In this document: positions 1 to 64,000 of the stretch, one piece after another | Position numbering within the stretch: position 1 is the stretch's first letter | How the letters are laid out: each line of letters begins with the position of its first letter | Assembly: GCA_964460615.1 (NCBI GenBank) | Contig: CAYWPX010000001.1 | Span: 49,826-113,825 of the forward strand | Reading direction: 5' to 3' | From: an uncultured Planctomycetia bacterium | GTDB lineage: Bacteria; Omnitrophota; Gorgyraeia; CAYWPX01 | DNA: 64,000 nucleotides | The notes under the pieces: generated by a model | Database searches by the model: none | Seen by the model: the letters and a program-made list of their open reading frames with translations, nothing else | Told to the model about the DNA's origin: nothing | Program-made: the position numbers and the translations under genes

Positions 1-2
1 GA

Positions 3-620
3 TCCGGGGCAGATGTCCTAAAGGTAAGCGAAGGAATGGGATACGATAAGAGAATCGGCAAGCATTTTCTTAGTGCAGGGATCGGCTTCGGAGGATTTTG
101 CTTTCCTAAGGACCTGAGCGCATTTATAAGGATCTCGGAAAAACTCGGCTATAATTTCAATCTTTTAAGAGAAGTCGAGAAGATCAATAACGACCAGAAA
201 TTATTATTTATCAAAAATATTGAGTCGACCTTATGGAACCTCAAAGGCAAGACTGTCGGCGTACTGGGGCTTGCATTTAAACCGAATACGGATGATATCA
301 GATTTGCCCCTTCGATAGATGTTATTAACGCGCTCATGGCCGAAGGAGTTAAGATAAAGGTATTTGACCCTCAGGCTATGAATAAAGCCAAGAAGATTTT
401 TAAGGGTGTTACCTTTTGCAAAAATCCTTATGAAGCTGCCAGGGGAAGTGATTGTTTGGCGATAGTGACGGAATGGAATGAGTTTAAGGAGCTGGACCTC
501 TTAAAAATCAAAAAACTTATGAATCAGCCGGTTATCATGGACGGAAGGAATATTTATGACCCGGCTTATGTCAAAAAACTCGGTTTCAGATATATGGGGG
601 TTGGCAGGGGGAATTTATGA
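3..620 (+). CDS. ugd: UDP-glucose 6-dehydrogenase, C-terminal part (5' end truncated by the window edge)
   Basis: The reading frame is open from position 3, with no stop before the first Met at 36. It carries the GFGGFCFPKDL nucleotide-sugar dehydrogenase active-site motif and the LAFKPNTDDIR C-terminal UDP-binding signature. The stop overlaps the next start (ATGA). Confidence 0.8.
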   Translation, partial: SGADVLKVSEGMGYDKRIGKHFLSAGIGFGGFCFPKDLSAFIRISEKLGYNFNLLREVEKINNDQKLLFIKNIESTLWNLKGKTVGVLGLAFKPNTDDIRFAPSIDVINALMAEGVKIKVFDPQAMNKAKKIFKGVTFCKNPYEAARGSDCLAIVTEWNEFKELDLLKIKKLMNQPVIMDGRNIYDPAYVKKLGFRYMGVGRGNL

Positions 621-1063
621 TCGAAGGCGTAAAGGTAAAGGTACTAAAACCTATACCGGATGAAAGAGGCAGGCTTATGGAGATGCTCCGGTCAGATGAT
701 GATATTTTTATTAAATTTGGCCAGGTCTATATGACTACGGCATTTCCGGGAGTGGTAAAGGCATGGCATTATCATAAGAAGCAGACAGACAGTTTTATCT
801 GTGTATTCGGGAAGATGAGAGTAGGGCTTTATGATTCAAGGCCGAATTCAAAGACTTATAAAGAAGTGAACGAATTTATTCTAAGCCCCGAAGAGCCAAA
901 GCTTGTTCAGATACCTAATATGGTCTATCATGGTTTTAAATGCATAGATACCAAAGAGTCGATAATCATCAACATCCCAACGGAGCTTTATAACTATAAA
1001 GAGCCCGATGAATTCAGACTGGACGCTTATGAAAATGATATTCCTTTTGATTGGAGGAAATAA
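617..1063 (+). CDS. rmlC: dTDP-4-dehydrorhamnose 3,5-epimerase-like cupin (RmlC family, short form)
   Basis: 148 aa. It follows the RmlC pattern: DERG..ME..R, WHYHKKQTD, LYDSRPNSKTYKEV and IPNMVYHGF. It lies in an rml gene set. Confidence 0.65.
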   Translation: MIEGVKVKVLKPIPDERGRLMEMLRSDDDIFIKFGQVYMTTAFPGVVKAWHYHKKQTDSFICVFGKMRVGLYDSRPNSKTYKEVNEFILSPEEPKLVQIPNMVYHGFKCIDTKESIIINIPTELYNYKEPDEFRLDAYENDIPFDWRK

Positions 1064-1800
1064 TGGATAAGATCAAGGGTGTTATACTGGCAGGCGGACT
1101 TGGCAAAAGGCTCTATCCTCTCACTAAAATTACCAATAAGCATCTTCTGCCGATTTTTGAAAAACCCATGATCTATTATCCGATACAGACTTTGGTTGAT
1201 GCCGGCATTGAGGATATTTTGATAGTAACCGGCGGGAACCATGCCGGAGAATTTCTGAGGTTACTCGGGAACGGCAAAGACTTCGGTTTAAAGCACCTGA
1301 ATTATACATACCAGGAGGGCGAAGGCGGAATAGCTGATGCACTTTCTTTGGCTGAGCATTTTGCCGAAGATTCAAGGATAGTGGTGATACTGGGTGACAA
1401 TATAATAGAAAATAGCATTAAAAGCTACGTCGACAATTTTAGAAAACAACATAGCGGAGCCAGGATCATACTTAAAGAGGTCCCGGACCCTGAAAGATTC
1501 GGAGTGGCTGAATTCAAAAATAAAAAAGTTGTCGGCATCCAAGAGAAACCCAAAAAGCCAAAATCAAAATTTGCGGTTACCGGAATATATATGTATGACA
1601 ATCAGGTTTTTAAGATGGTAAAAAAACTCAAACCTTCAAGACGAGGTGAATTAGAGATAACGGATGTGAACAACATGTATCTTGAAAAAAAGGCCCTTAG
1701 TTACGATGTTCTTAAGGGCTGGTGGACCGATTCGGGTACATTTGATTCGCTTTTGAGGGCCAATAACCTTGTAGCAAACAAAATGAGGAAAATTAAATGA
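1051..1800 (+). CDS. rmlA: sugar-1-phosphate nucleotidyltransferase (glucose-1-phosphate thymidylyltransferase-like, short form)
   Basis: The N-terminus GVILAGGLGKRLYPLTKITNKHLLPI is the GGxGxRL nucleotidyltransferase signature. It sits between rmlC-like and rmlB. Confidence 0.75.
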   Translation: MEEIMDKIKGVILAGGLGKRLYPLTKITNKHLLPIFEKPMIYYPIQTLVDAGIEDILIVTGGNHAGEFLRLLGNGKDFGLKHLNYTYQEGEGGIADALSLAEHFAEDSRIVVILGDNIIENSIKSYVDNFRKQHSGARIILKEVPDPERFGVAEFKNKKVVGIQEKPKKPKSKFAVTGIYMYDNQVFKMVKKLKPSRRGELEITDVNNMYLEKKALSYDVLKGWWTDSGTFDSLLRANNLVANKMRKIK

Positions 1801-2780
1801 AAAGGCTTTTAGTAACAGGCGGGGCGGGGTTTATAGGTTCCAATTTCATAAGATTTTCTCTTGATAAATACCCTGATCTGGAAATAATAAATCTGGACAA
1901 GCTAACATACTGTGGTAATCCGAAGAACTTATCCAATTTATCGGATTGTCCTCGATATAAATTTATAAAAGGCGATATCTGCGATAAAGCCGTCGTAAGA
2001 GAAGTTATGAAGGATGCGGATGCAGTTATTAATTTTGCGGCAGAGAGCCATGTAGACAGGTCAATCAAGGACCCGGGGGCATTTCTGAACACCAATGTTT
2101 TCGGCACCCTTACATTGTTGGATGCCGCAAAGGAATTGCCTAATATAAAAAAATTTGTTCAGATATCAACGGATGAGGTCTATGGCTCCATAAAGAAAGG
2201 CTCTACAAAAGAGGACCATTCATTATTCCCGAATAGCCCTTATGCTGCAAGCAAAGCATCTGCGGACCTTTTGGCCAGGTCTTTTTTTGTAACATTCAAA
2301 TTACCGGTTACGATCGTCAGGAGCTCCAATAATTTTGGCCCATATCAATATCCGGAAAAGGTAATACCGCTTTTTGTTACGAACCTTATTGAAAATAAAT
2401 CAGTTCCTTTATACGGCACGGGAAAAAATGTGAGAGAATGGCTTTATGTTATGGATAATTGTGCCGGCATAGATTTGGCCTTAAGGCGGGGCAAATCCGG
2501 AGAGATATATAATATCGGTTCAGGTAACGAGAAGGATAATCTTACTTTGGCAAACCTGATCCTTAGATCATTCGGCAAGGATAGATCCTTTATTCAATTC
2601 GTAAATGACAGGCCCGGCCACGACTTGAGATATTCGCTTAACTCCAATAAATTGCGCAGACTTGGCTGGAAGCCCAAGATGAGCTTTAAGGAGGCCCTTA
2701 GAGAGACAATTGATTGGTATAAGAATAATCAATCCTGGTGGAAAGATATAAAAGAAAAAGCGGATATTGTTAAATGGTAG
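1797..2780 (+). CDS. rmlB: dTDP-glucose 4,6-dehydratase
   Basis: [13 protein letters not shown] Rossmann motif, YAASKASAD (YxxxK), and SDR-extended dehydratase architecture. 327 aa. Confidence 0.85.
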   Translation: MKRLLVTGGAGFIGSNFIRFSLDKYPDLEIINLDKLTYCGNPKNLSNLSDCPRYKFIKGDICDKAVVREVMKDADAVINFAAESHVDRSIKDPGAFLNTNVFGTLTLLDAAKELPNIKKFVQISTDEVYGSIKKGSTKEDHSLFPNSPYAASKASADLLARSFFVTFKLPVTIVRSSNNFGPYQYPEKVIPLFVTNLIENKSVPLYGTGKNVREWLYVMDNCAGIDLALRRGKSGEIYNIGSGNEKDNLTLANLILRSFGKDRSFIQFVNDRPGHDLRYSLNSNKLRRLGWKPKMSFKEALRETIDWYKNNQSWWKDIKEKADIVKW

Positions 2781-2882
2781 ACTGTAGTTTTTAGGTACAA
2801 ATTTATTTTAATAGAAGATAAGGGTAAAGCGGGGGTTCACCCCGTAAGACTAATTAAAAAAATTGAGCAGAATCTTTTAAAT

Positions 2883-2899
2883 ATTAAGTCGGACTTAAT
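2883..2899. promoter_or_regulatory. 17-bp perfect palindrome ATTAAGTCgGACTTAAT in the 166-bp rmlB-rmlD gap (candidate operator)
   Basis: The inverted repeat was read directly from the sequence and lies about 48 bp upstream of the rmlD GTG start. This is the only sizeable intergenic gap in the first 9.8 kb. Confidence 0.4.
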
Positions 2900-2946
2900 T
2901 TAGTTGTTAGCACCCTTATTAATTATTTTGATAGGAGTATTACGGG

Positions 2947-3846
2947 GTGAAAATACTTATTACGGGTTGTAACGGCATGCTTGGTTCAGACCTTTGTGAG
3001 CTGCTTACATGCAGTAACCATGAAGTCTTTGGACTAGACAATAATATCGCTAAAAATAAGTGCAACACCTGCCATAATTTTATCAAATGCGATATTACGA
3101 ATTCTAAAGATATTGATGCAGGCATGTTAAAGATCGGGCCCGATATCATTATTCATACTGCTGCTATGACAGATGTGGACGGTTGCGAGGCCGACCCAGT
3201 AAAAGCTCATCTTATTAATGTCACCGGAACAGAAAATATCGTATCAGTAGCTCAGAAAACTGGCTCACTTGTTATCTTGATAAGCACCGACTATGTTTTT
3301 GACGGAGACAAGAAATTACCTTATACAGAAGATGATGAAACAAACCCAATTAATGTGTACGGACATTCGAAACACGGAGCTGAAGAAGCTGTCAAGATGC
3401 TTAAGGATAATTATATTATTATCAGGACAAGCTGGCTTTACGGGAAATGCGGGAAAAATTTTGTAGATACAGTAAGAAAAAAAGCTCTTTATGACAGAAG
3501 TTTAAATGTTGTCGTAGATCAGTATGGTTCACCAACATATACGGTTGATCTTGCCAGGGCTATTGAAAAAATTATTGAAAAGATATCAAATAAAGAAAAA
3601 CTAAACGGGATATTCCATATAACGAACAGCGATAATTGCTCATGGTTTAAATTTGCAGAGATGATATTTAATTATTCTTTATATAAAGACATAAAGATAA
3701 ATCCGATAACTTCTCTTGAGCTCGACCGGGCGGCCAAGAGACCGAAGATGTCAATCTTAGAGAATAAAAGATTTAATGAAATTTTTTATAAGATGCGTCC
3801 ATGGCAGGATGCTTTGAGAGATTATATAACCTCAACTTCAAAATAA
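2947..3846 (+). CDS. rmlD: dTDP-4-dehydrorhamnose reductase (GTG start)
   Basis: ILITGCNGMLGSDL, YGHSKHGAEEAVK and IRTSWLYG motifs typical of RmlD/RfbD. 299 aa. Confidence 0.8.
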   Translation: MKILITGCNGMLGSDLCELLTCSNHEVFGLDNNIAKNKCNTCHNFIKCDITNSKDIDAGMLKIGPDIIIHTAAMTDVDGCEADPVKAHLINVTGTENIVSVAQKTGSLVILISTDYVFDGDKKLPYTEDDETNPINVYGHSKHGAEEAVKMLKDNYIIIRTSWLYGKCGKNFVDTVRKKALYDRSLNVVVDQYGSPTYTVDLARAIEKIIEKISNKEKLNGIFHITNSDNCSWFKFAEMIFNYSLYKDIKINPITSLELDRAAKRPKMSILENKRFNEIFYKMRPWQDALRDYITSTSK

Positions 3847-3868
3847 AGATTAAATTAAGGATTTTATT

Positions 3869-5173
3869 ATGGATAAAGTGATCAAAGAAAAAATAGATTC
3901 CAAAACCGCAAAAGTCGCGATAATCGGTATGGGTTATGTCGGGCTTCCGCTGGCCGTAGAATTTGCCAGAGCCGGGTTTTCGGTAACCGGCATAGACGTG
4001 GATAAAAAGAGGGTAAGCTCAATAAATAAAGGAGAATCCTACATACTTGATATCGAGTCTGACGAGATAAAGCTTTTAATAAAGAAGAAGAGCTTTCTTG
4101 CAACAGAGGATTTTAAGGTTCTTAAGAACCATGATGCAGTTATTGTATGCGTTCCGACACCTTTAAGAAAAACCAAAGAGCCTGACATATCTTATATTAT
4201 AAGCGCAGCGGAAAATATTTCTAAATATATGAAAAAAGGGCAGCTCATCATATTGGAGAGCACTACTTACCCTGGTACTACCGAAGAGGTATTGCAGCCG
4301 ATGTTCGAGAAAGCGGGTTTTAAGCTGGATAAGGATTTTTATCTTGCCTTTTCGCCTGAAAGAGTAGATCCTTCCAATAAAAGTTTTTCTACAAAAGATA
4401 TTACAAAGGTCGTAGGTGGAGTTACTAAAAAATCAACCGAATTAGCGGCGCTATTATACGGCAAGATCATTAAATCCGTTAAGCCGGTATCAAGCAGTAA
4501 GGTCGCTGAGATGGCAAAGCTTTTGGAGAATACTTTTAGGAGCGTAAATATCGGTTTAGTCAATGAACTGGCCATTATGTCAGAGAAACTGGGGATCGAT
4601 TTTTGGGAAGTCATAGAGGCGGCCAAAACAAAGCCGTTCGGATTCATGGCTTTTTACCCTGGGCCGGGGATAGGCGGGCATTGCATACCACTGGATCCTA
4701 TATATTTATCCTGGAAGGCCAAACATTATGGGTTTAATGCGAGATTTATCGAATTGGCGGACATGGTTAACTCTCATATGCCAGAATATGTCGTCGACAG
4801 AATTATCAAAATATTGGCCAAAAACGGAAAAGTTATCTGCTCTTCTAAGATATTGATTGTAGGAGTTGCCTATAAGAAAAATGTTAGCGATTTTAGGGAG
4901 TCGCCGGCTTTTGAGGTTGTCAAGATATTGCTAAAAGAAGGCGCCAAGGTGCAGTATTCAGATCCATATGTCCCGAATTTTCCGATCAACTCGCACTCAC
5001 TTAAATCTGTAAAGTTGACTTCAGAAGTTTTAAAAGATAGCGACTGTGTTGTTGTGCTTACCGATCATGATAATATAGATTATGATTTTATCGCAAAGCA
5101 TTCTAATGTAATTTTTGACACGAGGAATGCTACTAAAAACGTTAAAGACAAAAAAAGGATTATCAAGTTATGA
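3869..5173 (+). CDS. UDP-N-acetyl-D-glucosamine/mannosamine 6-dehydrogenase family (WbpA/WbpO/TviB/WecC-like)
   Basis: KVAIIGMGYVGLPLA NAD-binding motif and GGHCIPLDP catalytic cysteine motif. 434 aa, the length typical of UDP-HexNAc dehydrogenases. Confidence 0.8.
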   Translation: MDKVIKEKIDSKTAKVAIIGMGYVGLPLAVEFARAGFSVTGIDVDKKRVSSINKGESYILDIESDEIKLLIKKKSFLATEDFKVLKNHDAVIVCVPTPLRKTKEPDISYIISAAENISKYMKKGQLIILESTTYPGTTEEVLQPMFEKAGFKLDKDFYLAFSPERVDPSNKSFSTKDITKVVGGVTKKSTELAALLYGKIIKSVKPVSSSKVAEMAKLLENTFRSVNIGLVNELAIMSEKLGIDFWEVIEAAKTKPFGFMAFYPGPGIGGHCIPLDPIYLSWKAKHYGFNARFIELADMVNSHMPEYVVDRIIKILAKNGKVICSSKILIVGVAYKKNVSDFRESPAFEVVKILLKEGAKVQYSDPYVPNFPINSHSLKSVKLTSEVLKDSDCVVVLTDHDNIDYDFIAKHSNVIFDTRNATKNVKDKKRIIKL

Positions 5174-6102
5174 GTTTATATTTAGTTACGGGAGGTGCGG
5201 GGTTTATTGGTTCCAATATTGTTGAGGCTTTAGTCAAAAAGAATAAGAAAGTAAGAGTTCTTGACAGCCTTATAACGGGAAAGATAGACAACCTCAAACC
5301 TTTTATGGATAAGATAGAATTTGTGAAAGGCGATATAAGGGATAACGCGGTTTTAGACACATCCCTTAAAGGTGTTGACTATGTTCTGCATCAGGCGGCT
5401 TTGAGGAGCGTTGCCAAGTCGGTTGAGGACCCCGAGATAACAAACGATATAAATATTAATGGGACGTTGAAACTTTTTCTGGCAGCACATGATGCTAAGG
5501 TGAAAAGGGTTGTTTACGCTTCTAGTAGTTCTGTCTATGGAGAGACCAAAAAATTCCCTGAAAGAGAATCTGACGCTCCTTCACCTATTTCTCCTTATGC
5601 TGTTTCTAAGCTGGCGGGAGAGTACTATGGCAAGATGTTTACCACTACATATAAGCTTGAAACAGTCGGTTTAAGGTATTTTAACGTATTTGGCCCCAGG
5701 CAGAACCCTGAGTCAAGATATTCGGCGGTTATACCTGCATTTATTTCCAGGATGCTTAACGGTGAAAGCCCTATAGTTGACAGCGATGGAAAACAGGCAA
5801 GGGATTTTACATATGTTGAAAACGTGGTTGAAGCTAATCTCAAGGCAGCTACGGCTAAAAATATTGCTGGGATGGTTTTTAATGTGGGATGCGGGGAAAG
5901 CTACGACCTTCTTTATATAATAAAAGTGATAAATAATTATTTAGGTACTGATATAAAACCTGTTTTTGCACCCAAAAGGCCCGGAGACGTAAGAAAGACC
6001 ATAGCCGATATAAGACTTTTGAAGAAAAAATTAGGAACTACTCTTAAAGTGAGATTTGATGAAGGCCTTGAAAGGACTATTAAATGGTTCGAAACAAAGT
6101 AA
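5170..6102 (+). CDS. NAD-dependent nucleotide-sugar epimerase (WbpP/TviC-like UDP-HexNAc(A) 4-epimerase family)
   Basis: [21 protein letters not shown] (YxxxK), 310 aa. It is translationally coupled to the upstream dehydrogenase, as in the wbpO-wbpP and tviB-tviC pairs. Confidence 0.7.
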
Positions 6103-7079
6103 AGGTCGTCCTTATAACGGGTGGTGCGGGTTTTATCGGTTCGCATCTGAGCGATTATCTTCTTGAAAGGGGTTATAGAGTAATATGTATTGATAACTTT
6201 ATAACAGGCTCTATTAATAATATCAAACATCTATTCAAGAACAAAAATTATGTACTTATTAACCATAATATTACAAAGCATATAAATATTGGCGGCAAGA
6301 TAGATTATATTTTGCATTTTGCTTCACCCGCAAGCCCCGCAGATTACCTTAAATACCCGATCCAGACTCTTAAGGTAGGCGCTTTGGGTACCCATAATGC
6401 TTTGGGGCTTGCAAAAAGCAAGAAGGCTACTATTCTTATCGCTTCCACAAGCGAGGTTTATGGTGATCCGTTGGTTCACCCTCAGAAAGAATCTTATTGG
6501 GGAAATGTCAATCCTATAGGCCCTAGAGGAGTTTATGATGAAGCCAAGAGATTCGCTGAGGCGATCACTATGGCTTATCACAGGACTCACAAGGTAGATA
6601 CAAAGATAATAAGGATATTCAATACTTACGGCCCCCGAATGAGAAAAAATGACGGCAGGGCGGTGCCGAATTTTATCTCCCAGATCTTAGCTGGCAAACC
6701 CATAACTATTTTCGGAAAGGGCCAGCAATCAAGGAGTTTCTGTTATATCTCTGACATGGTGGATGGCATTTACAGGTTAATGCTTTCTGATATCAATCAG
6801 CCTGTTAATATCGGCAATCCTCACGAGATAACCATTATGCAGTTGGCAAAAGCTATTATTAAGCTTACCGGCATTAAAGCAAAAATTGTTTATGAAGATC
6901 TTCCTGTAGATGATCCAAAAAATAGACAGCCTTATATTAAACTGGCAAGGACACTTCTTGGATGGCAGCCTAAAGTCGGGCTTGAAGAAGGCTTGACCAG
7001 GACAATAGAATATTTTAGAAAAAAAGAGAAGAGCGATGATACGAATAGGCCAAATAGGCGCAGGAATCTGGGGAAGTAA
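6084..7079 (+). CDS. UDP-glucuronate decarboxylase (UDP-xylose synthase)
   Basis: [23 protein letters not shown], and IFNTYGPRM, which is characteristic of UXS/ArnA-type decarboxylases. Confidence 0.8.
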
Positions 7080-8055
7080 CCTTCTCAGGAATTTTGCAGC
7101 GTTAGATAATGCCCAAGTAGTGGTCTGCTGCGATAAAGATAAAGCCAAACTTGAAAAAGCAAGATTGATCCATCCCGGAGTTGAGACTACCCAAAAAGCC
7201 GAAGACCTTTATTTTAAATATGATCTGGATGCCGTAGTTATAGCAACGCCGCCTTCAACGCACGGTAAGCTTGCACTGGAGGCTCTCAAAAACGACAAGC
7301 ATGTCTTTGTGGAGAAGCCGATAGCGCTTAAGACTAAGGATGCTTTAAGACTTTGTAAGATAGCAAAAGAACGGCAAAGGAATCTGATGGTCGGGCACCT
7401 CCTTTTGTATCATCCGGCTGTAAGATTTTTGAAAAAATCAATAGACAACGGCGAGCTTGGAAAGATCTTTTATATATATTCCACCCGTGTAAATCTCGGA
7501 CAGGTCAGGTTGGAGGAAAATGCTCTTTGGAGCCTGGCGCCGCATGATGTCTCGGTTGCTATGCATCTAGTCGGAGATATGCCGATCGAGGTCACAGCCA
7601 GGGGGGAGTCATATTTGCAGAAGGATATCGAGGATGTTATTTTTATGACCCTCAAATTTAAGAATAATATTCTCTGTAATATTCATGTTAGCTGGCTGGA
7701 TCCGCACAAGATTAGGAAATTTACGATTGTCGGCTCGGAAAAAATGGCAGTTTTTGATGATATGGACCCTGCCAATAAGATTAAAATTTATAATAAAGGC
7801 ATAGACAAAAAAACGGACTATAATTATTCGACATTCTTCAGTATCCGCGAAGGGGATATCCATATTCCAAGGGTTGAACTGATGGAGCCTTTAAAGATAG
7901 AATGCAAACACTTTGTCGACTCTATAATAAATAAGACAACCCCGTTTACCGACGGAAGAAATGGCCTGGAGGTATTAAGTGTTCTTGAAGCTGCTCAGAA
8001 GTCGCTTGGCAATTTTGGCAGGCCGGTAAAGGTGAAGAGGGATTTTGATGAGTAA
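7036..8055 (+). CDS. Gfo/Idh/MocA-family oxidoreductase (WbpB/WlbA-like sugar 3-oxidase)
   Basis: N-terminal [14 protein letters not shown] Rossmann motif and a VEKP motif. It forms an oxidase, acetyltransferase and aminotransferase triad with the next two genes. Confidence 0.7.
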
Positions 8056-8635
8056 AAAACCGAAGGTTTTTATACACAAAAGTTCATTTGTAGATAAGGG
8101 AGCAATTATCGGAGATGGAAGTGCCGTATGGCACTTTTCGCACATATCCAAGGATTCAAAGCTCGGCAAAAACTGCAAGCTTGGCCAGAATGTGTTTGTT
8201 GCCTCCAATGTCTCTATTGGGGATAATGTAAAGATACAGAATAATGTATCTCTGTATGAAGGGGTTACGCTCGAGGATAATGTTTTCTGCGGCCCTTCAT
8301 CCGTATTTACTAATATATTTAATCCCAGGTGCCTTTATCCAAGGAATTCGGCCAAGTTCTACAAAAAAACGCTTGTTAAAAACGGCGCTTCTATCGGGGC
8401 GAATGCAACTATTGTCTGCGGGGTTACTATAGGTGAACATGCGTTTATTGGCGCGGGGTCGGTAGTTACGCGTGATGTTCCGGATTATGGGCTTGTTTAT
8501 GGAAACCCGGCAAGGCTTAAAGGGTGGATGTGCTTGTGCGGTGAAAAACTAAAAATTAATTCCAAAAAAAATACTCATTGCAAATTTTGTGCTAAAGAGT
8601 TTAAATTTGAGAAAGGATTTCTTAAAAAGATATGA
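8045..8635 (+). CDS. hexapeptide-repeat (LbH) sugar N-acetyltransferase (WbpD/WlbB-like) with a C-terminal Cys4 zinc-ribbon tail
   Basis: Repeated [LIV]G-x-x-x-x hexapeptide periodicity. C-terminus CLCGEKL...HCKFCAKEF. Confidence 0.7.
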
Positions 8636-9780
8636 ATACTTCCGATACCAAAAACAAATTAAACAAACATATACCGCTTCTTGATTTGAAGCTTCAGTAT
8701 AAATCAATTAAAAGCGAGATAGATTCGGCGATCCAGAAGGTCGTTGAAGACCAGAATTTTATTATGGGCGAGGATGTCAGGCTTCTCGAAAATGAGATCG
8801 CCTCCTATAGCGGTGTGAAATACGGTATTGGCGTATCAAGCGGGACGGATGCTTTGATACTGGCTCTTAGGGCAATAGGGATAAAAGAGGGCGATGAGGT
8901 TATAACCACGCCTTTTACGTTCATGGCGACTGCCGGGGCAATTTCAAATGTCGGGGCGACTCCTGTATTTGTTGATATTACGCCGGATACATATAATATT
9001 GACTTCAAAAAGATCGAAGCTAAGATCACTAAAAATACAAAAGCTATCATCCCTGTGCATTTGTATGGGCAGTGTGCCGACATGGATGAGATCCTTAAAA
9101 TTGCGAATAAACATAATCTCAGGGTAATAGAGGATTCCGCCCAGTCGATAGGCGCTACTTATAAAGGAAGGCCGTCCTCTTCGATGGGGGATATGGGTTG
9201 TATAAGCTTTTTCCCGAGTAAAAATCTGGGGGCTTTCGGGGATGGCGGCATGGTAGTTACTGATAATGCCGAGCTTGCCGATAAAGTAAAGGTTTTAAGG
9301 GTTCATGGCAGTAAGATCAGGTATATTCATTCCATTATAGGTACAAATGCAAGGCTTGATAATCTGCAGGCAGCAGTTCTAAGGGTAAAGCTAAGGCATC
9401 TCGACGCTTGGGCAAAGAAGAGAACGGAAAATGCCGGGATATATAACGAGCTTTTTAAAAACGTAAATGGCGTTAAGACACCTTATGTTCCCGGTTATAA
9501 CACACACGTTTATCATCAGTACGTGATAAGCGTAGACCCGAAAAAACGCGATATTATTCTTAAGAAATTGGAAGAGAATAATGTTGAAAGCAGGGTATAT
9601 TATCCCATTCCTCTCCATTTGCAGGAATGTTATAAATTTTTGGGGTACAAAGAAGGCGATTTTCCAAATTCTGAGTTTGCAAGCCGTTCGACGCTTGCTC
9701 TTCCGGTATATCCTGAGCTTACAAAAGAAGATATTTCCTTCATAACAGGATTAATAGCCGAATTCCTTTCCAGGTCATAA
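8632..9780 (+). CDS. DegT/DnrJ/EryC1/StrS-family PLP aminotransferase (WbpE/WlbC-like)
   Basis: 382 aa. LLDLK..Y....[26 protein letters not shown] and fold-type I sugar aminotransferase motifs. Confidence 0.8.
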
Positions 9781-9794
9781 TCTGAATGTTTTGC

Positions 9795-9823
9795 TTGACG
9801 GTATAGCTTTGTTTTGTTATTAT
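9795..9823 (+). promoter_or_regulatory. sigma70-like promoter (TTGACG, 17 nt spacer, TATTAT) upstream of the MarR-like gene
   Basis: Hexamers and spacing were read directly from the sequence. An AAGGA RBS lies 7 nt before the ATG at 9843. Confidence 0.45.
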
Positions 9824-9824
9824 A

Positions 9825-9841
9825 TGTTCAAAGGATGAACA
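9825..9841. promoter_or_regulatory. inverted repeat TGTTCA-aagga-TGAACA overlapping the RBS of the MarR-like gene (candidate autoregulatory operator)
   Basis: Perfect 6-bp arms with a 5-bp spacer, ending 1 nt before the start codon. Confidence 0.4.
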
Positions 9842-9842
9842 G

Positions 9843-10202
9843 ATGAACAATAAGACACATGATATTCTGGATTCCGAAAAGACTCTTCATATACTTAAGG
9901 AGATCGAACAGAATCCCCAGGTGACCCAAAGGTATCTTTCCGAGAAATTTGTCATAAGTCTCGGCAAGGTGAATTACCTCATTAATTCCCTCATAGGAAA
10001 AGGCCTTATTAAAGTTAAAAACTTCAAAAACTCCAAAAATAAGCTTGCCTACATGTATATTTTTACACCCGAAGGACTGAAGGCAAAAATCGAAATCACT
10101 AAAAAATTCTTAGAGTGGAAGACCATTGAATACGGAAGAATAAAAAAAGATATAGAAAACTACAAAAAAGAGATCACTGCTTATTCGTCAAAGCCCGAAT
10201 AA
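9843..10202 (+). CDS. MarR/winged-helix transcriptional regulator of the EPS/nonulosonate-associated type
   Basis: 119 aa. Helix-turn-helix region QRYLSEKFVISLGKVNYLINSLIGKGLI. This small regulator class typically heads nonulosonic-acid and EPS loci. Confidence 0.55.
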   Translation: MNNKTHDILDSEKTLHILKEIEQNPQVTQRYLSEKFVISLGKVNYLINSLIGKGLIKVKNFKNSKNKLAYMYIFTPEGLKAKIEITKKFLEWKTIEYGRIKKDIENYKKEITAYSSKPE

Positions 10203-10228
10203 GCCTCAAACCGAAGGAGGCGCATAGC

Positions 10229-11125
10229 ATGCCAAGAAAGACAGTAAAAATAGGAAATAAAACAATAGGGGATGGGTATCCTTGTTATGTTATAGCAGAG
10301 ATAGGCATAAATCATAACGGCTCTTTGGATATAGCAAAAAAACTTATTGATGTTGCCATTGAGTCCGGATGTGACGCTGTAAAATTCCAGAAAAGGACCG
10401 TAGAAATTGTCTATACAGCCGAAGAGCTTTTAAAACCCAGAGAGAACCCATTCGGCACAACCAATGGCGATCTTAAAAGAGGGCTGGAATTCGGGGTCAA
10501 TGAGTATAAAGAAATCGATAGTTATTGTAAATCCAAGGGTATCGATTGGTTTGTATCGTGCTGGGATGAAAAATCGGTTGATTTTATGAAGCAGTTTAAC
10601 CCTCCTTGTTATAAGATCGCCTCCGCGTCTTTGACCGATGAGAATCTTTTAAAACACCACCTTACCACAAAAAAACCTATAATTCTTTCTACCGGTATGA
10701 GCGATATTAAGATGATTGAAGATGCTGTCAAAATATTAGGGGAGGACAATCTTGTTATAATGCACTGCACAAGTACCTATCCGTCAAAGCCGGAAGAACT
10801 TAATCTGAAAGGGATAGAGACTTTGAGGAATAGATTTAATGTTCCGATAGGCTATTCCGGGCATGAGGTCGGGTTGTATACCACTTATGCCTCAGTAATA
10901 TTGGGCGCAAATTCTGTCGAGAGGCACATTACCTTAGACAGGTCAATGTGGGGAAGCGATCAGGCTGCTTCGGTAGAGCCTCAGGGTATGAAAAGGCTTG
11001 TAGCTGATATAAGGACGTGGGAAGCGGCGAAAGGTGACGGTGAAATAAAGATTTATGATAGCGAAATCCCTATAATCCAGAAACTTAGAAGAGTGAATTC
11101 AAAGTCGGGGGTTTTATCAAAATAG
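10229..11125 (+). CDS. NeuB-family nonulosonic-acid (sialic/pseudaminic/legionaminic-type) synthase, apparently lacking a full C-terminal SAF domain
   Basis: CYVIAEIGINHNGSLDIAKKLIDVA..GCDAVKFQKR is the canonical NeuB TIM-barrel N-terminus. It is 298 aa, against about 335-350 for NeuB, PseI and LegI. Confidence 0.8.
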   Translation: MPRKTVKIGNKTIGDGYPCYVIAEIGINHNGSLDIAKKLIDVAIESGCDAVKFQKRTVEIVYTAEELLKPRENPFGTTNGDLKRGLEFGVNEYKEIDSYCKSKGIDWFVSCWDEKSVDFMKQFNPPCYKIASASLTDENLLKHHLTTKKPIILSTGMSDIKMIEDAVKILGEDNLVIMHCTSTYPSKPEELNLKGIETLRNRFNVPIGYSGHEVGLYTTYASVILGANSVERHITLDRSMWGSDQAASVEPQGMKRLVADIRTWEAAKGDGEIKIYDSEIPIIQKLRRVNSKSGVLSK

Positions 11126-11129
11126 TAAG

Positions 11130-12326
11130 GTGAAAAAAATGATCGATGCAGATTTGAAAATAGATTTCCCCGGGGTTCAGACAAGGCTTCTCGCCGAAGA
11201 AGAAAAAAAGGTAATGGAATGCATCCATAACGCCAGGGTCTTAACGATGGGGCCATACCTCAAAGAGTTAGAGAATAATTTTGCAAAGTATTTAGGTGTG
11301 AAATACGCTCTGGGGGTCAATAACTGCACTTCCGCTTTGGAATTAGCGGCTATGATAATTAATCTAAAAGAGGATGACGAGGTTATTATACCGGCGCATA
11401 CTTTTACCTCGAGTGCCATCCCGTTTTTAAGGCTAAAATGTAAGATCGTATTCGTTGATATAGACCCTAAAACTTTCGTCATGTCTATGGATGATATTAA
11501 AAAGAAGGTGACGAATAAGACCAAGGTTATTATGGCTGTGCATCTATATGGGCTTATGGCTCCGATGAGAGAAATTTCAAAATTAGCCAAAGAAAGAAAT
11601 ATAATAATTATTGAGGATGTTGCCCAGGCACCCGGCGCCGAAATTGACGGCAAAAAATCCGGCGCTTGGGGGGATACGGCATGTTTTAGTTTCCATAGCC
11701 AGAAAAATATAACAGCTCTTGGCGAAGGAGGGATGATTACTACCAATGACGAGAGTTCTTATGAAAGTATTCTGGGCTTAAGAAAAATAGGAAGTAAACC
11801 CTATAATAACCAGGAGTTTTACTGGAAGCCGGCGATGACAAATATTATCGAGGCCCTTCCGGGAAGAGTGCCTTACAATTTTGCCTTGCCTGAACCTAAT
11901 GCCTGTGCCGCTAATTCAATACTTCTGAGGCTCGACAAGGTTAATAATACAAGATTTGAACAGGCGAGGCTTATAAAAGACTCTCTATCAGAATTCAAGG
12001 AACTGGAATTTCAGGAGATACCCCCTGGATACAAGCACGTGTATCATCTATTAGTGGCTCGCTATACCTCCGGGACCAGCCACAGGGACGATCTTATAGA
12101 GCTTTTATATACCAAATATGGCATCAAATGTGTTGTACAGTATAATCCTCTTTATAATTATGATCTCTTTATTAAAAACGGCTATACCAAAAAGACATGC
12201 CCGGAAGCGGACAGGTTTTTTGGCAATATGATATCGTTTCCATTCTGGTCGGATATGCCTAAAGAAGACATAGATTATATAATTAATTCCACCAGAGAAG
12301 CGATCTTAACTTTGAGGAAAAAGTAA
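11130..12326 (+). CDS. DegT/DnrJ/EryC1-family aminotransferase (PseC/LegC-like)
   Basis: 398 aa, PLP sugar aminotransferase motifs (NCTSALELAA, FSFHSQKNITALGEGG). Confidence 0.75.
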   Translation: MKKMIDADLKIDFPGVQTRLLAEEEKKVMECIHNARVLTMGPYLKELENNFAKYLGVKYALGVNNCTSALELAAMIINLKEDDEVIIPAHTFTSSAIPFLRLKCKIVFVDIDPKTFVMSMDDIKKKVTNKTKVIMAVHLYGLMAPMREISKLAKERNIIIIEDVAQAPGAEIDGKKSGAWGDTACFSFHSQKNITALGEGGMITTNDESSYESILGLRKIGSKPYNNQEFYWKPAMTNIIEALPGRVPYNFALPEPNACAANSILLRLDKVNNTRFEQARLIKDSLSEFKELEFQEIPPGYKHVYHLLVARYTSGTSHRDDLIELLYTKYGIKCVVQYNPLYNYDLFIKNGYTKKTCPEADRFFGNMISFPFWSDMPKEDIDYIINSTREAILTLRKK

Positions 12327-12327
12327 T

Positions 12328-13125
12328 ATGGCCTTAAATGGTTTAGCATGCGTAAATGTAGAACTCACATCAAGATGCAATAAAAAATGCTGGATGTGCG
12401 GCCGCAGGAAGGTTGATAATGACTATCCGGAGTTAGCGCTTAAATACGGCGATATGGATTTTGATCTGGTTAAAAAAATAGCTAGCTCACTTCCGCCGAA
12501 TATAGTTACGCAGTTCCATAAGGACGGCGAGGCGCTTTTGTATCCACGTTTCGGTGAAGCGGTAAAACTTTTTAAGAATCAAATCAAAAATATCGTTACT
12601 AACGGCAAACTTATAGTAGAAAAGGCCGATGAAATAATCGATAATCTTGATACGATATCGATTTCAGTTTTTGAGGGCGATGAGGAGGCTGACGAGCAGC
12701 TGGAGCTTGTCAAAAAATTTCTTAAGCTAAAAGGTGACAGAAAACCTTTTACGAGCCTCAGGCTTATAGGGGAAGTTGACCCGGCAAAGTATGAGAAATT
12801 AGGATGCCTTATAATTAAAAGAGTCCTTCACGCCCAGATGGGGAGCTATAACTATCGCAAAAAAAATCCTACAATACCCGAAATCGGTATCTGCTGGGAT
12901 TTTCTGCATCATATGTGCATCAATAGGGAAGGCAACGTATCTATTTGCGTGCGTTTTGATCCCAAAGGGCTTGGTATTATAGGAAACCTTGAGAATAATT
13001 CGATTGATGAGATTTGGAATAGCCCAAAACGTATGGAGTGGCTTGAGCATCATAAGCTCGGCAAAAGGTCGGAGATACCGTTATGTTCATATTGTGAATT
13101 TTGGGGAGTTCCGACTTCAACTTAA
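12328..13125 (+). CDS. small radical SAM enzyme with C-terminal SPASM/twitch-like cysteine cluster (BtrN-like size)
   Basis: CNKKCWMC is the CxxxCxxC motif near the N-terminus. Additional Cys cluster CWDFLHHMC...ICVRF...CSYCEFWG at the C-terminus. 265 aa. Confidence 0.6.
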   Translation: MALNGLACVNVELTSRCNKKCWMCGRRKVDNDYPELALKYGDMDFDLVKKIASSLPPNIVTQFHKDGEALLYPRFGEAVKLFKNQIKNIVTNGKLIVEKADEIIDNLDTISISVFEGDEEADEQLELVKKFLKLKGDRKPFTSLRLIGEVDPAKYEKLGCLIIKRVLHAQMGSYNYRKKNPTIPEIGICWDFLHHMCINREGNVSICVRFDPKGLGIIGNLENNSIDEIWNSPKRMEWLEHHKLGKRSEIPLCSYCEFWGVPTST

Positions 13126-13154
13126 AGTTTTATTAAAAATGGAGTCAGCCAATA

Positions 13155-13814
13155 ATGCCAAATTCTAAAAATAAAATAAATCATAGGCCCTATATCCTCG
13201 GTGTAATACCGGCAAGAGGCGGGAGCAAAGGGATAAAAAGAAAAAATATCAAACCTATTAACGGAAAGCCGCTTATATACTGGTCCATTAAGGCTGCCAA
13301 AGAGTCAAAGCTTTTGAGTAGTTTTATTGTATCTACTGAGGATAAAGAGATAAAGTCTGTTGCCCATAAATATGACGCTCTTGTTCTTGACAGGCCAAAG
13401 GAGCTTGCCAGGGATTTTTCTACAACTCTTTCGGTACTTCAGCATATTATAAAGGTTATGTCGTATGTTGATATTATTGTTCTCCTCCAGCCGACATCTC
13501 CCTTAAGAGACGGCAAGCTTATTGATATGGCAATAAAAAAGTTCATCGAAAATAAAGTCGATACCTTAGCGACCGGATATATGTCGTTTGAATATGAATG
13601 GGGCTCAACCCAGAATACGCCAAGACAGAAATTGACCGGATGGTTCTATGATGACGGCAATGTTTATGTACATAAAGCCTCAGCATTAGCTAAAGGTGAG
13701 TGGGTCGGAAAGAAGAAATACCCTCTTGTTATTGACAAAAAATATAATTATGAGATCGATGATGAGATGGATTTTTTGATAGTCGAAACTCTTATGAAAA
13801 GGTTTTCCCGATAA
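13155..13814 (+). CDS. CMP-nonulosonate synthetase (acylneuraminate cytidylyltransferase family, NeuA/PseF/LegF-like)
   Basis: ILGVIPARGGSKGIKRKNIKPINGKPLI, the canonical CMP-sugar cytidylyltransferase N-terminus. 219 aa. Confidence 0.8.
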   Translation: MPNSKNKINHRPYILGVIPARGGSKGIKRKNIKPINGKPLIYWSIKAAKESKLLSSFIVSTEDKEIKSVAHKYDALVLDRPKELARDFSTTLSVLQHIIKVMSYVDIIVLLQPTSPLRDGKLIDMAIKKFIENKVDTLATGYMSFEYEWGSTQNTPRQKLTGWFYDDGNVYVHKASALAKGEWVGKKKYPLVIDKKYNYEIDDEMDFLIVETLMKRFSR

Positions 13815-13816
13815 AT

Positions 13817-15223
13817 ATGAAAATACTTCTTATATATCCAAATTGCGAAGGTTATGGCAGGATACCTATAGGCCTCTCATTGATATCCGCAAGTCTAAAA
13901 AAGGCAGGGCATGAGGTCAGGCTTTTTGACCTGACGTTCAAGGTAAGCCGCAATATTGATAATGAAGAGCGTGAGGCGATCGGTACTGCCAAAAAAGTTG
14001 ATACGCTTTCTTATTGGGGAGAGGTTACAAATTCTGATATACATCAGGAATTAAAAGAGCTTATAGGTGAATATAACCCTCGCCTTGTGGGCATTACTCT
14101 TATTCAGAATAATTACTGGACAAGTGTAGACCTATTAAAAACTATCCGCAGCGTCAGTGACGCGCATATTGTAGCAGGCGGAGTATTTTCGACGGTTTCC
14201 CCCCAGATACTCCTAATGGATAACCTTGTTGATAGTGTTATTATGGGAGAGGGCGAGATAGCTTCTGTGGAGCTGGCCAAGAGGATCGAAGCGCATAAGG
14301 ATTATAGAGACGTCAGTAACCTTGCATACCTTAAGGACGGTAAAGTTATCCGCAATCCGATACTTGGCTATGTAAAGCTGGATGATATCCCGTTCCAGGA
14401 CCTCAGCATCTTTGACGAGAGACATTTTATGAAGCCTTTTGACGGCAGAATGGTGAGGGCGGGTTACGTTGAGCTTACAAGGGGATGCCCCTTTAGCTGC
14501 ACATACTGTGTAAATTATTTTCTTAATGAAGAACTTTATTCACACGAGACAAAGCATATAAGGTTCAGGGATCCTGAGAATTCAATCAATGAGATAAGGG
14601 AATTAAAAAGTAAGTATAATTTTAATTTCATATTTTTTACCGATGAAAATATTCTGGTGCTTCCCTATAAGGAACTCAAAAAATATGCCGAGCTTTGGAA
14701 TAAATATATCAAGCTTCCTTTCTATGTGACAACAAGGGTTGAAGTAGCTACTGAAGATAAAGTGAGCCTTTTAAGGGATATGGGCTGCGCGACAGTTGCT
14801 TTTGGGATAGAATGCGGAAATGAAAAATACCGAAGAGAGATGCTTACAAGGCTTACCACAAACGCCCAGATAATAAAGGCTTTTAAGCTATGCAAAAAAT
14901 ATGGCATTAGGACCACCGCAAATAATATGTTCGGCTTCCCTTATGAGACCGAAGATCTGATATTCGACACTATAAAATTAAATATAGACGCTGATCCCGA
15001 CAGTTATTCACTCAGCATATTCGCTCCTTATATAGGTACAAAGCTCCACGAGATCTGCCTTAAAGAGGGTTACATAGAGCCCGGGATACCGCGTAAGATC
15101 TCCATGATAGATGAAAGCATATTGACTATGCCTCAGCTTAGTAAGGATAGGATCCGCGAGCTTTACGCTAATTTTGTAAAATACGTTTCAAAAGAGATCG
15201 CTATTCCAAAAGAGTATCAGTAG
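13817..15223 (+). CDS. cobalamin(B12)-binding-domain radical SAM protein, class B, paralog 1
   Basis: N-terminal Rossmann-like B12-binding domain (KILLIYPN...IGLSLISASL), then GCPFSCTYC as CxxxCxxC. 468 aa. Confidence 0.8.
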   Translation: MKILLIYPNCEGYGRIPIGLSLISASLKKAGHEVRLFDLTFKVSRNIDNEEREAIGTAKKVDTLSYWGEVTNSDIHQELKELIGEYNPRLVGITLIQNNYWTSVDLLKTIRSVSDAHIVAGGVFSTVSPQILLMDNLVDSVIMGEGEIASVELAKRIEAHKDYRDVSNLAYLKDGKVIRNPILGYVKLDDIPFQDLSIFDERHFMKPFDGRMVRAGYVELTRGCPFSCTYCVNYFLNEELYSHETKHIRFRDPENSINEIRELKSKYNFNFIFFTDENILVLPYKELKKYAELWNKYIKLPFYVTTRVEVATEDKVSLLRDMGCATVAFGIECGNEKYRREMLTRLTTNAQIIKAFKLCKKYGIRTTANNMFGFPYETEDLIFDTIKLNIDADPDSYSLSIFAPYIGTKLHEICLKEGYIEPGIPRKISMIDESILTMPQLSKDRIRELYANFVKYVSKEIAIPKEYQ

Positions 15224-15259
15224 AAATAGATAATCATTAAAGAAGAGGGGAAGATAAAA

Positions 15260-16786
15260 GTGCAAAAAGTGAATAAAAATTCAAATAAAGATTTTAAAGT
15301 GTTGTTCATCTATTATAACCCGCGCAAAATGTCCTTGGTCCCGCCTTCTATCGCGCTTTTTTCAAGCTTATTAAAATCAATAGATGTAAAAGTGGATCTA
15401 TTTGATACAACACTTTACGAAAAACAGGATAATCTTGATTCTGACGCTATTGAAGAGAAAAATCTTACCGTAAAACCTTTTTCCGAGAGCCTAAATGTCA
15501 CTAAAAAGGTTAATTATCGAAGTGCCGATATAGCTGGCGACCTGGATAGCCTGATAAAAAGCTTTAAGCCGGATCTATTAGCGGTAACAGCAGTGGAAAG
15601 TACGTTTGAAGGGAGTATTGCGCTTTTAAAAAAGATCCGTCATCATAAGATCCCTACAATTATCGGAGGGGTTTTTGCAACATTTGCCCCGGAGATCGTA
15701 ATATCATATCCTGAAATCGATATGTTATGCATCGGAGAAGGTGAGAAGGCGATCATAGAGTTAGTTCTAAAGATGCGCGAAGGCAAGGATTATTCGGATG
15801 TAACCAATCTGTGGGTAAAAAAGCAAGACGGCTCAGTTATTAAAAATCCTATAGCGAGGTTAGTTAGTCTGGACGAAAACCCCCTCCCTGATATGTCGAT
15901 TTTTGAGGACTCAAGGTTTTATAGGGCGATGGGCGGCAAGATTTATAAGATGTTCGCTGTGGAGACGCATAGAGGATGCATATTTAGCTGCGGATTCTGC
16001 AATTCGCCTTTACAGAATAGGTTCTACAAGGAAAATACAAATCAGATATATTTTCGCCACAAATCCATCGAGAAGGTCAAAGAAGAGATCGACTATTATG
16101 TAAAATTAGGCGCCGAGTATATTTTTTTATGGGCGGACAATTTTTTTGCATATCCTGACAAGTTGATTGATGAATTCTGTGAAATGTATAAAGAGTATAA
16201 GCTGCCTTTTTATTGCCAGTCTCACCCTGAGAATCTTAAAAAAGAGAGGATCCTGAAGCTTAAGGAGATCGGGATGCAGCGTATCGGCATAGGTATTGAG
16301 CATGGCAATGAGGATTTCAGGAAAAGGGTAGTCAATAGAAACTACACCAATGCTATGCTTATAGAGCGTCTTAAGATGCTTACGGACCTTGGTGTTGAAT
16401 ATAGCGTAAATAATATAATAGGATTTCCTGAAGAGACGCCGGAACTTGTCATGGACACTATTGAGCTTAATCGCCAGCATACGGCAAGTGACATAAGCTG
16501 TTCGATATTTACCCCTTTTCACGGGACACCTTTAAGAAAACTGGCGCTTGAAAGAGGTTATTTGAAAGATCCGGAGCTCATTGCGCCGTCAAATGCCGAT
16601 TCGTCGGTTCTTGTAATGCCTGATTTCAGTCAGGATGAGATATTAGGTAAACAGCGTACATTTATTTTTTATATCAAATTTCCGAAGGATCGCTGGGGCG
16701 AGATCAGTAAAGCAGAAAAATTGACTCCCGAAGGTGACAGGATATGGGCGAGACTCAGAGAAGAGTTCGTAAAGACGTATCTATAA
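15260..16786 (+). CDS. cobalamin-binding radical SAM protein, class B, paralog 2 (GTG start)
   Basis: VLFIYYNPRK...SIALFSSLL B12-domain, then GCIFSCGFC. 508 aa. A GAGGGGA RBS precedes the GTG start. Confidence 0.8.
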   Translation: MQKVNKNSNKDFKVLFIYYNPRKMSLVPPSIALFSSLLKSIDVKVDLFDTTLYEKQDNLDSDAIEEKNLTVKPFSESLNVTKKVNYRSADIAGDLDSLIKSFKPDLLAVTAVESTFEGSIALLKKIRHHKIPTIIGGVFATFAPEIVISYPEIDMLCIGEGEKAIIELVLKMREGKDYSDVTNLWVKKQDGSVIKNPIARLVSLDENPLPDMSIFEDSRFYRAMGGKIYKMFAVETHRGCIFSCGFCNSPLQNRFYKENTNQIYFRHKSIEKVKEEIDYYVKLGAEYIFLWADNFFAYPDKLIDEFCEMYKEYKLPFYCQSHPENLKKERILKLKEIGMQRIGIGIEHGNEDFRKRVVNRNYTNAMLIERLKMLTDLGVEYSVNNIIGFPEETPELVMDTIELNRQHTASDISCSIFTPFHGTPLRKLALERGYLKDPELIAPSNADSSVLVMPDFSQDEILGKQRTFIFYIKFPKDRWGEISKAEKLTPEGDRIWARLREEFVKTYL

Positions 16787-16806
16787 TAGAAGAAATTAAC
16801 GGCTAA

Positions 16807-18618
16807 ATGAATCTAATTTTCCTTGAAGAGATTGAGCAGATCGATAGTGTAGCCGGATTACTTAAAGCTGGTTACAGGGCCGTTGCCTTTACGCCGAAAG
16901 TTGTGCATGAGCTGGAAAAAAAAGGGATCGCTTACCTTCGGCCGGAGGATTACTATGATAATGACGCTTTGCAAAGAGAATGGACAGGTTATTATGATCT
17001 ATCCTGGAAGATCATCCGTTCTTTAGACGACGAGCTATTAAGTAAAACTGATGATTTTGATCTGTCGAAACTGAAGATAAGGCCTTTGGAAGCAAATGCA
17101 CAGATGTTTTTTAATATGTTTCGCCAGATCGTTATCAATATCTATATCCTAGAAAAGATCTTTGAAAAGGAATCGCCAAAAAAAGTTATTTACCCGGAAG
17201 AGATCCCCGATAAGTTGACATACAGGCTATATTTTGAAGATGAGTCGGTGGTTTCTTATCTTGTTCCTATCTTTGCCAAGATAAAAGGTTTTGAGGAAGG
17301 ATCCTTCAGTTGGCAAAAAACAGTTGTTTTGCCGGGGATCAAAAGAAGCGAACTCCCGTCTATTAGAAAATTTATCAGGGAGTCTTTATTAAGAGTAGCG
17401 GGCCATTTTAAGCATAACCCTAATAAGAGATCCATATTGGTTTTTCATAATGGGTATGATTTGAATTATATAATACCGCTGCTTTTAAAAAAGGGCCATA
17501 AGGTCATTGATTTTGAGGCATTTTTAAAGAATACTAAGAAGGTATCTGAAAGAGCATATTATCATCTCGTCTTTTCCAAGGATAATAATTATGAAAGTCT
17601 TTTTGAATACAGATCGGTCAACTTTTTCCCACTTGTTAAAACAAGGCTTGCTTTTTATCTGGACAATGTTCTGCCGGGGTATATCTCTTTAAAGCATGAT
17701 CTGGAAAAATTATTAAAAAGATCAGATATTCTTATCGGAGGGCATAGCCCGTCAAGGGTATACGAGAATATCCTTTGCGCTTTGGCAAAAGACAGGGGTA
17801 TTAAGGTCGTTTCATTCCAGCACGGTGGGTACGGGGAGAGATTTAACCATATTCTTCATGTGAATGACTTTGATAATCCTTTGTGTGATTATTTTCTATC
17901 CTGGGGAGAAGGTGTAAAGAGGTATGCAGTAAAATACAACCTTAACCGGATAAAGATCATACCGGTCGGCTCCGCCTGGCTTGACAGCCTTGCGATAAAA
18001 AACCATCATGAGGGATCGGCTGATGATAGCATTAAAACTATTCTTTATATACCTACATCTTTGAGAGTAAAGCCGAGATCCAGGATGCTTCCCGGCGAGT
18101 ATTCGGATAATACCTATTATGATCTTCAGAAAAAAATTATTTCGTCGGTTGCTAAAGATCCTAATGTCAAATTGTTAGTTAAGCTTCACCCGGGGGATGA
18201 GGCGGTTAATCCAATAATAGATTTTATAAAAGAGGCAAATCTTAATAACTGTTCGATCGTGTATGGAGAGCTTTCGAGGTGGTTTGAGGGTTCGGACCTT
18301 GTTATTTCGGATTTTATGTCGACGACCCTATTAGTGGCTTTGAGCATGAAAAAGAACGTATTTTTTTATATAGATAGTACGGCAATGCTTCTTGAAAGAG
18401 ACGCCCGGGCGATGATCGACAAAGCTGCTTATACCTTTACAAGTATCAATGATTTTTTGGGATCGATATCCGATTATGTAGATTCACCCGGCAAATTTCC
18501 CAGAAAGACCGGTGATGAGTTCATAATTAATTACGGTACATATATGAATGACGGACAAAGCGGAAAAAGGGCGGTTGAGGCGATCGAAAAAATATTTCCG
18601 GGGGCCAGTTTAAACTGA
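16807..18618 (+). CDS. hypothetical protein, possibly a GT-B-like transferase (TagF or capsule-biosynthesis-like C-terminal half); candidate nonulosonate transferase
   Basis: 603 aa and soluble. Only weak resemblance in the C-terminal region (GGHSPSRVYENILCA...VSFQHGGYGE; DLVISDFMSTTL). The assignment comes mainly from position after the CMP-sugar genes. Confidence 0.3.
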   Translation: MNLIFLEEIEQIDSVAGLLKAGYRAVAFTPKVVHELEKKGIAYLRPEDYYDNDALQREWTGYYDLSWKIIRSLDDELLSKTDDFDLSKLKIRPLEANAQMFFNMFRQIVINIYILEKIFEKESPKKVIYPEEIPDKLTYRLYFEDESVVSYLVPIFAKIKGFEEGSFSWQKTVVLPGIKRSELPSIRKFIRESLLRVAGHFKHNPNKRSILVFHNGYDLNYIIPLLLKKGHKVIDFEAFLKNTKKVSERAYYHLVFSKDNNYESLFEYRSVNFFPLVKTRLAFYLDNVLPGYISLKHDLEKLLKRSDILIGGHSPSRVYENILCALAKDRGIKVVSFQHGGYGERFNHILHVNDFDNPLCDYFLSWGEGVKRYAVKYNLNRIKIIPVGSAWLDSLAIKNHHEGSADDSIKTILYIPTSLRVKPRSRMLPGEYSDNTYYDLQKKIISSVAKDPNVKLLVKLHPGDEAVNPIIDFIKEANLNNCSIVYGELSRWFEGSDLVISDFMSTTLLVALSMKKNVFFYIDSTAMLLERDARAMIDKAAYTFTSINDFLGSISDYVDSPGKFPRKTGDEFIINYGTYMNDGQSGKRAVEAIEKIFPGASLN

Positions 18619-20177
18619 TGCAACTAAAAAAGGTTGATTCTGTAAGAAAGAGGTACCTCGTCACGCTCTTTAGCAACGTAGTCTTATTCATGGCGAGCAT
18701 TGTAACTGCCGGTATTGTCCCTAGGGCGCTGGGGCCTAAAGAGCTAGGGGATTTCGGTTTTTTAAACCGCGTTTCCAGTTCATTCAGAAATATGCTTGAT
18801 ATGGGTACGTCAAGCGCTTTTTTTAACCTCAATTCCAAAGAGGAAAAGACAGGTTCTTTAGTAAAAGCTTACTCGCTCTGGTTTTTGTTCCAGTTAGTAT
18901 TGATAATAAGCCTTATTATCTTGGCATTCTTGATAGGGATAAAGGATCTTATCTGGCCGGGCCAGGAGCTAAAATACATAGTCTGGGTAGCCGTTTTTGA
19001 CTGGGTATTTTTCTCGGCAAGCTTATTAAGACAGCTCGGCGACAGCAAAGGCCATACGACAAATGCGCAGTTAATAAATCTGGTTATAAGTATCTTAAAT
19101 ATTGTTGTTTTAGTTTTTTTTGCGCTTAAAGGATTTTTAAATATAGGCTTTTACATAGCCATCCAGATATTCAGTTCTGCGCTTATTTCGTTATTTATCA
19201 TGTTATTTGTAATAGCCCCCCACAGGGATATTTACTGGGATGGTAAAATCACCGATCACTTAAAAGGGACGATCAAATACTTCAAAGAATTCTGTTCGCC
19301 GCTAGTTATGATAATGATCGTGAGTTTTATTTTTGAGTATTTTGACAGGATGTTCTTGCAGAGGTTCGGCGGGTCGGTAGAGCAGGGGTATTTTCATATT
19401 GCCTCGAGTTGGGCGACATTTTCAACGCTCTTCACAGCATCGTTCCTTTCGATATATAAAAGGGAGGTTGCTTATTCTTTAGGCGGTAATGATAAGCTAA
19501 GGGCATCCGAGATCTTTAGCAAGTACATTAAGATGCTTTACTTTATCACATTGACATTGGCGGTTTTATTGGCTTTTAACGCTAAAGAGTTATTGGAGCT
19601 TATTGCCGGGCCTAAATTCACTCCGGCTACTATGGTCTTATTTTTGATGGCTTTTTATCCTATTCACCAGGTCTATGGGCAGCTTGGCGGGGCGACATTC
19701 TATTCGACTGAAAGGACAAAGGCTCTTAGGAATATTCAGATTGTCGGGATGCTTCTTGGGATAGGGTTAACATATCTATTTTTAGCCCCCTCAACATTAT
19801 TAATACCGGGGCTTGGAATGGGTTCAGTGGGGTTGGCTTTTAAAACAGTTTTATTGAATATTATTATAGTTCAGGTGTATTTAGTTTCTAATTGCAGGTA
19901 TTTTAAAATAAGCCCTAAGCCATTTTGGGTCCATCAGATATATACGGTTTTGATTTTATTTGTTCTGATGGTGGTTTTAAAATGGGCGGTATTCTTTTTT
20001 ATCGGCGGAGTTTCACCTTTGGTTATTTTTGGAAAGCTTGCGCTTTTGGCATTTTTGTATTTTGTTCTTATATTTATTATGATCTATTTTTTCCCGCATA
20101 TTGCGGGTTTGAAAAAGGAAGAGATTGATTTCGTGCTTGATAAGATAAAGGCGGTCTTAAGGTTTAAAAAGGCCTAA
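18618..20177 (+). CDS. polysaccharide-biosynthesis/MOP-superfamily membrane protein (Wzx-like flippase)
   Basis: 519 aa, about 14 hydrophobic segments, with a charged N-terminus followed by repeated TM helices typical of Wzx/MATE-like exporters. Confidence 0.55.
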   Translation: MQLKKVDSVRKRYLVTLFSNVVLFMASIVTAGIVPRALGPKELGDFGFLNRVSSSFRNMLDMGTSSAFFNLNSKEEKTGSLVKAYSLWFLFQLVLIISLIILAFLIGIKDLIWPGQELKYIVWVAVFDWVFFSASLLRQLGDSKGHTTNAQLINLVISILNIVVLVFFALKGFLNIGFYIAIQIFSSALISLFIMLFVIAPHRDIYWDGKITDHLKGTIKYFKEFCSPLVMIMIVSFIFEYFDRMFLQRFGGSVEQGYFHIASSWATFSTLFTASFLSIYKREVAYSLGGNDKLRASEIFSKYIKMLYFITLTLAVLLAFNAKELLELIAGPKFTPATMVLFLMAFYPIHQVYGQLGGATFYSTERTKALRNIQIVGMLLGIGLTYLFLAPSTLLIPGLGMGSVGLAFKTVLLNIIIVQVYLVSNCRYFKISPKPFWVHQIYTVLILFVLMVVLKWAVFFFIGGVSPLVIFGKLALLAFLYFVLIFIMIYFFPHIAGLKKEEIDFVLDKIKAVLRFKKA

Positions 20178-20188
20178 AAGGAAAACAA

Positions 20189-21805
20189 ATGAATAAATCT
20201 GCTAAACTAAGGGAGTTATTTAGAAAAGGTAATATCGTAAAGGTCATGGGTTCGCACGATGCGCTTGGCGCAAAATTGGCGGAAAATAGCGGGTTTGACG
20301 CTGTATGGGCAAGCGGCCTTGAGATATCCACGAGCCACGGCGTTCCTGATGCCAATATCCTTACAATGACCGATTTTCTTGACGCGGCAATTTCGATGAA
20401 TGAGGCAGTATCCGTACCGGTGGTTGCCGATTGCGATACTGGTTTCGGAAATTCCAATAATGTAATACACATGGTAAAAAAATATGAAGCGGCGGGCATT
20501 GCGGCTGTCTGCATAGAAGATAAACATTTCCCTAAAGTAAATAGTTTTATTCCGGGCAGGCAGGAGCTTGCGCCTATATCGGAATTCGTAGGAAAGATCT
20601 TGGCCGCCAAGAATGCCCAGTCTACCAAGGATTTTATGGTAATAGCGCGGGTCGAAGCGCTTATAGCCGGCTGGGGAATGGAAGAAGCTCTTAAAAGAGC
20701 CAATGCCTATAGAGATGCCGGAGCCGATGCTATCCTTATACACAGTAAGGCAAAGGACCTTAAAGAGATAAAAGAATTTATTTCTAAATGGAAAAACCGG
20801 TTGCCTTTAGTTGTTGTCCCGACCACATATTATAAAGTCAGCGCTAAAGAGCTTGAATCGATCGGTATAAAGATGGTTATATATGCCAACCAGGGTATGC
20901 GTGCATCAATTAAGGCTATGAGCGATACATATTCCGAGATTATAAGATCCGGCTCGACTGCTTCTATTGAAGATAGTATTGCATCGATGAAAGAGGTTTT
21001 TGAACTCCAGGGAATGACCAAGATGAAGGAGAACGAACTTATTTATTCCGATACTGATACCGATAAAGTTACAGCAATAATTCCTTCCGCCGGAGACCAT
21101 CTTGAAGAATATTCTATGAAGGAGATCTCTAAGGATATACCTATTTCTATGATAGATATAAACGGTAAGCCGCTTCTCCAGAGGCAGCTTGAAGTATTGA
21201 ACCGCTCTAAGGTATATGATGTAAGGGTTGTTGCCGGATACAAGAAAGATAAGATCAACGTTGAGGGAGTAAAGATAGTTTCCAATGACCTCTACAAAAA
21301 AACAGGGATACTTTTTTCTATCATGAAGGCACTTGAAGAAGTGAATTCAAAGGTTTTTATCAGTTATGGCGATGTCATTTTTGACCACATTATTTTTAAC
21401 CGATTATCCGAAAGTCCCAAGGATATAACAATATTAGTAGATAAAACATATGAGGACAAAAATTACGGCCCGGAAAAAAAGATCGATTTTGCCAATGTAA
21501 AAGCCAACCATCCGGGCTCCCAGAGAGTTCTCAACTCTCATTCTATAAAGGTTGTTACAAAGATAAGCCGCAGCGGCGCTGCCTATGAATTCCCGGGTTT
21601 GACATTCCTTTCTTCCAAAGGAGTAAGCATAATAAAAGAGATTTATAAAAAGAATAAACATAGGCTTCTCAGTAGCGGGCTGGGGGATATACTAAATCTT
21701 GCCATAAAAAATGGTTATGAGGTCTCTGCGATAGAGGCTAATTCGGGTTGGATGGAGATACATTCTCTTGAAGATTATAAACTGGCGTGCAAATTAGTGA
21801 GATAA
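20189..21805 (+). CDS. pepM: phosphoenolpyruvate phosphomutase fused to a C-terminal nucleotidyltransferase (Fom1/PntC-like PepM-cytidylyltransferase)
   Basis: N-terminal VMGSHDALGAKLAE..GFDAVWASGLEISTSHGVPDAN and EDKHFPKVNSFIPGRQ match PEP mutase. The C-terminal about 250 aa (AIIPSAGDHLE...INGKPLLQRQLEVL) is a nucleotidyltransferase fold. Confidence 0.85.
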   Translation: MNKSAKLRELFRKGNIVKVMGSHDALGAKLAENSGFDAVWASGLEISTSHGVPDANILTMTDFLDAAISMNEAVSVPVVADCDTGFGNSNNVIHMVKKYEAAGIAAVCIEDKHFPKVNSFIPGRQELAPISEFVGKILAAKNAQSTKDFMVIARVEALIAGWGMEEALKRANAYRDAGADAILIHSKAKDLKEIKEFISKWKNRLPLVVVPTTYYKVSAKELESIGIKMVIYANQGMRASIKAMSDTYSEIIRSGSTASIEDSIASMKEVFELQGMTKMKENELIYSDTDTDKVTAIIPSAGDHLEEYSMKEISKDIPISMIDINGKPLLQRQLEVLNRSKVYDVRVVAGYKKDKINVEGVKIVSNDLYKKTGILFSIMKALEEVNSKVFISYGDVIFDHIIFNRLSESPKDITILVDKTYEDKNYGPEKKIDFANVKANHPGSQRVLNSHSIKVVTKISRSGAAYEFPGLTFLSSKGVSIIKEIYKKNKHRLLSSGLGDILNLAIKNGYEVSAIEANSGWMEIHSLEDYKLACKLVR

Positions 21806-22299
21806 ATATTATGATAGACACAAAATTATTTTTAAAAAAACTTAAAAAAACAGGTTATACTTTTTTTGCAGGCGTGCCCTGTTCCATATTAAAGAATCTC
21901 CTTAAAGAGATTGAGAATGATCCGGAAATTTCATATATCCCAGCTGTGCGCGAAAACGCAGCGCTTGGGGTAGCAAGCGGAGCATATCTAACCGGCAAGA
22001 AACCTTGCGTACTTATGCAGAATTCCGGCCTGGGTAATATTGTGAACGCTATAACATCTTTTAATCATATTTATAAGATCCCGTCGCTAGTGATTATGAC
22101 CTGGAGAGGGTTTGAGGGCAAGGATGCGCCGGAACATATTATCATGGGTAAAATCATGACTGAATTATTGGACGAACTTAAGATGCCTTATAAGGTAATA
22201 GGTGAAAACTTTGATATGGATATAGAGTGGGCGGATGGAATCATCAGTAAGACTTCATTGCCTGCAGTATTGATACTTAAGGATGGGCTATTAAAATGA
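21787..22299 (+). CDS. phosphonopyruvate decarboxylase, alpha (N-terminal TPP-enzyme) subunit
   Basis: 170 aa, FFAGVPCSILKNL. It lies immediately downstream of pepM and is coupled to the beta subunit (ATGA overlap). Confidence 0.75.
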   Translation: MQISEINIMIDTKLFLKKLKKTGYTFFAGVPCSILKNLLKEIENDPEISYIPAVRENAALGVASGAYLTGKKPCVLMQNSGLGNIVNAITSFNHIYKIPSLVIMTWRGFEGKDAPEHIIMGKIMTELLDELKMPYKVIGENFDMDIEWADGIISKTSLPAVLILKDGLLK

Positions 22300-22859
22300 A
22301 AACAAACGACGCCTTAAAAATATTTTTTGATAAATTAGAGGATAATGATGTAGCATTGTTCACGACGGGGTTTACTTCAAGGTTTGCTTTTAATGTCAAG
22401 GAGCGTCCGGCAAACTTTTATATGATAGGCTCGATGGGGCTATTATCTTCGGTCGGACTTGGGATAGCCTTAAATTCAAAAAAGAGGGTGTTTATCTTTG
22501 AAGGCGACGGAAGTCTTTTGATGGACATGGGTACAATGGCAATGATAGCAAAACATAAACCTCAAAATCTTTTTCATATAGTTTTGGATAATAAGTCCTA
22601 TGAATCTACCGGAGGTCAAAAGACCATAAGTAGCGATATCGATTTTTCCAAAGTTGCCGAAAATCTTGGATACAATGAAGTATATAAAATCTATAATTCA
22701 AAGGACCTGGAAAATGAGATCTCTGATATCGTCGATTCAACTGGGCCGGTATTTATTCATCTGGAGATAAAAAATGATCCGGATTCTCATGTGGGAAGAG
22801 TTTCGATAGACCCGGATAAGCTTACAGAAAGATTAAAAAAGGAATTGAAGGCAAAATAA
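22296..22859 (+). CDS. phosphonopyruvate decarboxylase, beta (TPP-binding) subunit
   Basis: GSMGLLSSVGLGIALNSKKRVFIFEGDGSLLMDMG is the GDG-x-N TPP-binding motif. 187 aa. Confidence 0.75.
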   Translation: MKTNDALKIFFDKLEDNDVALFTTGFTSRFAFNVKERPANFYMIGSMGLLSSVGLGIALNSKKRVFIFEGDGSLLMDMGTMAMIAKHKPQNLFHIVLDNKSYESTGGQKTISSDIDFSKVAENLGYNEVYKIYNSKDLENEISDIVDSTGPVFIHLEIKNDPDSHVGRVSIDPDKLTERLKKELKAK

Positions 22860-22860
22860 T

Positions 22861-24327
22861 ATGATAAGAAAAATTCTGCTTATTAATCCTCCGAATACAA
22901 TGCCCGCTGACAGTGTGAGGCGAATCGGAGAGCCGCTGGGGCTTTTGTACCTTGGAGCTGTACTAAAAAATAACTGTTTTGAAGTCGAAGTATTTGATAT
23001 GGCCTGTCTAGGCTATGATAATTGCGAAACTCTGGACGGTTATGTGACATACGGTTCAACTGACGATGAACTTAAGGAAAGGATAATGTCCTCAAAGCCG
23101 GATGTTATCGGGGTAAGCTGCATGTTTACCGCCAGAGAGAAAAATACCTTCAGGGTCTGTAGTGTCGTAAGAAGTGTCGATAAATCTATTCCGATCATTG
23201 TGGGCGGGTTGCATCCAAGCCTTTTTCCTGAAAGGTTCATTGACGGCGGATATGCGGATTTTGTCATAACAGGCGAAGGTGAGGAGCGAATAGTAAAACT
23301 TGTAAATTGCATAAAAGAAGGCAAGCTCCCTGATTTTGACGGGGTCGCTTTTAAAGATAAAGATATATTCAGGCTTAACCCGATGATTATGAGGATCGAG
23401 GATCTTGATTCTATTCCATATCCGGATAGAAGCCTGGTAGATATGGAACGCTATATTAAGATAGGAGCTCCATATGCCCCGTTTTCGTATTGCCAGAGAG
23501 TTGCCCAGATACTTGCAACACGCGGTTGTCCAAACAGGTGCAATTTTTGTTCTACAGTGAGCTACTGGGGCAGAAAGATAAGGGCCAGGTCTGTAGATAA
23601 TATTATCGGCGAAATGAGGATACTCAAAGACCAGTACAATATAGAAGAGGTCCAGTTCGTCGATGACAATATGACCTTTAATAGAAAATTTGCTGAAGAA
23701 CTTTTTTTGAAGATGAAACAGTTTGATTTTAAGTGGTGTACGCCCCATGGGCTTATGTTTAATACCCTGGATAAGAACCTTATAAAGATAATGGCCGAAA
23801 GCGGCGCTTACCAGCTTACATTTGCCATAGAGAGTGGCTCAGAGAGGGTGCTCAGGGATATTATCCATAAAAATGTAAACCTTAAGATGGTTCGTGATAT
23901 TGTCGCTGAGGCCCACAAATATGATATAAGCGTCCACGGAATGTTTGTAATGGGTTTCCCGGGAGAGAAAAAAGAAGAGATACAGAAATCTCTTGAGTTT
24001 CCGTTCTGGGCTGAGTTTGACAGTGTCTCTTTTTTTATAGTGAACCCGCTTCCAGGATCAGAGCTTTATGAAGTATGTAAAAATAAGAATTATATAATCG
24101 AAAACTACAGCGCTATGGATTTCAAATCGGTAAATATCAATATCCCGAAGGATTCTCTAGATTACAACATGGATCCCGACGAACTACTGAAGCTTGTTGA
24201 TGAAAAGACCCATGAATTTAACGAGTGGGCAAAGCAAAAATTTCCAGAGAGGTGGAAAAGAAAGTTCGACAGGTATCTGCAAAACCATCCTAAAGACAAT
24301 AAGATAATAATGGGGAGGGTTACTTAA
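22861..24327 (+). CDS. cobalamin-binding radical SAM protein, class B, paralog 3 (Fom3-like genomic context)
   Basis: B12-domain (KILLINPP...LGLLYLGAVL), then GCPNRCNFC. 488 aa. It sits between ppd and the AEP transaminase. Confidence 0.8.
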   Translation: MIRKILLINPPNTMPADSVRRIGEPLGLLYLGAVLKNNCFEVEVFDMACLGYDNCETLDGYVTYGSTDDELKERIMSSKPDVIGVSCMFTAREKNTFRVCSVVRSVDKSIPIIVGGLHPSLFPERFIDGGYADFVITGEGEERIVKLVNCIKEGKLPDFDGVAFKDKDIFRLNPMIMRIEDLDSIPYPDRSLVDMERYIKIGAPYAPFSYCQRVAQILATRGCPNRCNFCSTVSYWGRKIRARSVDNIIGEMRILKDQYNIEEVQFVDDNMTFNRKFAEELFLKMKQFDFKWCTPHGLMFNTLDKNLIKIMAESGAYQLTFAIESGSERVLRDIIHKNVNLKMVRDIVAEAHKYDISVHGMFVMGFPGEKKEEIQKSLEFPFWAEFDSVSFFIVNPLPGSELYEVCKNKNYIIENYSAMDFKSVNINIPKDSLDYNMDPDELLKLVDEKTHEFNEWAKQKFPERWKRKFDRYLQNHPKDNKIIMGRVT

Positions 24328-24328
24328 A

Positions 24329-25393
24329 ATGATTATTTTTTCTCCGGGTCCTGCGAATATATCAAGCCGCGTTCGAAGATCTCTTTTGAAGCCGGATATC
24401 TGCCACAGGGATACGGAGTTCACTGATATTTTTTCCAATACCAGATCCCTCATTAAAGAGATTTTTTGTCTCAAGGGTTCTTATGAAGTTGTTTTTTTCG
24501 GAGGGTCCGGGACTGCGGCGATAGACAGTGTGATAAGCTCATTCGGCGGATATAAAAAGAAACTACTTATAATCTCCAACGGTATCTACGGCGAGAGGGC
24601 TTCGAGCATCGCAAGGATTTATAATATTGATTTTGACGAGATAAATTTCGGATGGGGCAACCAAATAGATCTTATTCAGATAGAGGATGCTTTAAGGAGC
24701 AGGAAATTCGGGGCGCTGTATTTTGTGCATCATGAAACTACAACAGGAATTCTGAACCCGCTTAAGGAGATCAGTAAACTGGCCAAAAAATACGATAACC
24801 TGGTGCTGGTAGACGCTGTAAGCAGTTTAGCCGGCGAAGAGTTTGACATCGAAGAGCTGAAGCTTGATGCCGTAATAGCCTCAAGCAATAAATGCATAAG
24901 GGCGATCCCCGGCATATCTTTTGTTATAGCTAGTAACGAGTTTATTAATAATGCCGGTTTTTGTAAGAGCGGATCTTTTTATACATCTTTTAAAGGACAT
25001 TTTGATATGGAGCTAAAAGGCCAGACGCCTTTTACGCCACCCGTGCAGACGTTTTATGCCTTGGAAGAGGCCCTTAAGGAGTTGAAGCAAGAGACGCTTT
25101 CAAAAAGGATCAAAGGCTTTTCTGAAATTACAAATCTTTTAAGAAACGGCCTCGAGAAGCTTGGGATAGAGTATCTGATCCCGAGGGCTTTAATGTCAAA
25201 TACCATGACAGTGATAAAGACCCCGAAGGGGAAGACTTACGAAGATCTGCACAGAGAGTTCAAAAAACATGGTTTTGTAATTTATTCTTCGCAGGGAAAA
25301 CTCGCTGGTCATACTTTCAGGCTCGGGACCGTAGGATTGATTTCAAAGAAGGATATCAAAGGATTTTTATCGGTATTTAAGGGGTTATTATGA
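24329..25393 (+). CDS. phnW: 2-aminoethylphosphonate--pyruvate aminotransferase-like class V aminotransferase
   Basis: IIFSPGPANISSRVRRSLLKPDICHRDTEF is the typical PhnW/AGXT-family N-terminus. 354 aa. It lies in a pepM-ppd context. Confidence 0.7.
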   Translation: MIIFSPGPANISSRVRRSLLKPDICHRDTEFTDIFSNTRSLIKEIFCLKGSYEVVFFGGSGTAAIDSVISSFGGYKKKLLIISNGIYGERASSIARIYNIDFDEINFGWGNQIDLIQIEDALRSRKFGALYFVHHETTTGILNPLKEISKLAKKYDNLVLVDAVSSLAGEEFDIEELKLDAVIASSNKCIRAIPGISFVIASNEFINNAGFCKSGSFYTSFKGHFDMELKGQTPFTPPVQTFYALEEALKELKQETLSKRIKGFSEITNLLRNGLEKLGIEYLIPRALMSNTMTVIKTPKGKTYEDLHREFKKHGFVIYSSQGKLAGHTFRLGTVGLISKKDIKGFLSVFKGLL

Positions 25394-26097
25394 GGGCAAT
25401 AATACTTGCCGCTGGCGTAGGAAAACGCCTTTCAAAATTTACACATAAGCCAAAATCTCTTTTAAAGATAAATAACGAAACCCTGATAACAAGGATCATA
25501 AGGCTTCTGAATGAGCATGATATCAGGGATATTGTTGTAGTTACCGGGTTTAAACAGGGGCTATTAAAAAGCGAGATAAGTAAATGCGGAAGGAAAGTCA
25601 AATTTATTCATAATAGCCTTTTTAAAAAAGGGAGCATAATATCTCTTTGGAAGGCCGCCGGTTATTTTAATAAAGATATCCTGATAATGGATGCAGATCT
25701 ATTTTTTGAGAGAGCGCTCATTAAAAAAGTTGTAGATTCGGAAAAGAAAGATTTCTTTCTTATTGATTCATCGAATAAGGTGGATAATGAAGCTGTTATA
25801 GTAGGTTTTAAGAGATCAAGAGCGGTTAAGCTTGAAAGAGGCCTTAAGGGTAAATACTCTCCGATAGGCGAATGGGCTGGTTTTCTAAAATTAAGCAGAA
25901 ATAGCGCCAAATATTTAAAAAAAATATTGGGAGATCTTATTAATAACGGCGATGAAGATTCCGGGTATGAATTTATTATACCAAGGCTTTTTAATAAAGT
26001 TAATATTTCCTATGAATTGATAGACGGATTAAAGTGGGTAGAGATCGATTTTCCAAAAGATGTGGTAAAAGCAAAGGGTTTAAGGATTATTGAATAA
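25390..26097 (+). CDS. LicC-like nucleotidyltransferase (CTP:phospho-alcohol/phosphonate cytidylyltransferase)
   Basis: MRAIILAAGVGKRL...KPKSLLKINNETLI. 235 aa. It is adjacent to a CDP-alcohol phosphotransferase. Confidence 0.6.
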   Translation: MRAIILAAGVGKRLSKFTHKPKSLLKINNETLITRIIRLLNEHDIRDIVVVTGFKQGLLKSEISKCGRKVKFIHNSLFKKGSIISLWKAAGYFNKDILIMDADLFFERALIKKVVDSEKKDFFLIDSSNKVDNEAVIVGFKRSRAVKLERGLKGKYSPIGEWAGFLKLSRNSAKYLKKILGDLINNGDEDSGYEFIIPRLFNKVNISYELIDGLKWVEIDFPKDVVKAKGLRIIE

Positions 26098-26926
26098 AGG
26101 AGGCAAAGTGAGCTTTTCTGAAGTAAGAAATGAAGTTTATGGCTATCACAGAAAGTACTATTCCTATATATTCAACTGGCCATGGTATTCATACAGAAGG
26201 TACAAGGCCATTTTTTATCTCGAAGTTGCGAGTGTAATGGTTTTTTTCTCCCTAAAGACAAAAATCACTCCCAATCAGCTGACTTTGTCGTATGTGCTTT
26301 TGAGTTTTATTGCCGGGTTATTGTTATCAATACCATGCAGGATAGCGGTAATTCTGGCTGTAATATTATTTTTCGTAAAACCCGCTATTGACTGGGCTGA
26401 TGGCGCTCTTGCCAGGATCAAAAAAACAACATCTATTACGGGGGATATCCTTGACAATTATGCCGCGGCATTAAGCTGGGTAATATTATGGGTTTCGATA
26501 GGGTTTTATTTGGGGAATTCGTTTAACAATATCTTCTATGTAATAACTGTTTTTATACCGATGATCTTTGCTATTGATATATATCCAAATATGAGAGAAA
26601 GGTTCATATATAGCTACTTTAATAAAAAAGAATACAGGATCATAGATAATAAGTCTTTTTCCGAAGGCGGTCCTCTCGGTAGATCGCGTATAGAGATCAT
26701 TAAATCGTTTGTCGACGGTATCTTTGAGCATAACGCGAGAACCGTTGATCTTATTTTAGCGATGATCGTTTTAGAGCTATTTACTCCTGTAAAGATATTA
26801 TGGGTATACTACTTATCTTTTTTAGTTTGGCAGATAACGACATATATAATCAGGCTATATTTATTTTCATTCAGGAAAAAAGCCGAAGCGGAGTTTGAAA
26901 ATCTGAAAAGAAACCTTTATGAATAA
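26090..26926 (+). CDS. CDP-alcohol phosphatidyltransferase-family membrane protein (head-group transferase)
   Basis: DWADGALARIKKTTSITGDILD matches the D-x2-DG-x2-AR-x8-G-x3-D signature. Multiple TM segments. 278 aa. Confidence 0.55.
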   Translation: MNKGGKVSFSEVRNEVYGYHRKYYSYIFNWPWYSYRRYKAIFYLEVASVMVFFSLKTKITPNQLTLSYVLLSFIAGLLLSIPCRIAVILAVILFFVKPAIDWADGALARIKKTTSITGDILDNYAAALSWVILWVSIGFYLGNSFNNIFYVITVFIPMIFAIDIYPNMRERFIYSYFNKKEYRIIDNKSFSEGGPLGRSRIEIIKSFVDGIFEHNARTVDLILAMIVLELFTPVKILWVYYLSFLVWQITTYIIRLYLFSFRKKAEAEFENLKRNLYE

Positions 26927-28007
26927 AATACGAGAAAATACTTATTCATGCGTCTATTGTTATAATAAACTTCGATTTGATGGCAAAGTTTTTATCTGCA
27001 ATAATTGTTCCAAAAAGTTCGAATTAAGAAACGGTATTCCCATACTTACCAGAATGGAGCGCTATTGGTGCAATTTTTCAAAAGACCTTATGAAAAAACT
27101 AAATATTGACGCTCACTCAAATGGCTGGAAGGATGCGATCAAAAAAAATATCAGCGGTAATGTTCTGGATCATATCTCGGCAAGGAACAGGGTAGATTTC
27201 AGGTTTGTGCTCCCCGATCTTAAGGATAAGTTGGTTCTTGATGTCGGTTCCATGTGGGGAGGCATTTCGGTGCCTATCTCTGATTATGCAAAAGAGGTGT
27301 ACTCGGTCGATACGACTTTTGAGACTTTGGAATTATTAAAGATCAGGGCTGAACAGGAAAATGTCAATAACCTGAATATAGCGCTTTCCTCCGCCCGGAA
27401 TCTCCCGTTCAGCGATAACTATTTTGATGTGGTTCTTTTAATAGGAGTTCTTGAGTGGCTTGGAGCGGATTATGATTTTGTAGCAAGCGAGCATTACGGG
27501 AAGCGCTCTAAAGACAGGGCAGTTGCAATAAAAAAACCCACTGAGCTTCAGCTAGAAGCCTTAAGCGAGATACAGAGGGTGCTTAAACCGGGCGGCAAGG
27601 TGCTGATCGCCATAGAAAACAGATATTTTTACAAATATTTCTTCGGTTATCCGGATCCTCATACGGCTGTGCCTTTTTCGTCCATTCTTCCCAGATTTTT
27701 GGCAAATAAGTATATGAATTTATTCAAGAACAAGAACTATCAGGAATATACCTATTCAATTTTTGGTTATAAAAAGCTTTTGAAGAAATCGAATTTCAAA
27801 AAATTCGATTTTTATGCCTCATCGCCGTCTTACAGGGAGCCGGAAGTCATACTGCCTCTTAATAACCCAAGATATATCAGATATTTCTATGAAAATTTCG
27901 GGCTAAGGGACCTGAAAGGCATAAAAAAATTCATTCCTTGGATTTTAATTAAACTTAATCTGATGAAATATCTGGTTCACAGCTACTTAATTGTCGCGGA
28001 GAAGTAA
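26919..28007 (+). CDS. class I SAM-dependent methyltransferase with N-terminal Cys4 zinc-ribbon (Trm112-like)
   Basis: CVYCYNKL...CNNCSKKF, then LVLDVGSMWGG (motif I) and VVLLIGVLEWL (motif II/III region). 362 aa. Confidence 0.65.
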   Translation: MNKIRENTYSCVYCYNKLRFDGKVFICNNCSKKFELRNGIPILTRMERYWCNFSKDLMKKLNIDAHSNGWKDAIKKNISGNVLDHISARNRVDFRFVLPDLKDKLVLDVGSMWGGISVPISDYAKEVYSVDTTFETLELLKIRAEQENVNNLNIALSSARNLPFSDNYFDVVLLIGVLEWLGADYDFVASEHYGKRSKDRAVAIKKPTELQLEALSEIQRVLKPGGKVLIAIENRYFYKYFFGYPDPHTAVPFSSILPRFLANKYMNLFKNKNYQEYTYSIFGYKKLLKKSNFKKFDFYASSPSYREPEVILPLNNPRYIRYFYENFGLRDLKGIKKFIPWILIKLNLMKYLVHSYLIVAEK

Positions 28008-28998
28008 AATGATAAATCTATTGGAAGATTATATATTAAATAACTGGGAATGCTTTGAGAAAAATCAGAAAAAACCCGGCCTTGTGAGTTTTATTAAATT
28101 AAACGGCCAAAGATCCGATAATGCCGCTTTGAATTTTGCCTTGTTTGTGGATGATGATGATGCTCCGAAATATTTTATTAAGGTAAATAGGCTTACTAAT
28201 GACTTCAGGCAGATAAAAAATGAGTTTGATAATCTGATTAATGTTGAAAGGACCATACCCCCAAGGCTTAAGGATTCTTTTCCGAAGCCGATCTATTTCG
28301 GGGATATGGAAAAGTCGACAAAGGTCATGATCGAGAGTTTTGTCAGCGGTAAAAAAATATACTTAGGCGATATTGCAAAACTGGAGATATTGCTTAAAAA
28401 AAGCTTTGAATGGCTAAAAGAATTTTATTCTGCCACAAAGCGGGATAAAACTTTGACATTTGACCTATCGGGCATAAAGAAAAGATATTATGAATTAAGA
28501 TCCGGATCAGTTTCAAAAGAGCTTGATCCTAAATTTGAAAAAGTAATGAAGGAATTCAGCAACATTGATAAAAGATCAGTTAATATCTCTGCTTCGCAGG
28601 GTGATTTTGATTTTGATAATATTGTTTTTGATAACGGTTCTCCCAAAATCCTGGACTGGGAAGACTTTAAATCGGATAGCCATCCATTTCTGGATGCAGA
28701 ATTCATGATCTTTAATACTGCGCTATATTTCTACAGGAATGTAGAGCATATCGAAAGTTTTAAAAAATTCTTTTCGGTCAATTCAAACACCAGGGTTATT
28801 GCCGAGTCGTATTTGACGGATTATTGCAAATTTCTTGGTGTGAATATTGGGCTTTTCCTTGTTGCGGCTATAAACGATACGTTGGATTTCCTAGACAAAG
28901 GTTACGGAAATCATTTAAAGGTTCCGATGCAGTCCTGGGATTTTTTTGAGTGCCTGTTGGATCTTGCTTTAGAAATGAGGGCTGATGGTCCAAAATAA
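27991..28998 (+). CDS. protein-kinase-like fold phosphotransferase (APH/choline-kinase family-like), catalytic-loop His replaced by Gln
   Basis: QGDFDFDNIVF matches the xGDxxxxN Brenner-type motif, and ILDWEDF resembles the IDxE motif. Weak overall. 335 aa. Confidence 0.4.
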   Translation: MSRRSKMINLLEDYILNNWECFEKNQKKPGLVSFIKLNGQRSDNAALNFALFVDDDDAPKYFIKVNRLTNDFRQIKNEFDNLINVERTIPPRLKDSFPKPIYFGDMEKSTKVMIESFVSGKKIYLGDIAKLEILLKKSFEWLKEFYSATKRDKTLTFDLSGIKKRYYELRSGSVSKELDPKFEKVMKEFSNIDKRSVNISASQGDFDFDNIVFDNGSPKILDWEDFKSDSHPFLDAEFMIFNTALYFYRNVEHIESFKKFFSVNSNTRVIAESYLTDYCKFLGVNIGLFLVAAINDTLDFLDKGYGNHLKVPMQSWDFFECLLDLALEMRADGPK

Positions 28999-30481
28999 AA
29001 AAATTAAAAAGGTTCTACTTATTACTCCTCCGGCGTATACCTTCAAAGATATGCCGGATATTAATCCTTTGCCACCCATCGGCTTAGGGTATTTAGCGGC
29101 AATTTTGGAAAAAAAGGGAATAGAGGTCGAGATATTCGATTCTCTTATTGAGGGGATCGGTAAGGAAGAGCTTATTGAGGATAATATAATAAGGATCGGC
29201 TCGTCGTTTGGCGATATTGAAGCGAAGATAAGGTCGTTCTCTCCTGACATTGTGGGGGTGAGTAACCTTTTTTCAAGGCAGGCCAGAAATGCTCACGAGA
29301 TCTATAAGATTACTAAATCAATAGATCCTAAAATAATTGTAATTGCCGGAGGGGCGCACCCGACAGTAATGCCCGAGAGCGTAATTTTAGATCAGAATGT
29401 TGATTTCGTGATCTTAGGTGAAGGCGAAAGGACTTTGGAGGATCTGATAGGCCACCTCGAAGGGAAAATAGATTTAGGAAAGCTTAACGGTATCGCCTAC
29501 AGAACCGGTTCCAAGCCTACGATTGTGCCGAAGATTAATTTTATACTTGATATCGATAGCCTTCCTTTTCCGGCAAGGCATCTGATGAAACTGGATAAAT
29601 ACTTTGGCCTTAGCGAGTCTCACGGAAAGAGGCGATGCAAAAGATTTACTCCTATAGTTACCTCGAGAGGGTGCCCGGTTGGCTGTACCTTTTGTACGGC
29701 ACATCATGTTTGGGGCAGGAATTTCCGTAAACGGAGCCCGGAGAACGTCCTAGCGGAGATGAGGGAGTTAAAGGATAAATATAACATCGAAGAGCTGCTT
29801 TTTGAGGATGACAATGTAACATTGGATGTGAAACGTGCCGAGTCCATCTTTGATATGATGATCTCGGAAAAACTTAATTTTAAATGGGATACGCCGAATG
29901 GTGTTGCAGCCTTTGCTTTGGACGAGAGACTGATAAAAAAGATGCAGGATGCCGGCTGCTACCATCTTAATATCGCGGTGGAATCCGGAAGTCCCAGAGT
30001 TCTTAAAGAGGTCATCAAAAAGCCTCTGGATCTGGATAAAGTCGAAAGGCTTATCAAATTTACCAGAAAGATTAACCTGGAATCCTGTATATTTCTTATT
30101 ATTGGAATGCCCGGTGAGACGCTTAAAGATATGTGGGACAGTTATAAGTATGCCAAAAAAATAGGCGTTTACAAGCCGTTTGTCTCTGTGGCAACTCCGT
30201 ATCCCGGGTCGCTTCTTTATGATCTTTGTTTGGAAAAAAAATATATCAAAAAGGGATTTTCTTTGAATGATCTATATATAACAAGCTGCAGCATTCAAAC
30301 CCGGGAATGGAACAGCGAGGATGTTAGAAAGCTTTTCTCGAAGGGGTTCTTTTATCTGCAGATGGAGCATTATAAAAAGCACCCTATTGAATTTGCAAAA
30401 AAAGCAGCAGTAGCGATCCTGAAAAACCCTATAAGGACATTAAAGAAAGTAGGATTATTATGTCAAAATATGAAAAGTTAA
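28985..30481 (+). CDS. cobalamin-binding radical SAM protein, class B, paralog 4
   Basis: KVLLITPP...IGLGYLAAIL B12-domain, then GCPVGCTFC. 498 aa. Confidence 0.8.
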   Translation: MVQNKKIKKVLLITPPAYTFKDMPDINPLPPIGLGYLAAILEKKGIEVEIFDSLIEGIGKEELIEDNIIRIGSSFGDIEAKIRSFSPDIVGVSNLFSRQARNAHEIYKITKSIDPKIIVIAGGAHPTVMPESVILDQNVDFVILGEGERTLEDLIGHLEGKIDLGKLNGIAYRTGSKPTIVPKINFILDIDSLPFPARHLMKLDKYFGLSESHGKRRCKRFTPIVTSRGCPVGCTFCTAHHVWGRNFRKRSPENVLAEMRELKDKYNIEELLFEDDNVTLDVKRAESIFDMMISEKLNFKWDTPNGVAAFALDERLIKKMQDAGCYHLNIAVESGSPRVLKEVIKKPLDLDKVERLIKFTRKINLESCIFLIIGMPGETLKDMWDSYKYAKKIGVYKPFVSVATPYPGSLLYDLCLEKKYIKKGFSLNDLYITSCSIQTREWNSEDVRKLFSKGFFYLQMEHYKKHPIEFAKKAAVAILKNPIRTLKKVGLLCQNMKS

Positions 30482-31587
30482 TGCCTGTCTCAAGGCCATC
30501 GCTTGGGCAGGATGAGTTAGCTGAGGTAGGTAAAGTTTTTGAATCGCATTGGCTCGGGTTAGGCGCGTGGGTATTGAGATTTGAAAATAGGATCAAAAGC
30601 TTCCTTAGCGCAAAATCAGTTATAGCAGTAAATACCGGCACAAGCGCGCTTCATCTTGCGCTTGATGCCTTGAATTTAAAGGAGGGCGATGAGGTGATAG
30701 TGCCTTCGCTTACTTTTGCCGCAAGCATACAAGCGATTGCTGCTTGTAAAGCAAGCCCAAAATTTTGTGATATAGAAGAGGACACGCTCAACATCGACTC
30801 GGCCGAAATAAAAAAACTTATAACAGATAAGACAAAGGCGATCATGCCTGTGCACTATTGCGGGCTTCCTTGTGATATGGACGAGATCATTAAAATAGCA
30901 AAGGATAACGATCTAAGGGTTGTTGAGGACGCTGCTCATGCATTCGGGTCATATTATAAGAACAGATTGATAGGCTCGTTCGGGGATGTTACCTGTTTTA
31001 GCTTTGACCCTATAAAAAATATCACCTGCGGCGAGGGCGGATGCATAGTGACGGGCGATGAAGAGTTGACAAAAATAATCTATAAAAAAAGAATACTCGG
31101 CATAGACAAGGATACATGGTCACGATATGAGCATAAGAGGGACTGGTTCTATGAGGTAACCGACCTTGGCTTCAGGTACCATATGAGCAATATAAACGCC
31201 GCCATAGGGCTTGTCCAGATGGATAAACTGCCACAGTTCATAGCGAAGAAGAGAGAATTGGTAAAAAAATACGATGAAAACTTCAGAAACTTAAAGGAGA
31301 TCAAATTATTGGTAAGGGATGTGGATAATATAGCGCCTTTTAATTACATAATAAGGGTTCAGAAGAGAGATGAGCTGATGAATTTCCTAAAGGAGAACGG
31401 GATAGATAGCGGGGTGCATTATATTCCCAACCATATCCAGCCGTTTTTCAGCAAATTTGACACTACCGGGCTTAAGGTTACGGACATGGTATGGAAAGAG
31501 ATAATAACTTTACCTTTGTTTTTCGATATGCTTGATAGCGACCAGGACAGGGTAATAGAATGCATAAAGAGGTTCTATAAAAACTAA
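30460..31587 (+). CDS. DegT/DnrJ/EryC1-family aminotransferase (ArnB-like in context)
   Basis: 375 aa, with sugar aminotransferase motifs (GDEVIVPSLTFAASIQA, FSFDPIKNITCGEGG). Confidence 0.75.
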   Translation: MSKYEKLMPVSRPSLGQDELAEVGKVFESHWLGLGAWVLRFENRIKSFLSAKSVIAVNTGTSALHLALDALNLKEGDEVIVPSLTFAASIQAIAACKASPKFCDIEEDTLNIDSAEIKKLITDKTKAIMPVHYCGLPCDMDEIIKIAKDNDLRVVEDAAHAFGSYYKNRLIGSFGDVTCFSFDPIKNITCGEGGCIVTGDEELTKIIYKKRILGIDKDTWSRYEHKRDWFYEVTDLGFRYHMSNINAAIGLVQMDKLPQFIAKKRELVKKYDENFRNLKEIKLLVRDVDNIAPFNYIIRVQKRDELMNFLKENGIDSGVHYIPNHIQPFFSKFDTTGLKVTDMVWKEIITLPLFFDMLDSDQDRVIECIKRFYKN

Positions 31588-31588
31588 T

Positions 31589-32530
31589 ATGCCATTAGTC
31601 AGCGTCATTGTACCGTTATTTAACAGCGAGAGATACCTGCAGGAAACGATTGCCGGCGTATTGGCGCAGACTTTCAGGGATTTTGAGATCATACTGATGG
31701 ATGACGGGTCCAAAGACAGTACCGCTAAAATCGTCAGATCTTTCAATGACCCGAGGATCAGGTATTTTTATAAGGAGAATGAAGGGCTTTCTGAAACGCG
31801 TAATAAGGCCATACGCGAATCGAAAGGAGAGCTAATAGCATTTCTTGACCATGATGATGTTTGGCTTGAGGAAAAACTGGCTAAAGAGGTCGCCTTGTTG
31901 ACGGGTAATGATGCCTTGGGGCTCGTATATTCCGACGCTTATATATTATTTAACGATAAGACAAGCGGTGTTACTTATTTTAAACGCTCAAACCCTAAAA
32001 AAGGAATGATACTGAAGGACCTGCTTTTTGATTCCGTCAATTTTATTCCGCTTCCTACGGTGTTAATGAAAAGGAAGGTGTTTGATGAGGTTGGGGATTT
32101 TAATAAAGATTTCAAGATAGGCGAAGAGTATGAGCTTTTTTTAAGGGTTGCCGAGAAGTATGAATTTGACTATGTCGATGAGCCGCTGGCAAAATATAGG
32201 ATACATAATAACAGTTTTAGTAATAAAAAAGACCTCTTTGTTAAAGAACACTTTATGATACTCGATATCTGGAAGAATAAAAGGCCGGATCTCTTTATAA
32301 GCGACGAATCAAAAAACAGGGTCTTAAGAAAAGAAGCGGATCTTTATAATGAACTGGGGACTTTTTATGCGCTAAATCTGAACAAAGATAAAGCGCTCGA
32401 TAATCTTAAGCTCAGTCTAGAAAAAAAATTCAGGAAGAATACGGCGATAAAGAAGATTTTTGTTCAATACCTCGGCGTAAATATCTTCAAAATAATATTT
32501 AACCTTATCAGCGGGCCGAAACATGGATAA
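31589..32530 (+). CDS. family 2 glycosyltransferase
   Basis: VSVIVPLFNSERYL...IILMDDGSKD is the GT2 N-terminus including the DxD region. 313 aa. Confidence 0.75.
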   Translation: MPLVSVIVPLFNSERYLQETIAGVLAQTFRDFEIILMDDGSKDSTAKIVRSFNDPRIRYFYKENEGLSETRNKAIRESKGELIAFLDHDDVWLEEKLAKEVALLTGNDALGLVYSDAYILFNDKTSGVTYFKRSNPKKGMILKDLLFDSVNFIPLPTVLMKRKVFDEVGDFNKDFKIGEEYELFLRVAEKYEFDYVDEPLAKYRIHNNSFSNKKDLFVKEHFMILDIWKNKRPDLFISDESKNRVLRKEADLYNELGTFYALNLNKDKALDNLKLSLEKKFRKNTAIKKIFVQYLGVNIFKIIFNLISGPKHG

Positions 32531-34472
32531 TAAGTTGATCAAAGAAATTAATAGATACTTTCATGATGAGGAGTCTCGTTTTTTTGATGAGCGTCATGTG
32601 AATAGGATTGAAAGCGAAGCTCTATTTTATGAGGATTTTCTTAAAAATTCCATAAAAGTCCCCGGTCGAGCCGTTAAGGCTCTTGATATCGGTACGGGCA
32701 CCGGGCTTATACCGGGGGTATTCAGTAGAATGGGCGGAGATTATGAGCTTGTAACTTCCGATATATCACTTGAGATGCTAAAAAAGGCCAAGAATAAGTT
32801 CATCGATAAGAGCATTCGGTTTGTCAATTGTGATGCGGAGAATCTGCCTTTTAAGGATAAAGTTTTTAGTATCGTTACCTGCTCGGCAGCTATGCATCAT
32901 TTCCCGTCAATAGAAAAATTTGCCAAGGCCTCGTACAGTGTTTTAAAAGACGACGGGTTTTTGATAATCGGTTATGAACCTAACAGGTCGTTCTGGAGGT
33001 TTTTGCCGGCATCGATCTATTATAGGATGCTTGCTAAGTTTAAAAAGCCGGATCCCCATGATAGTATCGATTACGAAGCCGTTACTAAGAACGTGAATGA
33101 TCGCCTTATTAAAGATAAGATCATCGGAAGGCCCTTAAGCAGAAATGAGATGCTTAAATATGTTGATATACATTCGCCGAATTCGGGGGATAGGATAGAT
33201 TATTCTAAGGGTTTTGACATAAAGAGCCTCTTAAACGGGCCATTTAAGGATTTTGATGCCGAAGTTGTGCATCAATTTGATGACATCACTATAAAAAGCA
33301 AAGTTTTTAAGTTATTCTTCCCTAAGCTTACTCCGCAGTTCAGCCTTATACTTAAAAAGAAAAATATCAGAAAAAAAGTCCTATTTTTATTCGTTCATTT
33401 AAATTTCGGCGGAGCCGAGGTGGGCCTATTGACTACCTTAAAAAACATCGATACAAAAAGATTTGACTGCGAGGTTGTGTCTATAGAGAAGAAAGGCGCA
33501 ATAGGAGAGGAGATAGAAAAACTCGGGTTTAAGGTGACATACCTGGATGATGACGCGAGGCTATTCAATCTTTCTTTAATATTTAAGATCAAGGATATTT
33601 TAAAGAAAGTCAATCCTGACATTTTGCATACATCTTTATTTTATGCCAATTTTTTTGGCAGGGTTGCTGCGATCTTTCATAAGCCAAAAGCCGTTATTAC
33701 TGAAGAAAGAAGCATGTATACGGAAAAAAAGTTCTATCATGTACTTATTGATAGAGTCCTGGCCTTTTTTACCGATAAGATAATTGTATGTTCTGAGTCG
33801 GTTTTAAATTTTACCATAAAGCAGGAAAAGATTGGCCCGGGAAAGTTTTACCTTATTTATAATGCGGTAGATGCCGCAAGATTTGATATAAAAAAATCAA
33901 AAATCGATCTAAGAAAAGAGCTGGGGTTAAGCCAGGATGATCTTGTTCTCGGTTCCGTAGGGTCCGTTATTCCAAAGAAAAATCACAGATTTTTGATAGA
34001 GTCGTATGCAGCGATCAGCGATAAGCTCAAGAACTCAACTTTAATCTTTGTCGGCGAGGGGGAATCAAAGAAGGAATTAATGGAGCTAACTTATAAGCTT
34101 GGGATAAAGGATAAGGTAAGGTTTTTTGGCCAGCGAAATGACATACCTGAACTTATGAAAGCCATGGATGTATTTATATTGCCGTCTTTACAGGAGGGGT
34201 TTCCAAGGACGCTTATTGAAGCTATGTATACAGGAATTCCGTCTATTGCCACTAATATTAGCGGTATCCCCGAGATCCTTAAGGACGGTGAGAACGGTTT
34301 TTTGATCGAGCCGGGAGACACAGGGCTTCTTACAAAAAGAATTCTTGAGTTGTCGATGGATAGAAAGCTAAGAGAGAAAATCGGGGCTGAGGCAAAAAAG
34401 ACTATCGAATCGGGGTATCTGCCTGACGGATACGCAAAAAAACTTGAAGCACTTTACGGGGAGCTCGCCTAA
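32523..34472 (+). CDS. bifunctional protein: N-terminal class I SAM methyltransferase fused to C-terminal GT4 (GT-B) glycosyltransferase
   Basis: LDIGTGTGLIPG and CDAENLPFKDKVFSIV are methyltransferase motifs I and post-I. The C-terminal EGFPRTLIEAMYTGIPSIATNISGIPE is the GT4 E-x7-E region. 649 aa. Confidence 0.75.
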   Translation: MDNKLIKEINRYFHDEESRFFDERHVNRIESEALFYEDFLKNSIKVPGRAVKALDIGTGTGLIPGVFSRMGGDYELVTSDISLEMLKKAKNKFIDKSIRFVNCDAENLPFKDKVFSIVTCSAAMHHFPSIEKFAKASYSVLKDDGFLIIGYEPNRSFWRFLPASIYYRMLAKFKKPDPHDSIDYEAVTKNVNDRLIKDKIIGRPLSRNEMLKYVDIHSPNSGDRIDYSKGFDIKSLLNGPFKDFDAEVVHQFDDITIKSKVFKLFFPKLTPQFSLILKKKNIRKKVLFLFVHLNFGGAEVGLLTTLKNIDTKRFDCEVVSIEKKGAIGEEIEKLGFKVTYLDDDARLFNLSLIFKIKDILKKVNPDILHTSLFYANFFGRVAAIFHKPKAVITEERSMYTEKKFYHVLIDRVLAFFTDKIIVCSESVLNFTIKQEKIGPGKFYLIYNAVDAARFDIKKSKIDLRKELGLSQDDLVLGSVGSVIPKKNHRFLIESYAAISDKLKNSTLIFVGEGESKKELMELTYKLGIKDKVRFFGQRNDIPELMKAMDVFILPSLQEGFPRTLIEAMYTGIPSIATNISGIPEILKDGENGFLIEPGDTGLLTKRILELSMDRKLREKIGAEAKKTIESGYLPDGYAKKLEALYGELA

Positions 34473-34474
34473 TC

Positions 34475-35539
34475 ATGAAAAAAATCGTTACTATCGTCGG
34501 TGCCAGGCCGCAATTTGTGAAGATGGCGCTTATTTCAGAGGCTCTAAAAGAACTTAAGGTTAAGGAGATAATTGTTCACACCGGCCAGCATTATAATAAA
34601 AACCTATCGGACATTTTTTTTAAAGAGCTTAAAATACCAAGGCCGGATTATAACCTTAATGTTGGATCCGGGACCCATGCCGAGCAGGTAGCCAAGATGT
34701 TAACGGGAATAGAAAAAATACTTGTCAAAGAAAACCCTTCCATAGTACTGGTGTATGGCGATACAAATTCTACTTTGGCGGGAGCGCTGGCTGCGTCAAA
34801 ACTGGGCATTACTATTGCGCATGTGGAAGCGGGATTAAGAAGCCTGCGGAGCGATATGCCTGAAGAGATAAATAGAGTCGTAACGGATAGCATATCAAAC
34901 ATCTTCTTCTCTCCTACTAAGGAGGCCATCAGTAACCTTAAAAAGGAAGGAAAGTACGAAAACGTATTTTTGGTAGGTGATGTAATGTTTGATTCTATAA
35001 ATAGATTTGCAAAATACCTGAATTTTAAAGTATTTTACCTTGATAACTATATTCTTTGCACTATCCATCGCCAGGAAAATACCGACTCAAAGAAAAAGCT
35101 GAAGGAAATATTTAAGGGTCTCGGGATGATAAAAGAGGAGATAATCATGCCTATCCATCCAAGGACATTTAAATCGCTGGATAAGTTTAAGATCAGGGTC
35201 CCTGATAATGTAAAACTAATTGAGCCGGTAGGCTATTTTGATATGCTTAGATACGAAAAGAAGGCCGCAATGATCATTACTGATTCCGGAGGCGTACAGA
35301 AAGAGGCTATGATATTTGCCGTACCGTGTATAACCTTAAGAAATGAAACTGAATGGGTGGAGACGGTTAAATCAGGAATGAATATTTTAGCGGGTTCATC
35401 GGCAAAAAAAATAGTAATGGCTTTCAGAAAATTCAGGAAATTTTCACCCAAAAAGAACCTCGGTTTAAAATACTACGGGGACGGCACTAGCTACAAAAAA
35501 ATCGCAAAAATTCTTTATAACAAACTAAAGGCCTTATAA
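34475..35539 (+). CDS. UDP-N-acetylglucosamine 2-epimerase family (WecB/NeuC/WbpI-like)
   Basis: TIVGARPQFVKMA, VHTGQHY and GDTNSTLAGALAASKLGI..AHVEAGLRS, the canonical 2-epimerase motifs. 354 aa. Confidence 0.8.
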   Translation: MKKIVTIVGARPQFVKMALISEALKELKVKEIIVHTGQHYNKNLSDIFFKELKIPRPDYNLNVGSGTHAEQVAKMLTGIEKILVKENPSIVLVYGDTNSTLAGALAASKLGITIAHVEAGLRSLRSDMPEEINRVVTDSISNIFFSPTKEAISNLKKEGKYENVFLVGDVMFDSINRFAKYLNFKVFYLDNYILCTIHRQENTDSKKKLKEIFKGLGMIKEEIIMPIHPRTFKSLDKFKIRVPDNVKLIEPVGYFDMLRYEKKAAMIITDSGGVQKEAMIFAVPCITLRNETEWVETVKSGMNILAGSSAKKIVMAFRKFRKFSPKKNLGLKYYGDGTSYKKIAKILYNKLKAL

Positions 35540-35541
35540 AT

Positions 35542-36513
35542 ATGAAAACAGTCCTTATTACCGGTGTCGCGGGAATGATAGGTTCGCATCTGGCTGACGC
35601 ATTGATCGCCAAAGGGTATAGGGTTATCGGGGTTGATAATCTTAATGTAGGTAAAATTGACAATATTGCCCATACCTTGAAGAATAAGAATTTTAAATTT
35701 GTGAAAATGGATATACTTGATTTGTCTAAACTGAAAAAGGCGGCAAAGGAAGCTTCAATAATAGTCCATATGGCTGCTTCCAAAAAGATCGGTGAAAGCG
35801 GTAGTTCTTACGAAACTCTTATAGTTAACGGAGACGGCATAAAAAATGTTCTCGAGGCTGCCAAGGCGGTGAAAGCAAAAGTGGTATTTGCCTCAACGTC
35901 AGATGTATACGGCGTATCAGAAGACCTGCCATTTAAAGAAGACGGTAATCTTACTATAGGCCCCACCGGTGTAAAAAGATGGTCGTATGCCGTATCAAAG
36001 ATATACGGCGAACAGCTCTCCTTTGCTTATTACAAAGAGTTTAATGTCCCAGTAGTTATCTTAAGATATTTCGGAGGCTTTAGCTCCAGAGCCAGTTTCA
36101 CATGGTCTAGCGGGCACATCCCTTTATTCATAGATGCGGCCTTAAGCGGCAAAGATATCATTATTCACGGCGATGGCAAGCAGACGCGCTCTATGGCGTA
36201 TGTCGATGATCTTGTGAGGGGGACGATACTTGCTATGGAGAACCCTAAGGCTGTTGGAGAAATTTTTAACATAGGGAATGATAAAGAAAGAAGCATTCTG
36301 GACGATGCTAAGCTGATAATAAAACTCGCAAATAGGAAAAATATAAAAATAAGATTTGTTCCCCTTAAGAAGGTTTTTGGAAATTATAAAGAGATCAAAA
36401 GGCGTATTCCCGATCTTAGTAAGGCAAAAAGGATTTTAGGGTACATGCCTAAGATAACCTCTGCTGAAGGAATAAAAAGAACCATTGAAGAGCGACTGAG
36501 GAGAAGAGTGTAA
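35542..36513 (+). CDS. NAD-dependent epimerase/dehydratase (extended SDR)
   Basis: VLITGVAGMIGSHL and YAVSKIYGE (YxxxK). 323 aa. Confidence 0.7.
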   Translation: MKTVLITGVAGMIGSHLADALIAKGYRVIGVDNLNVGKIDNIAHTLKNKNFKFVKMDILDLSKLKKAAKEASIIVHMAASKKIGESGSSYETLIVNGDGIKNVLEAAKAVKAKVVFASTSDVYGVSEDLPFKEDGNLTIGPTGVKRWSYAVSKIYGEQLSFAYYKEFNVPVVILRYFGGFSSRASFTWSSGHIPLFIDAALSGKDIIIHGDGKQTRSMAYVDDLVRGTILAMENPKAVGEIFNIGNDKERSILDDAKLIIKLANRKNIKIRFVPLKKVFGNYKEIKRRIPDLSKAKRILGYMPKITSAEGIKRTIEERLRRRV

Positions 36514-37205
36514 TGGAGATCAAAGATTGCCATAAAAGGCTCAAGAGGTTTTACGGAGATGTGGCATTCTGCCAAAACCGGGATATTGTCGGTCTTGTTA
36601 CCGGTAAGAAGGTTCTTGATATCGGATGCGGATATGGAAGCCTTATTAGTCATATTAAAAATGAGAGGCCGGATCTGGATGTTGTGGGGATAGACCCGGA
36701 CCCCCAGTCACGCAAGATGGCAAAAGAGCTTTATGATATAGATGTGATAGATATGTCGGTTTATGACCTGAAATTCCCGGATAATTCCTTTACGACTGTT
36801 ATATTAAGGGATGCAGTACATCATTTTGAAACAAAAGATGAGCTAGTTAAGGCGCTAAAAGAGATCAGGAGAGTGTCCTCTAATGAGTTAATTATATTCG
36901 ACCCCAATCCTAACTGGATACTAAAAATATCAAGAAAATTTATAAATCACAAGGATCCCGAAGCTCCTTATGAATATGTAAGAGAAGAGCTTGAAAAGGC
37001 AGGGTTCAAGATCAAATCTACCAGTCTTAGGGATGTTATCGCATTTCCCTTAAGCGGCGGATTTGTCGGGATAGAGCTTATCCCAAATAATAAGGTCATA
37101 AAAAATTTTGTAATAGCGCTCGATAAGGCGCTTAATACGTTATTCAAGGTCTTGAAGCTTCAGAAATTCTTTTGCTGGCGTTACATTATCCATGCAGTTA
37201 AATAG
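36513..37205 (+). CDS. class I SAM-dependent methyltransferase
   Basis: VLDIGCGYGSL (motif I) and TVILRDAVHHF. 230 aa. Confidence 0.65.
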   Translation: MEIKDCHKRLKRFYGDVAFCQNRDIVGLVTGKKVLDIGCGYGSLISHIKNERPDLDVVGIDPDPQSRKMAKELYDIDVIDMSVYDLKFPDNSFTTVILRDAVHHFETKDELVKALKEIRRVSSNELIIFDPNPNWILKISRKFINHKDPEAPYEYVREELEKAGFKIKSTSLRDVIAFPLSGGFVGIELIPNNKVIKNFVIALDKALNTLFKVLKLQKFFCWRYIIHAVK

Positions 37206-37228
37206 ATCTTAAAGAATAGGAAAAAAAT

Positions 37229-38023
37229 ATGCTTTTTTTTATTATACCGGCTTATAATGAAGCCCTGAACCTGCCATATTTATTTGAATCTATAATGAAA
37301 AAATCCAAGGATCTCGGAGAGCCCTGTAAACTTATTGTTGTAAATGACGGAAGCACGGATAACACAAAAGAGATCCTGGGATCGCTTAAAAAGAAATATC
37401 CGATAGATGTGATAAACCATAGTACCAATATGAATGTTGGCCAGGTTTTCAGGAGCGGTTTTTCGTATGCGCTAAAAGAGGCCAAGGACTCGGACATAAT
37501 AATCACAAAGGAAGCGGATAATACCGGCGATCTTGGTATATTGGATAGGATGATTAGTGATATAAGGAGCGGGGCCGATATTGTGCTGGCTTCGTGCTAT
37601 GCAAAAGGAGGCAAGATCGTCGGCACAACTCCGGACAGGTTATTTTTAAGCTCGATAGCAAATTTTCTTCTTAAAGCCTTTTTTCCGATAGAAGGCATTA
37701 ATACCTACAGCTCATTTTATCGTGCGTACAGGCCGCTTGTTTTAAAAAGAGCGTTTTATGCATTTGAAGGAAAGCTTTTGGAAGAAAAGGGCTTTGCTTC
37801 AATGGTTGAGATGCTTATTAAACTTAGGGTGCTGCCGATAAAAATCTCCGAGATCCCAATGGTCTTAAGGTGCGACTTGAGAAAAGGCAACAGTAAAATG
37901 AATAAGACGGAAACCATTAAGGCCTATTTTAAGCTGATCGCCAGGTATTTTATCTCATCAAGAAAGTTTTCGGCTGATGCAAGAAAAAGGTTTGTCGATG
38001 TTTTATCATATAAGGGAATATAG
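37229..38023 (+). CDS. family 2 glycosyltransferase, polyprenol-phosphate sugar synthase type (DPM1/ArnC/GtrB-like)
   Basis: FFIIPAYNEALNL...LIVVNDGSTDNT. 264 aa. It sits upstream of a deformylase-like gene, a formyltransferase and an ArnT-like GT-C. Confidence 0.65.
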   Translation: MLFFIIPAYNEALNLPYLFESIMKKSKDLGEPCKLIVVNDGSTDNTKEILGSLKKKYPIDVINHSTNMNVGQVFRSGFSYALKEAKDSDIIITKEADNTGDLGILDRMISDIRSGADIVLASCYAKGGKIVGTTPDRLFLSSIANFLLKAFFPIEGINTYSSFYRAYRPLVLKRAFYAFEGKLLEEKGFASMVEMLIKLRVLPIKISEIPMVLRCDLRKGNSKMNKTETIKAYFKLIARYFISSRKFSADARKRFVDVLSYKGI

Positions 38024-38026
38024 TTA

Positions 38027-39469
38027 ATGAAGCCGTTGAAGATCTATATAGAAAGGCATGGCGGTTGCCGTGAAGATATAAGATACGTTTTTAGGACCAT
38101 AGCTTCAATAATAGGATTGCCTTATCATTTTGTGAAAATCCGTAATTCAGCCGATATTATCTATTCGCCGGATATGCGGCCTGATGATAGGTGTAAAGTT
38201 TTTATTAAAGCAGACCAAAGCAAAAACTTTGAAAGGCTCTCCGGATTATCTTTTATTGAATCCGGGGGGATGATCTTTCTCGAATCCGACAAGAATAAAG
38301 AGGGCATTGTCCTCTATAAAGACAGGACTCTAGTAATAGATAATGATATTATCCATGCCTCTTATATTTTTTTGACAGGCAAATACGAGTGTTTACTCGG
38401 CAAAGAAGCATCGGGATTCCTGAAAGTTAAGAATACTTTTTTGAGCAATCAGAATATTTCCCATAAACCCCTGATTAATTTATATGCGGAATTTTTAAAA
38501 AAGCACATCAATTCAGATTTTGAATTTGCGCCAATGTGGCCGGACAAAAAAAAGTACGCGGTCTGTCTTACCCACGATGTCGATTATCCGGAAATTATAA
38601 GGATTATAGAGGCCTTGAGATTTCCGATAAAATCACTCAAGGATTTTAAATCTATAATACATATACTTAAAGATCCTCAATTATTCTGGAGGTTCGAGGA
38701 TTGGATGGATTTTGAGAGCAAGAAGGGTTTTAAATCTTCTTTTTGTTTTTGCTGTGAGAAGGGCTCGCTTCCTGAATATATTTTCGGAAGGCCCGATCCT
38801 TTCTATGAAATTAAAAGCGATAAATTCAAAAAAGTAATAGATTCGATCATAAAAAACGGCTGCGATATCTTTCTTCATACAAGTTATAATGCTTATAAGT
38901 CCCTTGAAAAATTGTGTGAAGAAAAAAGAATTTTGGAATCAATAACCGGATCTAAGGTGCTGGGGAACAGGCATCATTATTTTCATTTAAATCCCAAAGA
39001 TCCTTTGGAGACGCTCTCTTTCCACGAGAAGGCAGGTTTTCTTTTTGATATGTCCATTTCTTTTGAGACCCTGACGGGCTTTAGAAGAGGCATTTCTACT
39101 CCGTTCTACCCTTACGATTATAACAGAAAAAAGGAAATTAAAACGCTCCAACTTCCTACGTCGCTTATGGATAGCCAGTTATACCAGTATTTGGATAATC
39201 ATAGATTTTGGGATAGGAATGAATGCATCCATTCATTACTGTACAATATCAAAAAGACAGGCGGTATCTTAGTTACTGATTATCATGAAAGAGCTTGCGA
39301 CCCTGTCATATTTAAGGATTGGTTCGATTCTTATATTAGGATCATCGAAGAGGTAAGGAGCGATAATTGTTATTTTACGGGTACGGCTTCAGAGATCTAT
39401 GCTTATTTTGATAAAAGGCAAAAAATGCTGGATGGGTATTCGATAGATGAAACTTCTGATCATAACTAA
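38027..39469 (+). CDS. hypothetical protein, possibly a divergent CE4/polysaccharide-deacetylase-like (ArnD-like deformylase) enzyme
   Basis: 480 aa. Only a CLTHDVDYPE segment resembles the NodB/CE4 D-x-D motif. The placement between the ArnC-like and formyltransferase genes is suggestive. Confidence 0.3.
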   Translation: MKPLKIYIERHGGCREDIRYVFRTIASIIGLPYHFVKIRNSADIIYSPDMRPDDRCKVFIKADQSKNFERLSGLSFIESGGMIFLESDKNKEGIVLYKDRTLVIDNDIIHASYIFLTGKYECLLGKEASGFLKVKNTFLSNQNISHKPLINLYAEFLKKHINSDFEFAPMWPDKKKYAVCLTHDVDYPEIIRIIEALRFPIKSLKDFKSIIHILKDPQLFWRFEDWMDFESKKGFKSSFCFCCEKGSLPEYIFGRPDPFYEIKSDKFKKVIDSIIKNGCDIFLHTSYNAYKSLEKLCEEKRILESITGSKVLGNRHHYFHLNPKDPLETLSFHEKAGFLFDMSISFETLTGFRRGISTPFYPYDYNRKKEIKTLQLPTSLMDSQLYQYLDNHRFWDRNECIHSLLYNIKKTGGILVTDYHERACDPVIFKDWFDSYIRIIEEVRSDNCYFTGTASEIYAYFDKRQKMLDGYSIDETSDHN

Positions 39470-40238
39470 AAAAAACAGTATTTTCGGTTTAAAGCTTTTG
39501 AATGCCTTTAAAAACTCCGGCATTGAGGTGTCGTCTGTTGTTGTCATTGAGCCCTCCATTAAGGAGGGTGTCAGGCTTTTTAATTCTGTCAGAAAAAGAA
39601 TAGGCTTTCTGGATACATTTATATATACGCTTCAGATCATTTTTACCGATCTATTAAAAGTTCTCAAACTATTTATCCTGAAAGATCTGGTTTTTGATTA
39701 CAAAAAACTGGCTTTAAATGTTATTTGCGTCAAAAACCTTCATTCAAGAGAATCTCTCGAAAGGATCCGGAATGCAGGGCCGGACATTATAATATTAGGG
39801 CAGAGCGGTATAGTAAAAAAGGAAATTTTAGATATAGCTAAAATCGGAGTATTGAATGCTCATCCGGGAATTGTGCCTCAATATAGAGGTATAGACTCTT
39901 TTCAGTGGGCCGCATATTATAATGACTTCGAAAGGATCGGGATAAGCGTTCATTGGGTTAATAAGGGCGTTGATAGCGGCAATGTTATAACCGTTATTAA
40001 GTATAAGTTCACGGGTAAAGAAAAATTCTCAAATTTTGAAGAGACGCTCTATAAAATATGTATTGATGAGTTAGTAGAAGTCACAAAAAGGCTCAGATTT
40101 AAAGTTGAACCTGGTAAAGAGCAGAATTTGTCCGAAGGCGCTCAGTATTATAAGATACCCCGCAAATCATTAAAGATCGCCAAGGCAAATTTTAAGAATT
40201 TTATCGGTGAGATGAAGCCGGATAAAGGACAAGATTAA
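39447..40238 (+). CDS. formyltransferase-domain protein (sugar N-formyltransferase, ArnA N-domain/Fmt-like)
   Basis: ILGQSGIVKKEIL...GVLNAHPGIVPQYRGIDSFQWAAY matches the formyl_trans_N catalytic motif (N..H...P..RG). 263 aa. Confidence 0.7.
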   Translation: MKLLIITKKNSIFGLKLLNAFKNSGIEVSSVVVIEPSIKEGVRLFNSVRKRIGFLDTFIYTLQIIFTDLLKVLKLFILKDLVFDYKKLALNVICVKNLHSRESLERIRNAGPDIIILGQSGIVKKEILDIAKIGVLNAHPGIVPQYRGIDSFQWAAYYNDFERIGISVHWVNKGVDSGNVITVIKYKFTGKEKFSNFEETLYKICIDELVEVTKRLRFKVEPGKEQNLSEGAQYYKIPRKSLKIAKANFKNFIGEMKPDKGQD

Positions 40239-40244
40239 TATTAT

Positions 40245-41774
40245 ATGGCGCCGAAAAATATATTATCTGAAAGGTTATTCACAAAAATTATGTTTCTGCT
40301 GCTTTTAGCGGCCGGATTCTTTTTTAGGGCACAAAATCTGGGAAGGGCGCTTACCGGCGATGAATCTTTGTTGTTTGAAATATCCAATCTCCCTTTAAAG
40401 GATATTGTGCCAATGCTTTTGCAGATCGAGGCCTATCCGCCATTAAGTTATTTTTTGCTGCATTTTTGGATGTTTTTCAGTAAGAGCCTGATATGGGGCA
40501 AATTGTATTTTGTTTTGTTTGGTATGGGCAACTGTATCCTGGTCTATCTTATCGTTAAGGAATATATTGATGAAAAAGCCGGGAGACTTGCTTTGATCCT
40601 GTCAATATTTTCGCCGCTTTTAGTTTTCAGCTCACAATTCTTCAGAAGTTATGCTGATTATACCTTCTGGATGCTGTTATCATGCCTTTTTTTACTGAAA
40701 ATCATTAAAGGAAAAGCGGGGTCAGTGATATATCTTGGTTATATTATCTCGGTTTTATTGGGGCTATATACATTTTACTGGACTGCCGGGCCCATTTTTC
40801 TAGCCCAAATTATCCTGTTAGTATTTTCAGGTGAAATAAAAAAGGATATCCGTAAATTTCTGGTTTCAATTTCTGCTGTAATAATCGGTTTTTTGCCGTG
40901 GTTATTGCTTATCCCCGAACAATTGGGGAATGCCTCGATGACATTTTTTGACTGGTCGGCAAAAGGATTTAATGTCGGCGGGCTGAAGATAGGGCTTTTT
41001 ACCAGGAATATTTTTTCTTTACTCGGTTTTGACCCATATTTTTTTGTTTATCAGGGGGGCGTAACCAGGTTTTTTAATAAATGGGTGCTTTTGTTTTTCA
41101 TAGCAGTTTTTGCGCTTCTTTTTATTTTTCTTATTTTAAAGGTTTACCATAATCTAAAAGGGATGTTCAAAAACAAAGCTTTAGTGTTTTTCCCGTTCGT
41201 TATTGTTTTTATTCCTCTACTTATCTTTTGGTCAGCTATCTACATTTTTAATACTTTACCTAACGCTAAGTATTTTTCATTTTTTCATGCGATGTTTTTA
41301 ATATTCTATGTCATTATCATTAACATGCTTTGGAGAAAAAACAGGGTAATTGGAATTATAACCACTTTTATTATTATAATAATTTTCACAGCAAGAATCC
41401 CTGTTGCCGTATCTTCAGAAATGGATTCAAAAGGCGCCTCAAAGTATCTTGCGGATAATATGAAAAAAGGCGAGGTCGTGATCTATTTTAAATCATTTGT
41501 GGATAATGAGGATGATTTTACTTTTATTTCTCTGAATGATTACATTGTTTTTGATAAGGTTAGATCAGAATATATCTTTAAGAACGAACAAAGCATTGAA
41601 GACCTGGGCGGATTATTTGCAGCTAATAATAGTATCTGGTTCTTTAAGGCTTTTGGGAACAATGATATTTTTAAAGCGAATGAGCGTATAGATGGTCTGC
41701 TTAAAAAGAGGGGCTTTAAAGTAAACGTTGTAAAAGCTTTTAGGAACATAGAAGTCATCAAATATGAAAAATAA
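40245..41774 (+). CDS. GT-C fold membrane glycosyltransferase (ArnT/PMT, GT39/GT83-like)
   Basis: 509 aa, at least 10 TM segments. A GDESLLFE acidic motif sits in the first extracytoplasmic loop. It follows the ArnC-like gene. Confidence 0.6.
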   Translation: MAPKNILSERLFTKIMFLLLLAAGFFFRAQNLGRALTGDESLLFEISNLPLKDIVPMLLQIEAYPPLSYFLLHFWMFFSKSLIWGKLYFVLFGMGNCILVYLIVKEYIDEKAGRLALILSIFSPLLVFSSQFFRSYADYTFWMLLSCLFLLKIIKGKAGSVIYLGYIISVLLGLYTFYWTAGPIFLAQIILLVFSGEIKKDIRKFLVSISAVIIGFLPWLLLIPEQLGNASMTFFDWSAKGFNVGGLKIGLFTRNIFSLLGFDPYFFVYQGGVTRFFNKWVLLFFIAVFALLFIFLILKVYHNLKGMFKNKALVFFPFVIVFIPLLIFWSAIYIFNTLPNAKYFSFFHAMFLIFYVIIINMLWRKNRVIGIITTFIIIIIFTARIPVAVSSEMDSKGASKYLADNMKKGEVVIYFKSFVDNEDDFTFISLNDYIVFDKVRSEYIFKNEQSIEDLGGLFAANNSIWFFKAFGNNDIFKANERIDGLLKKRGFKVNVVKAFRNIEVIKYEK

Positions 41775-43035
41775 GATCAGTATCAAACAAATTATAATTT
41801 TAACGGTCTTTTTAGTGTTCTCTGCCGTTATTTTGAGTGTCTTTGTTTATGAAAGGGCTTCATCTAAGAACCTTTTTGTAAATTATTCCAAAAGGATCGC
41901 TGCCGAATCGGGGGCTTTTTTATCCGGGATCATTTTTGATGACAGTGATTTCAATAATTTTAGTTTCGGCCCCGATAAAGGGCAAGACAGCGATTATGAA
42001 AAGTTGCCTTTAAAGGCTTATCTTGATAGAGTTTTTGAAAATAAGGTTTTTGAGTATTCTGAAAAGAATAATTTTTTGCTTTCAGATTATGCCGGAAAAT
42101 TCCAGTATGAAAATCCGGAAAACGTGAAACTTGTCGAGTTGAGAGATAATTTCAAGCTTAAGGAACTCGTTAGACACCAAAAAGACGGGTTTGGAAGCAT
42201 AATAAAACTCGCTTATTGGGTAAAGCAAGAGATTAAAAGAGGTACTCCTAAGGATGTGGATTTTAATTTCAATGCCCTGGATATACTCAGAAGGGCCAAA
42301 AACGGGGAGAAATTCTTTTGCAGCGAATATGCGACCGTTTTTTTACAGTGTGCTTTAAGCCTTGGCTATCAGGCAAGATATGTCGGGCTATTAAAGGGGC
42401 ATGTTGTGAACGAAGCCTGGAGCGATACGCATGCCAAGTGGTTTGTAGTTGATGTTGATAATGGTATTTATTATATGAAGGATGGTTTACCGTTGGATGC
42501 CCTCGAGCTTCACGAAGCTTTTGAGAGTAAAGATCTTGATGATATCGGAATTTACGTCACATCCGATGGTGCTAAAAAATTGCACATCGACCTTCTTGAT
42601 CTGCTGTCATATTATCATGAGTTCTATATCAGGATGAGAAATGACTGGTTTTCCAATAGGTTCCCGCACTGGCACCACAGGTCCAATTCAATAATGAATA
42701 GCCTAGAGTGGAAGGATAGGTATACCCGGGATAATATCCTTATATCGAAGAATACTTCAAATAAGGATGAGCTCTATTTTCCTATCAATGTAGTTAACCT
42801 CAATGCTGATATCAAGGGTTCTAATGGCAGCAATATCAGGCTTATTCTTGATACATTTACTCCCGGTTTTTCTTATTTTTCTTTATTGATAGATGGCAAA
42901 AAAACTGATATCATTAAAGATTCAGTTTATATGTTTAATGTGCATCCCGGAGAAAATTTGCTTGAGATCTCAAGCGTAAATGCCTTGGGAGTAATGGGCC
43001 CCAGGCTTAAAGTAAGATTTTCACTTGTGGAATAG
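41764..43035 (+). CDS. membrane-anchored transglutaminase-like (TGc) cysteine-protease-fold protein
   Basis: N-terminal TM. KFFCSEYATVFLQCALSLGYQARYVG ... HVVNEAWSDTHAKWFVVD matches the Cys-His-Asp TGc core pattern. 423 aa. Confidence 0.5.
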   Translation: MKNKISIKQIIILTVFLVFSAVILSVFVYERASSKNLFVNYSKRIAAESGAFLSGIIFDDSDFNNFSFGPDKGQDSDYEKLPLKAYLDRVFENKVFEYSEKNNFLLSDYAGKFQYENPENVKLVELRDNFKLKELVRHQKDGFGSIIKLAYWVKQEIKRGTPKDVDFNFNALDILRRAKNGEKFFCSEYATVFLQCALSLGYQARYVGLLKGHVVNEAWSDTHAKWFVVDVDNGIYYMKDGLPLDALELHEAFESKDLDDIGIYVTSDGAKKLHIDLLDLLSYYHEFYIRMRNDWFSNRFPHWHHRSNSIMNSLEWKDRYTRDNILISKNTSNKDELYFPINVVNLNADIKGSNGSNIRLILDTFTPGFSYFSLLIDGKKTDIIKDSVYMFNVHPGENLLEISSVNALGVMGPRLKVRFSLVE

Positions 43036-43038
43036 GAT

Positions 43039-43920
43039 ATGAAAAAGATAATAACAAGATTGCTTGTTTTAGCGCTCATACTTTTTTTTACCTGTGAGAT
43101 AGGGCTAAGGATAAGGCTCGCGTATCTATACAAAAACCCGGATTGGTTATTATATCATCAGTTTAAGCTGAGGACCGCCGAAGAGATAAATACCAGCGAC
43201 CTGCCTCACTATTACATAGGCAATATGTTTAAGCCGTTTAATCTGGTATTTAGAAGTGCGAGCCCAAAGAGCCCCAAAGAGATAATCACTATTGAGAGCT
43301 CTGCTCTCAGGTCAATAAGGCGTCAAATGCAGATCTTATTGGAAAATAATCCTGATCTTAAGTGGATAGATTATTCTCCGGATAAAGATAAGAATATCGA
43401 TTTTACCAATAACAACATAGTCCTGTACGAATTTCTGGTTTACCCTGACATCTATAACACCCTTAAGAGGGAGTCGAGGATCCTAAAAAAGATCTTTGGC
43501 GCCACAATGGATGATTTTTTATATCATAACTTTGCTTTCTATATGCATATAGACGAAAATATCAATTTTACATCTATGAATTCCGATAAAGTACTGGAGG
43601 ATTATCTGAAACTTCTGGTGTCCAGGGAAGAGCCCTTCTGTAAAAGCATAAATGAATTTGGATATAACAATGTTTTTTACGTCATTACCCCTAACGGTTT
43701 TGACCCGAATTCTCCGGGCGGAAAGATATACCTGAAATATATCAATAGCGCGTATAAAGAGATGCTTAAGCTTCTGGATAAATATAAAGTCCCATGCATT
43801 GATCTTATGAATGAAAAGGTTGAGAAGTCTGATTTTAACGATTTCTTTCATTTTTCTAAAGTTGGAGGAAGGAAGATGTCAGAGCTTATTATTGAGTATC
43901 TTTCTAAGAGAGGGTATTAA
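43039..43920 (+). CDS. hypothetical membrane-anchored protein, possibly the extracytoplasmic partner (AlgJ/AlgX/DltD-like) of the MBOAT acyltransferase
   Basis: N-terminal signal anchor, 293 aa, no motif recognised. The assignment is purely positional, since its stop overlaps the MBOAT start. Confidence 0.25.
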   Translation: MKKIITRLLVLALILFFTCEIGLRIRLAYLYKNPDWLLYHQFKLRTAEEINTSDLPHYYIGNMFKPFNLVFRSASPKSPKEIITIESSALRSIRRQMQILLENNPDLKWIDYSPDKDKNIDFTNNNIVLYEFLVYPDIYNTLKRESRILKKIFGATMDDFLYHNFAFYMHIDENINFTSMNSDKVLEDYLKLLVSREEPFCKSINEFGYNNVFYVITPNGFDPNSPGGKIYLKYINSAYKEMLKLLDKYKVPCIDLMNEKVEKSDFNDFFHFSKVGGRKMSELIIEYLSKRGY

Positions 43921-45314
43921 TGCTTTTTAATTCATTTGAGTTTGCTGTTTTTTTTATAATTGTGCTTGTAGGAGCATTTATACTACAGGAGATCAATCTC
44001 TACAGGAAGCTCTTCCTTATTGTGGCTAGCTTTATTTTTTATATGCATTGGAAAGTGGATTACGGTTGGCTATTGGCAGGGTCCATACTTTTTAATTTTT
44101 ATATTGCCAAGCTTATCGGAGAAGCTTCGGTCCAAAAAAGGAGGAAGATCCTGATAGTCTTTGCGGTTTTTGGCAATCTGCTTTTATTATCCGTATATAA
44201 GTACACGAATTTTTTTATCGGAAATATAAATTTCTTTTTTAATTTAGCGCACCTAAAAAATATTAAGGCGGTTGATATAGTCCTTCCGATAGGGATATCT
44301 TTTTTTACTTTTCAGGCCATATCTTACATAGTCGACGTATACAAAAATAAGATTAAGCCGGCCTCTTTGACCGATACGGCTCTTTATATATCTTTTTTCC
44401 CGCATCTTATCGCAGGTCCTATAATAAGGGCTATTCAGATAATACCGCAATTTGCCGAAACCAAGGCCATTAGGCATGATAACCTTATTACAGGGACCCA
44501 CAGGATCTTCTGGGGGCTTATAAAGAAGATGGTCATAGCCGATAATCTCGCAGTCTTTGTTAATCAGGCATTTGCAGGGCACAGTGAATATAACTGGCTT
44601 ACTCTTTTATTGGGGGTTTATGCGTTTGCTTTTCAGATCTACTGCGATTTCTCCGGATACAGCGATATAGCTATTGGGTGTTTCAGGATACTCGGTTACA
44701 ATATCCTGGAAAATTTTAATCTTCCATATATGGCTAAGGATTTTTCCGATTTCTGGAAAAGGTGGCATATATCATTATCCAGCTGGCTTAGGGATTATCT
44801 CTATATACCGCTTGGAGGGAATAGGCTTGGCAATAATAGGACGCTCATAAATCTTATGATAACAATGTTTTTGGGCGGTCTTTGGCATGGAGCCAGGTGG
44901 ACTTTTGTTATCTGGGGTCTTTTGCACGGTATCTATCTAGTAATCCAGAAACTTCTTGAGGGGAGAATAAAACTGCCCGATAACCCCTTAATGACTTCTA
45001 TAAGGATGTTCGTTACATTCCAGCTTGTATGTCTTGCCTGGATTTTCTTTAGGGCCGAGAGTTTCTCTTCTGCGATGTCAATACTTTCGTCAATACTTAC
45101 TCTTAAAGAAGGGGTACAATTTATCCCTGCCGATGCGCTAATTTTACTGGCGCTGTCATTCGGTTTTCATTTTGCAAAATACCGAATGCCTTTATATGAA
45201 AAGTTCCTTTCTATGCCGTACTATATAAGGTATTTTGCTTATTCAGTAGGTTTTTTTCTTTTATTTTTCAATAAAGCGAGCCTCTCAAGTCAGTTTATAT
45301 ATTTTCAATTTTAA
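43920..45314 (+). CDS. MBOAT-family membrane O-acyltransferase (AlgI/DltB-like)
   Basis: 464 aa. [25 protein letters not shown] and the conserved His in [10 protein letters not shown] are diagnostic MBOAT motifs. Confidence 0.85.
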   Translation: [464 protein letters not shown]

Positions 45315-45332
45315 AAAGGAGAACATTATTAG

Positions 45333-46739
45333 ATGCATATACTTTTAATTTCGCCTCCAAAGGATAATATCGTCACAACGACTCTCCCCGAAAAGATCAA
45401 TAAAGAGCGCGGGTATAATCCGCCGCTCGGGTTGTTGTATCTGGCTTCTTATATAAATAAAAATTCAAGTCACAAGGTGAGCGTTATAGATTCCGAGGTA
45501 GAAGAGCTCACTTATCCCATGCTTAAAGAGCGCATCGAGTCAGCTAAACCTGACCTGGTAGGGATCCAGGTCCTTACATTTACCCTTATAGACAGCCTTA
45601 AGGTAGCCGAATTAGTTAAGGAGATATCCAAAGATATCCCTGTAGTTTTCGGCGGCCCGCATGTAACGGTATTCCCGCGGGAAAGTATAAGTTATGATGA
45701 TGTTGACTATATTGTCAGAGGTGAGGGCGAATATTCTTTTAAAAGCCTGATCGATAATCTCAGTGATCCTAAAGCGCTTTTAAATATTAAAGGGATCGGT
45801 TTTAAAGAGAATGGAAATGTTACCATAACTGAGGAGCCTGATTTTATAGAGGATCTCAATAGCCTTCCGATCCCGGACAGGACCCTTACGCCTTATGGGA
45901 AATATTATTCGCTTATTTCCAAAAATTTCCCGATCACTACCATAATGACGAGCCGCGGATGCCCCTATAACTGTATTTTCTGCGAAAGGATGGGAAAGAA
46001 ATTCAGGGCCAAGTCCCCCGAGAAAGTGCTTGAGGAGATTGAGGATTGCCTGAGGCTTGGTATAAAAGAGATATTTTTTCATGACGATACATTTACGATA
46101 GACAAGAAGAGGGTTTACGCTATATGCGACCTTATTGAAAAGAGAAAACTTGAGTTTGAATGGGACGCCAGAGCAAGGGTTGATACTATTGATTATGATC
46201 TTTTGGCAAGAATGAGGAAGGCGGGCCTCAAAAGGATCAGTTTCGGCGTTGAATCCGGCAACCCCAGGATCCTTAAAAACTTAAGAAAAGGCATTACTAT
46301 CGAGCAGGTTGAGAAGGCATTCAGTTATGCCAGAAGTCTTAAGATAGTGACCCTTGCTGATTTTATGATAGGGTCACCCGGAGAGACAAGAGAGGATATA
46401 AATGAGACGATCAGTTTTGCAAAAAAGATCAAAGCCGATTATGTTCAGTTTTCGGTGACAACGCCGTATCCCGGGACAGATCTATATAAGGAGGCTTTAG
46501 TAAGAGGGATAATAAGCAATGATGTTTGGAAAGAATTTGCCGAGCAGCCCAAAGCTGATTTTAAACCGCCCTTATGGACTGAAAATTTTAAAAGAGAGGA
46601 GCTTATTGAGCTTCTTAACTTTTGTTATAAAAAATTCTATATATCATGGGACTTTTTACTTAAGGAAATGTTTAGTATCAGGTCTTTCAGAGAACTGGGG
46701 AATAAATTTAAGGCAGGATTGAAATTAATGAAAAGATAA
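45333..46739 (+). CDS. cobalamin-binding radical SAM protein, class B, paralog 5
   Basis: HILLISPP...PPLGLLYLASYI B12-domain, then GCPYNCIFC. 468 aa. Confidence 0.8.
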   Translation: MHILLISPPKDNIVTTTLPEKINKERGYNPPLGLLYLASYINKNSSHKVSVIDSEVEELTYPMLKERIESAKPDLVGIQVLTFTLIDSLKVAELVKEISKDIPVVFGGPHVTVFPRESISYDDVDYIVRGEGEYSFKSLIDNLSDPKALLNIKGIGFKENGNVTITEEPDFIEDLNSLPIPDRTLTPYGKYYSLISKNFPITTIMTSRGCPYNCIFCERMGKKFRAKSPEKVLEEIEDCLRLGIKEIFFHDDTFTIDKKRVYAICDLIEKRKLEFEWDARARVDTIDYDLLARMRKAGLKRISFGVESGNPRILKNLRKGITIEQVEKAFSYARSLKIVTLADFMIGSPGETREDINETISFAKKIKADYVQFSVTTPYPGTDLYKEALVRGIISNDVWKEFAEQPKADFKPPLWTENFKREELIELLNFCYKKFYISWDFLLKEMFSIRSFRELGNKFKAGLKLMKR

Positions 46740-46744
46740 TGAAT

Positions 46745-46814
46745 TAATCTGGACTAAGACCAATCAAAAGATAGGGGATTAATCTGGACTAGGACCATTC
46801 AAAAGATAGGGGAT
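46745..46814. repeat. 35-bp tandem direct repeat, 2 copies with 2 mismatches, each copy ending in an AGGGGAT Shine-Dalgarno-like element
   Basis: taatctggactaagaccaatcaaaagataggggat followed by taatctggactaggaccattcaaaagataggggat, read directly. It ends 5 nt before the ATG at 46820. Confidence 0.75.
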
Positions 46815-46819
46815 TAAAC

Positions 46820-47725
46820 ATGGAAAATGATGTAGATGTAAGCGTAGTACTTGCCGTATATAACGAAGAGGACTCTGTCGCGAAAGAGATATCTATAATT
46901 AAAGATGCGCTTTCAAGATCCAGGTATAAATATGAGATTATCGTTATTGATGACGCATCCACTGATAATACGCCAAAAATTATTAGTTCCATAGATGGCA
47001 TCAGGATTATTACACACCGAAGAAATTTGGGCTCAGGAGGTTCAAGAAAATCAGGGACATTGGCGGCAAGGGGCGAAGTGGTAGTATGGACCGATGCCGA
47101 CCTTACCTATCCGAATGAACTTATACCGGCCCTTGTCGATCAGCTAAAAAAGGGAAATTACTCCCAGATTGTTGGCGCAAGGCTTCAGGAAGCTGGTACG
47201 GTCAAGCTTTTGAGGGCGCCGGCAAAATTCATATTAAGGAAACTTGCCTCATTTTTGGCAAAGACCGACATACCCGACCTTAATTCAGGGCTCAGGGCAT
47301 TCTATAAAAAAGATGCTATGAACTTTATCTATCTTGTGCCGAATGGTTTTTCATGCGTATCTACAATGACGCTGGCATTTTTATGCAACGGCCTTGAGGT
47401 TGGATATATGGATATCGAGTACAAAGAGCGCGTAGGTAAATCAAAGTTCCATCCTATTAAGGATACTTATAATTATTTTCTTCAGATAATAAGGATGATA
47501 ACATATTTTGAGCCTATAAGGATATTCGTTCCTCTGTCTATGTTTGTTTTCGGCGTGACATTCATTAAGAATATAATAGACCTGATACTCACAAAAAACA
47601 CCCAGGAGTCTGATATAGTCGGCTATTTCATTGCTTTTATAATTTTTGCCATAGGGCTTTTGGCGGATCTTATAGTTGTATCCAATAAGAGGTTCTATTC
47701 AAACCGGAAGGGGCAGGGGGAATAA
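46820..47725 (+). CDS. family 2 glycosyltransferase, polyprenol-phosphate sugar synthase type (GtrB/DPM1-like) with C-terminal TM helices
   Basis: VSVVLAVYNEEDSV...IIVIDDASTDNT is the GT2 N-terminus. The C-terminal 80 aa are hydrophobic, as in GtrB/ArnC. 301 aa. Confidence 0.7.
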   Translation: MENDVDVSVVLAVYNEEDSVAKEISIIKDALSRSRYKYEIIVIDDASTDNTPKIISSIDGIRIITHRRNLGSGGSRKSGTLAARGEVVVWTDADLTYPNELIPALVDQLKKGNYSQIVGARLQEAGTVKLLRAPAKFILRKLASFLAKTDIPDLNSGLRAFYKKDAMNFIYLVPNGFSCVSTMTLAFLCNGLEVGYMDIEYKERVGKSKFHPIKDTYNYFLQIIRMITYFEPIRIFVPLSMFVFGVTFIKNIIDLILTKNTQESDIVGYFIAFIIFAIGLLADLIVVSNKRFYSNRKGQGE

Positions 47726-48627
47726 TGGGTACAAGTCCTTCCAAAAAGTGCAATATCTGCGGCACTAGCGACCATTGCAAAACCGAATTTAGGTACAACA
47801 GCGTAGTTGTCGACAAATGCACCTTGTGTAATTTGTATTTTGTGACGACTACTCCGGATAAGGCCGCAATGGAAAAATCATACAAGGAAGACATGTATGA
47901 TAATTATTGGAAATATGACGGAGGATTTTACAAAAAACACTGGGAAGAGATGGAGAGCTACGAATCAAAATTTATTGAAGACCTTGAGCTTGAAGGCGAA
48001 AATATCAATAGCTTGCTGCCAAAAAGAGGTCGTTTGCTTGATTTTGGCTGCTTTAAGGGGAACTTCTGTAATTTTATGAAGCAAAAAGGCTGGGAAGTGA
48101 CCGGAGTGGATATATCAAAAGAGGCGATCGATTATGGGAAAAATAAGCTAGGCCTTGATCTATATTGCGGAGAACTTGAAAAAGTAAATTTTTCTAAAAA
48201 TAGTTTTGATCTCATTACTATGTGGGGTGTAATAGAGCATCTGCCGGATCCAAGGCGGATCATAGGCGAACTTAAAGCGTTATTGAAGCATCAGGGGTTA
48301 ATGGTCATCAAGACTCAAAGCCAGAATAGCCTTTTAACCTTGATTGGAGCGCTTATTTATAAGCTAAGTTTTGGTAGGATATATTCTCATCTTGAGTTTT
48401 TTTACAGTTTTGAGCATTTATACAGATTCAGCCCGGTGACTCTGGAAAAGCTTCTGGCGTCGGAAGGGTTTAAGGTGATCAAGATAAACTATAGCTCTGC
48501 TTACATTGCTCAATTTGCCTCTGATAAAGCAAAATGGTATATAAAACTACCGCTTGGTATAATTCAGAAACTTTCCCGGCTTTTGAATAAACAGGACAAA
48601 ATGACAGTTTTTGCATTAAAAGAATGA
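47725..48627 (+). CDS. class I SAM-dependent methyltransferase with N-terminal Cys4 zinc ribbon
   Basis: CNICGTSDHC...CTLCNLYF, then LLDFGCFKGNF (motif I) and LITMWGVIEHL. 300 aa. Confidence 0.65.
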   Translation: MGTSPSKKCNICGTSDHCKTEFRYNSVVVDKCTLCNLYFVTTTPDKAAMEKSYKEDMYDNYWKYDGGFYKKHWEEMESYESKFIEDLELEGENINSLLPKRGRLLDFGCFKGNFCNFMKQKGWEVTGVDISKEAIDYGKNKLGLDLYCGELEKVNFSKNSFDLITMWGVIEHLPDPRRIIGELKALLKHQGLMVIKTQSQNSLLTLIGALIYKLSFGRIYSHLEFFYSFEHLYRFSPVTLEKLLASEGFKVIKINYSSAYIAQFASDKAKWYIKLPLGIIQKLSRLLNKQDKMTVFALKE

Positions 48628-48676
48628 TTTCTTTTTTGAGTTGATCGTTGTTTGGGGTATCCGGAAACTAAATTCT

Positions 48677-50335
48677 ATGAAAAAAATATTATATTTTTCA
48701 TTATTTGTTACTTTTGTGCTTTCGATCTATGGACTTGATTGGGGCCTTCCTTCAAGGTGGTGTATAGACGAACCAGTTGCAAGGGCGGTAGGGATGATGG
48801 CGTCCAAAAGCTTAATTCCTGAGGGCGATCTATTGCATCCGACCTTTCATTATTTTATCCTCATTCTTTTTATTGCCCCGTTTTTATTGTTTTTGAAGCT
48901 CACTGCTTACCCGCTTGCGCTTGTTAAAAGCGCGGCATCAGTTTCCTGGATCCATCTTGCTACAGTTGACCCCAATTTCCCCCAGATGCTTTATCTGGTG
49001 GCAAGATTTTCATCGGTTGTATTTGCGCTTTTAATAATTCTATTAACTTACAAGTTAGCAAGTTCATGCTATTCCAAAAAAGCGGGGTTTTTTGGCGCGT
49101 TATATTTAAGTGTAACGATGGGGTTTATCTCCGAGGCGCATAAGTCGACCAGTTCAATATTTCTGGTTTTCATGCTGATGTTGACTATCTTTTCATGTAT
49201 TTACTATGTGAACAAAAAAAGCTTTTATAGATTTATAGTTCCCTTTTTTCTTGGCGGATTAACAGTGGCTACGAAGTTTAACGGCGGGATCGTCATCTTG
49301 CCATTGGCATTCTATCTATTTACAATTCTTAAAGAGCCTGATGGCGGAAATACAAGGAACTTATTTTTCGTTAAGGGTTTGTTTTTATCGGGGTTGATGT
49401 TTTTGGCGGGGTTTTTTGCCGGTTTTCCGGGGTTGCTGGTTAATTTACCGGACTATATATCTGCTATGGATTATTATAAGACTAGATATGTCCCTGCGGA
49501 GACAGGGAATGCAGTGCAGTTATTTATTTCAGGGATTCTGGGTTATCTCGTAACTTTAAAAGATTTTTATGGGATCTTATTATTTTTCTTAGTTATAGCT
49601 GGGTTTATTTTGGCGATCTTCAGGCTGAGGAATAACTTTGCTTTAAAATTGATATTTATTACCGTAATTCCTTACTATTTGGCATTTTCTTTTATTCCAA
49701 AGCCATTTGAAGCTAAATATATAATATTGATCACGCCTTTAATCCTAGTCATTAGCTCTTCATTGATAGAGTATACGGGAGGCTTAAACAAAATACTTAA
49801 AAGATCCGTAAACGTTTTTTTTGTCTTAATCTGGATCGTATCATTTTATTATACTTTATGCTGTGACAGGATCTATACTACCTACGACCTTAGATATGAA
49901 TGTACCAAATGGATCGAAGACAATATTCCTAAGGACAAAAAGATCATTATAGCCGGACATCCGGAGTGGGTGATACATACCAGGTTATTTAAGGACCGTG
50001 AAATACTGCTTTTAAATACTAAAGAAGATAATTTTAATCAGGCGTATAACAGGCTTTATAAAGAAGGATCGGTCTACCAGGTTAGCTTAAATGATGCCCT
50101 CAAGGTGAAGAAGGAGTTGAGCGGCTCGCATGACAATATAATTATTTACCCGGTTTTTATTTATTCAGACAGGCTTAAGATCTTCCAAAAAGTAGAAACC
50201 AAAGACGACGTTGGCATTGACTTTAGCAAGCAAAAAGTAGTCAAGGAGTTCAAAAAAAGCTATAATTTCTTCTGGAACCCCAATCTGGGGGGTTACGAAC
50301 CGCAGAAGATAGTTATTCTTACAGGGGACAAATGA
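48677..50335 (+). CDS. GT-C fold membrane glycosyltransferase (PMT/ArnT-like, GT39/GT83 family); likely start at ATG 48677 (MKKIL) rather than the track start 48641
   Basis: About 12 TM segments, then an about 180 aa C-terminal soluble domain. N-terminal loop DWGLPSRWCIDEP. It is paired with the upstream GtrB-like GT2. Confidence 0.5.
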   Translation: MKKILYFSLFVTFVLSIYGLDWGLPSRWCIDEPVARAVGMMASKSLIPEGDLLHPTFHYFILILFIAPFLLFLKLTAYPLALVKSAASVSWIHLATVDPNFPQMLYLVARFSSVVFALLIILLTYKLASSCYSKKAGFFGALYLSVTMGFISEAHKSTSSIFLVFMLMLTIFSCIYYVNKKSFYRFIVPFFLGGLTVATKFNGGIVILPLAFYLFTILKEPDGGNTRNLFFVKGLFLSGLMFLAGFFAGFPGLLVNLPDYISAMDYYKTRYVPAETGNAVQLFISGILGYLVTLKDFYGILLFFLVIAGFILAIFRLRNNFALKLIFITVIPYYLAFSFIPKPFEAKYIILITPLILVISSSLIEYTGGLNKILKRSVNVFFVLIWIVSFYYTLCCDRIYTTYDLRYECTKWIEDNIPKDKKIIIAGHPEWVIHTRLFKDREILLLNTKEDNFNQAYNRLYKEGSVYQVSLNDALKVKKELSGSHDNIIIYPVFIYSDRLKIFQKVETKDDVGIDFSKQKVVKEFKKSYNFFWNPNLGGYEPQKIVILTGDK

Positions 50336-51756
50336 AATCATTATTAAAAACTTCAGTTGCCGGGATCGCGCTTGGCTTATTTTTAACCTTTTTCCCTTTG
50401 GGTTTTGTAGTGGCTCTTGCTTTTTTCCTATGCATATACATTATCAGGGTCAAATCAGCGCCATTATCGAAGGGTTTTTTGCTTAAACTTTTCATTGCCG
50501 CATTTATTATAAGGGCGGCGCTTGCGGTCCTGAACTATAATTTTGGTTTAATCGGGGTATATAAGGGGGCGGATACGCAGCCTGACGCGGTGATCTATAA
50601 TAGCAACGCTTTTTTTATTGCTCATGTCCTCAAAGGGGAGGTGTATGAGCCGGGTGAGGATTTCAAGGAACCGTTTATAACCGACAGTATGTTTGAAAAT
50701 TATGAGATCTACAAAGGTTTTCTTCCGCAATTCGGCATATATCAGTATAACCTTTTTGTGTATTTGATAGGATTTATTTATTACCTATTCGGCTATTCTC
50801 CGGTGGCGGTGAAGCTTTTAAATTGCCTTATAGGGAGCCTTATACCCGTACTGACATTTGTTATCGCAAAGTACGTCTTTAGATCCGATGCTACCGCAAG
50901 GTGGTCGGCGATAATCACGATGCTCTTTCCTTCGATTGTATTTTGGTCAGTTACCCTTTTGAAAGACACACTTGTGGAGTTCCTTTTTATACTGGCTATA
51001 TTTTCAGCACTTAAGTTCTTTAAGGAGGACAATAAAGCTTATTTTCTGGCATATCTGGTCATTATCTTAATCTTAGGGTTTTTAAAAGAGCACATAAGGC
51101 CTATTCTTATTGGGGTGATCTTATTGATGGTTTTGATCAAAGCAGTCCAGAAGGTGTGGCAAAAAACAATTCTTACCAGGATCGTTTCTATTGTAATTGC
51201 ATCAATGCTTTTGGTATCGGTTATCGCCTTAAAGCATTCAGCAATAAAGGGCACCATCGAAAATGGGCTTTTTTCGCTTTTCAATTATCAAAAAACCTCC
51301 GTAGTGTGTTATCCAACGGCCGCATCATTTAAATTATACAAGGATTATGTCTATCAGACAGATAGAGGGATCGAGATCAGCGATTTTCTGGACATATCGA
51401 TAGTTTTCAGTATGGTGAAGGGGCTTTTTTATTATTTCTTTTCACCATTCCCATGGTTTGTGCCGTACAATCATTTTGGATTGCTTTTTTTCTATCCTCA
51501 GTCGATCTTCATGCTCTTATCTATTCCTTTTATGCTCATCGGAATAGTCGGTGGGTTAAGGACTAATACTTCAGTAGCTGCGTTATTAATAATAATTTTG
51601 GCATTTTTGGCGGTCCCTCAGGCAATGGCAGAAGGCGTAATAGGCAATGTTGTCAGGCATAGGGATATTTTCACTCCTTTTTTGATTATTTTTATCGTTC
51701 AAGGTTTGAGAATGGTATTTTTTTCAAAGGAAAGGGCTAATAAATACAGTGCCTAA
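50332..51756 (+). CDS. polytopic integral membrane protein (candidate glycan polymerase/ligase or further GT-C enzyme)
   Basis: 474 aa, at least 10 hydrophobic segments. No diagnostic motif recognised. Confidence 0.3.
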   Translation: MKSLLKTSVAGIALGLFLTFFPLGFVVALAFFLCIYIIRVKSAPLSKGFLLKLFIAAFIIRAALAVLNYNFGLIGVYKGADTQPDAVIYNSNAFFIAHVLKGEVYEPGEDFKEPFITDSMFENYEIYKGFLPQFGIYQYNLFVYLIGFIYYLFGYSPVAVKLLNCLIGSLIPVLTFVIAKYVFRSDATARWSAIITMLFPSIVFWSVTLLKDTLVEFLFILAIFSALKFFKEDNKAYFLAYLVIILILGFLKEHIRPILIGVILLMVLIKAVQKVWQKTILTRIVSIVIASMLLVSVIALKHSAIKGTIENGLFSLFNYQKTSVVCYPTAASFKLYKDYVYQTDRGIEISDFLDISIVFSMVKGLFYYFFSPFPWFVPYNHFGLLFFYPQSIFMLLSIPFMLIGIVGGLRTNTSVAALLIIILAFLAVPQAMAEGVIGNVVRHRDIFTPFLIIFIVQGLRMVFFSKERANKYSA

Positions 51757-52969
51757 AAGTAGGATCTTTTATATAACCTATGACGGTTTGCTGGATAACG
51801 TTTCCCGGTCTCAGGTAGTTCCTTATCTGACGGATCTCGGCAGAAAAGGTTATGATATTACGATTTTAAGTTTTGAAAAAATAGATAAATTAAAGCTGTC
51901 CAGTAAACTGGATCTCATTAAAGAGGATTTTAAAAATAATAACATCAGCTGGATTTATAAGAAATACCACAGATCTCCAACTGTACCTGCAACAATATAT
52001 GACATAGTAATAGGTGTTCTTACCGGCTTATCTATTAATAGAAAGCAAAAAATTGGGATCATTCATTGTCGTGGCTATATACCCGAATTAATGGGAGCAA
52101 TTTTAAAATTTTTCATTAGATCAAAGCTTATTTTTGATATGCGCGGGTTCTGGCCGGAAGAAAAAGTGGATGGCGGCGTATGGAAAAAAGATGGAATGAT
52201 CTATTCGGTATTTAAATTTTTTGAAAAGAGATTCTTTATTTATTCGGACCGGATCATTGTGCTTACTGAGGCAGCTAAAAAGACGATTCAGGAAAAATTT
52301 GCATTATTAACCGATATCACGGTTATTCCATGCTGCGTTGATACCGTAAAGTTCTCAGATCCAGGTCCAAGTTATTCCCCAAGCGCTGACCTGCCGGACT
52401 TAAAAAAGAGGTTTGTAGTGTTATATGCCGGAAGCCTGGGGACATTTTATAATCTTAAGGAGCTCTTAAGTTTTTTTACCGTTATTAAAAAGATCGACCC
52501 GTCATCATATTTATTGATCGCCTCTGATTACCCATCGGAGTCCGTTCTAAAAGAGGCCCAAAAGTTTAATATTTCGCCAGATGATCTTATGGTAAAAAAC
52601 CTGGATTATTGCGAAATGCCTATGGTGTATTCTCTTAGCAGTGTTTCGCTGATATTCTACACAAGGCGCTTATCCCTCTCAGGGTGTTGTCCCATCAAAC
52701 TTGGCGAAAGTCTGGCCTCCGGTGTGCCGGTAATAGCCAATACCGGGATAGGCGACTGCGATAGGATTATTACCGATGAAAAAGTCGGGGTTATCCTGAA
52801 TGATTTCAGTGTGGATGAATATAGAAAAGCATTTATGGGCTTAAAAGAGCTGATGATAGATAGAGATGGCCTTAAGGCCAGATGCCGGGCCTTTGCCTTC
52901 AGGTATTTATCGCTCGGTGGCGGGGTAGATAAGTACCTGGAAGTTTATAACAATCTGCTTAAAAAGTGA
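51749..52969 (+). CDS. family 4 (GT-B) glycosyltransferase
   Basis: 406 aa. The C-terminal LGESLASGVPVIANTGIGDCDRII fits the GT4 E-x7-E-type donor-binding motif. Confidence 0.6.
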   Translation: MPKSRIFYITYDGLLDNVSRSQVVPYLTDLGRKGYDITILSFEKIDKLKLSSKLDLIKEDFKNNNISWIYKKYHRSPTVPATIYDIVIGVLTGLSINRKQKIGIIHCRGYIPELMGAILKFFIRSKLIFDMRGFWPEEKVDGGVWKKDGMIYSVFKFFEKRFFIYSDRIIVLTEAAKKTIQEKFALLTDITVIPCCVDTVKFSDPGPSYSPSADLPDLKKRFVVLYAGSLGTFYNLKELLSFFTVIKKIDPSSYLLIASDYPSESVLKEAQKFNISPDDLMVKNLDYCEMPMVYSLSSVSLIFYTRRLSLSGCCPIKLGESLASGVPVIANTGIGDCDRIITDEKVGVILNDFSVDEYRKAFMGLKELMIDRDGLKARCRAFAFRYLSLGGGVDKYLEVYNNLLKK

Positions 52970-54021
52970 AAATGAAAATTCTGTTTATTGTACCATATCC
53001 GACCGAAGGGCCAAGCAACAGGTTTAGGATCGAGCAGTATCTTCCGCTTCTGAAAAAAGAGGGAGTATGCTATAAGCTCAGGCCTTTTTATAATAGAGAG
53101 CTCTATTTTATATTAAGAAAAAAAGGTAATTTTTTAAAAAAGTTTTTTTATCTTGCCTTCGCATCGTTAAAAAGACTCTTAGATGTCCTCTTAAGTTTTA
53201 GATATGATATTGTTTTTATTCACAGGGAAGCTTTCCCTACAAAGGACTGTGTTTTTGAATGGCTTTTCAGGAAATTATCTAAGAAAATAATTTTTGATTT
53301 TGATGATGCGGTGTATTTAAAAAAACCTGTTAAAACGGATTATATTGTCAGGGTCTCAGATCATGTTATTGCAGGAAACGGATTTTTAAAGAATTACGTT
53401 TCCGGCCTCAATAAGCATTCGGTTGTTATCCCGACAAGTATAGATACTGATAAGTACAAAGCGCTTAATGCCTACAGGCAAAAAATTGCCGGCAATAAAG
53501 TTATAATGGGTTGGATGGGCAGTTTTTCAACGGCTGAGTACCTTAAGGACCTTGAAGATGTTTTTAGAATGCTTCTGACCAAATACGACAATCTTGAGAT
53601 CCGAATAATCGGCGGTAGGTTCGATAATATAAGGCACGAGAGGCTACTTAATAAAGAGTGGTCTTTGGATAACGAGATCTCGGACCTTCAGCAGTTTGAT
53701 ATAGGGATCATGCCTATGCCTGATGATGAATGGGCAAAAGGCAAATGCGCTTTTAAGGTCATACAATATATGGCAACCGGCGTTCCGGCTGTAGCCTCAA
53801 ATGTAGGTATGAATAAAGAGGTTATTGATGACGGAGTTAACGGTTTTTTAGCGATAAACAAAACGGATTGGGTCAATAAACTTTCTCTTTTGATAGAATC
53901 AAAGGAATTAAGGTTAAAATTAGGCAGGGCCGGAAGGTCAAAAATCGAGAAATTATACTCAATAAACATTAATTTCCCAAAACTTATCACGTTGCTGAAA
54001 GAATGTTCCAAGGAAGGATAA
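52966..54021 (+). CDS. family 4 (GT-B) glycosyltransferase
   Basis: KVIQYMATGVPAVASNVGMNKEVIDDGVNGFL. 351 aa. Confidence 0.65.
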   Translation: MKMKILFIVPYPTEGPSNRFRIEQYLPLLKKEGVCYKLRPFYNRELYFILRKKGNFLKKFFYLAFASLKRLLDVLLSFRYDIVFIHREAFPTKDCVFEWLFRKLSKKIIFDFDDAVYLKKPVKTDYIVRVSDHVIAGNGFLKNYVSGLNKHSVVIPTSIDTDKYKALNAYRQKIAGNKVIMGWMGSFSTAEYLKDLEDVFRMLLTKYDNLEIRIIGGRFDNIRHERLLNKEWSLDNEISDLQQFDIGIMPMPDDEWAKGKCAFKVIQYMATGVPAVASNVGMNKEVIDDGVNGFLAINKTDWVNKLSLLIESKELRLKLGRAGRSKIEKLYSININFPKLITLLKECSKEG

Positions 54022-54022
54022 G

Positions 54023-55924
54023 ATGTGCGGTATTTGCGGTGTGGTGGATTCAGGCGCTAAGGGTTTTGTTACCAAAGAGCGCATAGATCTAATGGCCTCT
54101 AAGCTTATTCATAGGGGGCCTGATGATTTCGGATCTAGGGTCACTCCCGAGGTTGGACTGGGGCATAGGAGGCTCAGCATAATAGATCTGAGCTCACATG
54201 GTCACCAGCCCATGGCAAATGAAGACGGGTCTATCTGGATCGTATTTAACGGTGAAATATATAATTTTAAGAAACTAAGAGACGATTTAAAGAAAAAAGG
54301 GCATAGTTTTATTTCGGATACCGATAGTGAAGCTATAATTCATCTTTATGAAGAGGAAGGAGAAGAGTGCCTAAAAAAATTAAGAGGTATGTTTGCCTTC
54401 GCCATATGGGATGAAAAAAAGCGTACTCTTTTTGCCGCAAGGGACCGAGCAGGAAAAAAACCCTTTTTGTATTGCCAGGATGGCGAGAGATTTGCGTTTG
54501 CTTCAGAATTTGGTTCCATTATTGAAAGCGGAGTCGCCAAAAAAGAGATAAATCTTAAAGCGCTCGACAGCTTCCTTACTTTTGGCTATATCACAGCGCC
54601 TGCGACTATATATAAAAATGTGTTTAAGCTTCCTCCGGCGCATTTTTTAATATTTAAAAATAATACAATTTCAATTAAAAGATACTGGGAGCTTGATTTT
54701 TCGAATAAGCTTAATATTAGCGAAGAAGAAGCGGCAAGCGAGTTGATGAGGATACTCAAAGAGTCGGTTAATATCAGGCTTTATAGTGATGTGCCTTTGG
54801 GAGCTTTCTTAAGCGGCGGGATCGATTCAAGCGCGATAGTCGGCATTATGAGCGGGCTTTCTTCTAAGCCTGTGAAGACATTTTCTATAGGTTTTAAGGA
54901 GAAAAGTTATAATGAGCTCGGGTATGCCGAAGAAATCGCCCGGAGATTCAATACCGAACACCATGAATTAATAGTAAAACCTGACGCGCTTAGTATTTTA
55001 CCGATGCTGGTAGAAAGGTACGGAGAGCCATATGCGGATTCATCATGCATCCCCACTTATTATGTATGCCATGAAACCAGGAAATTTGTCACTGTGGCCT
55101 TAAATGGTGACGGCGGGGATGAATTATTTGCCGGATATGAACGCTACGGAGCAATGGTGGCATCTCAGGTTTATCAGAGGCTTCCAGGTATTTTTAGAAC
55201 AATCATTAGCAGTTCTGCTAAGACAATGATCCCTGATTCAATAGATTCAAAAAATATTTTTAGAAGGTTCAGAAGATTTTTTGACGGCATAGAACTTGAA
55301 AAAACCGCACGTTATATGAGATGGATAAGTATTTGTGATAATGGTTTAAAAAATAAATTATACAGAAATAACTTAAAAGAACATCTTTTGAACGATGACC
55401 CTTCCGGCCATATCGAGCCATTTTTATCTGACCAGAATGTAAAAAGTTTATTGGACAGGCTTTTATTGGCGGATACAAATGTCTATCTGCCGAATGATCT
55501 TCTTGTTAAAGTTGATATTGCAAGCATGGCTAACTCTTTGGAAGCGCGTTCGCCGTTTTTGGACCACAAGCTGATGGAATTTGCCGCGTCACTTCCCGCT
55601 GGATATAAACTGCGGGGCCTTACTAAAAAATACATTCTTAAAAAGGCTTTAAAGGGCTTATTGCCTGAGGGAAACATTAAAAGGCAAAAAATGGGTTTTG
55701 GTATACCCGTTGGCGCGTGGTTCAGGGGTGACCTGAAAAATTTTCTGATCGATACGGTCTTATCGAAAAGTGCTATTGGGAGGGGATATTTCGATGAAGC
55801 GTTTTTAAAGGAGATGGTGGACCAGCATATCGGCAAAAAGAAGGATTTTACTTTTCAGCTCTGGGCGCTTTTAATGCTGGAGCTTTGGCATAAAAAATTC
55901 TTTGACAATAAAACAATCATTTAA
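54023..55924 (+). CDS. asnB: asparagine synthase (glutamine-hydrolysing)-family amidotransferase (WbpS-like)
   Basis: MCGICGV N-terminal nucleophile Cys2. SGGIDSS PP-loop ATP pyrophosphatase motif. 633 aa. Confidence 0.85.
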   Translation: MCGICGVVDSGAKGFVTKERIDLMASKLIHRGPDDFGSRVTPEVGLGHRRLSIIDLSSHGHQPMANEDGSIWIVFNGEIYNFKKLRDDLKKKGHSFISDTDSEAIIHLYEEEGEECLKKLRGMFAFAIWDEKKRTLFAARDRAGKKPFLYCQDGERFAFASEFGSIIESGVAKKEINLKALDSFLTFGYITAPATIYKNVFKLPPAHFLIFKNNTISIKRYWELDFSNKLNISEEEAASELMRILKESVNIRLYSDVPLGAFLSGGIDSSAIVGIMSGLSSKPVKTFSIGFKEKSYNELGYAEEIARRFNTEHHELIVKPDALSILPMLVERYGEPYADSSCIPTYYVCHETRKFVTVALNGDGGDELFAGYERYGAMVASQVYQRLPGIFRTIISSSAKTMIPDSIDSKNIFRRFRRFFDGIELEKTARYMRWISICDNGLKNKLYRNNLKEHLLNDDPSGHIEPFLSDQNVKSLLDRLLLADTNVYLPNDLLVKVDIASMANSLEARSPFLDHKLMEFAASLPAGYKLRGLTKKYILKKALKGLLPEGNIKRQKMGFGIPVGAWFRGDLKNFLIDTVLSKSAIGRGYFDEAFLKEMVDQHIGKKKDFTFQLWALLMLELWHKKFFDNKTII

Positions 55925-55928
55925 TCAT

Positions 55929-56630
55929 ATGAATAGAAAATTAATTATTATATTCATTTCGGTTGCGGCGATGCTTGGAGTTTTTTTTCTTTTCAATATC
56001 GACGTGACCTACGAGAAGGGCGTTAACTATAAATGGGCTTCAGTCAAGATCCCTTTGTACCTGAAGATACTTGATTTTTTTGACAGGCATTACCATTATA
56101 AGCATCTTAGCGGGCAGATCGTTTCCGGGGGCATGAGCGACGAGGAAAAGGCCCTGGCTCTTTTAAGATGGACTCATGAAAATATTAAAAAGGTCCCACA
56201 GGGGATGCCTGTCATAGATGACCATACCTGGTACATTATAGTCAGGGGGTACGGTGCAAGGGACCAGGTCTCGGATGTCTTTTCAACTTTATCTAACTAT
56301 GCGGGCCTTTCGTCGGTCTATCTTAAGGTCTACTCCGCCGATAAAAGCTCGGCAATTCCGCTTTCGTTTGTCAGGATTAACGGTTATTGGACTTTCCTTG
56401 ACCCGTATGAAGGGGTATATTTTGCCGGTTTTGACGGTAAGATCGCGCCTATAGAAAAAATAAAGGATAAGGACCGGGTAAAGGAGATATCAATAGGCGG
56501 GATTTCCAAGACGGATTACGGACAATATCTGGATAATATCCCGGTTACGATCAACCCGGGATTTAAAAAATCTGCTATTCAGTCGCCTTTTAATAGGCTC
56601 TTCTATGAAATAAAAGAAAGGTTGAAATAA
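55929..56630 (+). CDS. hypothetical membrane-anchored protein (probable start MNRKLIII at 55929; track ORF starts 55902)
   Basis: Single N-terminal TM helix. No recognisable motif. Confidence 0.3.
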   Translation: MNRKLIIIFISVAAMLGVFFLFNIDVTYEKGVNYKWASVKIPLYLKILDFFDRHYHYKHLSGQIVSGGMSDEEKALALLRWTHENIKKVPQGMPVIDDHTWYIIVRGYGARDQVSDVFSTLSNYAGLSSVYLKVYSADKSSAIPLSFVRINGYWTFLDPYEGVYFAGFDGKIAPIEKIKDKDRVKEISIGGISKTDYGQYLDNIPVTINPGFKKSAIQSPFNRLFYEIKERLK

Positions 56631-56636
56631 ATAATT

Positions 56637-57941
56637 ATGCAGGAATCGGTTAATAGGATATTCAAGAATTTTACAAGCCTGATTATCTCCCAGGTAATTT
56701 TCAAAGTGCTAACTTTCGTAGTTATGATCATAATAGCCAGATTCCTGGGGGCAGAGGGTTTCGGCAAGCTCTCATATGGTTTGTCATTTGTCTGGGTATT
56801 TTTGTTTTTAGCCGATTTCGGACTTACGGATATTTATGTCCGTGATGTTGCGCATAATAGAGGGCTTTTAGACAAGTACATAAGCAATATACTTAGTTTA
56901 AAAATGATCCTCGGCGCAGTCAACCTTATAATAATTTTTGTTTTGGCCGGGATCTCATCGTTAGATCCTGACAAATTTTTCATAGTTCTTATTCTGGGCG
57001 CATCCATAATTATGGATTCTTTTATGTATTTTTTCAGGTTTATTTTCAGGGTCAAAGAGGATATGCTGCCCGAAGGATTTCTCATAATATTGGAGTCCAT
57101 ACTAAAACTTTTTGTGGTATTTTTAATGATCTCTTCAGGGTTCAGGCTTGCTGGACCCATATTGGTTGCATTGGCATTATTCATAGTCAGTTTTTTGAAT
57201 ATGACGATAAGTTTTTTTGTATTTTTAAAACAGACGAGATGTATTAAGCTCTCTTTTGATCTAAATTTCTGGGTTTATCTTATCAAGCACTCGTCCCCGC
57301 TTATTTTAATATACATAATGAGCCTTTTAAATTTCAGGGTGGATGTCATACTGCTGGCGATATTAAAGGGGGATATCTACGCTGGGTTATTCAATGCGGA
57401 TTTTAAGCTATTGGAGCAATTTTTGCTTATACCCATTACACTTGCATCTGTTTTTTTCCCGGTTTTTTCCAGATATTCGGGTTCTTTTGATAAGCTCGGA
57501 AAAATAATTAATAGATCGACCCTGTGGCTTTTTTTACTCAGCATTATTATAGTAGCGGTAATCTATATAAAGGGTGCATGGTTCGTAAGGATTTTTTATG
57601 GAAGTAAATTTGAGCTGGCGGGTGATCATATTTTTATCATGTCGTTATTTCTGATCCCGTTTTTCATCAAACCTGTTTTTGAGAGATTCTTTTATGTTGT
57701 GAAAGAGCAGTGGTTTGTCTGTAAAGTTTATGTGTTTAGTCTTGTCTTTAATTTGGTTTTAAATTATCTCTTTATACCGCGATGGGGAATAAACGGTTCG
57801 TCTGTTGCCACATTTATCTCGGAATTTTTTGTGGCGGTTTTATTTTTTATATTCTATAAGAAACTTAGATTTGCCAATATCGTTTCCGAAAAAGAGGATC
57901 TCGCTTATCCCGGTGACCAGATAGAAAAAGAGCTCTATTAA
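56637..57941 (+). CDS. wzx: Wzx-like MOP-superfamily oligosaccharide flippase
   Basis: 434 aa. SLIISQVIFKVLTFVVMIIIARFLGAEGFGKLSYG is the typical Wzx/polysaccharide-biosynthesis-protein N-terminus. About 12 TM segments. Confidence 0.65.
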   Translation: MQESVNRIFKNFTSLIISQVIFKVLTFVVMIIIARFLGAEGFGKLSYGLSFVWVFLFLADFGLTDIYVRDVAHNRGLLDKYISNILSLKMILGAVNLIIIFVLAGISSLDPDKFFIVLILGASIIMDSFMYFFRFIFRVKEDMLPEGFLIILESILKLFVVFLMISSGFRLAGPILVALALFIVSFLNMTISFFVFLKQTRCIKLSFDLNFWVYLIKHSSPLILIYIMSLLNFRVDVILLAILKGDIYAGLFNADFKLLEQFLLIPITLASVFFPVFSRYSGSFDKLGKIINRSTLWLFLLSIIIVAVIYIKGAWFVRIFYGSKFELAGDHIFIMSLFLIPFFIKPVFERFFYVVKEQWFVCKVYVFSLVFNLVLNYLFIPRWGINGSSVATFISEFFVAVLFFIFYKKLRFANIVSEKEDLAYPGDQIEKELY

Positions 57942-57942
57942 T

Positions 57943-58737
57943 ATGAATATATCAAAAAAATTGGAAAATGATATACTGTTCGCCCGGCAAAGAGGGGATA
58001 TTGACGGTTATTGCCGGGCAAAAAAAACAAGAGCAGAAGTAAGCCCTTTTGATAAATATAGGTATAAATTATTCATTGATCTTATAAATAATCATGATAC
58101 TCTGGGAAATGTGATTGATATCGGCTGCGACATCGGAGTGCTGGAGCCCTATTATGAAAAAAAATCCAAGAGTTTAGTTTTATTTGACCTGGACCTTTTT
58201 TCTTTAAGATGCGCAAGGTCTTTTAATAAAAGTATTGTTAATAAAACAAGTTTCTTATCGGGGGACATATCGAAACTTCCGTTTAAAACCGGGAGTTTTG
58301 ATACTGTTATAGCGCTTGAGGTTATTGAACACCTCCCCAAAGAAACCCATAGAGCTATTCTAGACGGGATTATCAGGATCCTAAAAAAAGGCGCAACTAT
58401 CTATATATCTACGCCGAACAGTTTCTCCCTGGCCGGCCTTGAAGGCAAGGTCATTGAGCTATTATCCCATAAATATAAATGGAACGCATGGGACCCTACG
58501 CATGAATATATCTATAATGCTTTTGAATTTATAGATTTCTTAAAAAGCTTCGGCGGTTTAAAGATCAAAAAAGTCACCGGTTCTTATTTTTTGCCCGGGA
58601 GCCTTGTGGTAAGGCTTCCGTTATCCCTCCAGAATATGCTGGGTGCTTTTTCATATCTTATTTCAAGATTCGTAGGTTTTTTGCCACCTTTTAAATGGCT
58701 GGGTTTTACTACATTTATAGAAGCGGAGAAAGAGTAG
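57943..58737 (+). CDS. class I SAM-dependent methyltransferase
   Basis: VIDIGCDIGVL (motif I), DTVIALEVIEHL. 264 aa. Confidence 0.6.
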   Translation: MNISKKLENDILFARQRGDIDGYCRAKKTRAEVSPFDKYRYKLFIDLINNHDTLGNVIDIGCDIGVLEPYYEKKSKSLVLFDLDLFSLRCARSFNKSIVNKTSFLSGDISKLPFKTGSFDTVIALEVIEHLPKETHRAILDGIIRILKKGATIYISTPNSFSLAGLEGKVIELLSHKYKWNAWDPTHEYIYNAFEFIDFLKSFGGLKIKKVTGSYFLPGSLVVRLPLSLQNMLGAFSYLISRFVGFLPPFKWLGFTTFIEAEKE

Positions 58738-58768
58738 TTAAACTATTAATTTAATTGTAGAGGATAAA

Positions 58769-60637
58769 ATGCTAAAAAATCAGGATATTATCTGTATTTC
58801 GAGTATTGATTGGGATTTTATTTGGCAACAGCATCAAGAGATCATGTCAACCTTTGCTAAAAACGGCAATAGAGTGCTTTTCATTGAAAACACGGGTGTT
58901 AGGCCGCCGGTTATTTCCGATACCTCGAGAATATTCAAAAGGATTTCTAATTGGAGAAAAAGCGTTAAGGGTTTCCGCCAGGAGATGGAAAATCTTTATA
59001 TTTTTTCGCCAATTGTATTGCCGTTTCCTTATTCTAGATTGGCCAGGGTCATTAATAAATTCCTTCTCACAAGGTCGATTGAACGGTGGAGCAGGGTGAT
59101 GGGATTTCAAAATCCCATAATCTGGACTTTTCTTCCGACCCCTTTAGTGCTGGATATCATTGATAAGATCCCGCACAGGGCGCTTATTTATTATTGTACC
59201 GATAATTTTTCCGCCACTTCCAAAGCTGCAAAAAAAATAGTTAAGTATGAACAAAAGGTTTTTAAAAAAGCCGATGCGGTGTTTGTGATGGCAAGAAATA
59301 TGGTTAATTATTGCAAAGAGTTCAATAAGAATGTTACCTGCGTTCCTATGGGAGTAAGCCCCGCAATTTTTGAAAAATCGGCAGCAACTCTTCCTAAGCC
59401 CCCGGAACTTCAGAATGCTAAATCCAAGGTAATAGGTTTTATCGGAGGCCTGAGGCAATCCATCGATCAGGAAATGGTTGCTTACTTAACCGAGACCTTT
59501 TGTGATTACACTTTTATTTTTGTCGGGCCTATACAGACGGATATATCGGGTTTTAAGGATATCAAAAATGTCATCATAGCCGGTAAAAAAAGACATGACG
59601 AACTCGGTGCATATTTGAGATATTTTGATGTGGCCATTATCCCCTATAAAAAAGACGATTACACAGATAATATCTCTGCTGCTAAGCTAAATGAGTATCT
59701 TGTGTTGGGGAAACCGGTCGTTACCACCAACCTGAAAGAGACAGAGCTTTTTAATAAGGAGAACGGCGATATCCTTTATATTGCGAAGAATAAGGAAGAA
59801 TTTGCGGAAAATATCAAAAAGGCTCTGAAGGAGGATTGCGAAGCCCTAAGAAAGAAAAGGATAGAGGTTGCTTATTCGAACAGCTGGGACCGCAAGATCC
59901 AGCAGATGTCGGCAATCGTCGAAGATCTTATAAAAGCCGCCGGAGAAAAGAAGGTTAACTGGCAGGTTGCGCTTCTTTCCGTGTACAGGAATTTTAGGAG
60001 AAAAGTTATTTATATTATGGCATCGCTGATACTTTTGTGGCTGGCGGTTTTTTATACTCCGTTAATGTGGATTATTGCCAAACCCTTATTGATCTTTGAT
60101 AAGCCGGCTACATCTGAAGCGATAGTAGTGTTTGCCGGAGGCGCCGGGGAGTCTGGTGAGGCAGGCCAGGGGTATGAAGAGAGGGTGACATACGCAGTTG
60201 ACCTGTATAAAGAAGGGTATGCGAAAAATTTAATATTTTCTTCAGGTTATACCTATGTATTCAAAGAACCCGAGATGATGAAGGTACTGGCAGTGTCATT
60301 GGGGGTGCCCGAGAGCTCAATATATCTGGATGATAAAGCCAGAAATACTTATGAAAACGTTGTTAATACTAAATCGATCCTTACAAAGAAACATTGGGAC
60401 AAGATCATACTAGTAAGTTCTCCTTATCATATGAGGAGAGTTGAGCTGGTTTTTAAAAAAAATGCAGATGAGGTGGAAGTTACTTATTTACCCATAAAGG
60501 ACAGCCTCTTTTACAGCCATCCGATAAAAGATTCAAAAGGGAGGAGCTCTCTTAAGCAGATCAACCTGAGCCAGATCAAGGGCATACTGCACGAATATCT
60601 TGGTATAGTGTATTACTGGTTCAAAGGGTATATCTAA
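58769..60637 (+). CDS. fusion protein: N-terminal GT-B glycosyltransferase (TuaH-like) + TM helix + C-terminal DUF218 (SanA/ElyC/YdcF-like) domain
   Basis: IICISSIDWDFIWQQHQEIM is the TuaH-type N-terminus. The C-terminal half carries DLYKEGYAKNLIFSSG...ILVSSPYHMRRV, which is DUF218-like. 622 aa. Confidence 0.55.
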   Translation: MLKNQDIICISSIDWDFIWQQHQEIMSTFAKNGNRVLFIENTGVRPPVISDTSRIFKRISNWRKSVKGFRQEMENLYIFSPIVLPFPYSRLARVINKFLLTRSIERWSRVMGFQNPIIWTFLPTPLVLDIIDKIPHRALIYYCTDNFSATSKAAKKIVKYEQKVFKKADAVFVMARNMVNYCKEFNKNVTCVPMGVSPAIFEKSAATLPKPPELQNAKSKVIGFIGGLRQSIDQEMVAYLTETFCDYTFIFVGPIQTDISGFKDIKNVIIAGKKRHDELGAYLRYFDVAIIPYKKDDYTDNISAAKLNEYLVLGKPVVTTNLKETELFNKENGDILYIAKNKEEFAENIKKALKEDCEALRKKRIEVAYSNSWDRKIQQMSAIVEDLIKAAGEKKVNWQVALLSVYRNFRRKVIYIMASLILLWLAVFYTPLMWIIAKPLLIFDKPATSEAIVVFAGGAGESGEAGQGYEERVTYAVDLYKEGYAKNLIFSSGYTYVFKEPEMMKVLAVSLGVPESSIYLDDKARNTYENVVNTKSILTKKHWDKIILVSSPYHMRRVELVFKKNADEVEVTYLPIKDSLFYSHPIKDSKGRSSLKQINLSQIKGILHEYLGIVYYWFKGYI

Positions 60638-60682
60638 AACTCCGATTCTATAAAATTCTGATAGCTTTTCTCCCGGTTATTA

Positions 60683-60690
60683 TGTATAAT
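60683..60690 (+). promoter_or_regulatory. extended -10 element TGTATAAT in the 138-bp gap upstream of the 60776 operon
   Basis: Perfect TGnTATAAT. The -35 is weak. An AAGGAG RBS lies at 60762-60767, 8 nt before the ATG at 60776. Confidence 0.4.
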
Positions 60691-60714
60691 ATCATAATTA
60701 AATAATAAGTATAA

Positions 60715-60724
60715 GGGGGGGGGG
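60715..60724. repeat. G10 homopolymeric tract in the leader/promoter-proximal region
   Basis: Ten consecutive G read directly from the sequence, in a window that is otherwise about 35 % GC. It lies 25 nt downstream of the candidate -10 and 52 nt upstream of the start codon. Confidence 0.9.
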
Positions 60725-60775
60725 CTTATTTACCTAAGCCACCTAAGGTATTATTATCTCTAAGGAGATTGATCG

Positions 60776-61303
60776 ATGAAGATAATAGATAATAAGGGCA
60801 GGATTTTTGGAAAAATCAATATCATTGATTTTTTGTTTATTTTATTTGTTATTGGTATGGTTTTCGTGCTTTTTTTGGGTTACAAAATACTTTCTTCCAT
60901 GGCGCCTCGTGATATTTATGCCTCGATGGAGATACGGCTAAAGGCTTCAAATGTCGATCCGTCAGTTACTCAGGTTATGAAAATGAATGATGTAGAGACA
61001 AGTGTAGGCGGTAGGGTAGTGGGAAGGATCGTGGAGATCCAGAGCACAAAAGACTCGGAGATAATAAATATCTCCAATAACAAGATCGAAATAATCAAAA
61101 ATCCCTTTAAGAATGATATAGTGCTTTTAATTGATGCTAAATGCAAAAGAACACCCGATGGTTTGGTGTATAAAAATAGTCCCGCTAAGATAGGTGCTTC
61201 TATTGTATTTTCTACGGATCTGTATACTTTGACCGGTTTAATTGTTGACATGAAACCATTAGGTACTCCGGCCCCTAAGGATCGCATTAAAGAGTTTGAA
61301 TAA
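60776..61303 (+). CDS. hypothetical protein with N-terminal TM helix
   Basis: ORF with a strong RBS. MKIIDNKGRIFGKINIIDFLFILFVIGMVFVLFLGY. No motif recognised. Confidence 0.3.
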   Translation: MKIIDNKGRIFGKINIIDFLFILFVIGMVFVLFLGYKILSSMAPRDIYASMEIRLKASNVDPSVTQVMKMNDVETSVGGRVVGRIVEIQSTKDSEIINISNNKIEIIKNPFKNDIVLLIDAKCKRTPDGLVYKNSPAKIGASIVFSTDLYTLTGLIVDMKPLGTPAPKDRIKEFE

Positions 61304-61305
61304 TA

Positions 61306-61860
61306 ATGAATAAGGTATATGCGAATAGCGTAATTTATGCCGGTTTTTTAAAGTTCAAAAGCTCATATAGGCGCTTTGAGCGTGTTGTAGAATTTCGTTT
61401 TCGTAGTTATAATGTTCTCAAGAAGAAGGTTTTAGACAGGGTTTTTGATGGAGATCTGGTAAGTTCAAGCGCTTTTGTAAAATACTATAATTTTTATAAA
61501 AACGCCAGAAATGATTATTTTAGCACTAGCAGGGTATTGAGTTTTTTTGCTGAGGCGTCGCTTGCTGGAAGGAATGCGGTTACTCTTGATATAAGAGGAA
61601 GCAGGTTCCTTAATTTTATTGAGAAGTTTGCGTATTTTAAACTGGAAAAGAATTTTCTGGTAGTATGTTTGATAGCTCTCTTTATCAATATTTTATTAAG
61701 CGTTTTATTTTATGGCGGTATAAGCTCTATAGGTTTTATCACTAGGTCATATATATTGATCTTTTTAGGGATCTTGATGCTAAACAGATCAAGTCTTAGA
61801 AATTTGCTGAATAGCAGTTTTTTGGTCTCCAAATTAAAAAGTCTGATGGATAAAAAATAA
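61306..61860 (+). CDS. hypothetical protein (C-terminal hydrophobic segment)
   Basis: ORF closely following the previous gene. No motif recognised. Confidence 0.25.
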   Translation: MNKVYANSVIYAGFLKFKSSYRRFERVVEFRFRSYNVLKKKVLDRVFDGDLVSSSAFVKYYNFYKNARNDYFSTSRVLSFFAEASLAGRNAVTLDIRGSRFLNFIEKFAYFKLEKNFLVVCLIALFINILLSVLFYGGISSIGFITRSYILIFLGILMLNRSSLRNLLNSSFLVSKLKSLMDKK

Positions 61861-61872
61861 AAAGGTGGGCAT

Positions 61873-62841
61873 ATGAAGGCACTGATTACCGGCGGTGCGG
61901 GGTTTATCGGTTCGCATCTTGCGGAGGAACTTCTGGAGAATGGAAAGAGCGTTATTGCTATTGATAATCTTTCTACCGGAAGCATGGATAATATCAAACA
62001 TCTGAAATCCAATCCGAAATTTGAATTTGTCCTGGATACGATCATGGACCGCAATATAATGAAAAAACTTATTTCTAAAGTGGATGTGGTTTATCATCTT
62101 GCTGCGGCGGTCGGCGTAAAATATATTATAGACAATCCTTTGCTCTCTTTAGAGACCAACATAAAAGGGACTGAGATCATTTTGGAACTTTCGAATGAGC
62201 TTGGGAAGAAGAAGGTGATCCTGGCCTCAACATCAGAGATCTACGGTAAAGACCGGTCCGGGAAAAGCTCTTTTAAGGAAAATGATGACAGGTTATTAGG
62301 CCCAACTACCATATCCAGATGGAGTTATTCGTGCGCAAAGGCTGTGGACGAGTTCTTGGCATTGGCATACTTCAGAGAAAAAAAATTACCTATAGTTATT
62401 GTAAGGTTTTTTAACATCTGCGGTCCCCGTCAATCCGGCAGATACGGAATGGTTATGCCTCGTTTTATAAAACAGTCTCTTATGAATCAGCCGATCACGA
62501 TCTTTGGCGGCGGTGATCAGACCAGGAGCTTTACTTATGTAAAAGATGCCGTAGATGGCCTTGTAAAGTTAGCTACCAACCCGAAGGCAGTCGGCGAGGT
62601 CTTTAATATAGGTAACCCAAGATCTATTTCTATTAAAGAGCTTGCTGAGAAGATAAAAAAGTTCACTAATTCAAGATCGGAGCTTTCGTTCATCCCATAT
62701 GAGAAAGCTTACGAGAAGGGCTTTGAGGATATGAAACACAGGACCCCTGATATCACTAAAATAAAGAAATTAATAGACTTCAATCCCAAGGTTGATATTG
62801 ACGAAATGATAAAGCTTATTATAGATGATTTTAAAAAATAG
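61873..62841 (+). CDS. NAD-dependent nucleotide-sugar epimerase/dehydratase (GalE/WbpP-like)
   Basis: [13 protein letters not shown] and YSCAKAVDE (YxxxK). 322 aa. Confidence 0.75.
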   Translation: MKALITGGAGFIGSHLAEELLENGKSVIAIDNLSTGSMDNIKHLKSNPKFEFVLDTIMDRNIMKKLISKVDVVYHLAAAVGVKYIIDNPLLSLETNIKGTEIILELSNELGKKKVILASTSEIYGKDRSGKSSFKENDDRLLGPTTISRWSYSCAKAVDEFLALAYFREKKLPIVIVRFFNICGPRQSGRYGMVMPRFIKQSLMNQPITIFGGGDQTRSFTYVKDAVDGLVKLATNPKAVGEVFNIGNPRSISIKELAEKIKKFTNSRSELSFIPYEKAYEKGFEDMKHRTPDITKIKKLIDFNPKVDIDEMIKLIIDDFKK

Positions 62842-62853
62842 GATAAGATTTCT

Positions 62854-63894
62854 ATGAAAGACCCGCAGTTTTATTCTTCTATGGATCTCGTTGCATCCTT
62901 CTCGATCTCAGTCATAGTCAGTTTATTAGTAACTCCTTTTGTGAAGATTCTTGCCAAAAAGCTTAATTATCTTGATCATCCCGAGGCAAAGAAGATCCAT
63001 GTGAAAGCGACTCCGCTTTTGGGTGGGGTATCTATATTCATAGCGTTCATAGTTGCGGTCATATTTACGCTTCCTCTGGAAAAAGAGATCCTGGCAATAA
63101 TAATAGGAGGATTATTTCTTATATTGATAGGACTTGTGGATGATAGGTTTGGAATGATGCCCACAACTAAACTGTTCGGCCAGCTTATAGCAGCGCTTAC
63201 TGTTGTAAAATTCGGAGGAGTGAGGGCGGAGTTCATCGGAAATTATTATATAAGCGTAATTTTTACCTGTTTTTGGATAATCGGCATAACTAATGCTATT
63301 AACCTTCTTGATAACATGAATGGGCTTTCATCAGGTCTTGTGGCGATAGCATCCGTATTTTTTGCTTTTATTGCTTTCCAGGACAATAATATTATGGCAG
63401 CTTCTTTGGCTTTGGCGCTTTGCGGAGGGTGCATAGGTTTTTTAAGATATAATTTTCCGAATGCGACGATCTTCATGGGAGATACCGGAAGCCTTTTTAT
63501 AGGGTTTTGTATCTCTACGCTCGCAGTTTTGGTCGGTTGGCATACGCCTGAATTTAATATAAGTTCGATCATTGTGCCTATTATGATTTTAGGGTACCCT
63601 ATTTTTGATACAACTTTTGTTACGATATTGAGGATAAGAGAAGGAAGGTCGGTTTTTCAGGGCGGTAAGGACCATTCTTCCCATAGGCTCTCTGTAATGG
63701 GATTAAAAAGAAAGAATGCCGTTATAATAATTTTTATGATTGCTTTTTTTATCGGTATGGCAACTTTGTTTATTAAAGAGTTATCAATGGGGCTTAATCT
63801 GATATTTGCTGCTATTATTCTGATATCAATGATAATTTTTGGAATAATTTTAAGCAGGGTAAATGTAAGATACGCAAAAGATGCCAGAAAATGA
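62854..63894 (+). CDS. polyprenyl-phosphate N-acetylhexosamine-1-phosphate transferase (WecA/MraY/TagO family), initiating transferase
   Basis: GLVDDRFGMMPTTKLFGQ, NAINLLDNMNGLSSG, FMGDTGSLFIGF. 346 aa, about 10 TM segments. Confidence 0.8.
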   Translation: MKDPQFYSSMDLVASFSISVIVSLLVTPFVKILAKKLNYLDHPEAKKIHVKATPLLGGVSIFIAFIVAVIFTLPLEKEILAIIIGGLFLILIGLVDDRFGMMPTTKLFGQLIAALTVVKFGGVRAEFIGNYYISVIFTCFWIIGITNAINLLDNMNGLSSGLVAIASVFFAFIAFQDNNIMAASLALALCGGCIGFLRYNFPNATIFMGDTGSLFIGFCISTLAVLVGWHTPEFNISSIIVPIMILGYPIFDTTFVTILRIREGRSVFQGGKDHSSHRLSVMGLKRKNAVIIIFMIAFFIGMATLFIKELSMGLNLIFAAIILISMIIFGIILSRVNVRYAKDARK

Positions 63895-64000
63895 CTCTAT
63901 TAAAGGTTAGCAAAATAAGAAATTTCGTTGATACGATTTTTGAATATTCATTCTATCTGACGGTTTTTTTCCTACCTGTAGCCATTAGTCTGCTTGAAGT

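Follow-up and report, generated by a model that had tools for sequence, protein, structure and literature searches.

A 35-nt tandem array between a radical SAM gene and a GT2 glycosyltransferase gene as the probable fossil of two junction duplications

Three imperfect 35-nt units that lie between the body of a B12-binding radical SAM (rSAM) gene and a GT2 glycosyltransferase gene are best explained as a molecular fossil left by short tandem duplications that struck the rSAM-GT2 junction twice in succession, a reading that we hold with a probability of roughly 0.78. It is carried by the three-unit anatomy of the array, by the homology of the unit to the 3' end of the rSAM gene, by an rSAM-to-GT2 gap of 80 nt that equals 10 + 2 x 35 nt, and by the short gap at the same junction in relatives; from these we infer slippage as the mechanism, the order of the two events and the neutrality of the outcome. 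The sequence-only reading of the window (the whole 64-kb stretch of DNA that was analysed) had noticed a tandem duplication with the ribosome-binding site (RBS) of the GT2 gene and had proposed functional roles for it. The duplication stands, and the functional readings gained no support; that reading had also missed the derivation of the unit from the rSAM gene and the presence of a third, older unit. The features on which the argument depends are as follows.

45333-46739, + strand: B12-binding radical SAM gene, 468 aa (Pfam Radical_SAM, E 5.5e-29; B12-binding, E 1e-21)
46716-46750, + strand: unit A, GGATTGAAATTAATGAAAAGATAATGAATTAATCT, composed of GGATTGAAATTAATGAAAAGATAA (functional GLKLMKR plus stop) and then the tail TGAATTAATCT, in which the Shine-Dalgarno (SD) element has decayed
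46751-46785, + strand: unit B, GGACTAAGACCAATCAAAAGATAGGGGATTAATCT, composed of GGACTAAGACCAATCAAAAGATAG (fossil GLRPIKR plus stop) and then GGGATTAATCT, with an orphan SD
46786-46820, + strand: unit C, GGACTAGGACCATTCAAAAGATAGGGGATTAAACA, composed of GGACTAGGACCATTCAAAAGATAG (fossil GLGPFKR plus stop) and then GGGATTAAACA, with the working SD and, at its last position, the A of the GT2 start codon ATG
46741-46747, + strand: GAATTAA, first of three short direct repeats 35 nt apart, read from the sequence
46776-46782 and 46811-46817, + strand: GGATTAA, second and third of the short direct repeats
46773-46778, + strand: orphan Shine-Dalgarno-like AGGGGA, canonical start codon absent downstream
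46808-46813, + strand: Shine-Dalgarno AGGGGA of the GT2 gene, 6 nt 5' of the ATG at 46820
46820-47725, + strand: GT2 glycosyltransferase gene, 301 aa (Pfam Glycos_transf_2, E 2.1e-28)

A densely packed surface-glycan biosynthesis cluster, coded on a single strand, makes up the window. The window is tiled by 57 ORFs of at least 150 aa, all of them on the + strand and most of them overlapping or separated by less than 40 nt, and the roughly one half of these ORFs that were annotated include nucleotide-sugar enzymes, RmlA/B/D-like enzymes, UDP-glucose dehydrogenases, a DegT aminotransferase, AsnB and methyltransferases, as well as GT1, GT2, GT4 and PMT_2 glycosyltransferases, an MBOAT acyltransferase and a Wzx-like flippase. 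No tRNA or rRNA genes were found in the window. Gaps within operons are all 36 nt or shorter, with the rSAM-GT2 gap as the sole exception; four larger gaps of 138-448 nt, after positions 620, 2780, 9780 and 60637, look like operon boundaries. Two gene calls near the array deserve mention in their own right. The start of the PMT_2 gene at 48641-50335 is ambiguous between TTG at 48641 (564 aa) and a position 36 nt later (552 aa), the later start being the gene call on an identical Logan contig (L001 4858, which is window position 48677). A 70-aa antisense ORF at 46789-47001 (- strand), which overlaps the GT2 start and ends within unit C, is probably spurious.

The 35-mer TTAATCTGGACTAAGACCAATCAAAAGATAGGGGA occurs first at 46744-46778 and again at 46779-46813, where it carries two mismatches (33/35 identical; A at 46757 versus G at 46792, and A at 46763 versus T at 46798). 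These are the two copies and the identity that the sequence-only reading had reported, and its statements that the duplication carries the RBS of the GT2 gene at 46820 and that each copy contains a Shine-Dalgarno element are borne out by the sequence, by TRF and by the Pfam matches: AGGGGA is present in both copies, and since the second lies 6 nt ahead of the ATG at 46820, that copy of the motif is the GT2 SD. TRF places the array at 46727-46817 with period 35, 2.6 copies and a score of 140; because the 24 further TRF rows for the window are all very small (scores of 30-44, each at most 29 nt), the description of this array as the only tandem repeat in the 64 kb is essentially correct. Other searches of the window agree. 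The 35-mer has no match outside the array (0 expected from shuffles), the array alone matches when the 35-mer and both of its halves are searched at up to 3 mismatches, and a comparison of the full 64 kb with itself at period 35 found nothing outside the array reaching 22/35.

A repeat search located a third, older unit upstream in the same register, at 46716-46750, where it overlaps the 3' end of the rSAM gene. This unit A consists of the final seven rSAM codons and the stop (24 nt), followed by 11 nt. Each unit ends its frame at the same offset, with TAA at 46737 in A, TAG at 46772 in B and TAG at 46807 in C. Identity in the unit register is 26/35 between A and B, 31/35 between B and C and 22/35 between A and C, the B-C value of 31/35 corresponding to 33/35 in the register used above. 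The copies are 6-26% diverged, and the longest exact repeat within the array is 19 nt. The tail of unit A, TAATGAATTAA, lacks an SD, and units B and C retain one, in TAGGGGATTAA. Since the unit reproduces the closing codons and stop of the rSAM gene, and since a third unit of the same kind is present, the array is a duplicated gene junction.

Relatives support this identification. We compared nine distinct contigs on which an rSAM orthologue (61-71% aa identity) has a GT2 gene directly next to it. The stop-to-start gaps in these nine syntenic relatives are -1, 9, 9, 10, 12, 12, 13, 16 and 26 nt, the last of which shrinks to 14 nt if an in-frame upstream ATG is used, and their GGAG or GAGG SD starts immediately 3' of the rSAM stop. 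Taking two units out of the window's junction leaves TAG-GGGATTAAAC-ATG, an architecture like that of the relatives. The gene ends on either side also correspond: the rSAM C-terminus KAGLKLMKR-stop agrees with the relatives' KAGLKL[LF]K[KR]-stop, and the GT2 N-terminus MENDVDVSVV aligns with their MPDKTLDVSI. Furthermore, when the opening 24 nt of units B and C are compared with the final 24 nt of seven rSAM orthologues, a mean of 13.6/24 positions agree, against a null of 6.85 +/- 1.8; among random 24-mers taken from the window, just 0.015% score as high. Unit A is closer to the orthologue 3' ends than units B and C are, at 16.1/24. A paralogous rSAM 3' end was considered as the source of units B and C and rejected, since no other ORF in the window ends similarly.

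One relative (L087, from Logan SRR22388239, rSAM 70% aa identity) carries a small duplication of its own at the rSAM-GT2 junction. This is a 7-nt tandem duplication, GAGATAA followed by GAGATAA (L087:4401-4414), which takes in the rSAM stop, so that its gap of 16 nt is 9 + 7. The slip is independent of the window's array and lies at the same boundary, and it indicates that small slips recur there. No rSAM relative above 71% aa identity was found by protein search of the searched collections. Locus scans of genomes and metagenomes returned almost only relatives at 53% or below, without GT2 synteny; the contig of their single 67% match ends ahead of the junction. With the nearest relative at 71% aa identity, the one-unit and two-unit intermediates are reconstructed stages that would have preceded the present array. 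The closest relatives come from groundwater metagenomes.

The wider family of the rSAM gene shows a different distribution. Homologues at about 46-54% identity (L007-L171) are scattered over very different lineages, including Patescibacteria, DPANN archaea (Woesearchaeota, Iainarchaeum, Aenigmatarchaeota), Brocadiia, Omnitrophota, Nitrospirota and Chloroflexota, and a GT2 gene is almost never found downstream of them. This pattern suggests that the rSAM gene has spread widely by horizontal transfer, apart from the GT2 module. Among the closer relatives, four (L003, L005, L087 and L091) have a further B12-rSAM gene, located two genes downstream of GT2. Two further homologues, P0012 and P0021 (66% and 59% identity to the query, respectively), each have a longest contig of 75,274 nt, which suggests two paralogous rSAM modules on one contig.

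Short tandem duplication by slipped-strand mispairing or microhomology-mediated replication slippage is an established mutational mechanism, and the array likely arose in this way, short direct repeats having served as the sites of replication slippage or of unequal exchange. The ancestral junction would have read roughly ...GGA YTR AAA TTA NTN AAA AGA TAG-GGGATTAAAC-ATG, with the SD straight after the stop and about 10 nt between stop and start, an arrangement still seen in living relatives. In an older event (A versus B, 26/35), a copy would have been made of about 35 nt that ran from the final 7 codons through the stop and the SD region. Thereafter the upstream copy, A, would have gone on encoding the C-terminus and stop and lost its useless SD (TAGGGGATTAA to TAATGAATTAA), and the downstream copy would have retained the SD for GT2 as its pseudo-codons drifted from AAA TTA towards AGA CCA. 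A younger duplication, between the [GA]ATTAA motifs 35 nt apart (starting at 46741, 46776 and 46811), would then have produced units B and C, which appear to have gained 2 substitutions since. In the present sequence the drifted pseudo-codons are AGA CCA in unit B and GGA CCA in unit C.

GAATTAA/GGATTAA is a candidate microhomology for the younger slippage event, a role proposed from its position. Short direct repeats are thus present at the boundary of the younger duplication, and the older boundary is no longer resolvable. From a unit ending in ACATGG it is 36 nt, not 35, to the next GGA, so the older event also requires a 1-nt indel or a slightly shifted boundary. An alternative history, in which a large duplication was followed by a deletion, would give an equal end state; it is less parsimonious, and the exact 35-nt register favours the simpler history of two short duplications.

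Across the array, redundant parts have decayed and needed parts have been kept, unit A holding the orthologue-like C-terminus and units B and C holding the SD. Both genes survive because the first unit retains the stop and the last retains the SD. The oldest orphan SD, in unit A, has decayed, which speaks against selective maintenance of orphan SDs at this locus. Purifying selection may nonetheless have acted on unit B, the younger pair differing at only 2/35 positions. Overall, we take the array to be neutral, harmless filler, a view argued from the absence of the signals considered below.

As a slippage product the array is typical in several respects. Its copies stand head-to-tail, the unit matches adjacent unique sequence, [GA]ATTAA occurs at the boundaries, the single-copy state is present in relatives, and there is a second independent small duplication in L087. 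It differs from the typical case in that the array spans a gene boundary precisely and in that two rounds of different age are preserved.

The consequence that we consider likely is a change in how GT2 translation begins. An intergenic distance of about 20 nt nearly abolishes termination-reinitiation in E. coli and Haloferax volcanii (Huber et al. 2023, PMC10666635; review PMC12548453). The relatives' rSAM-GT2 junctions, with gaps of -1 to about 16 nt and an SD after or overlapping the stop, show the classical architecture of coupled junctions; the reconstructed 10-nt ancestor fits this class as well, and the window's junction has left it, its 80-nt stop-start distance lying outside the roughly 10-20 nt by which coupled junctions are recognized and within which the relatives fall. 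With the relatives in the coupled range and the spacer far beyond about 20 nt, translation of GT2 would likely be uncoupled from rSAM termination and would start de novo at the unit C SD instead.

Loss of coupling makes some compensation conceivable, since such loss is expected at 80 nt (PMC10666635), and the extra unit could have been kept for an effect of its own on GT2 translation, as a leader. The orphan SD could serve as a ribosome standby or decoy site, or it could open a non-canonical mini-cistron that insulates GT2 initiation in the manner of a 'bicistronic design'. An intact AGGGGA does lie 35 nt upstream of the real SD, and a frame is open from 46758 to a TAA at 46815-46817, just short of the ATG; within it a mini-cistron of 11 codons can be drawn from AUC at 46782 to UAA at 46817, ending 2 nt before the GT2 AUG. 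However, no ATG, GTG or TTG is present in 46740-46819, and AUC, the sole candidate start, is a poor codon at a poor spacing, 3 nt past the SD. The older orphan SD has decayed in unit A, and no such leader is present in any relative compared. The sequence-only reading had suggested comparing RBS accessibility with one versus two copies; the predicted unpaired probability of the SD (partition function) is 0.59 and 0.52, respectively, and 0.62 with three units, which is to say unchanged. We therefore regard a retained translational leader as improbable. A broader version, in which the junction is non-neutral because the extra unit was kept after coupling broke, either as an insulating leader (standby site or mini-cistron) or as regulator-binding palindromes, strikes us as distinctly improbable. 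If it were true, the glycosyltransferase would gain its own expression set-point inside a 60-kb operon.

Paired regulator sites were another proposal, in the form of two GGACT-A-RGACC palindromes 35 bp apart or of a CsrA-type leader with multiple GGA motifs overlapping the SD. The partial palindrome noticed by the sequence-only reading does exist: GGACTAAGACC (GGACT-A-AGACC in B) forms 4/5 complementary pairs. It is weak, however, since by our own calculation about 1.6% of random 11-mers are equally palindromic, and at up to 3 mismatches GGACTARGACC has 3 matches in the 64 kb versus 1.7 expected, two of which are the array itself, so that elsewhere the motif stays at chance level. Noted post hoc, the palindrome sites at 46751-46761 and 46786-46796 arise from three substitutions common to B and C (A to G, TT to CC) in GGAYTRAAATT; the palindrome is probably chance, and it could hint at a binding site. 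Six GGA occur in 86 nt versus 1.6 expected, but this excess is a direct by-product of the duplication, and hairpins presenting GGA were not found in the folds.

Folding and family searches likewise gave no sign of a riboregulator, which had also been proposed. Fold z-scores were -0.70 for the 161-nt leader, -0.95 for the 80-nt spacer and -0.34 for the spacer plus start, none of them significant, and the single-unit folds (-3.8 and -1.8 kcal/mol; z = +0.16 and +1.71) contain no stable stem-loop. Rfam returned no match in the whole window at gathering level, and at E up to 10 only chance-level matches (E > 1) in 46500-47000. As to an operator or binding-site pair, the halves of the unit do not recur in the window, no promoter-like or terminator-like site was found in the spacer, and no regulator gene was identified in the annotated parts of the window. 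Together these results make paired regulator sites very improbable.

Surface-structure genes are a typical home of phase-variable contingency loci, and the array resembles contingency repeats in being a tandem array within a surface-glycan cluster, beside a glycosyltransferase gene. A copy-number-variable switch, as raised by the sequence-only reading, would work by slippage of units that changes GT2 expression and hence surface glycan structure, and copy number has indeed changed at least twice in the history of the array. Contingency repeats differ from what is seen here, where the units are few (just 2-3 copies), imperfect (6-26% diverged, with a longest exact repeat of 19 nt), long (35 nt) and outside both ORF and promoter spacer. 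The array sits between the stop and the SD, and the number of units therefore alters neither a reading frame nor a promoter spacer; nor does predicted SD accessibility depend on it. Copy-number polymorphism was not seen among three assemblies, possibly from the same or related samples, in which the array is identical. A phase-variable switch is accordingly highly improbable. Overall, nothing that we found points to a role in regulation, switching or binding.

A generic dispersed intergenic repeat (REP/BIME/MITE-like) that stands here twice by chance is barely credible, its intergenic position alone speaking for it, whereas no further copy was found in the window, in 185,579 GTDB species genomes (0 matches to a 31-nt degenerate pattern) or in JGI metagenome contigs (0 matches to a 28-nt junction pattern), no stable hairpin forms, and the unit is homologous to the adjacent gene's 3' end. 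Like REP/BIME elements, the array is located between co-transcribed genes; unlike them, it has no palindromic hairpin and no dispersed copies were found, and its unit comes from a local gene 3' end. The TAACTGA repeats of marine Beggiatoaceae, as far as the source describes them, are intergenic heptamer direct repeats with 169 sets across one genome, for which a post-transcriptional role was proposed (PMC4679880). On that description the array shares with them the intergenic position of direct repeats, and it differs in occupying one locus with a 35-nt unit derived from a neighbouring gene.

The remaining alternative, equally hard to credit, is that an assembler doubled a single real copy. The window does come from a metagenome-type assembly, and one of the supporting contigs (L172, a SPAdes-style contig found by 90% cluster look-up) has only about 2x coverage. 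However, over 6.9 kb, array included, the window and a Logan contig of SRR12487046 agree at every base (100% identity), and in the ENA contig L172 (ERZ4216102; window 45710-47768, L172:1-2046) the array is base-for-base identical. The three assemblies thus share an identical array, and they may stem from the same or related samples. L172 differs from the window by T-to-C at 46616 and by a cluster of mismatches beside a 10-N scaffold gap near 46349-46396, the latter of which looks like low-coverage assembly noise. In addition, the copies differ at 2 positions, the longest exact repeat of 19 nt is below usual assembly k-mer sizes, and the older unit A gives the array a long history. As far as testable, this is a real, non-artefactual tandem array.

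Read as the remnant of two junction duplications, the array adds one more case to a well-known mutational phenomenon and is in that sense ordinary, with little significance for biology at large. For genome scanning, it shows that a conspicuous 'RBS duplication' upstream of a surface-glycan gene can be fully explicable by its own origin, and such scars can be tested for quickly by setting the repeat unit against the 3' end of the preceding gene. For the genes concerned, it offers a clean, datable case in which slippage at a gene boundary lengthened an intercistronic spacer, damaged neither gene and probably uncoupled the translation of the two neighbours.

Follow-up and report, generated by a model that had tools for sequence, protein, structure and literature searches.

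A G10 homopolymer in a lineage-specific spacer upstream of Omnitrophota glycan genes, a candidate graded modulator of expression

A run of ten guanines directly upstream of surface-glycan genes raises the question of whether changes in its length alter how those genes are expressed and, if they do, at which level. The original prediction placed the run in the leader of a terminal operon, between a promoter and a start codon, and expected slippage to modulate expression without shifting a reading frame. Here, we consider the run within the whole 64,000-nt stretch of DNA in which it lies (the window), against 80 homologous loci and against other assemblies of the same locus.

The tract and the glycan island around it

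The ten-G run is present exactly where it had been claimed, at 60715-60724, and is the sole G or C run longer than 6 nt in the 64,000 bases of the window (GC content 38.9%). A first-order Markov model gives an expectation of ~0.10 G runs of at least 10 nt for the window, and G runs of at least 6 nt are depleted, with 6 observed against 17 expected. PhasomeIt treats a G or C run of at least 7 as hypermutable and takes this as enough for a candidate (PMC6321876); G10 is well above that cut-off, in agreement with the claim of a hypermutable length. The homopolymer is genuine and almost certainly mutable. It lies 77 nt past the stop codon of the upstream gene and 51 nt before the ATG at 60776, upstream of the ribosome-binding site of that ATG as had been proposed (Table 1). 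We take this ATG to be the true start, since the N-terminal motif MKIID.KG..FGKINIIDF is invariant or nearly so in an alignment of 20 DUF4330 homologues and a TGA stands in frame just upstream. With the start confirmed, the in-frame TGA just before it, the tract 77 nt after the upstream stop and no ORF spanning it, a frameshift switch was rejected, and the expectation that length changes in this non-coding tract would leave the reading frame intact was borne out. A G-quadruplex was rejected by reasoning alone, as four separated G-tracts are not obtainable from a single G10 run.

Table 1. Positions of the features at and around the G10 tract, in window coordinates
Feature	Position	Strand	Remarks
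GT1 + DUF218 fusion gene, 622 aa	58769..60637	+	Upstream gene; Pfam PF13692, PF02698
Non-coding spacer of 138 nt between the GT1+DUF218 and DUF4330 genes	60638..60775	+	Lineage-specific; one of four window gaps >50 nt
Predicted 64-nt RNA hairpin	60663..60726	+	Outer C/U:G stem and inner AU stem (UUAUUAU/AUAAUAA); encloses TATAAT
AG plus 10-nt pyrimidine tract (AGCUUUUCUCCC)	60663..60674	+	C/U part 60665-60674; 40 nt upstream of the tract
TATAAT hexamer (claimed -10)	60685..60690	+	TG directly abutting at 60683-60684
G10 homopolymer	60715..60724	+	Read directly; flanks ATAAG / CTTAT
Predicted alternative small hairpin, GGGGGCUUA / UAAGCCaCC	60720..60743	+	Inverted repeat I11; competes for the 3′ end of the G-run
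Shine-Dalgarno (SD) AAGGAG	60762..60767	+	Read directly; 8 nt before the ATG at 60776
DUF4330 gene, 175 aa	60776..61303	+	First gene downstream of the tract; Pfam PF14221, E = 9e-21
184-aa ORF	61306..61860	+	No Pfam match; protein cluster consists of itself alone
NAD-dependent sugar epimerase/dehydratase	61873..62841	+	Pfam PF01370, PF16363; syntenic, 51-68% identity
Glycosyltransferase family 4 (GT4; WecA/MraY-type initiating phosphotransferase)	62854..63894	+	Pfam PF00953; syntenic

The genes directly downstream of the tract are, from their Pfam assignments, surface-glycan genes as the original prediction held: DUF4330, an orphan 184-aa ORF, an epimerase and a GT4/WecA-like transferase. The confident AF2 model of the DUF4330 protein (pLDDT 84) consists of a beta-rich domain preceded by a membrane helix (residues 16-41). 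A Foldseek comparison of this model with the PDB gave no significant match (best E = 0.29), the best resemblance being a weak one to the beta-barrel domains of translation GTPases. A search of 5.8 billion proteins with the DUF4330 protein yielded no relative in the range from 39% to 100% identity; the named matches are Omnitrophota MAGs, and our literature search found no paper naming DUF4330. A Nitrospinia MAG (JAJDAS010000373.1; L041, 1591-2835) encodes a 414-aa protein with poly-proline linkers between three DUF4330-like repeats, one of the linkers being partly encoded by a C9 run (2106-2114), a coding homopolymer that is potentially slippage-prone. The 184-aa ORF has no homologue in the 80 related loci, where the equivalent position is occupied by unrelated sequence of variable length.

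What had been called the terminal operon is simply the point at which the window ends, as all called genes of the 64 kb lie on the plus strand and are tightly packed. The whole window is a unidirectional glycan-biosynthesis island of ~60 such genes, in which every credible ORF is on the plus strand, the non-coding share is ~1.3% and only four gaps exceed 50 nt. Nearly all ORFs that we sampled belong to glycan biosynthesis, including RmlB/RmlD-like proteins, a DegT aminotransferase, NeuB, a B12-radical SAM enzyme, GT2 and PMT_2 proteins, an AsnB-like enzyme, a flippase and a methyltransferase. The island, for all its glycan genes, contains no other G or C run of at least 7 nt, and the one run of at least 8 nt in the 80 homologous loci (~591 kb) is the coding, poly-proline C9 of the Nitrospinia locus. 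Because the island holds a lone tract and the relatives a single coding run, we see no sign of homopolymer switching as a strategy of the lineage; this single-tract pattern is unlike that of organisms relying on contingency loci.

Two other places in the island were recorded in passing. Near 9795 lies a canonical promoter-like site, TTGACG-17-TGtTATTAT, the one convincing promoter of the window. Downstream of it is a small winged-helix/MarR-like ORF of 119 aa (9843-10202), which the 120-aa ORF list had missed and which is directly followed by NeuB; the region 9790-10202 is probably a regulator with an internal promoter of the glycan island. At 46740-46819, an 80-nt gap before a GT2 gene (ATG 46820) consists of two tandem ~35-nt units, TTAATCTGGACTA[A/G]GACCA[A/T]TCAAAAGATAGGGGATTAA. 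At the end of each unit stands an SD-like AGGGGA, which means that the ribosome-binding region before this gene is duplicated.

Whether the length of the tract varies was assessed from other assemblies of the locus, two of which were located by exact-protein look-ups. A Logan contig of 7,420 bp (SRR12487046; L001/L003), possibly from the same data as the window, is 100% identical to it and has G10. An ENA contig of 891 bp at coverage 1.7 (ERZ4216102; L002) is identical to the window except that it has G9. Two length states are observed, and G9 versus G10 is the sole difference between the window and the ENA assembly over 891 nt. That the lone difference falls in the tract is what slippage predicts; the difference is consistent with slippage, and a homopolymer sequencing error is possible at a coverage of 1.7. 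Four further genes of the locus, used in exact-protein look-ups, led back to this Logan contig alone; JGI metagenome contigs, scanned twice for the tract flanks, gave 0 further copies, and the source genome is absent from the GTDB representative genomes.

The spacer and its predicted RNA structure

The gene order GT1+DUF218, DUF4330, variable gene, epimerase and GT4 is kept in ~20 Omnitrophota-type loci (L004-L028, L039, L050 and L068; e.g., L004, 2120-7918), in which the GT1+DUF218 orthologues, at 45-55% identity, stand immediately upstream of DUF4330. These two genes are separated by at most 35 nt, essentially just the SD, in 17 of 20 relatives; the remaining three gaps are 66, 89 and 110 nt, and the 138 nt in the window are the longest seen. 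This block, conserved across Omnitrophota, is the more solid by-product of our analysis. A gap this short in 17 of the 20 marks the junction as one that normally falls within an operon, and because the flanking genes normally stand 9-35 nt apart, the tract more probably belongs to a polycistronic mRNA than to the leader of an operon of its own. With the promoter evidence given below added, we would rate a position in read-through polycistronic RNA as at least as likely as one in a dedicated leader; the tract would be transcribed in read-through RNA as well as in RNA begun at the claimed -10.

The origin of the spacer was approached through its relatives and its repeats. It is present once in the window and in none of the 80 fetched loci, and a mobile or repeated element was rejected on that ground. 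None of the 80 homologous loci (~591 kb) has a G or C run of at least 7 nt at this junction; hairpin-bearing spacers do occur at the same junction in other lineages, where they have been placed independently (e.g., L025). The short repeats D1, D3 and D6 had hinted at a duplication of the 5′ end of DUF4330 or of the 3′ end of the upstream gene, and this too was rejected, as local alignment (p = 0.2 and 0.13) was no better than for random segments. The 10-mer CTTATTTACC directly after the G-run (60725-60734) recurs at 60482-60491 in the 3′ end of the upstream gene, a recurrence that is insignificant relative to random window segments (p ~0.13).

Within the spacer, the G-run has a potential pairing partner. 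The segment AGCUUUUCUCCC can pair with GGGGGGGGGGCU (60715-60726) over 12 contiguous positions, 6 of them Watson-Crick and 6 G-U. Only 12 sites on the plus strand of the window are able to pair in this way with GGGGGGGGGGCU, and the probability of finding one within 100 nt by chance is ~0.03-0.04. Both the MFE and the centroid structures use this pairing, which provides the outer stem of the predicted 64-nt hairpin. The corresponding 68-nt segment has a dG of -18.7 kcal/mol (z = -2.7; 4 of 200 shuffles as stable) and falls in the lowest 3% of the 68-nt windows of the whole stretch, which is suggestive of a moderately unusual stability and not compelling. Longer flanking contexts gave non-significant z-scores, and because no relative carries the spacer, the hairpin is without covariation support. 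In the folding model, the alternative small hairpin dominates if transcription begins after 60690 or if the tract has at most 7 G, and in the short-leader version the 5′ half of the G-run is left unpaired (~0.5).

We modelled folding for tract lengths from G5 to G14 in both the short-leader and the read-through RNA. In the short leader, the predicted accessibility of the SD stays at 0.58-0.62 whatever the length of the tract. In the read-through RNA, formation of the C/U:G helix requires at least 8 G and reaches saturation at exactly G10, at which length the tract is predicted to be 99% paired, and the accessibility of the AUG goes from ~0.35 at G7 and below to ~0.6 at G9 and above; the fold of this RNA changes only at about G7 or below. 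From G9 to G11, neither SD nor AUG accessibility changed in the models. Because these three lengths are nearly indistinguishable, the models predict no switch from a single slippage step near the length seen here.

Other RNA elements were sought in the same region. A terminator scan found no intrinsic terminator in 60638-60775, and a terminator or attenuator was rejected from the structure itself, which has a 40-nt structured loop, G-U pairs at 6 of the 12 positions of the outer stem and, after it, UAUUUAC (4 U in 7). A known RNA family was likewise rejected: Rfam 15 gave no match at the gathering threshold in the window, and for 60560-60860 at E <=10 the best score was 19 bits against a threshold of 56.

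Our preferred reading, held tentatively and with somewhat less than even confidence, is that the G10 tract acts on the RNA as a graded modulator, by supplying one arm of a hairpin between two cistrons of a conserved glycan operon. The lineage-specific spacer would interrupt an operon block that is otherwise tightly coupled and conserved in Omnitrophota, and the tract would most likely be transcribed within the polycistronic mRNA. There, the G-run would form the 3′ arm of the 64-nt hairpin by pairing with the C/U tract 40 nt upstream, if the hairpin forms in the cell, and this structure would compete with the smaller hairpin just downstream. Replication slippage would alter the length of the hairpin arm and may thereby adjust, in a graded manner, how abundant the DUF4330-to-WecA cistrons are, or how well they are translated, in comparison with the genes upstream. 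Since the tract would be a hairpin arm within a polycistronic mRNA, any regulatory effect should be graded and not ON/OFF. The confirmed and statistically exceptional tract, a G9/G10 difference that is the only one in 891 nt, a junction that is normally intra-operonic, the rare complementary C/U tract nearby, the stability of the hairpin, the saturation of its outer helix at exactly G10 and the hairpin-bearing spacers of other lineages make such a modulator plausible, and the Helicobacter pylori tlpB-hp0102 leader, in which a variable non-coding G-repeat paired with a C/U-rich RNA exerts graded control over a glycan gene, offers a precedent (PMC8295292). The modulator is unproven, with half of the outer stem made of G-U pairs, no covariation support, non-significant z-scores in longer contexts, an SD accessibility that does not respond to length, no second tract in the glycan island and a G9 that comes from a contig of coverage 1.7. 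Non-coding DNA is, moreover, exactly where a neutral tract would be tolerated.

Competing explanations

A neutral mutational hotspot is almost as likely as a graded modulator. The spacer would then be non-functional inserted DNA in which a short G-run was expanded by slippage, and the tract would stay near 9-10 G through mutational dynamics and drift neutrally in length, with no consequence for expression. The restriction of the spacer to this lineage, with 17 of 20 relatives lacking it at the junction, fits such an account, as does the absence of a tract from this position in all the homologous loci. A species using phase variation would be expected to have several tracts in its glycan genes, and this island has one; near G10, tract length had no modelled effect on the SD or the AUG; and no promoter geometry is convincing. 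With a non-coding share of ~1.3%, the gaps would be the only place in the window where an unselected G10 escapes purging. Against neutrality stand the depletion of G runs elsewhere in the window, the exact 12-nt complementarity to the nearby C/U tract, which chance would rarely supply, and the location immediately upstream of a conserved envelope-glycan block, which resembles known contingency loci.

Control at the DNA level close to a promoter, the model of the original prediction, appears unlikely. Transcription would start either from the TATAAT at 60685-60690, with the tract at about +18 to +27 of the leader, or from TTTACC-17-TATTAT at 60729-60757, with the tract just upstream of the -35, and changes in length would act on the output of the promoter or on the phasing of a UP element, in the manner of the Treponema tpr promoters. 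The element TGTATAAT, which had been described as a perfect extended -10, does occur at 60683-60690 with the tract starting 25 nt downstream, so that both coordinates are correct, and it does hold a perfect TATAAT, but it is not a canonical extended -10 because no spacer base separates the TG from the hexamer as in TGnTATAAT, and it has no -35: the best hexamer at 17 nt is TAGCTT, which is unacceptable. TATAAT occurs 67 times on the plus strand of the window, the three TGnTATAAT sites all lie elsewhere, and our consensus promoter scan does not list the hexamer at 60685-60690. The scan does list TTTACC-17-TATTAT, a 9/12 match starting 4 nt after the tract, but promoter-like matches occur in the window at a chance rate (19 found against 17.8 expected) and this candidate would initiate transcription inside the SD. 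The tract falls outside the -35/-10 spacer of both candidates, and the convincing site near 9795, which shows the form that a canonical promoter takes in this organism, looks different from either.

The dimensions of the spacer do favor an internal promoter in that, within the 64 kb, only the 138-nt gap and three others leave room for one, and poly-G tracts in Treponema pallidum promoters are known to modulate transcription (PMC7864442). Conversely, the two flanking genes are tightly coupled in the relatives. Of the proposed leader between promoter and start codon, what stands is that the tract is non-coding and upstream of the start; the promoter is weak and the junction is one that is normally intra-operonic. 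A dedicated promoter and leader are uncertain because the evidence for the promoter is weak and because of the synteny in relatives.

The tract could also be the target of a C/U-rich small RNA acting in trans, with tract length setting the strength or the outcome of pairing, which we regard as very improbable. The precedent is the H. pylori tlpB-hp0102 leader, where RepG binds the G-repeat (7-16 G) through its C/U-rich loop and thereby gives graded control of an LPS glycosyltransferase (PMC8295292). The H. pylori repeat is variable, and the one described here has been seen at two lengths; as there, it is non-coding and upstream of an operon with a surface-glycan glycosyltransferase, it has a C/U-rich partner, its lengths overlap with those in H. 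pylori (9-10 G here) and a graded outcome is expected; the 5′ half of the G-run, predicted to be about half unpaired in a short leader, would be available for pairing. In H. pylori, however, it is the terminator loop of an sRNA acting in trans that pairs with a repeat located in a mapped 5′ UTR, whereas the only partner found here belongs to the same spacer, 40 nt upstream of the tract in cis. No candidate sRNA gene was found in the window, which has almost no intergenic space, there is no Rfam match, and the cis C/U tract at 60665-60674 already explains the complementarity.

That the tract is a sequencing or assembly artefact, arising from poly-G dark cycles or a chimeric join, is the least credible account and was rejected: two-colour Illumina chemistry is known to produce poly-G artefacts and the contig of one assembly starts only 33 nt upstream of the tract, but the tract is interior to the 7.4-kb Logan contig, which matches the window throughout, it recurs in the separate ENA assembly, its flanks run continuously into the neighbouring genes in both, and ten bases between unique matching flanks are unlike read-end poly-G.

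Relation to known systems and significance

The graded modulator that we favor can be compared with three kinds of known elements besides the H. pylori leader, which is its closest mechanistic analogue. Intercistronic stem-loops, such as REP-type or stabiliser hairpins, set differential expression within operons. The spacer resembles them in having a predicted stable hairpin in a gap between co-oriented cistrons, with a hairpin also at the L025 junction, and differs from them in that half of its outer stem is G-U, that the element is not repeated elsewhere and that covariation is lacking. With the T. pallidum tpr, tp0126 and tprL tracts it shares a poly-G run of at least 8, a non-coding location upstream of envelope genes and an expected modulation in place of a frameshift; the T. 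pallidum tracts lie in promoters and modulate transcription of envelope genes, and their length varies between and within strains (PMC7864442), which the G9/G10 states may parallel. Those tracts are, however, within experimentally mapped promoters and their variation was established by fragment analysis (PMC7864442 and references therein), whereas the tract described here is outside the -35/-10 spacer of its weak candidate promoters. With the contingency loci of Campylobacter, Neisseria, Haemophilus and Helicobacter it has in common a length of at least 7 and an association with glycan biosynthesis genes (PMC6321876). The genomes of those four genera have many tracts, about three quarters of them inside ORFs (PMC6321876), in contrast to the single intergenic tract and the ~60 tract-free glycan genes here, and the host is an environmental, uncultivated Omnitrophota-like lineage. 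In terms of what defines a homopolymeric contingency locus, the tract has the length, and the 64-kb island and the 80 loci (~591 kb) lack the repertoire of tracts. A classical contingency locus is disfavored because there is no other tract, no relative with a tract and no fit to promoter geometry.

We speculate, as a long shot, that the spacer works as an RNA rheostat, complete in itself and tunable by length, in which a hypermutable G-repeat would find its C/U partner in cis, as a cis counterpart of the RepG/tlpB interaction, and slippage would shift the balance between the two hairpins. An equally long shot is the further reading that this balance would set the ratio of the upstream glycan-modifying enzymes to the downstream DUF4330/WecA-type initiation module.

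Our literature search found no paper on Omnitrophota and phase variation, nor one that names the run accession. What has been found is one homopolymer, together with a length variant from a single low-coverage contig, and a regulatory role for it is plausible but unproven. If the tract is functional, it would be a non-coding homopolymeric tract modulating glycan genes, a type of element known elsewhere and so far undescribed in this phylum. If its length tunes the DUF4330-to-WecA block, contingency control of surface glycans by simple sequences would occur in an environmental candidate phylum as well as in host-adapted pathogens, and the locus would represent a cis-pairing variant of the one known leader G-repeat that acts at the RNA level. 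The rheostat, if true, would be the first locus of contingency type described for Omnitrophota, whose members are uncultivated and often ultra-small.
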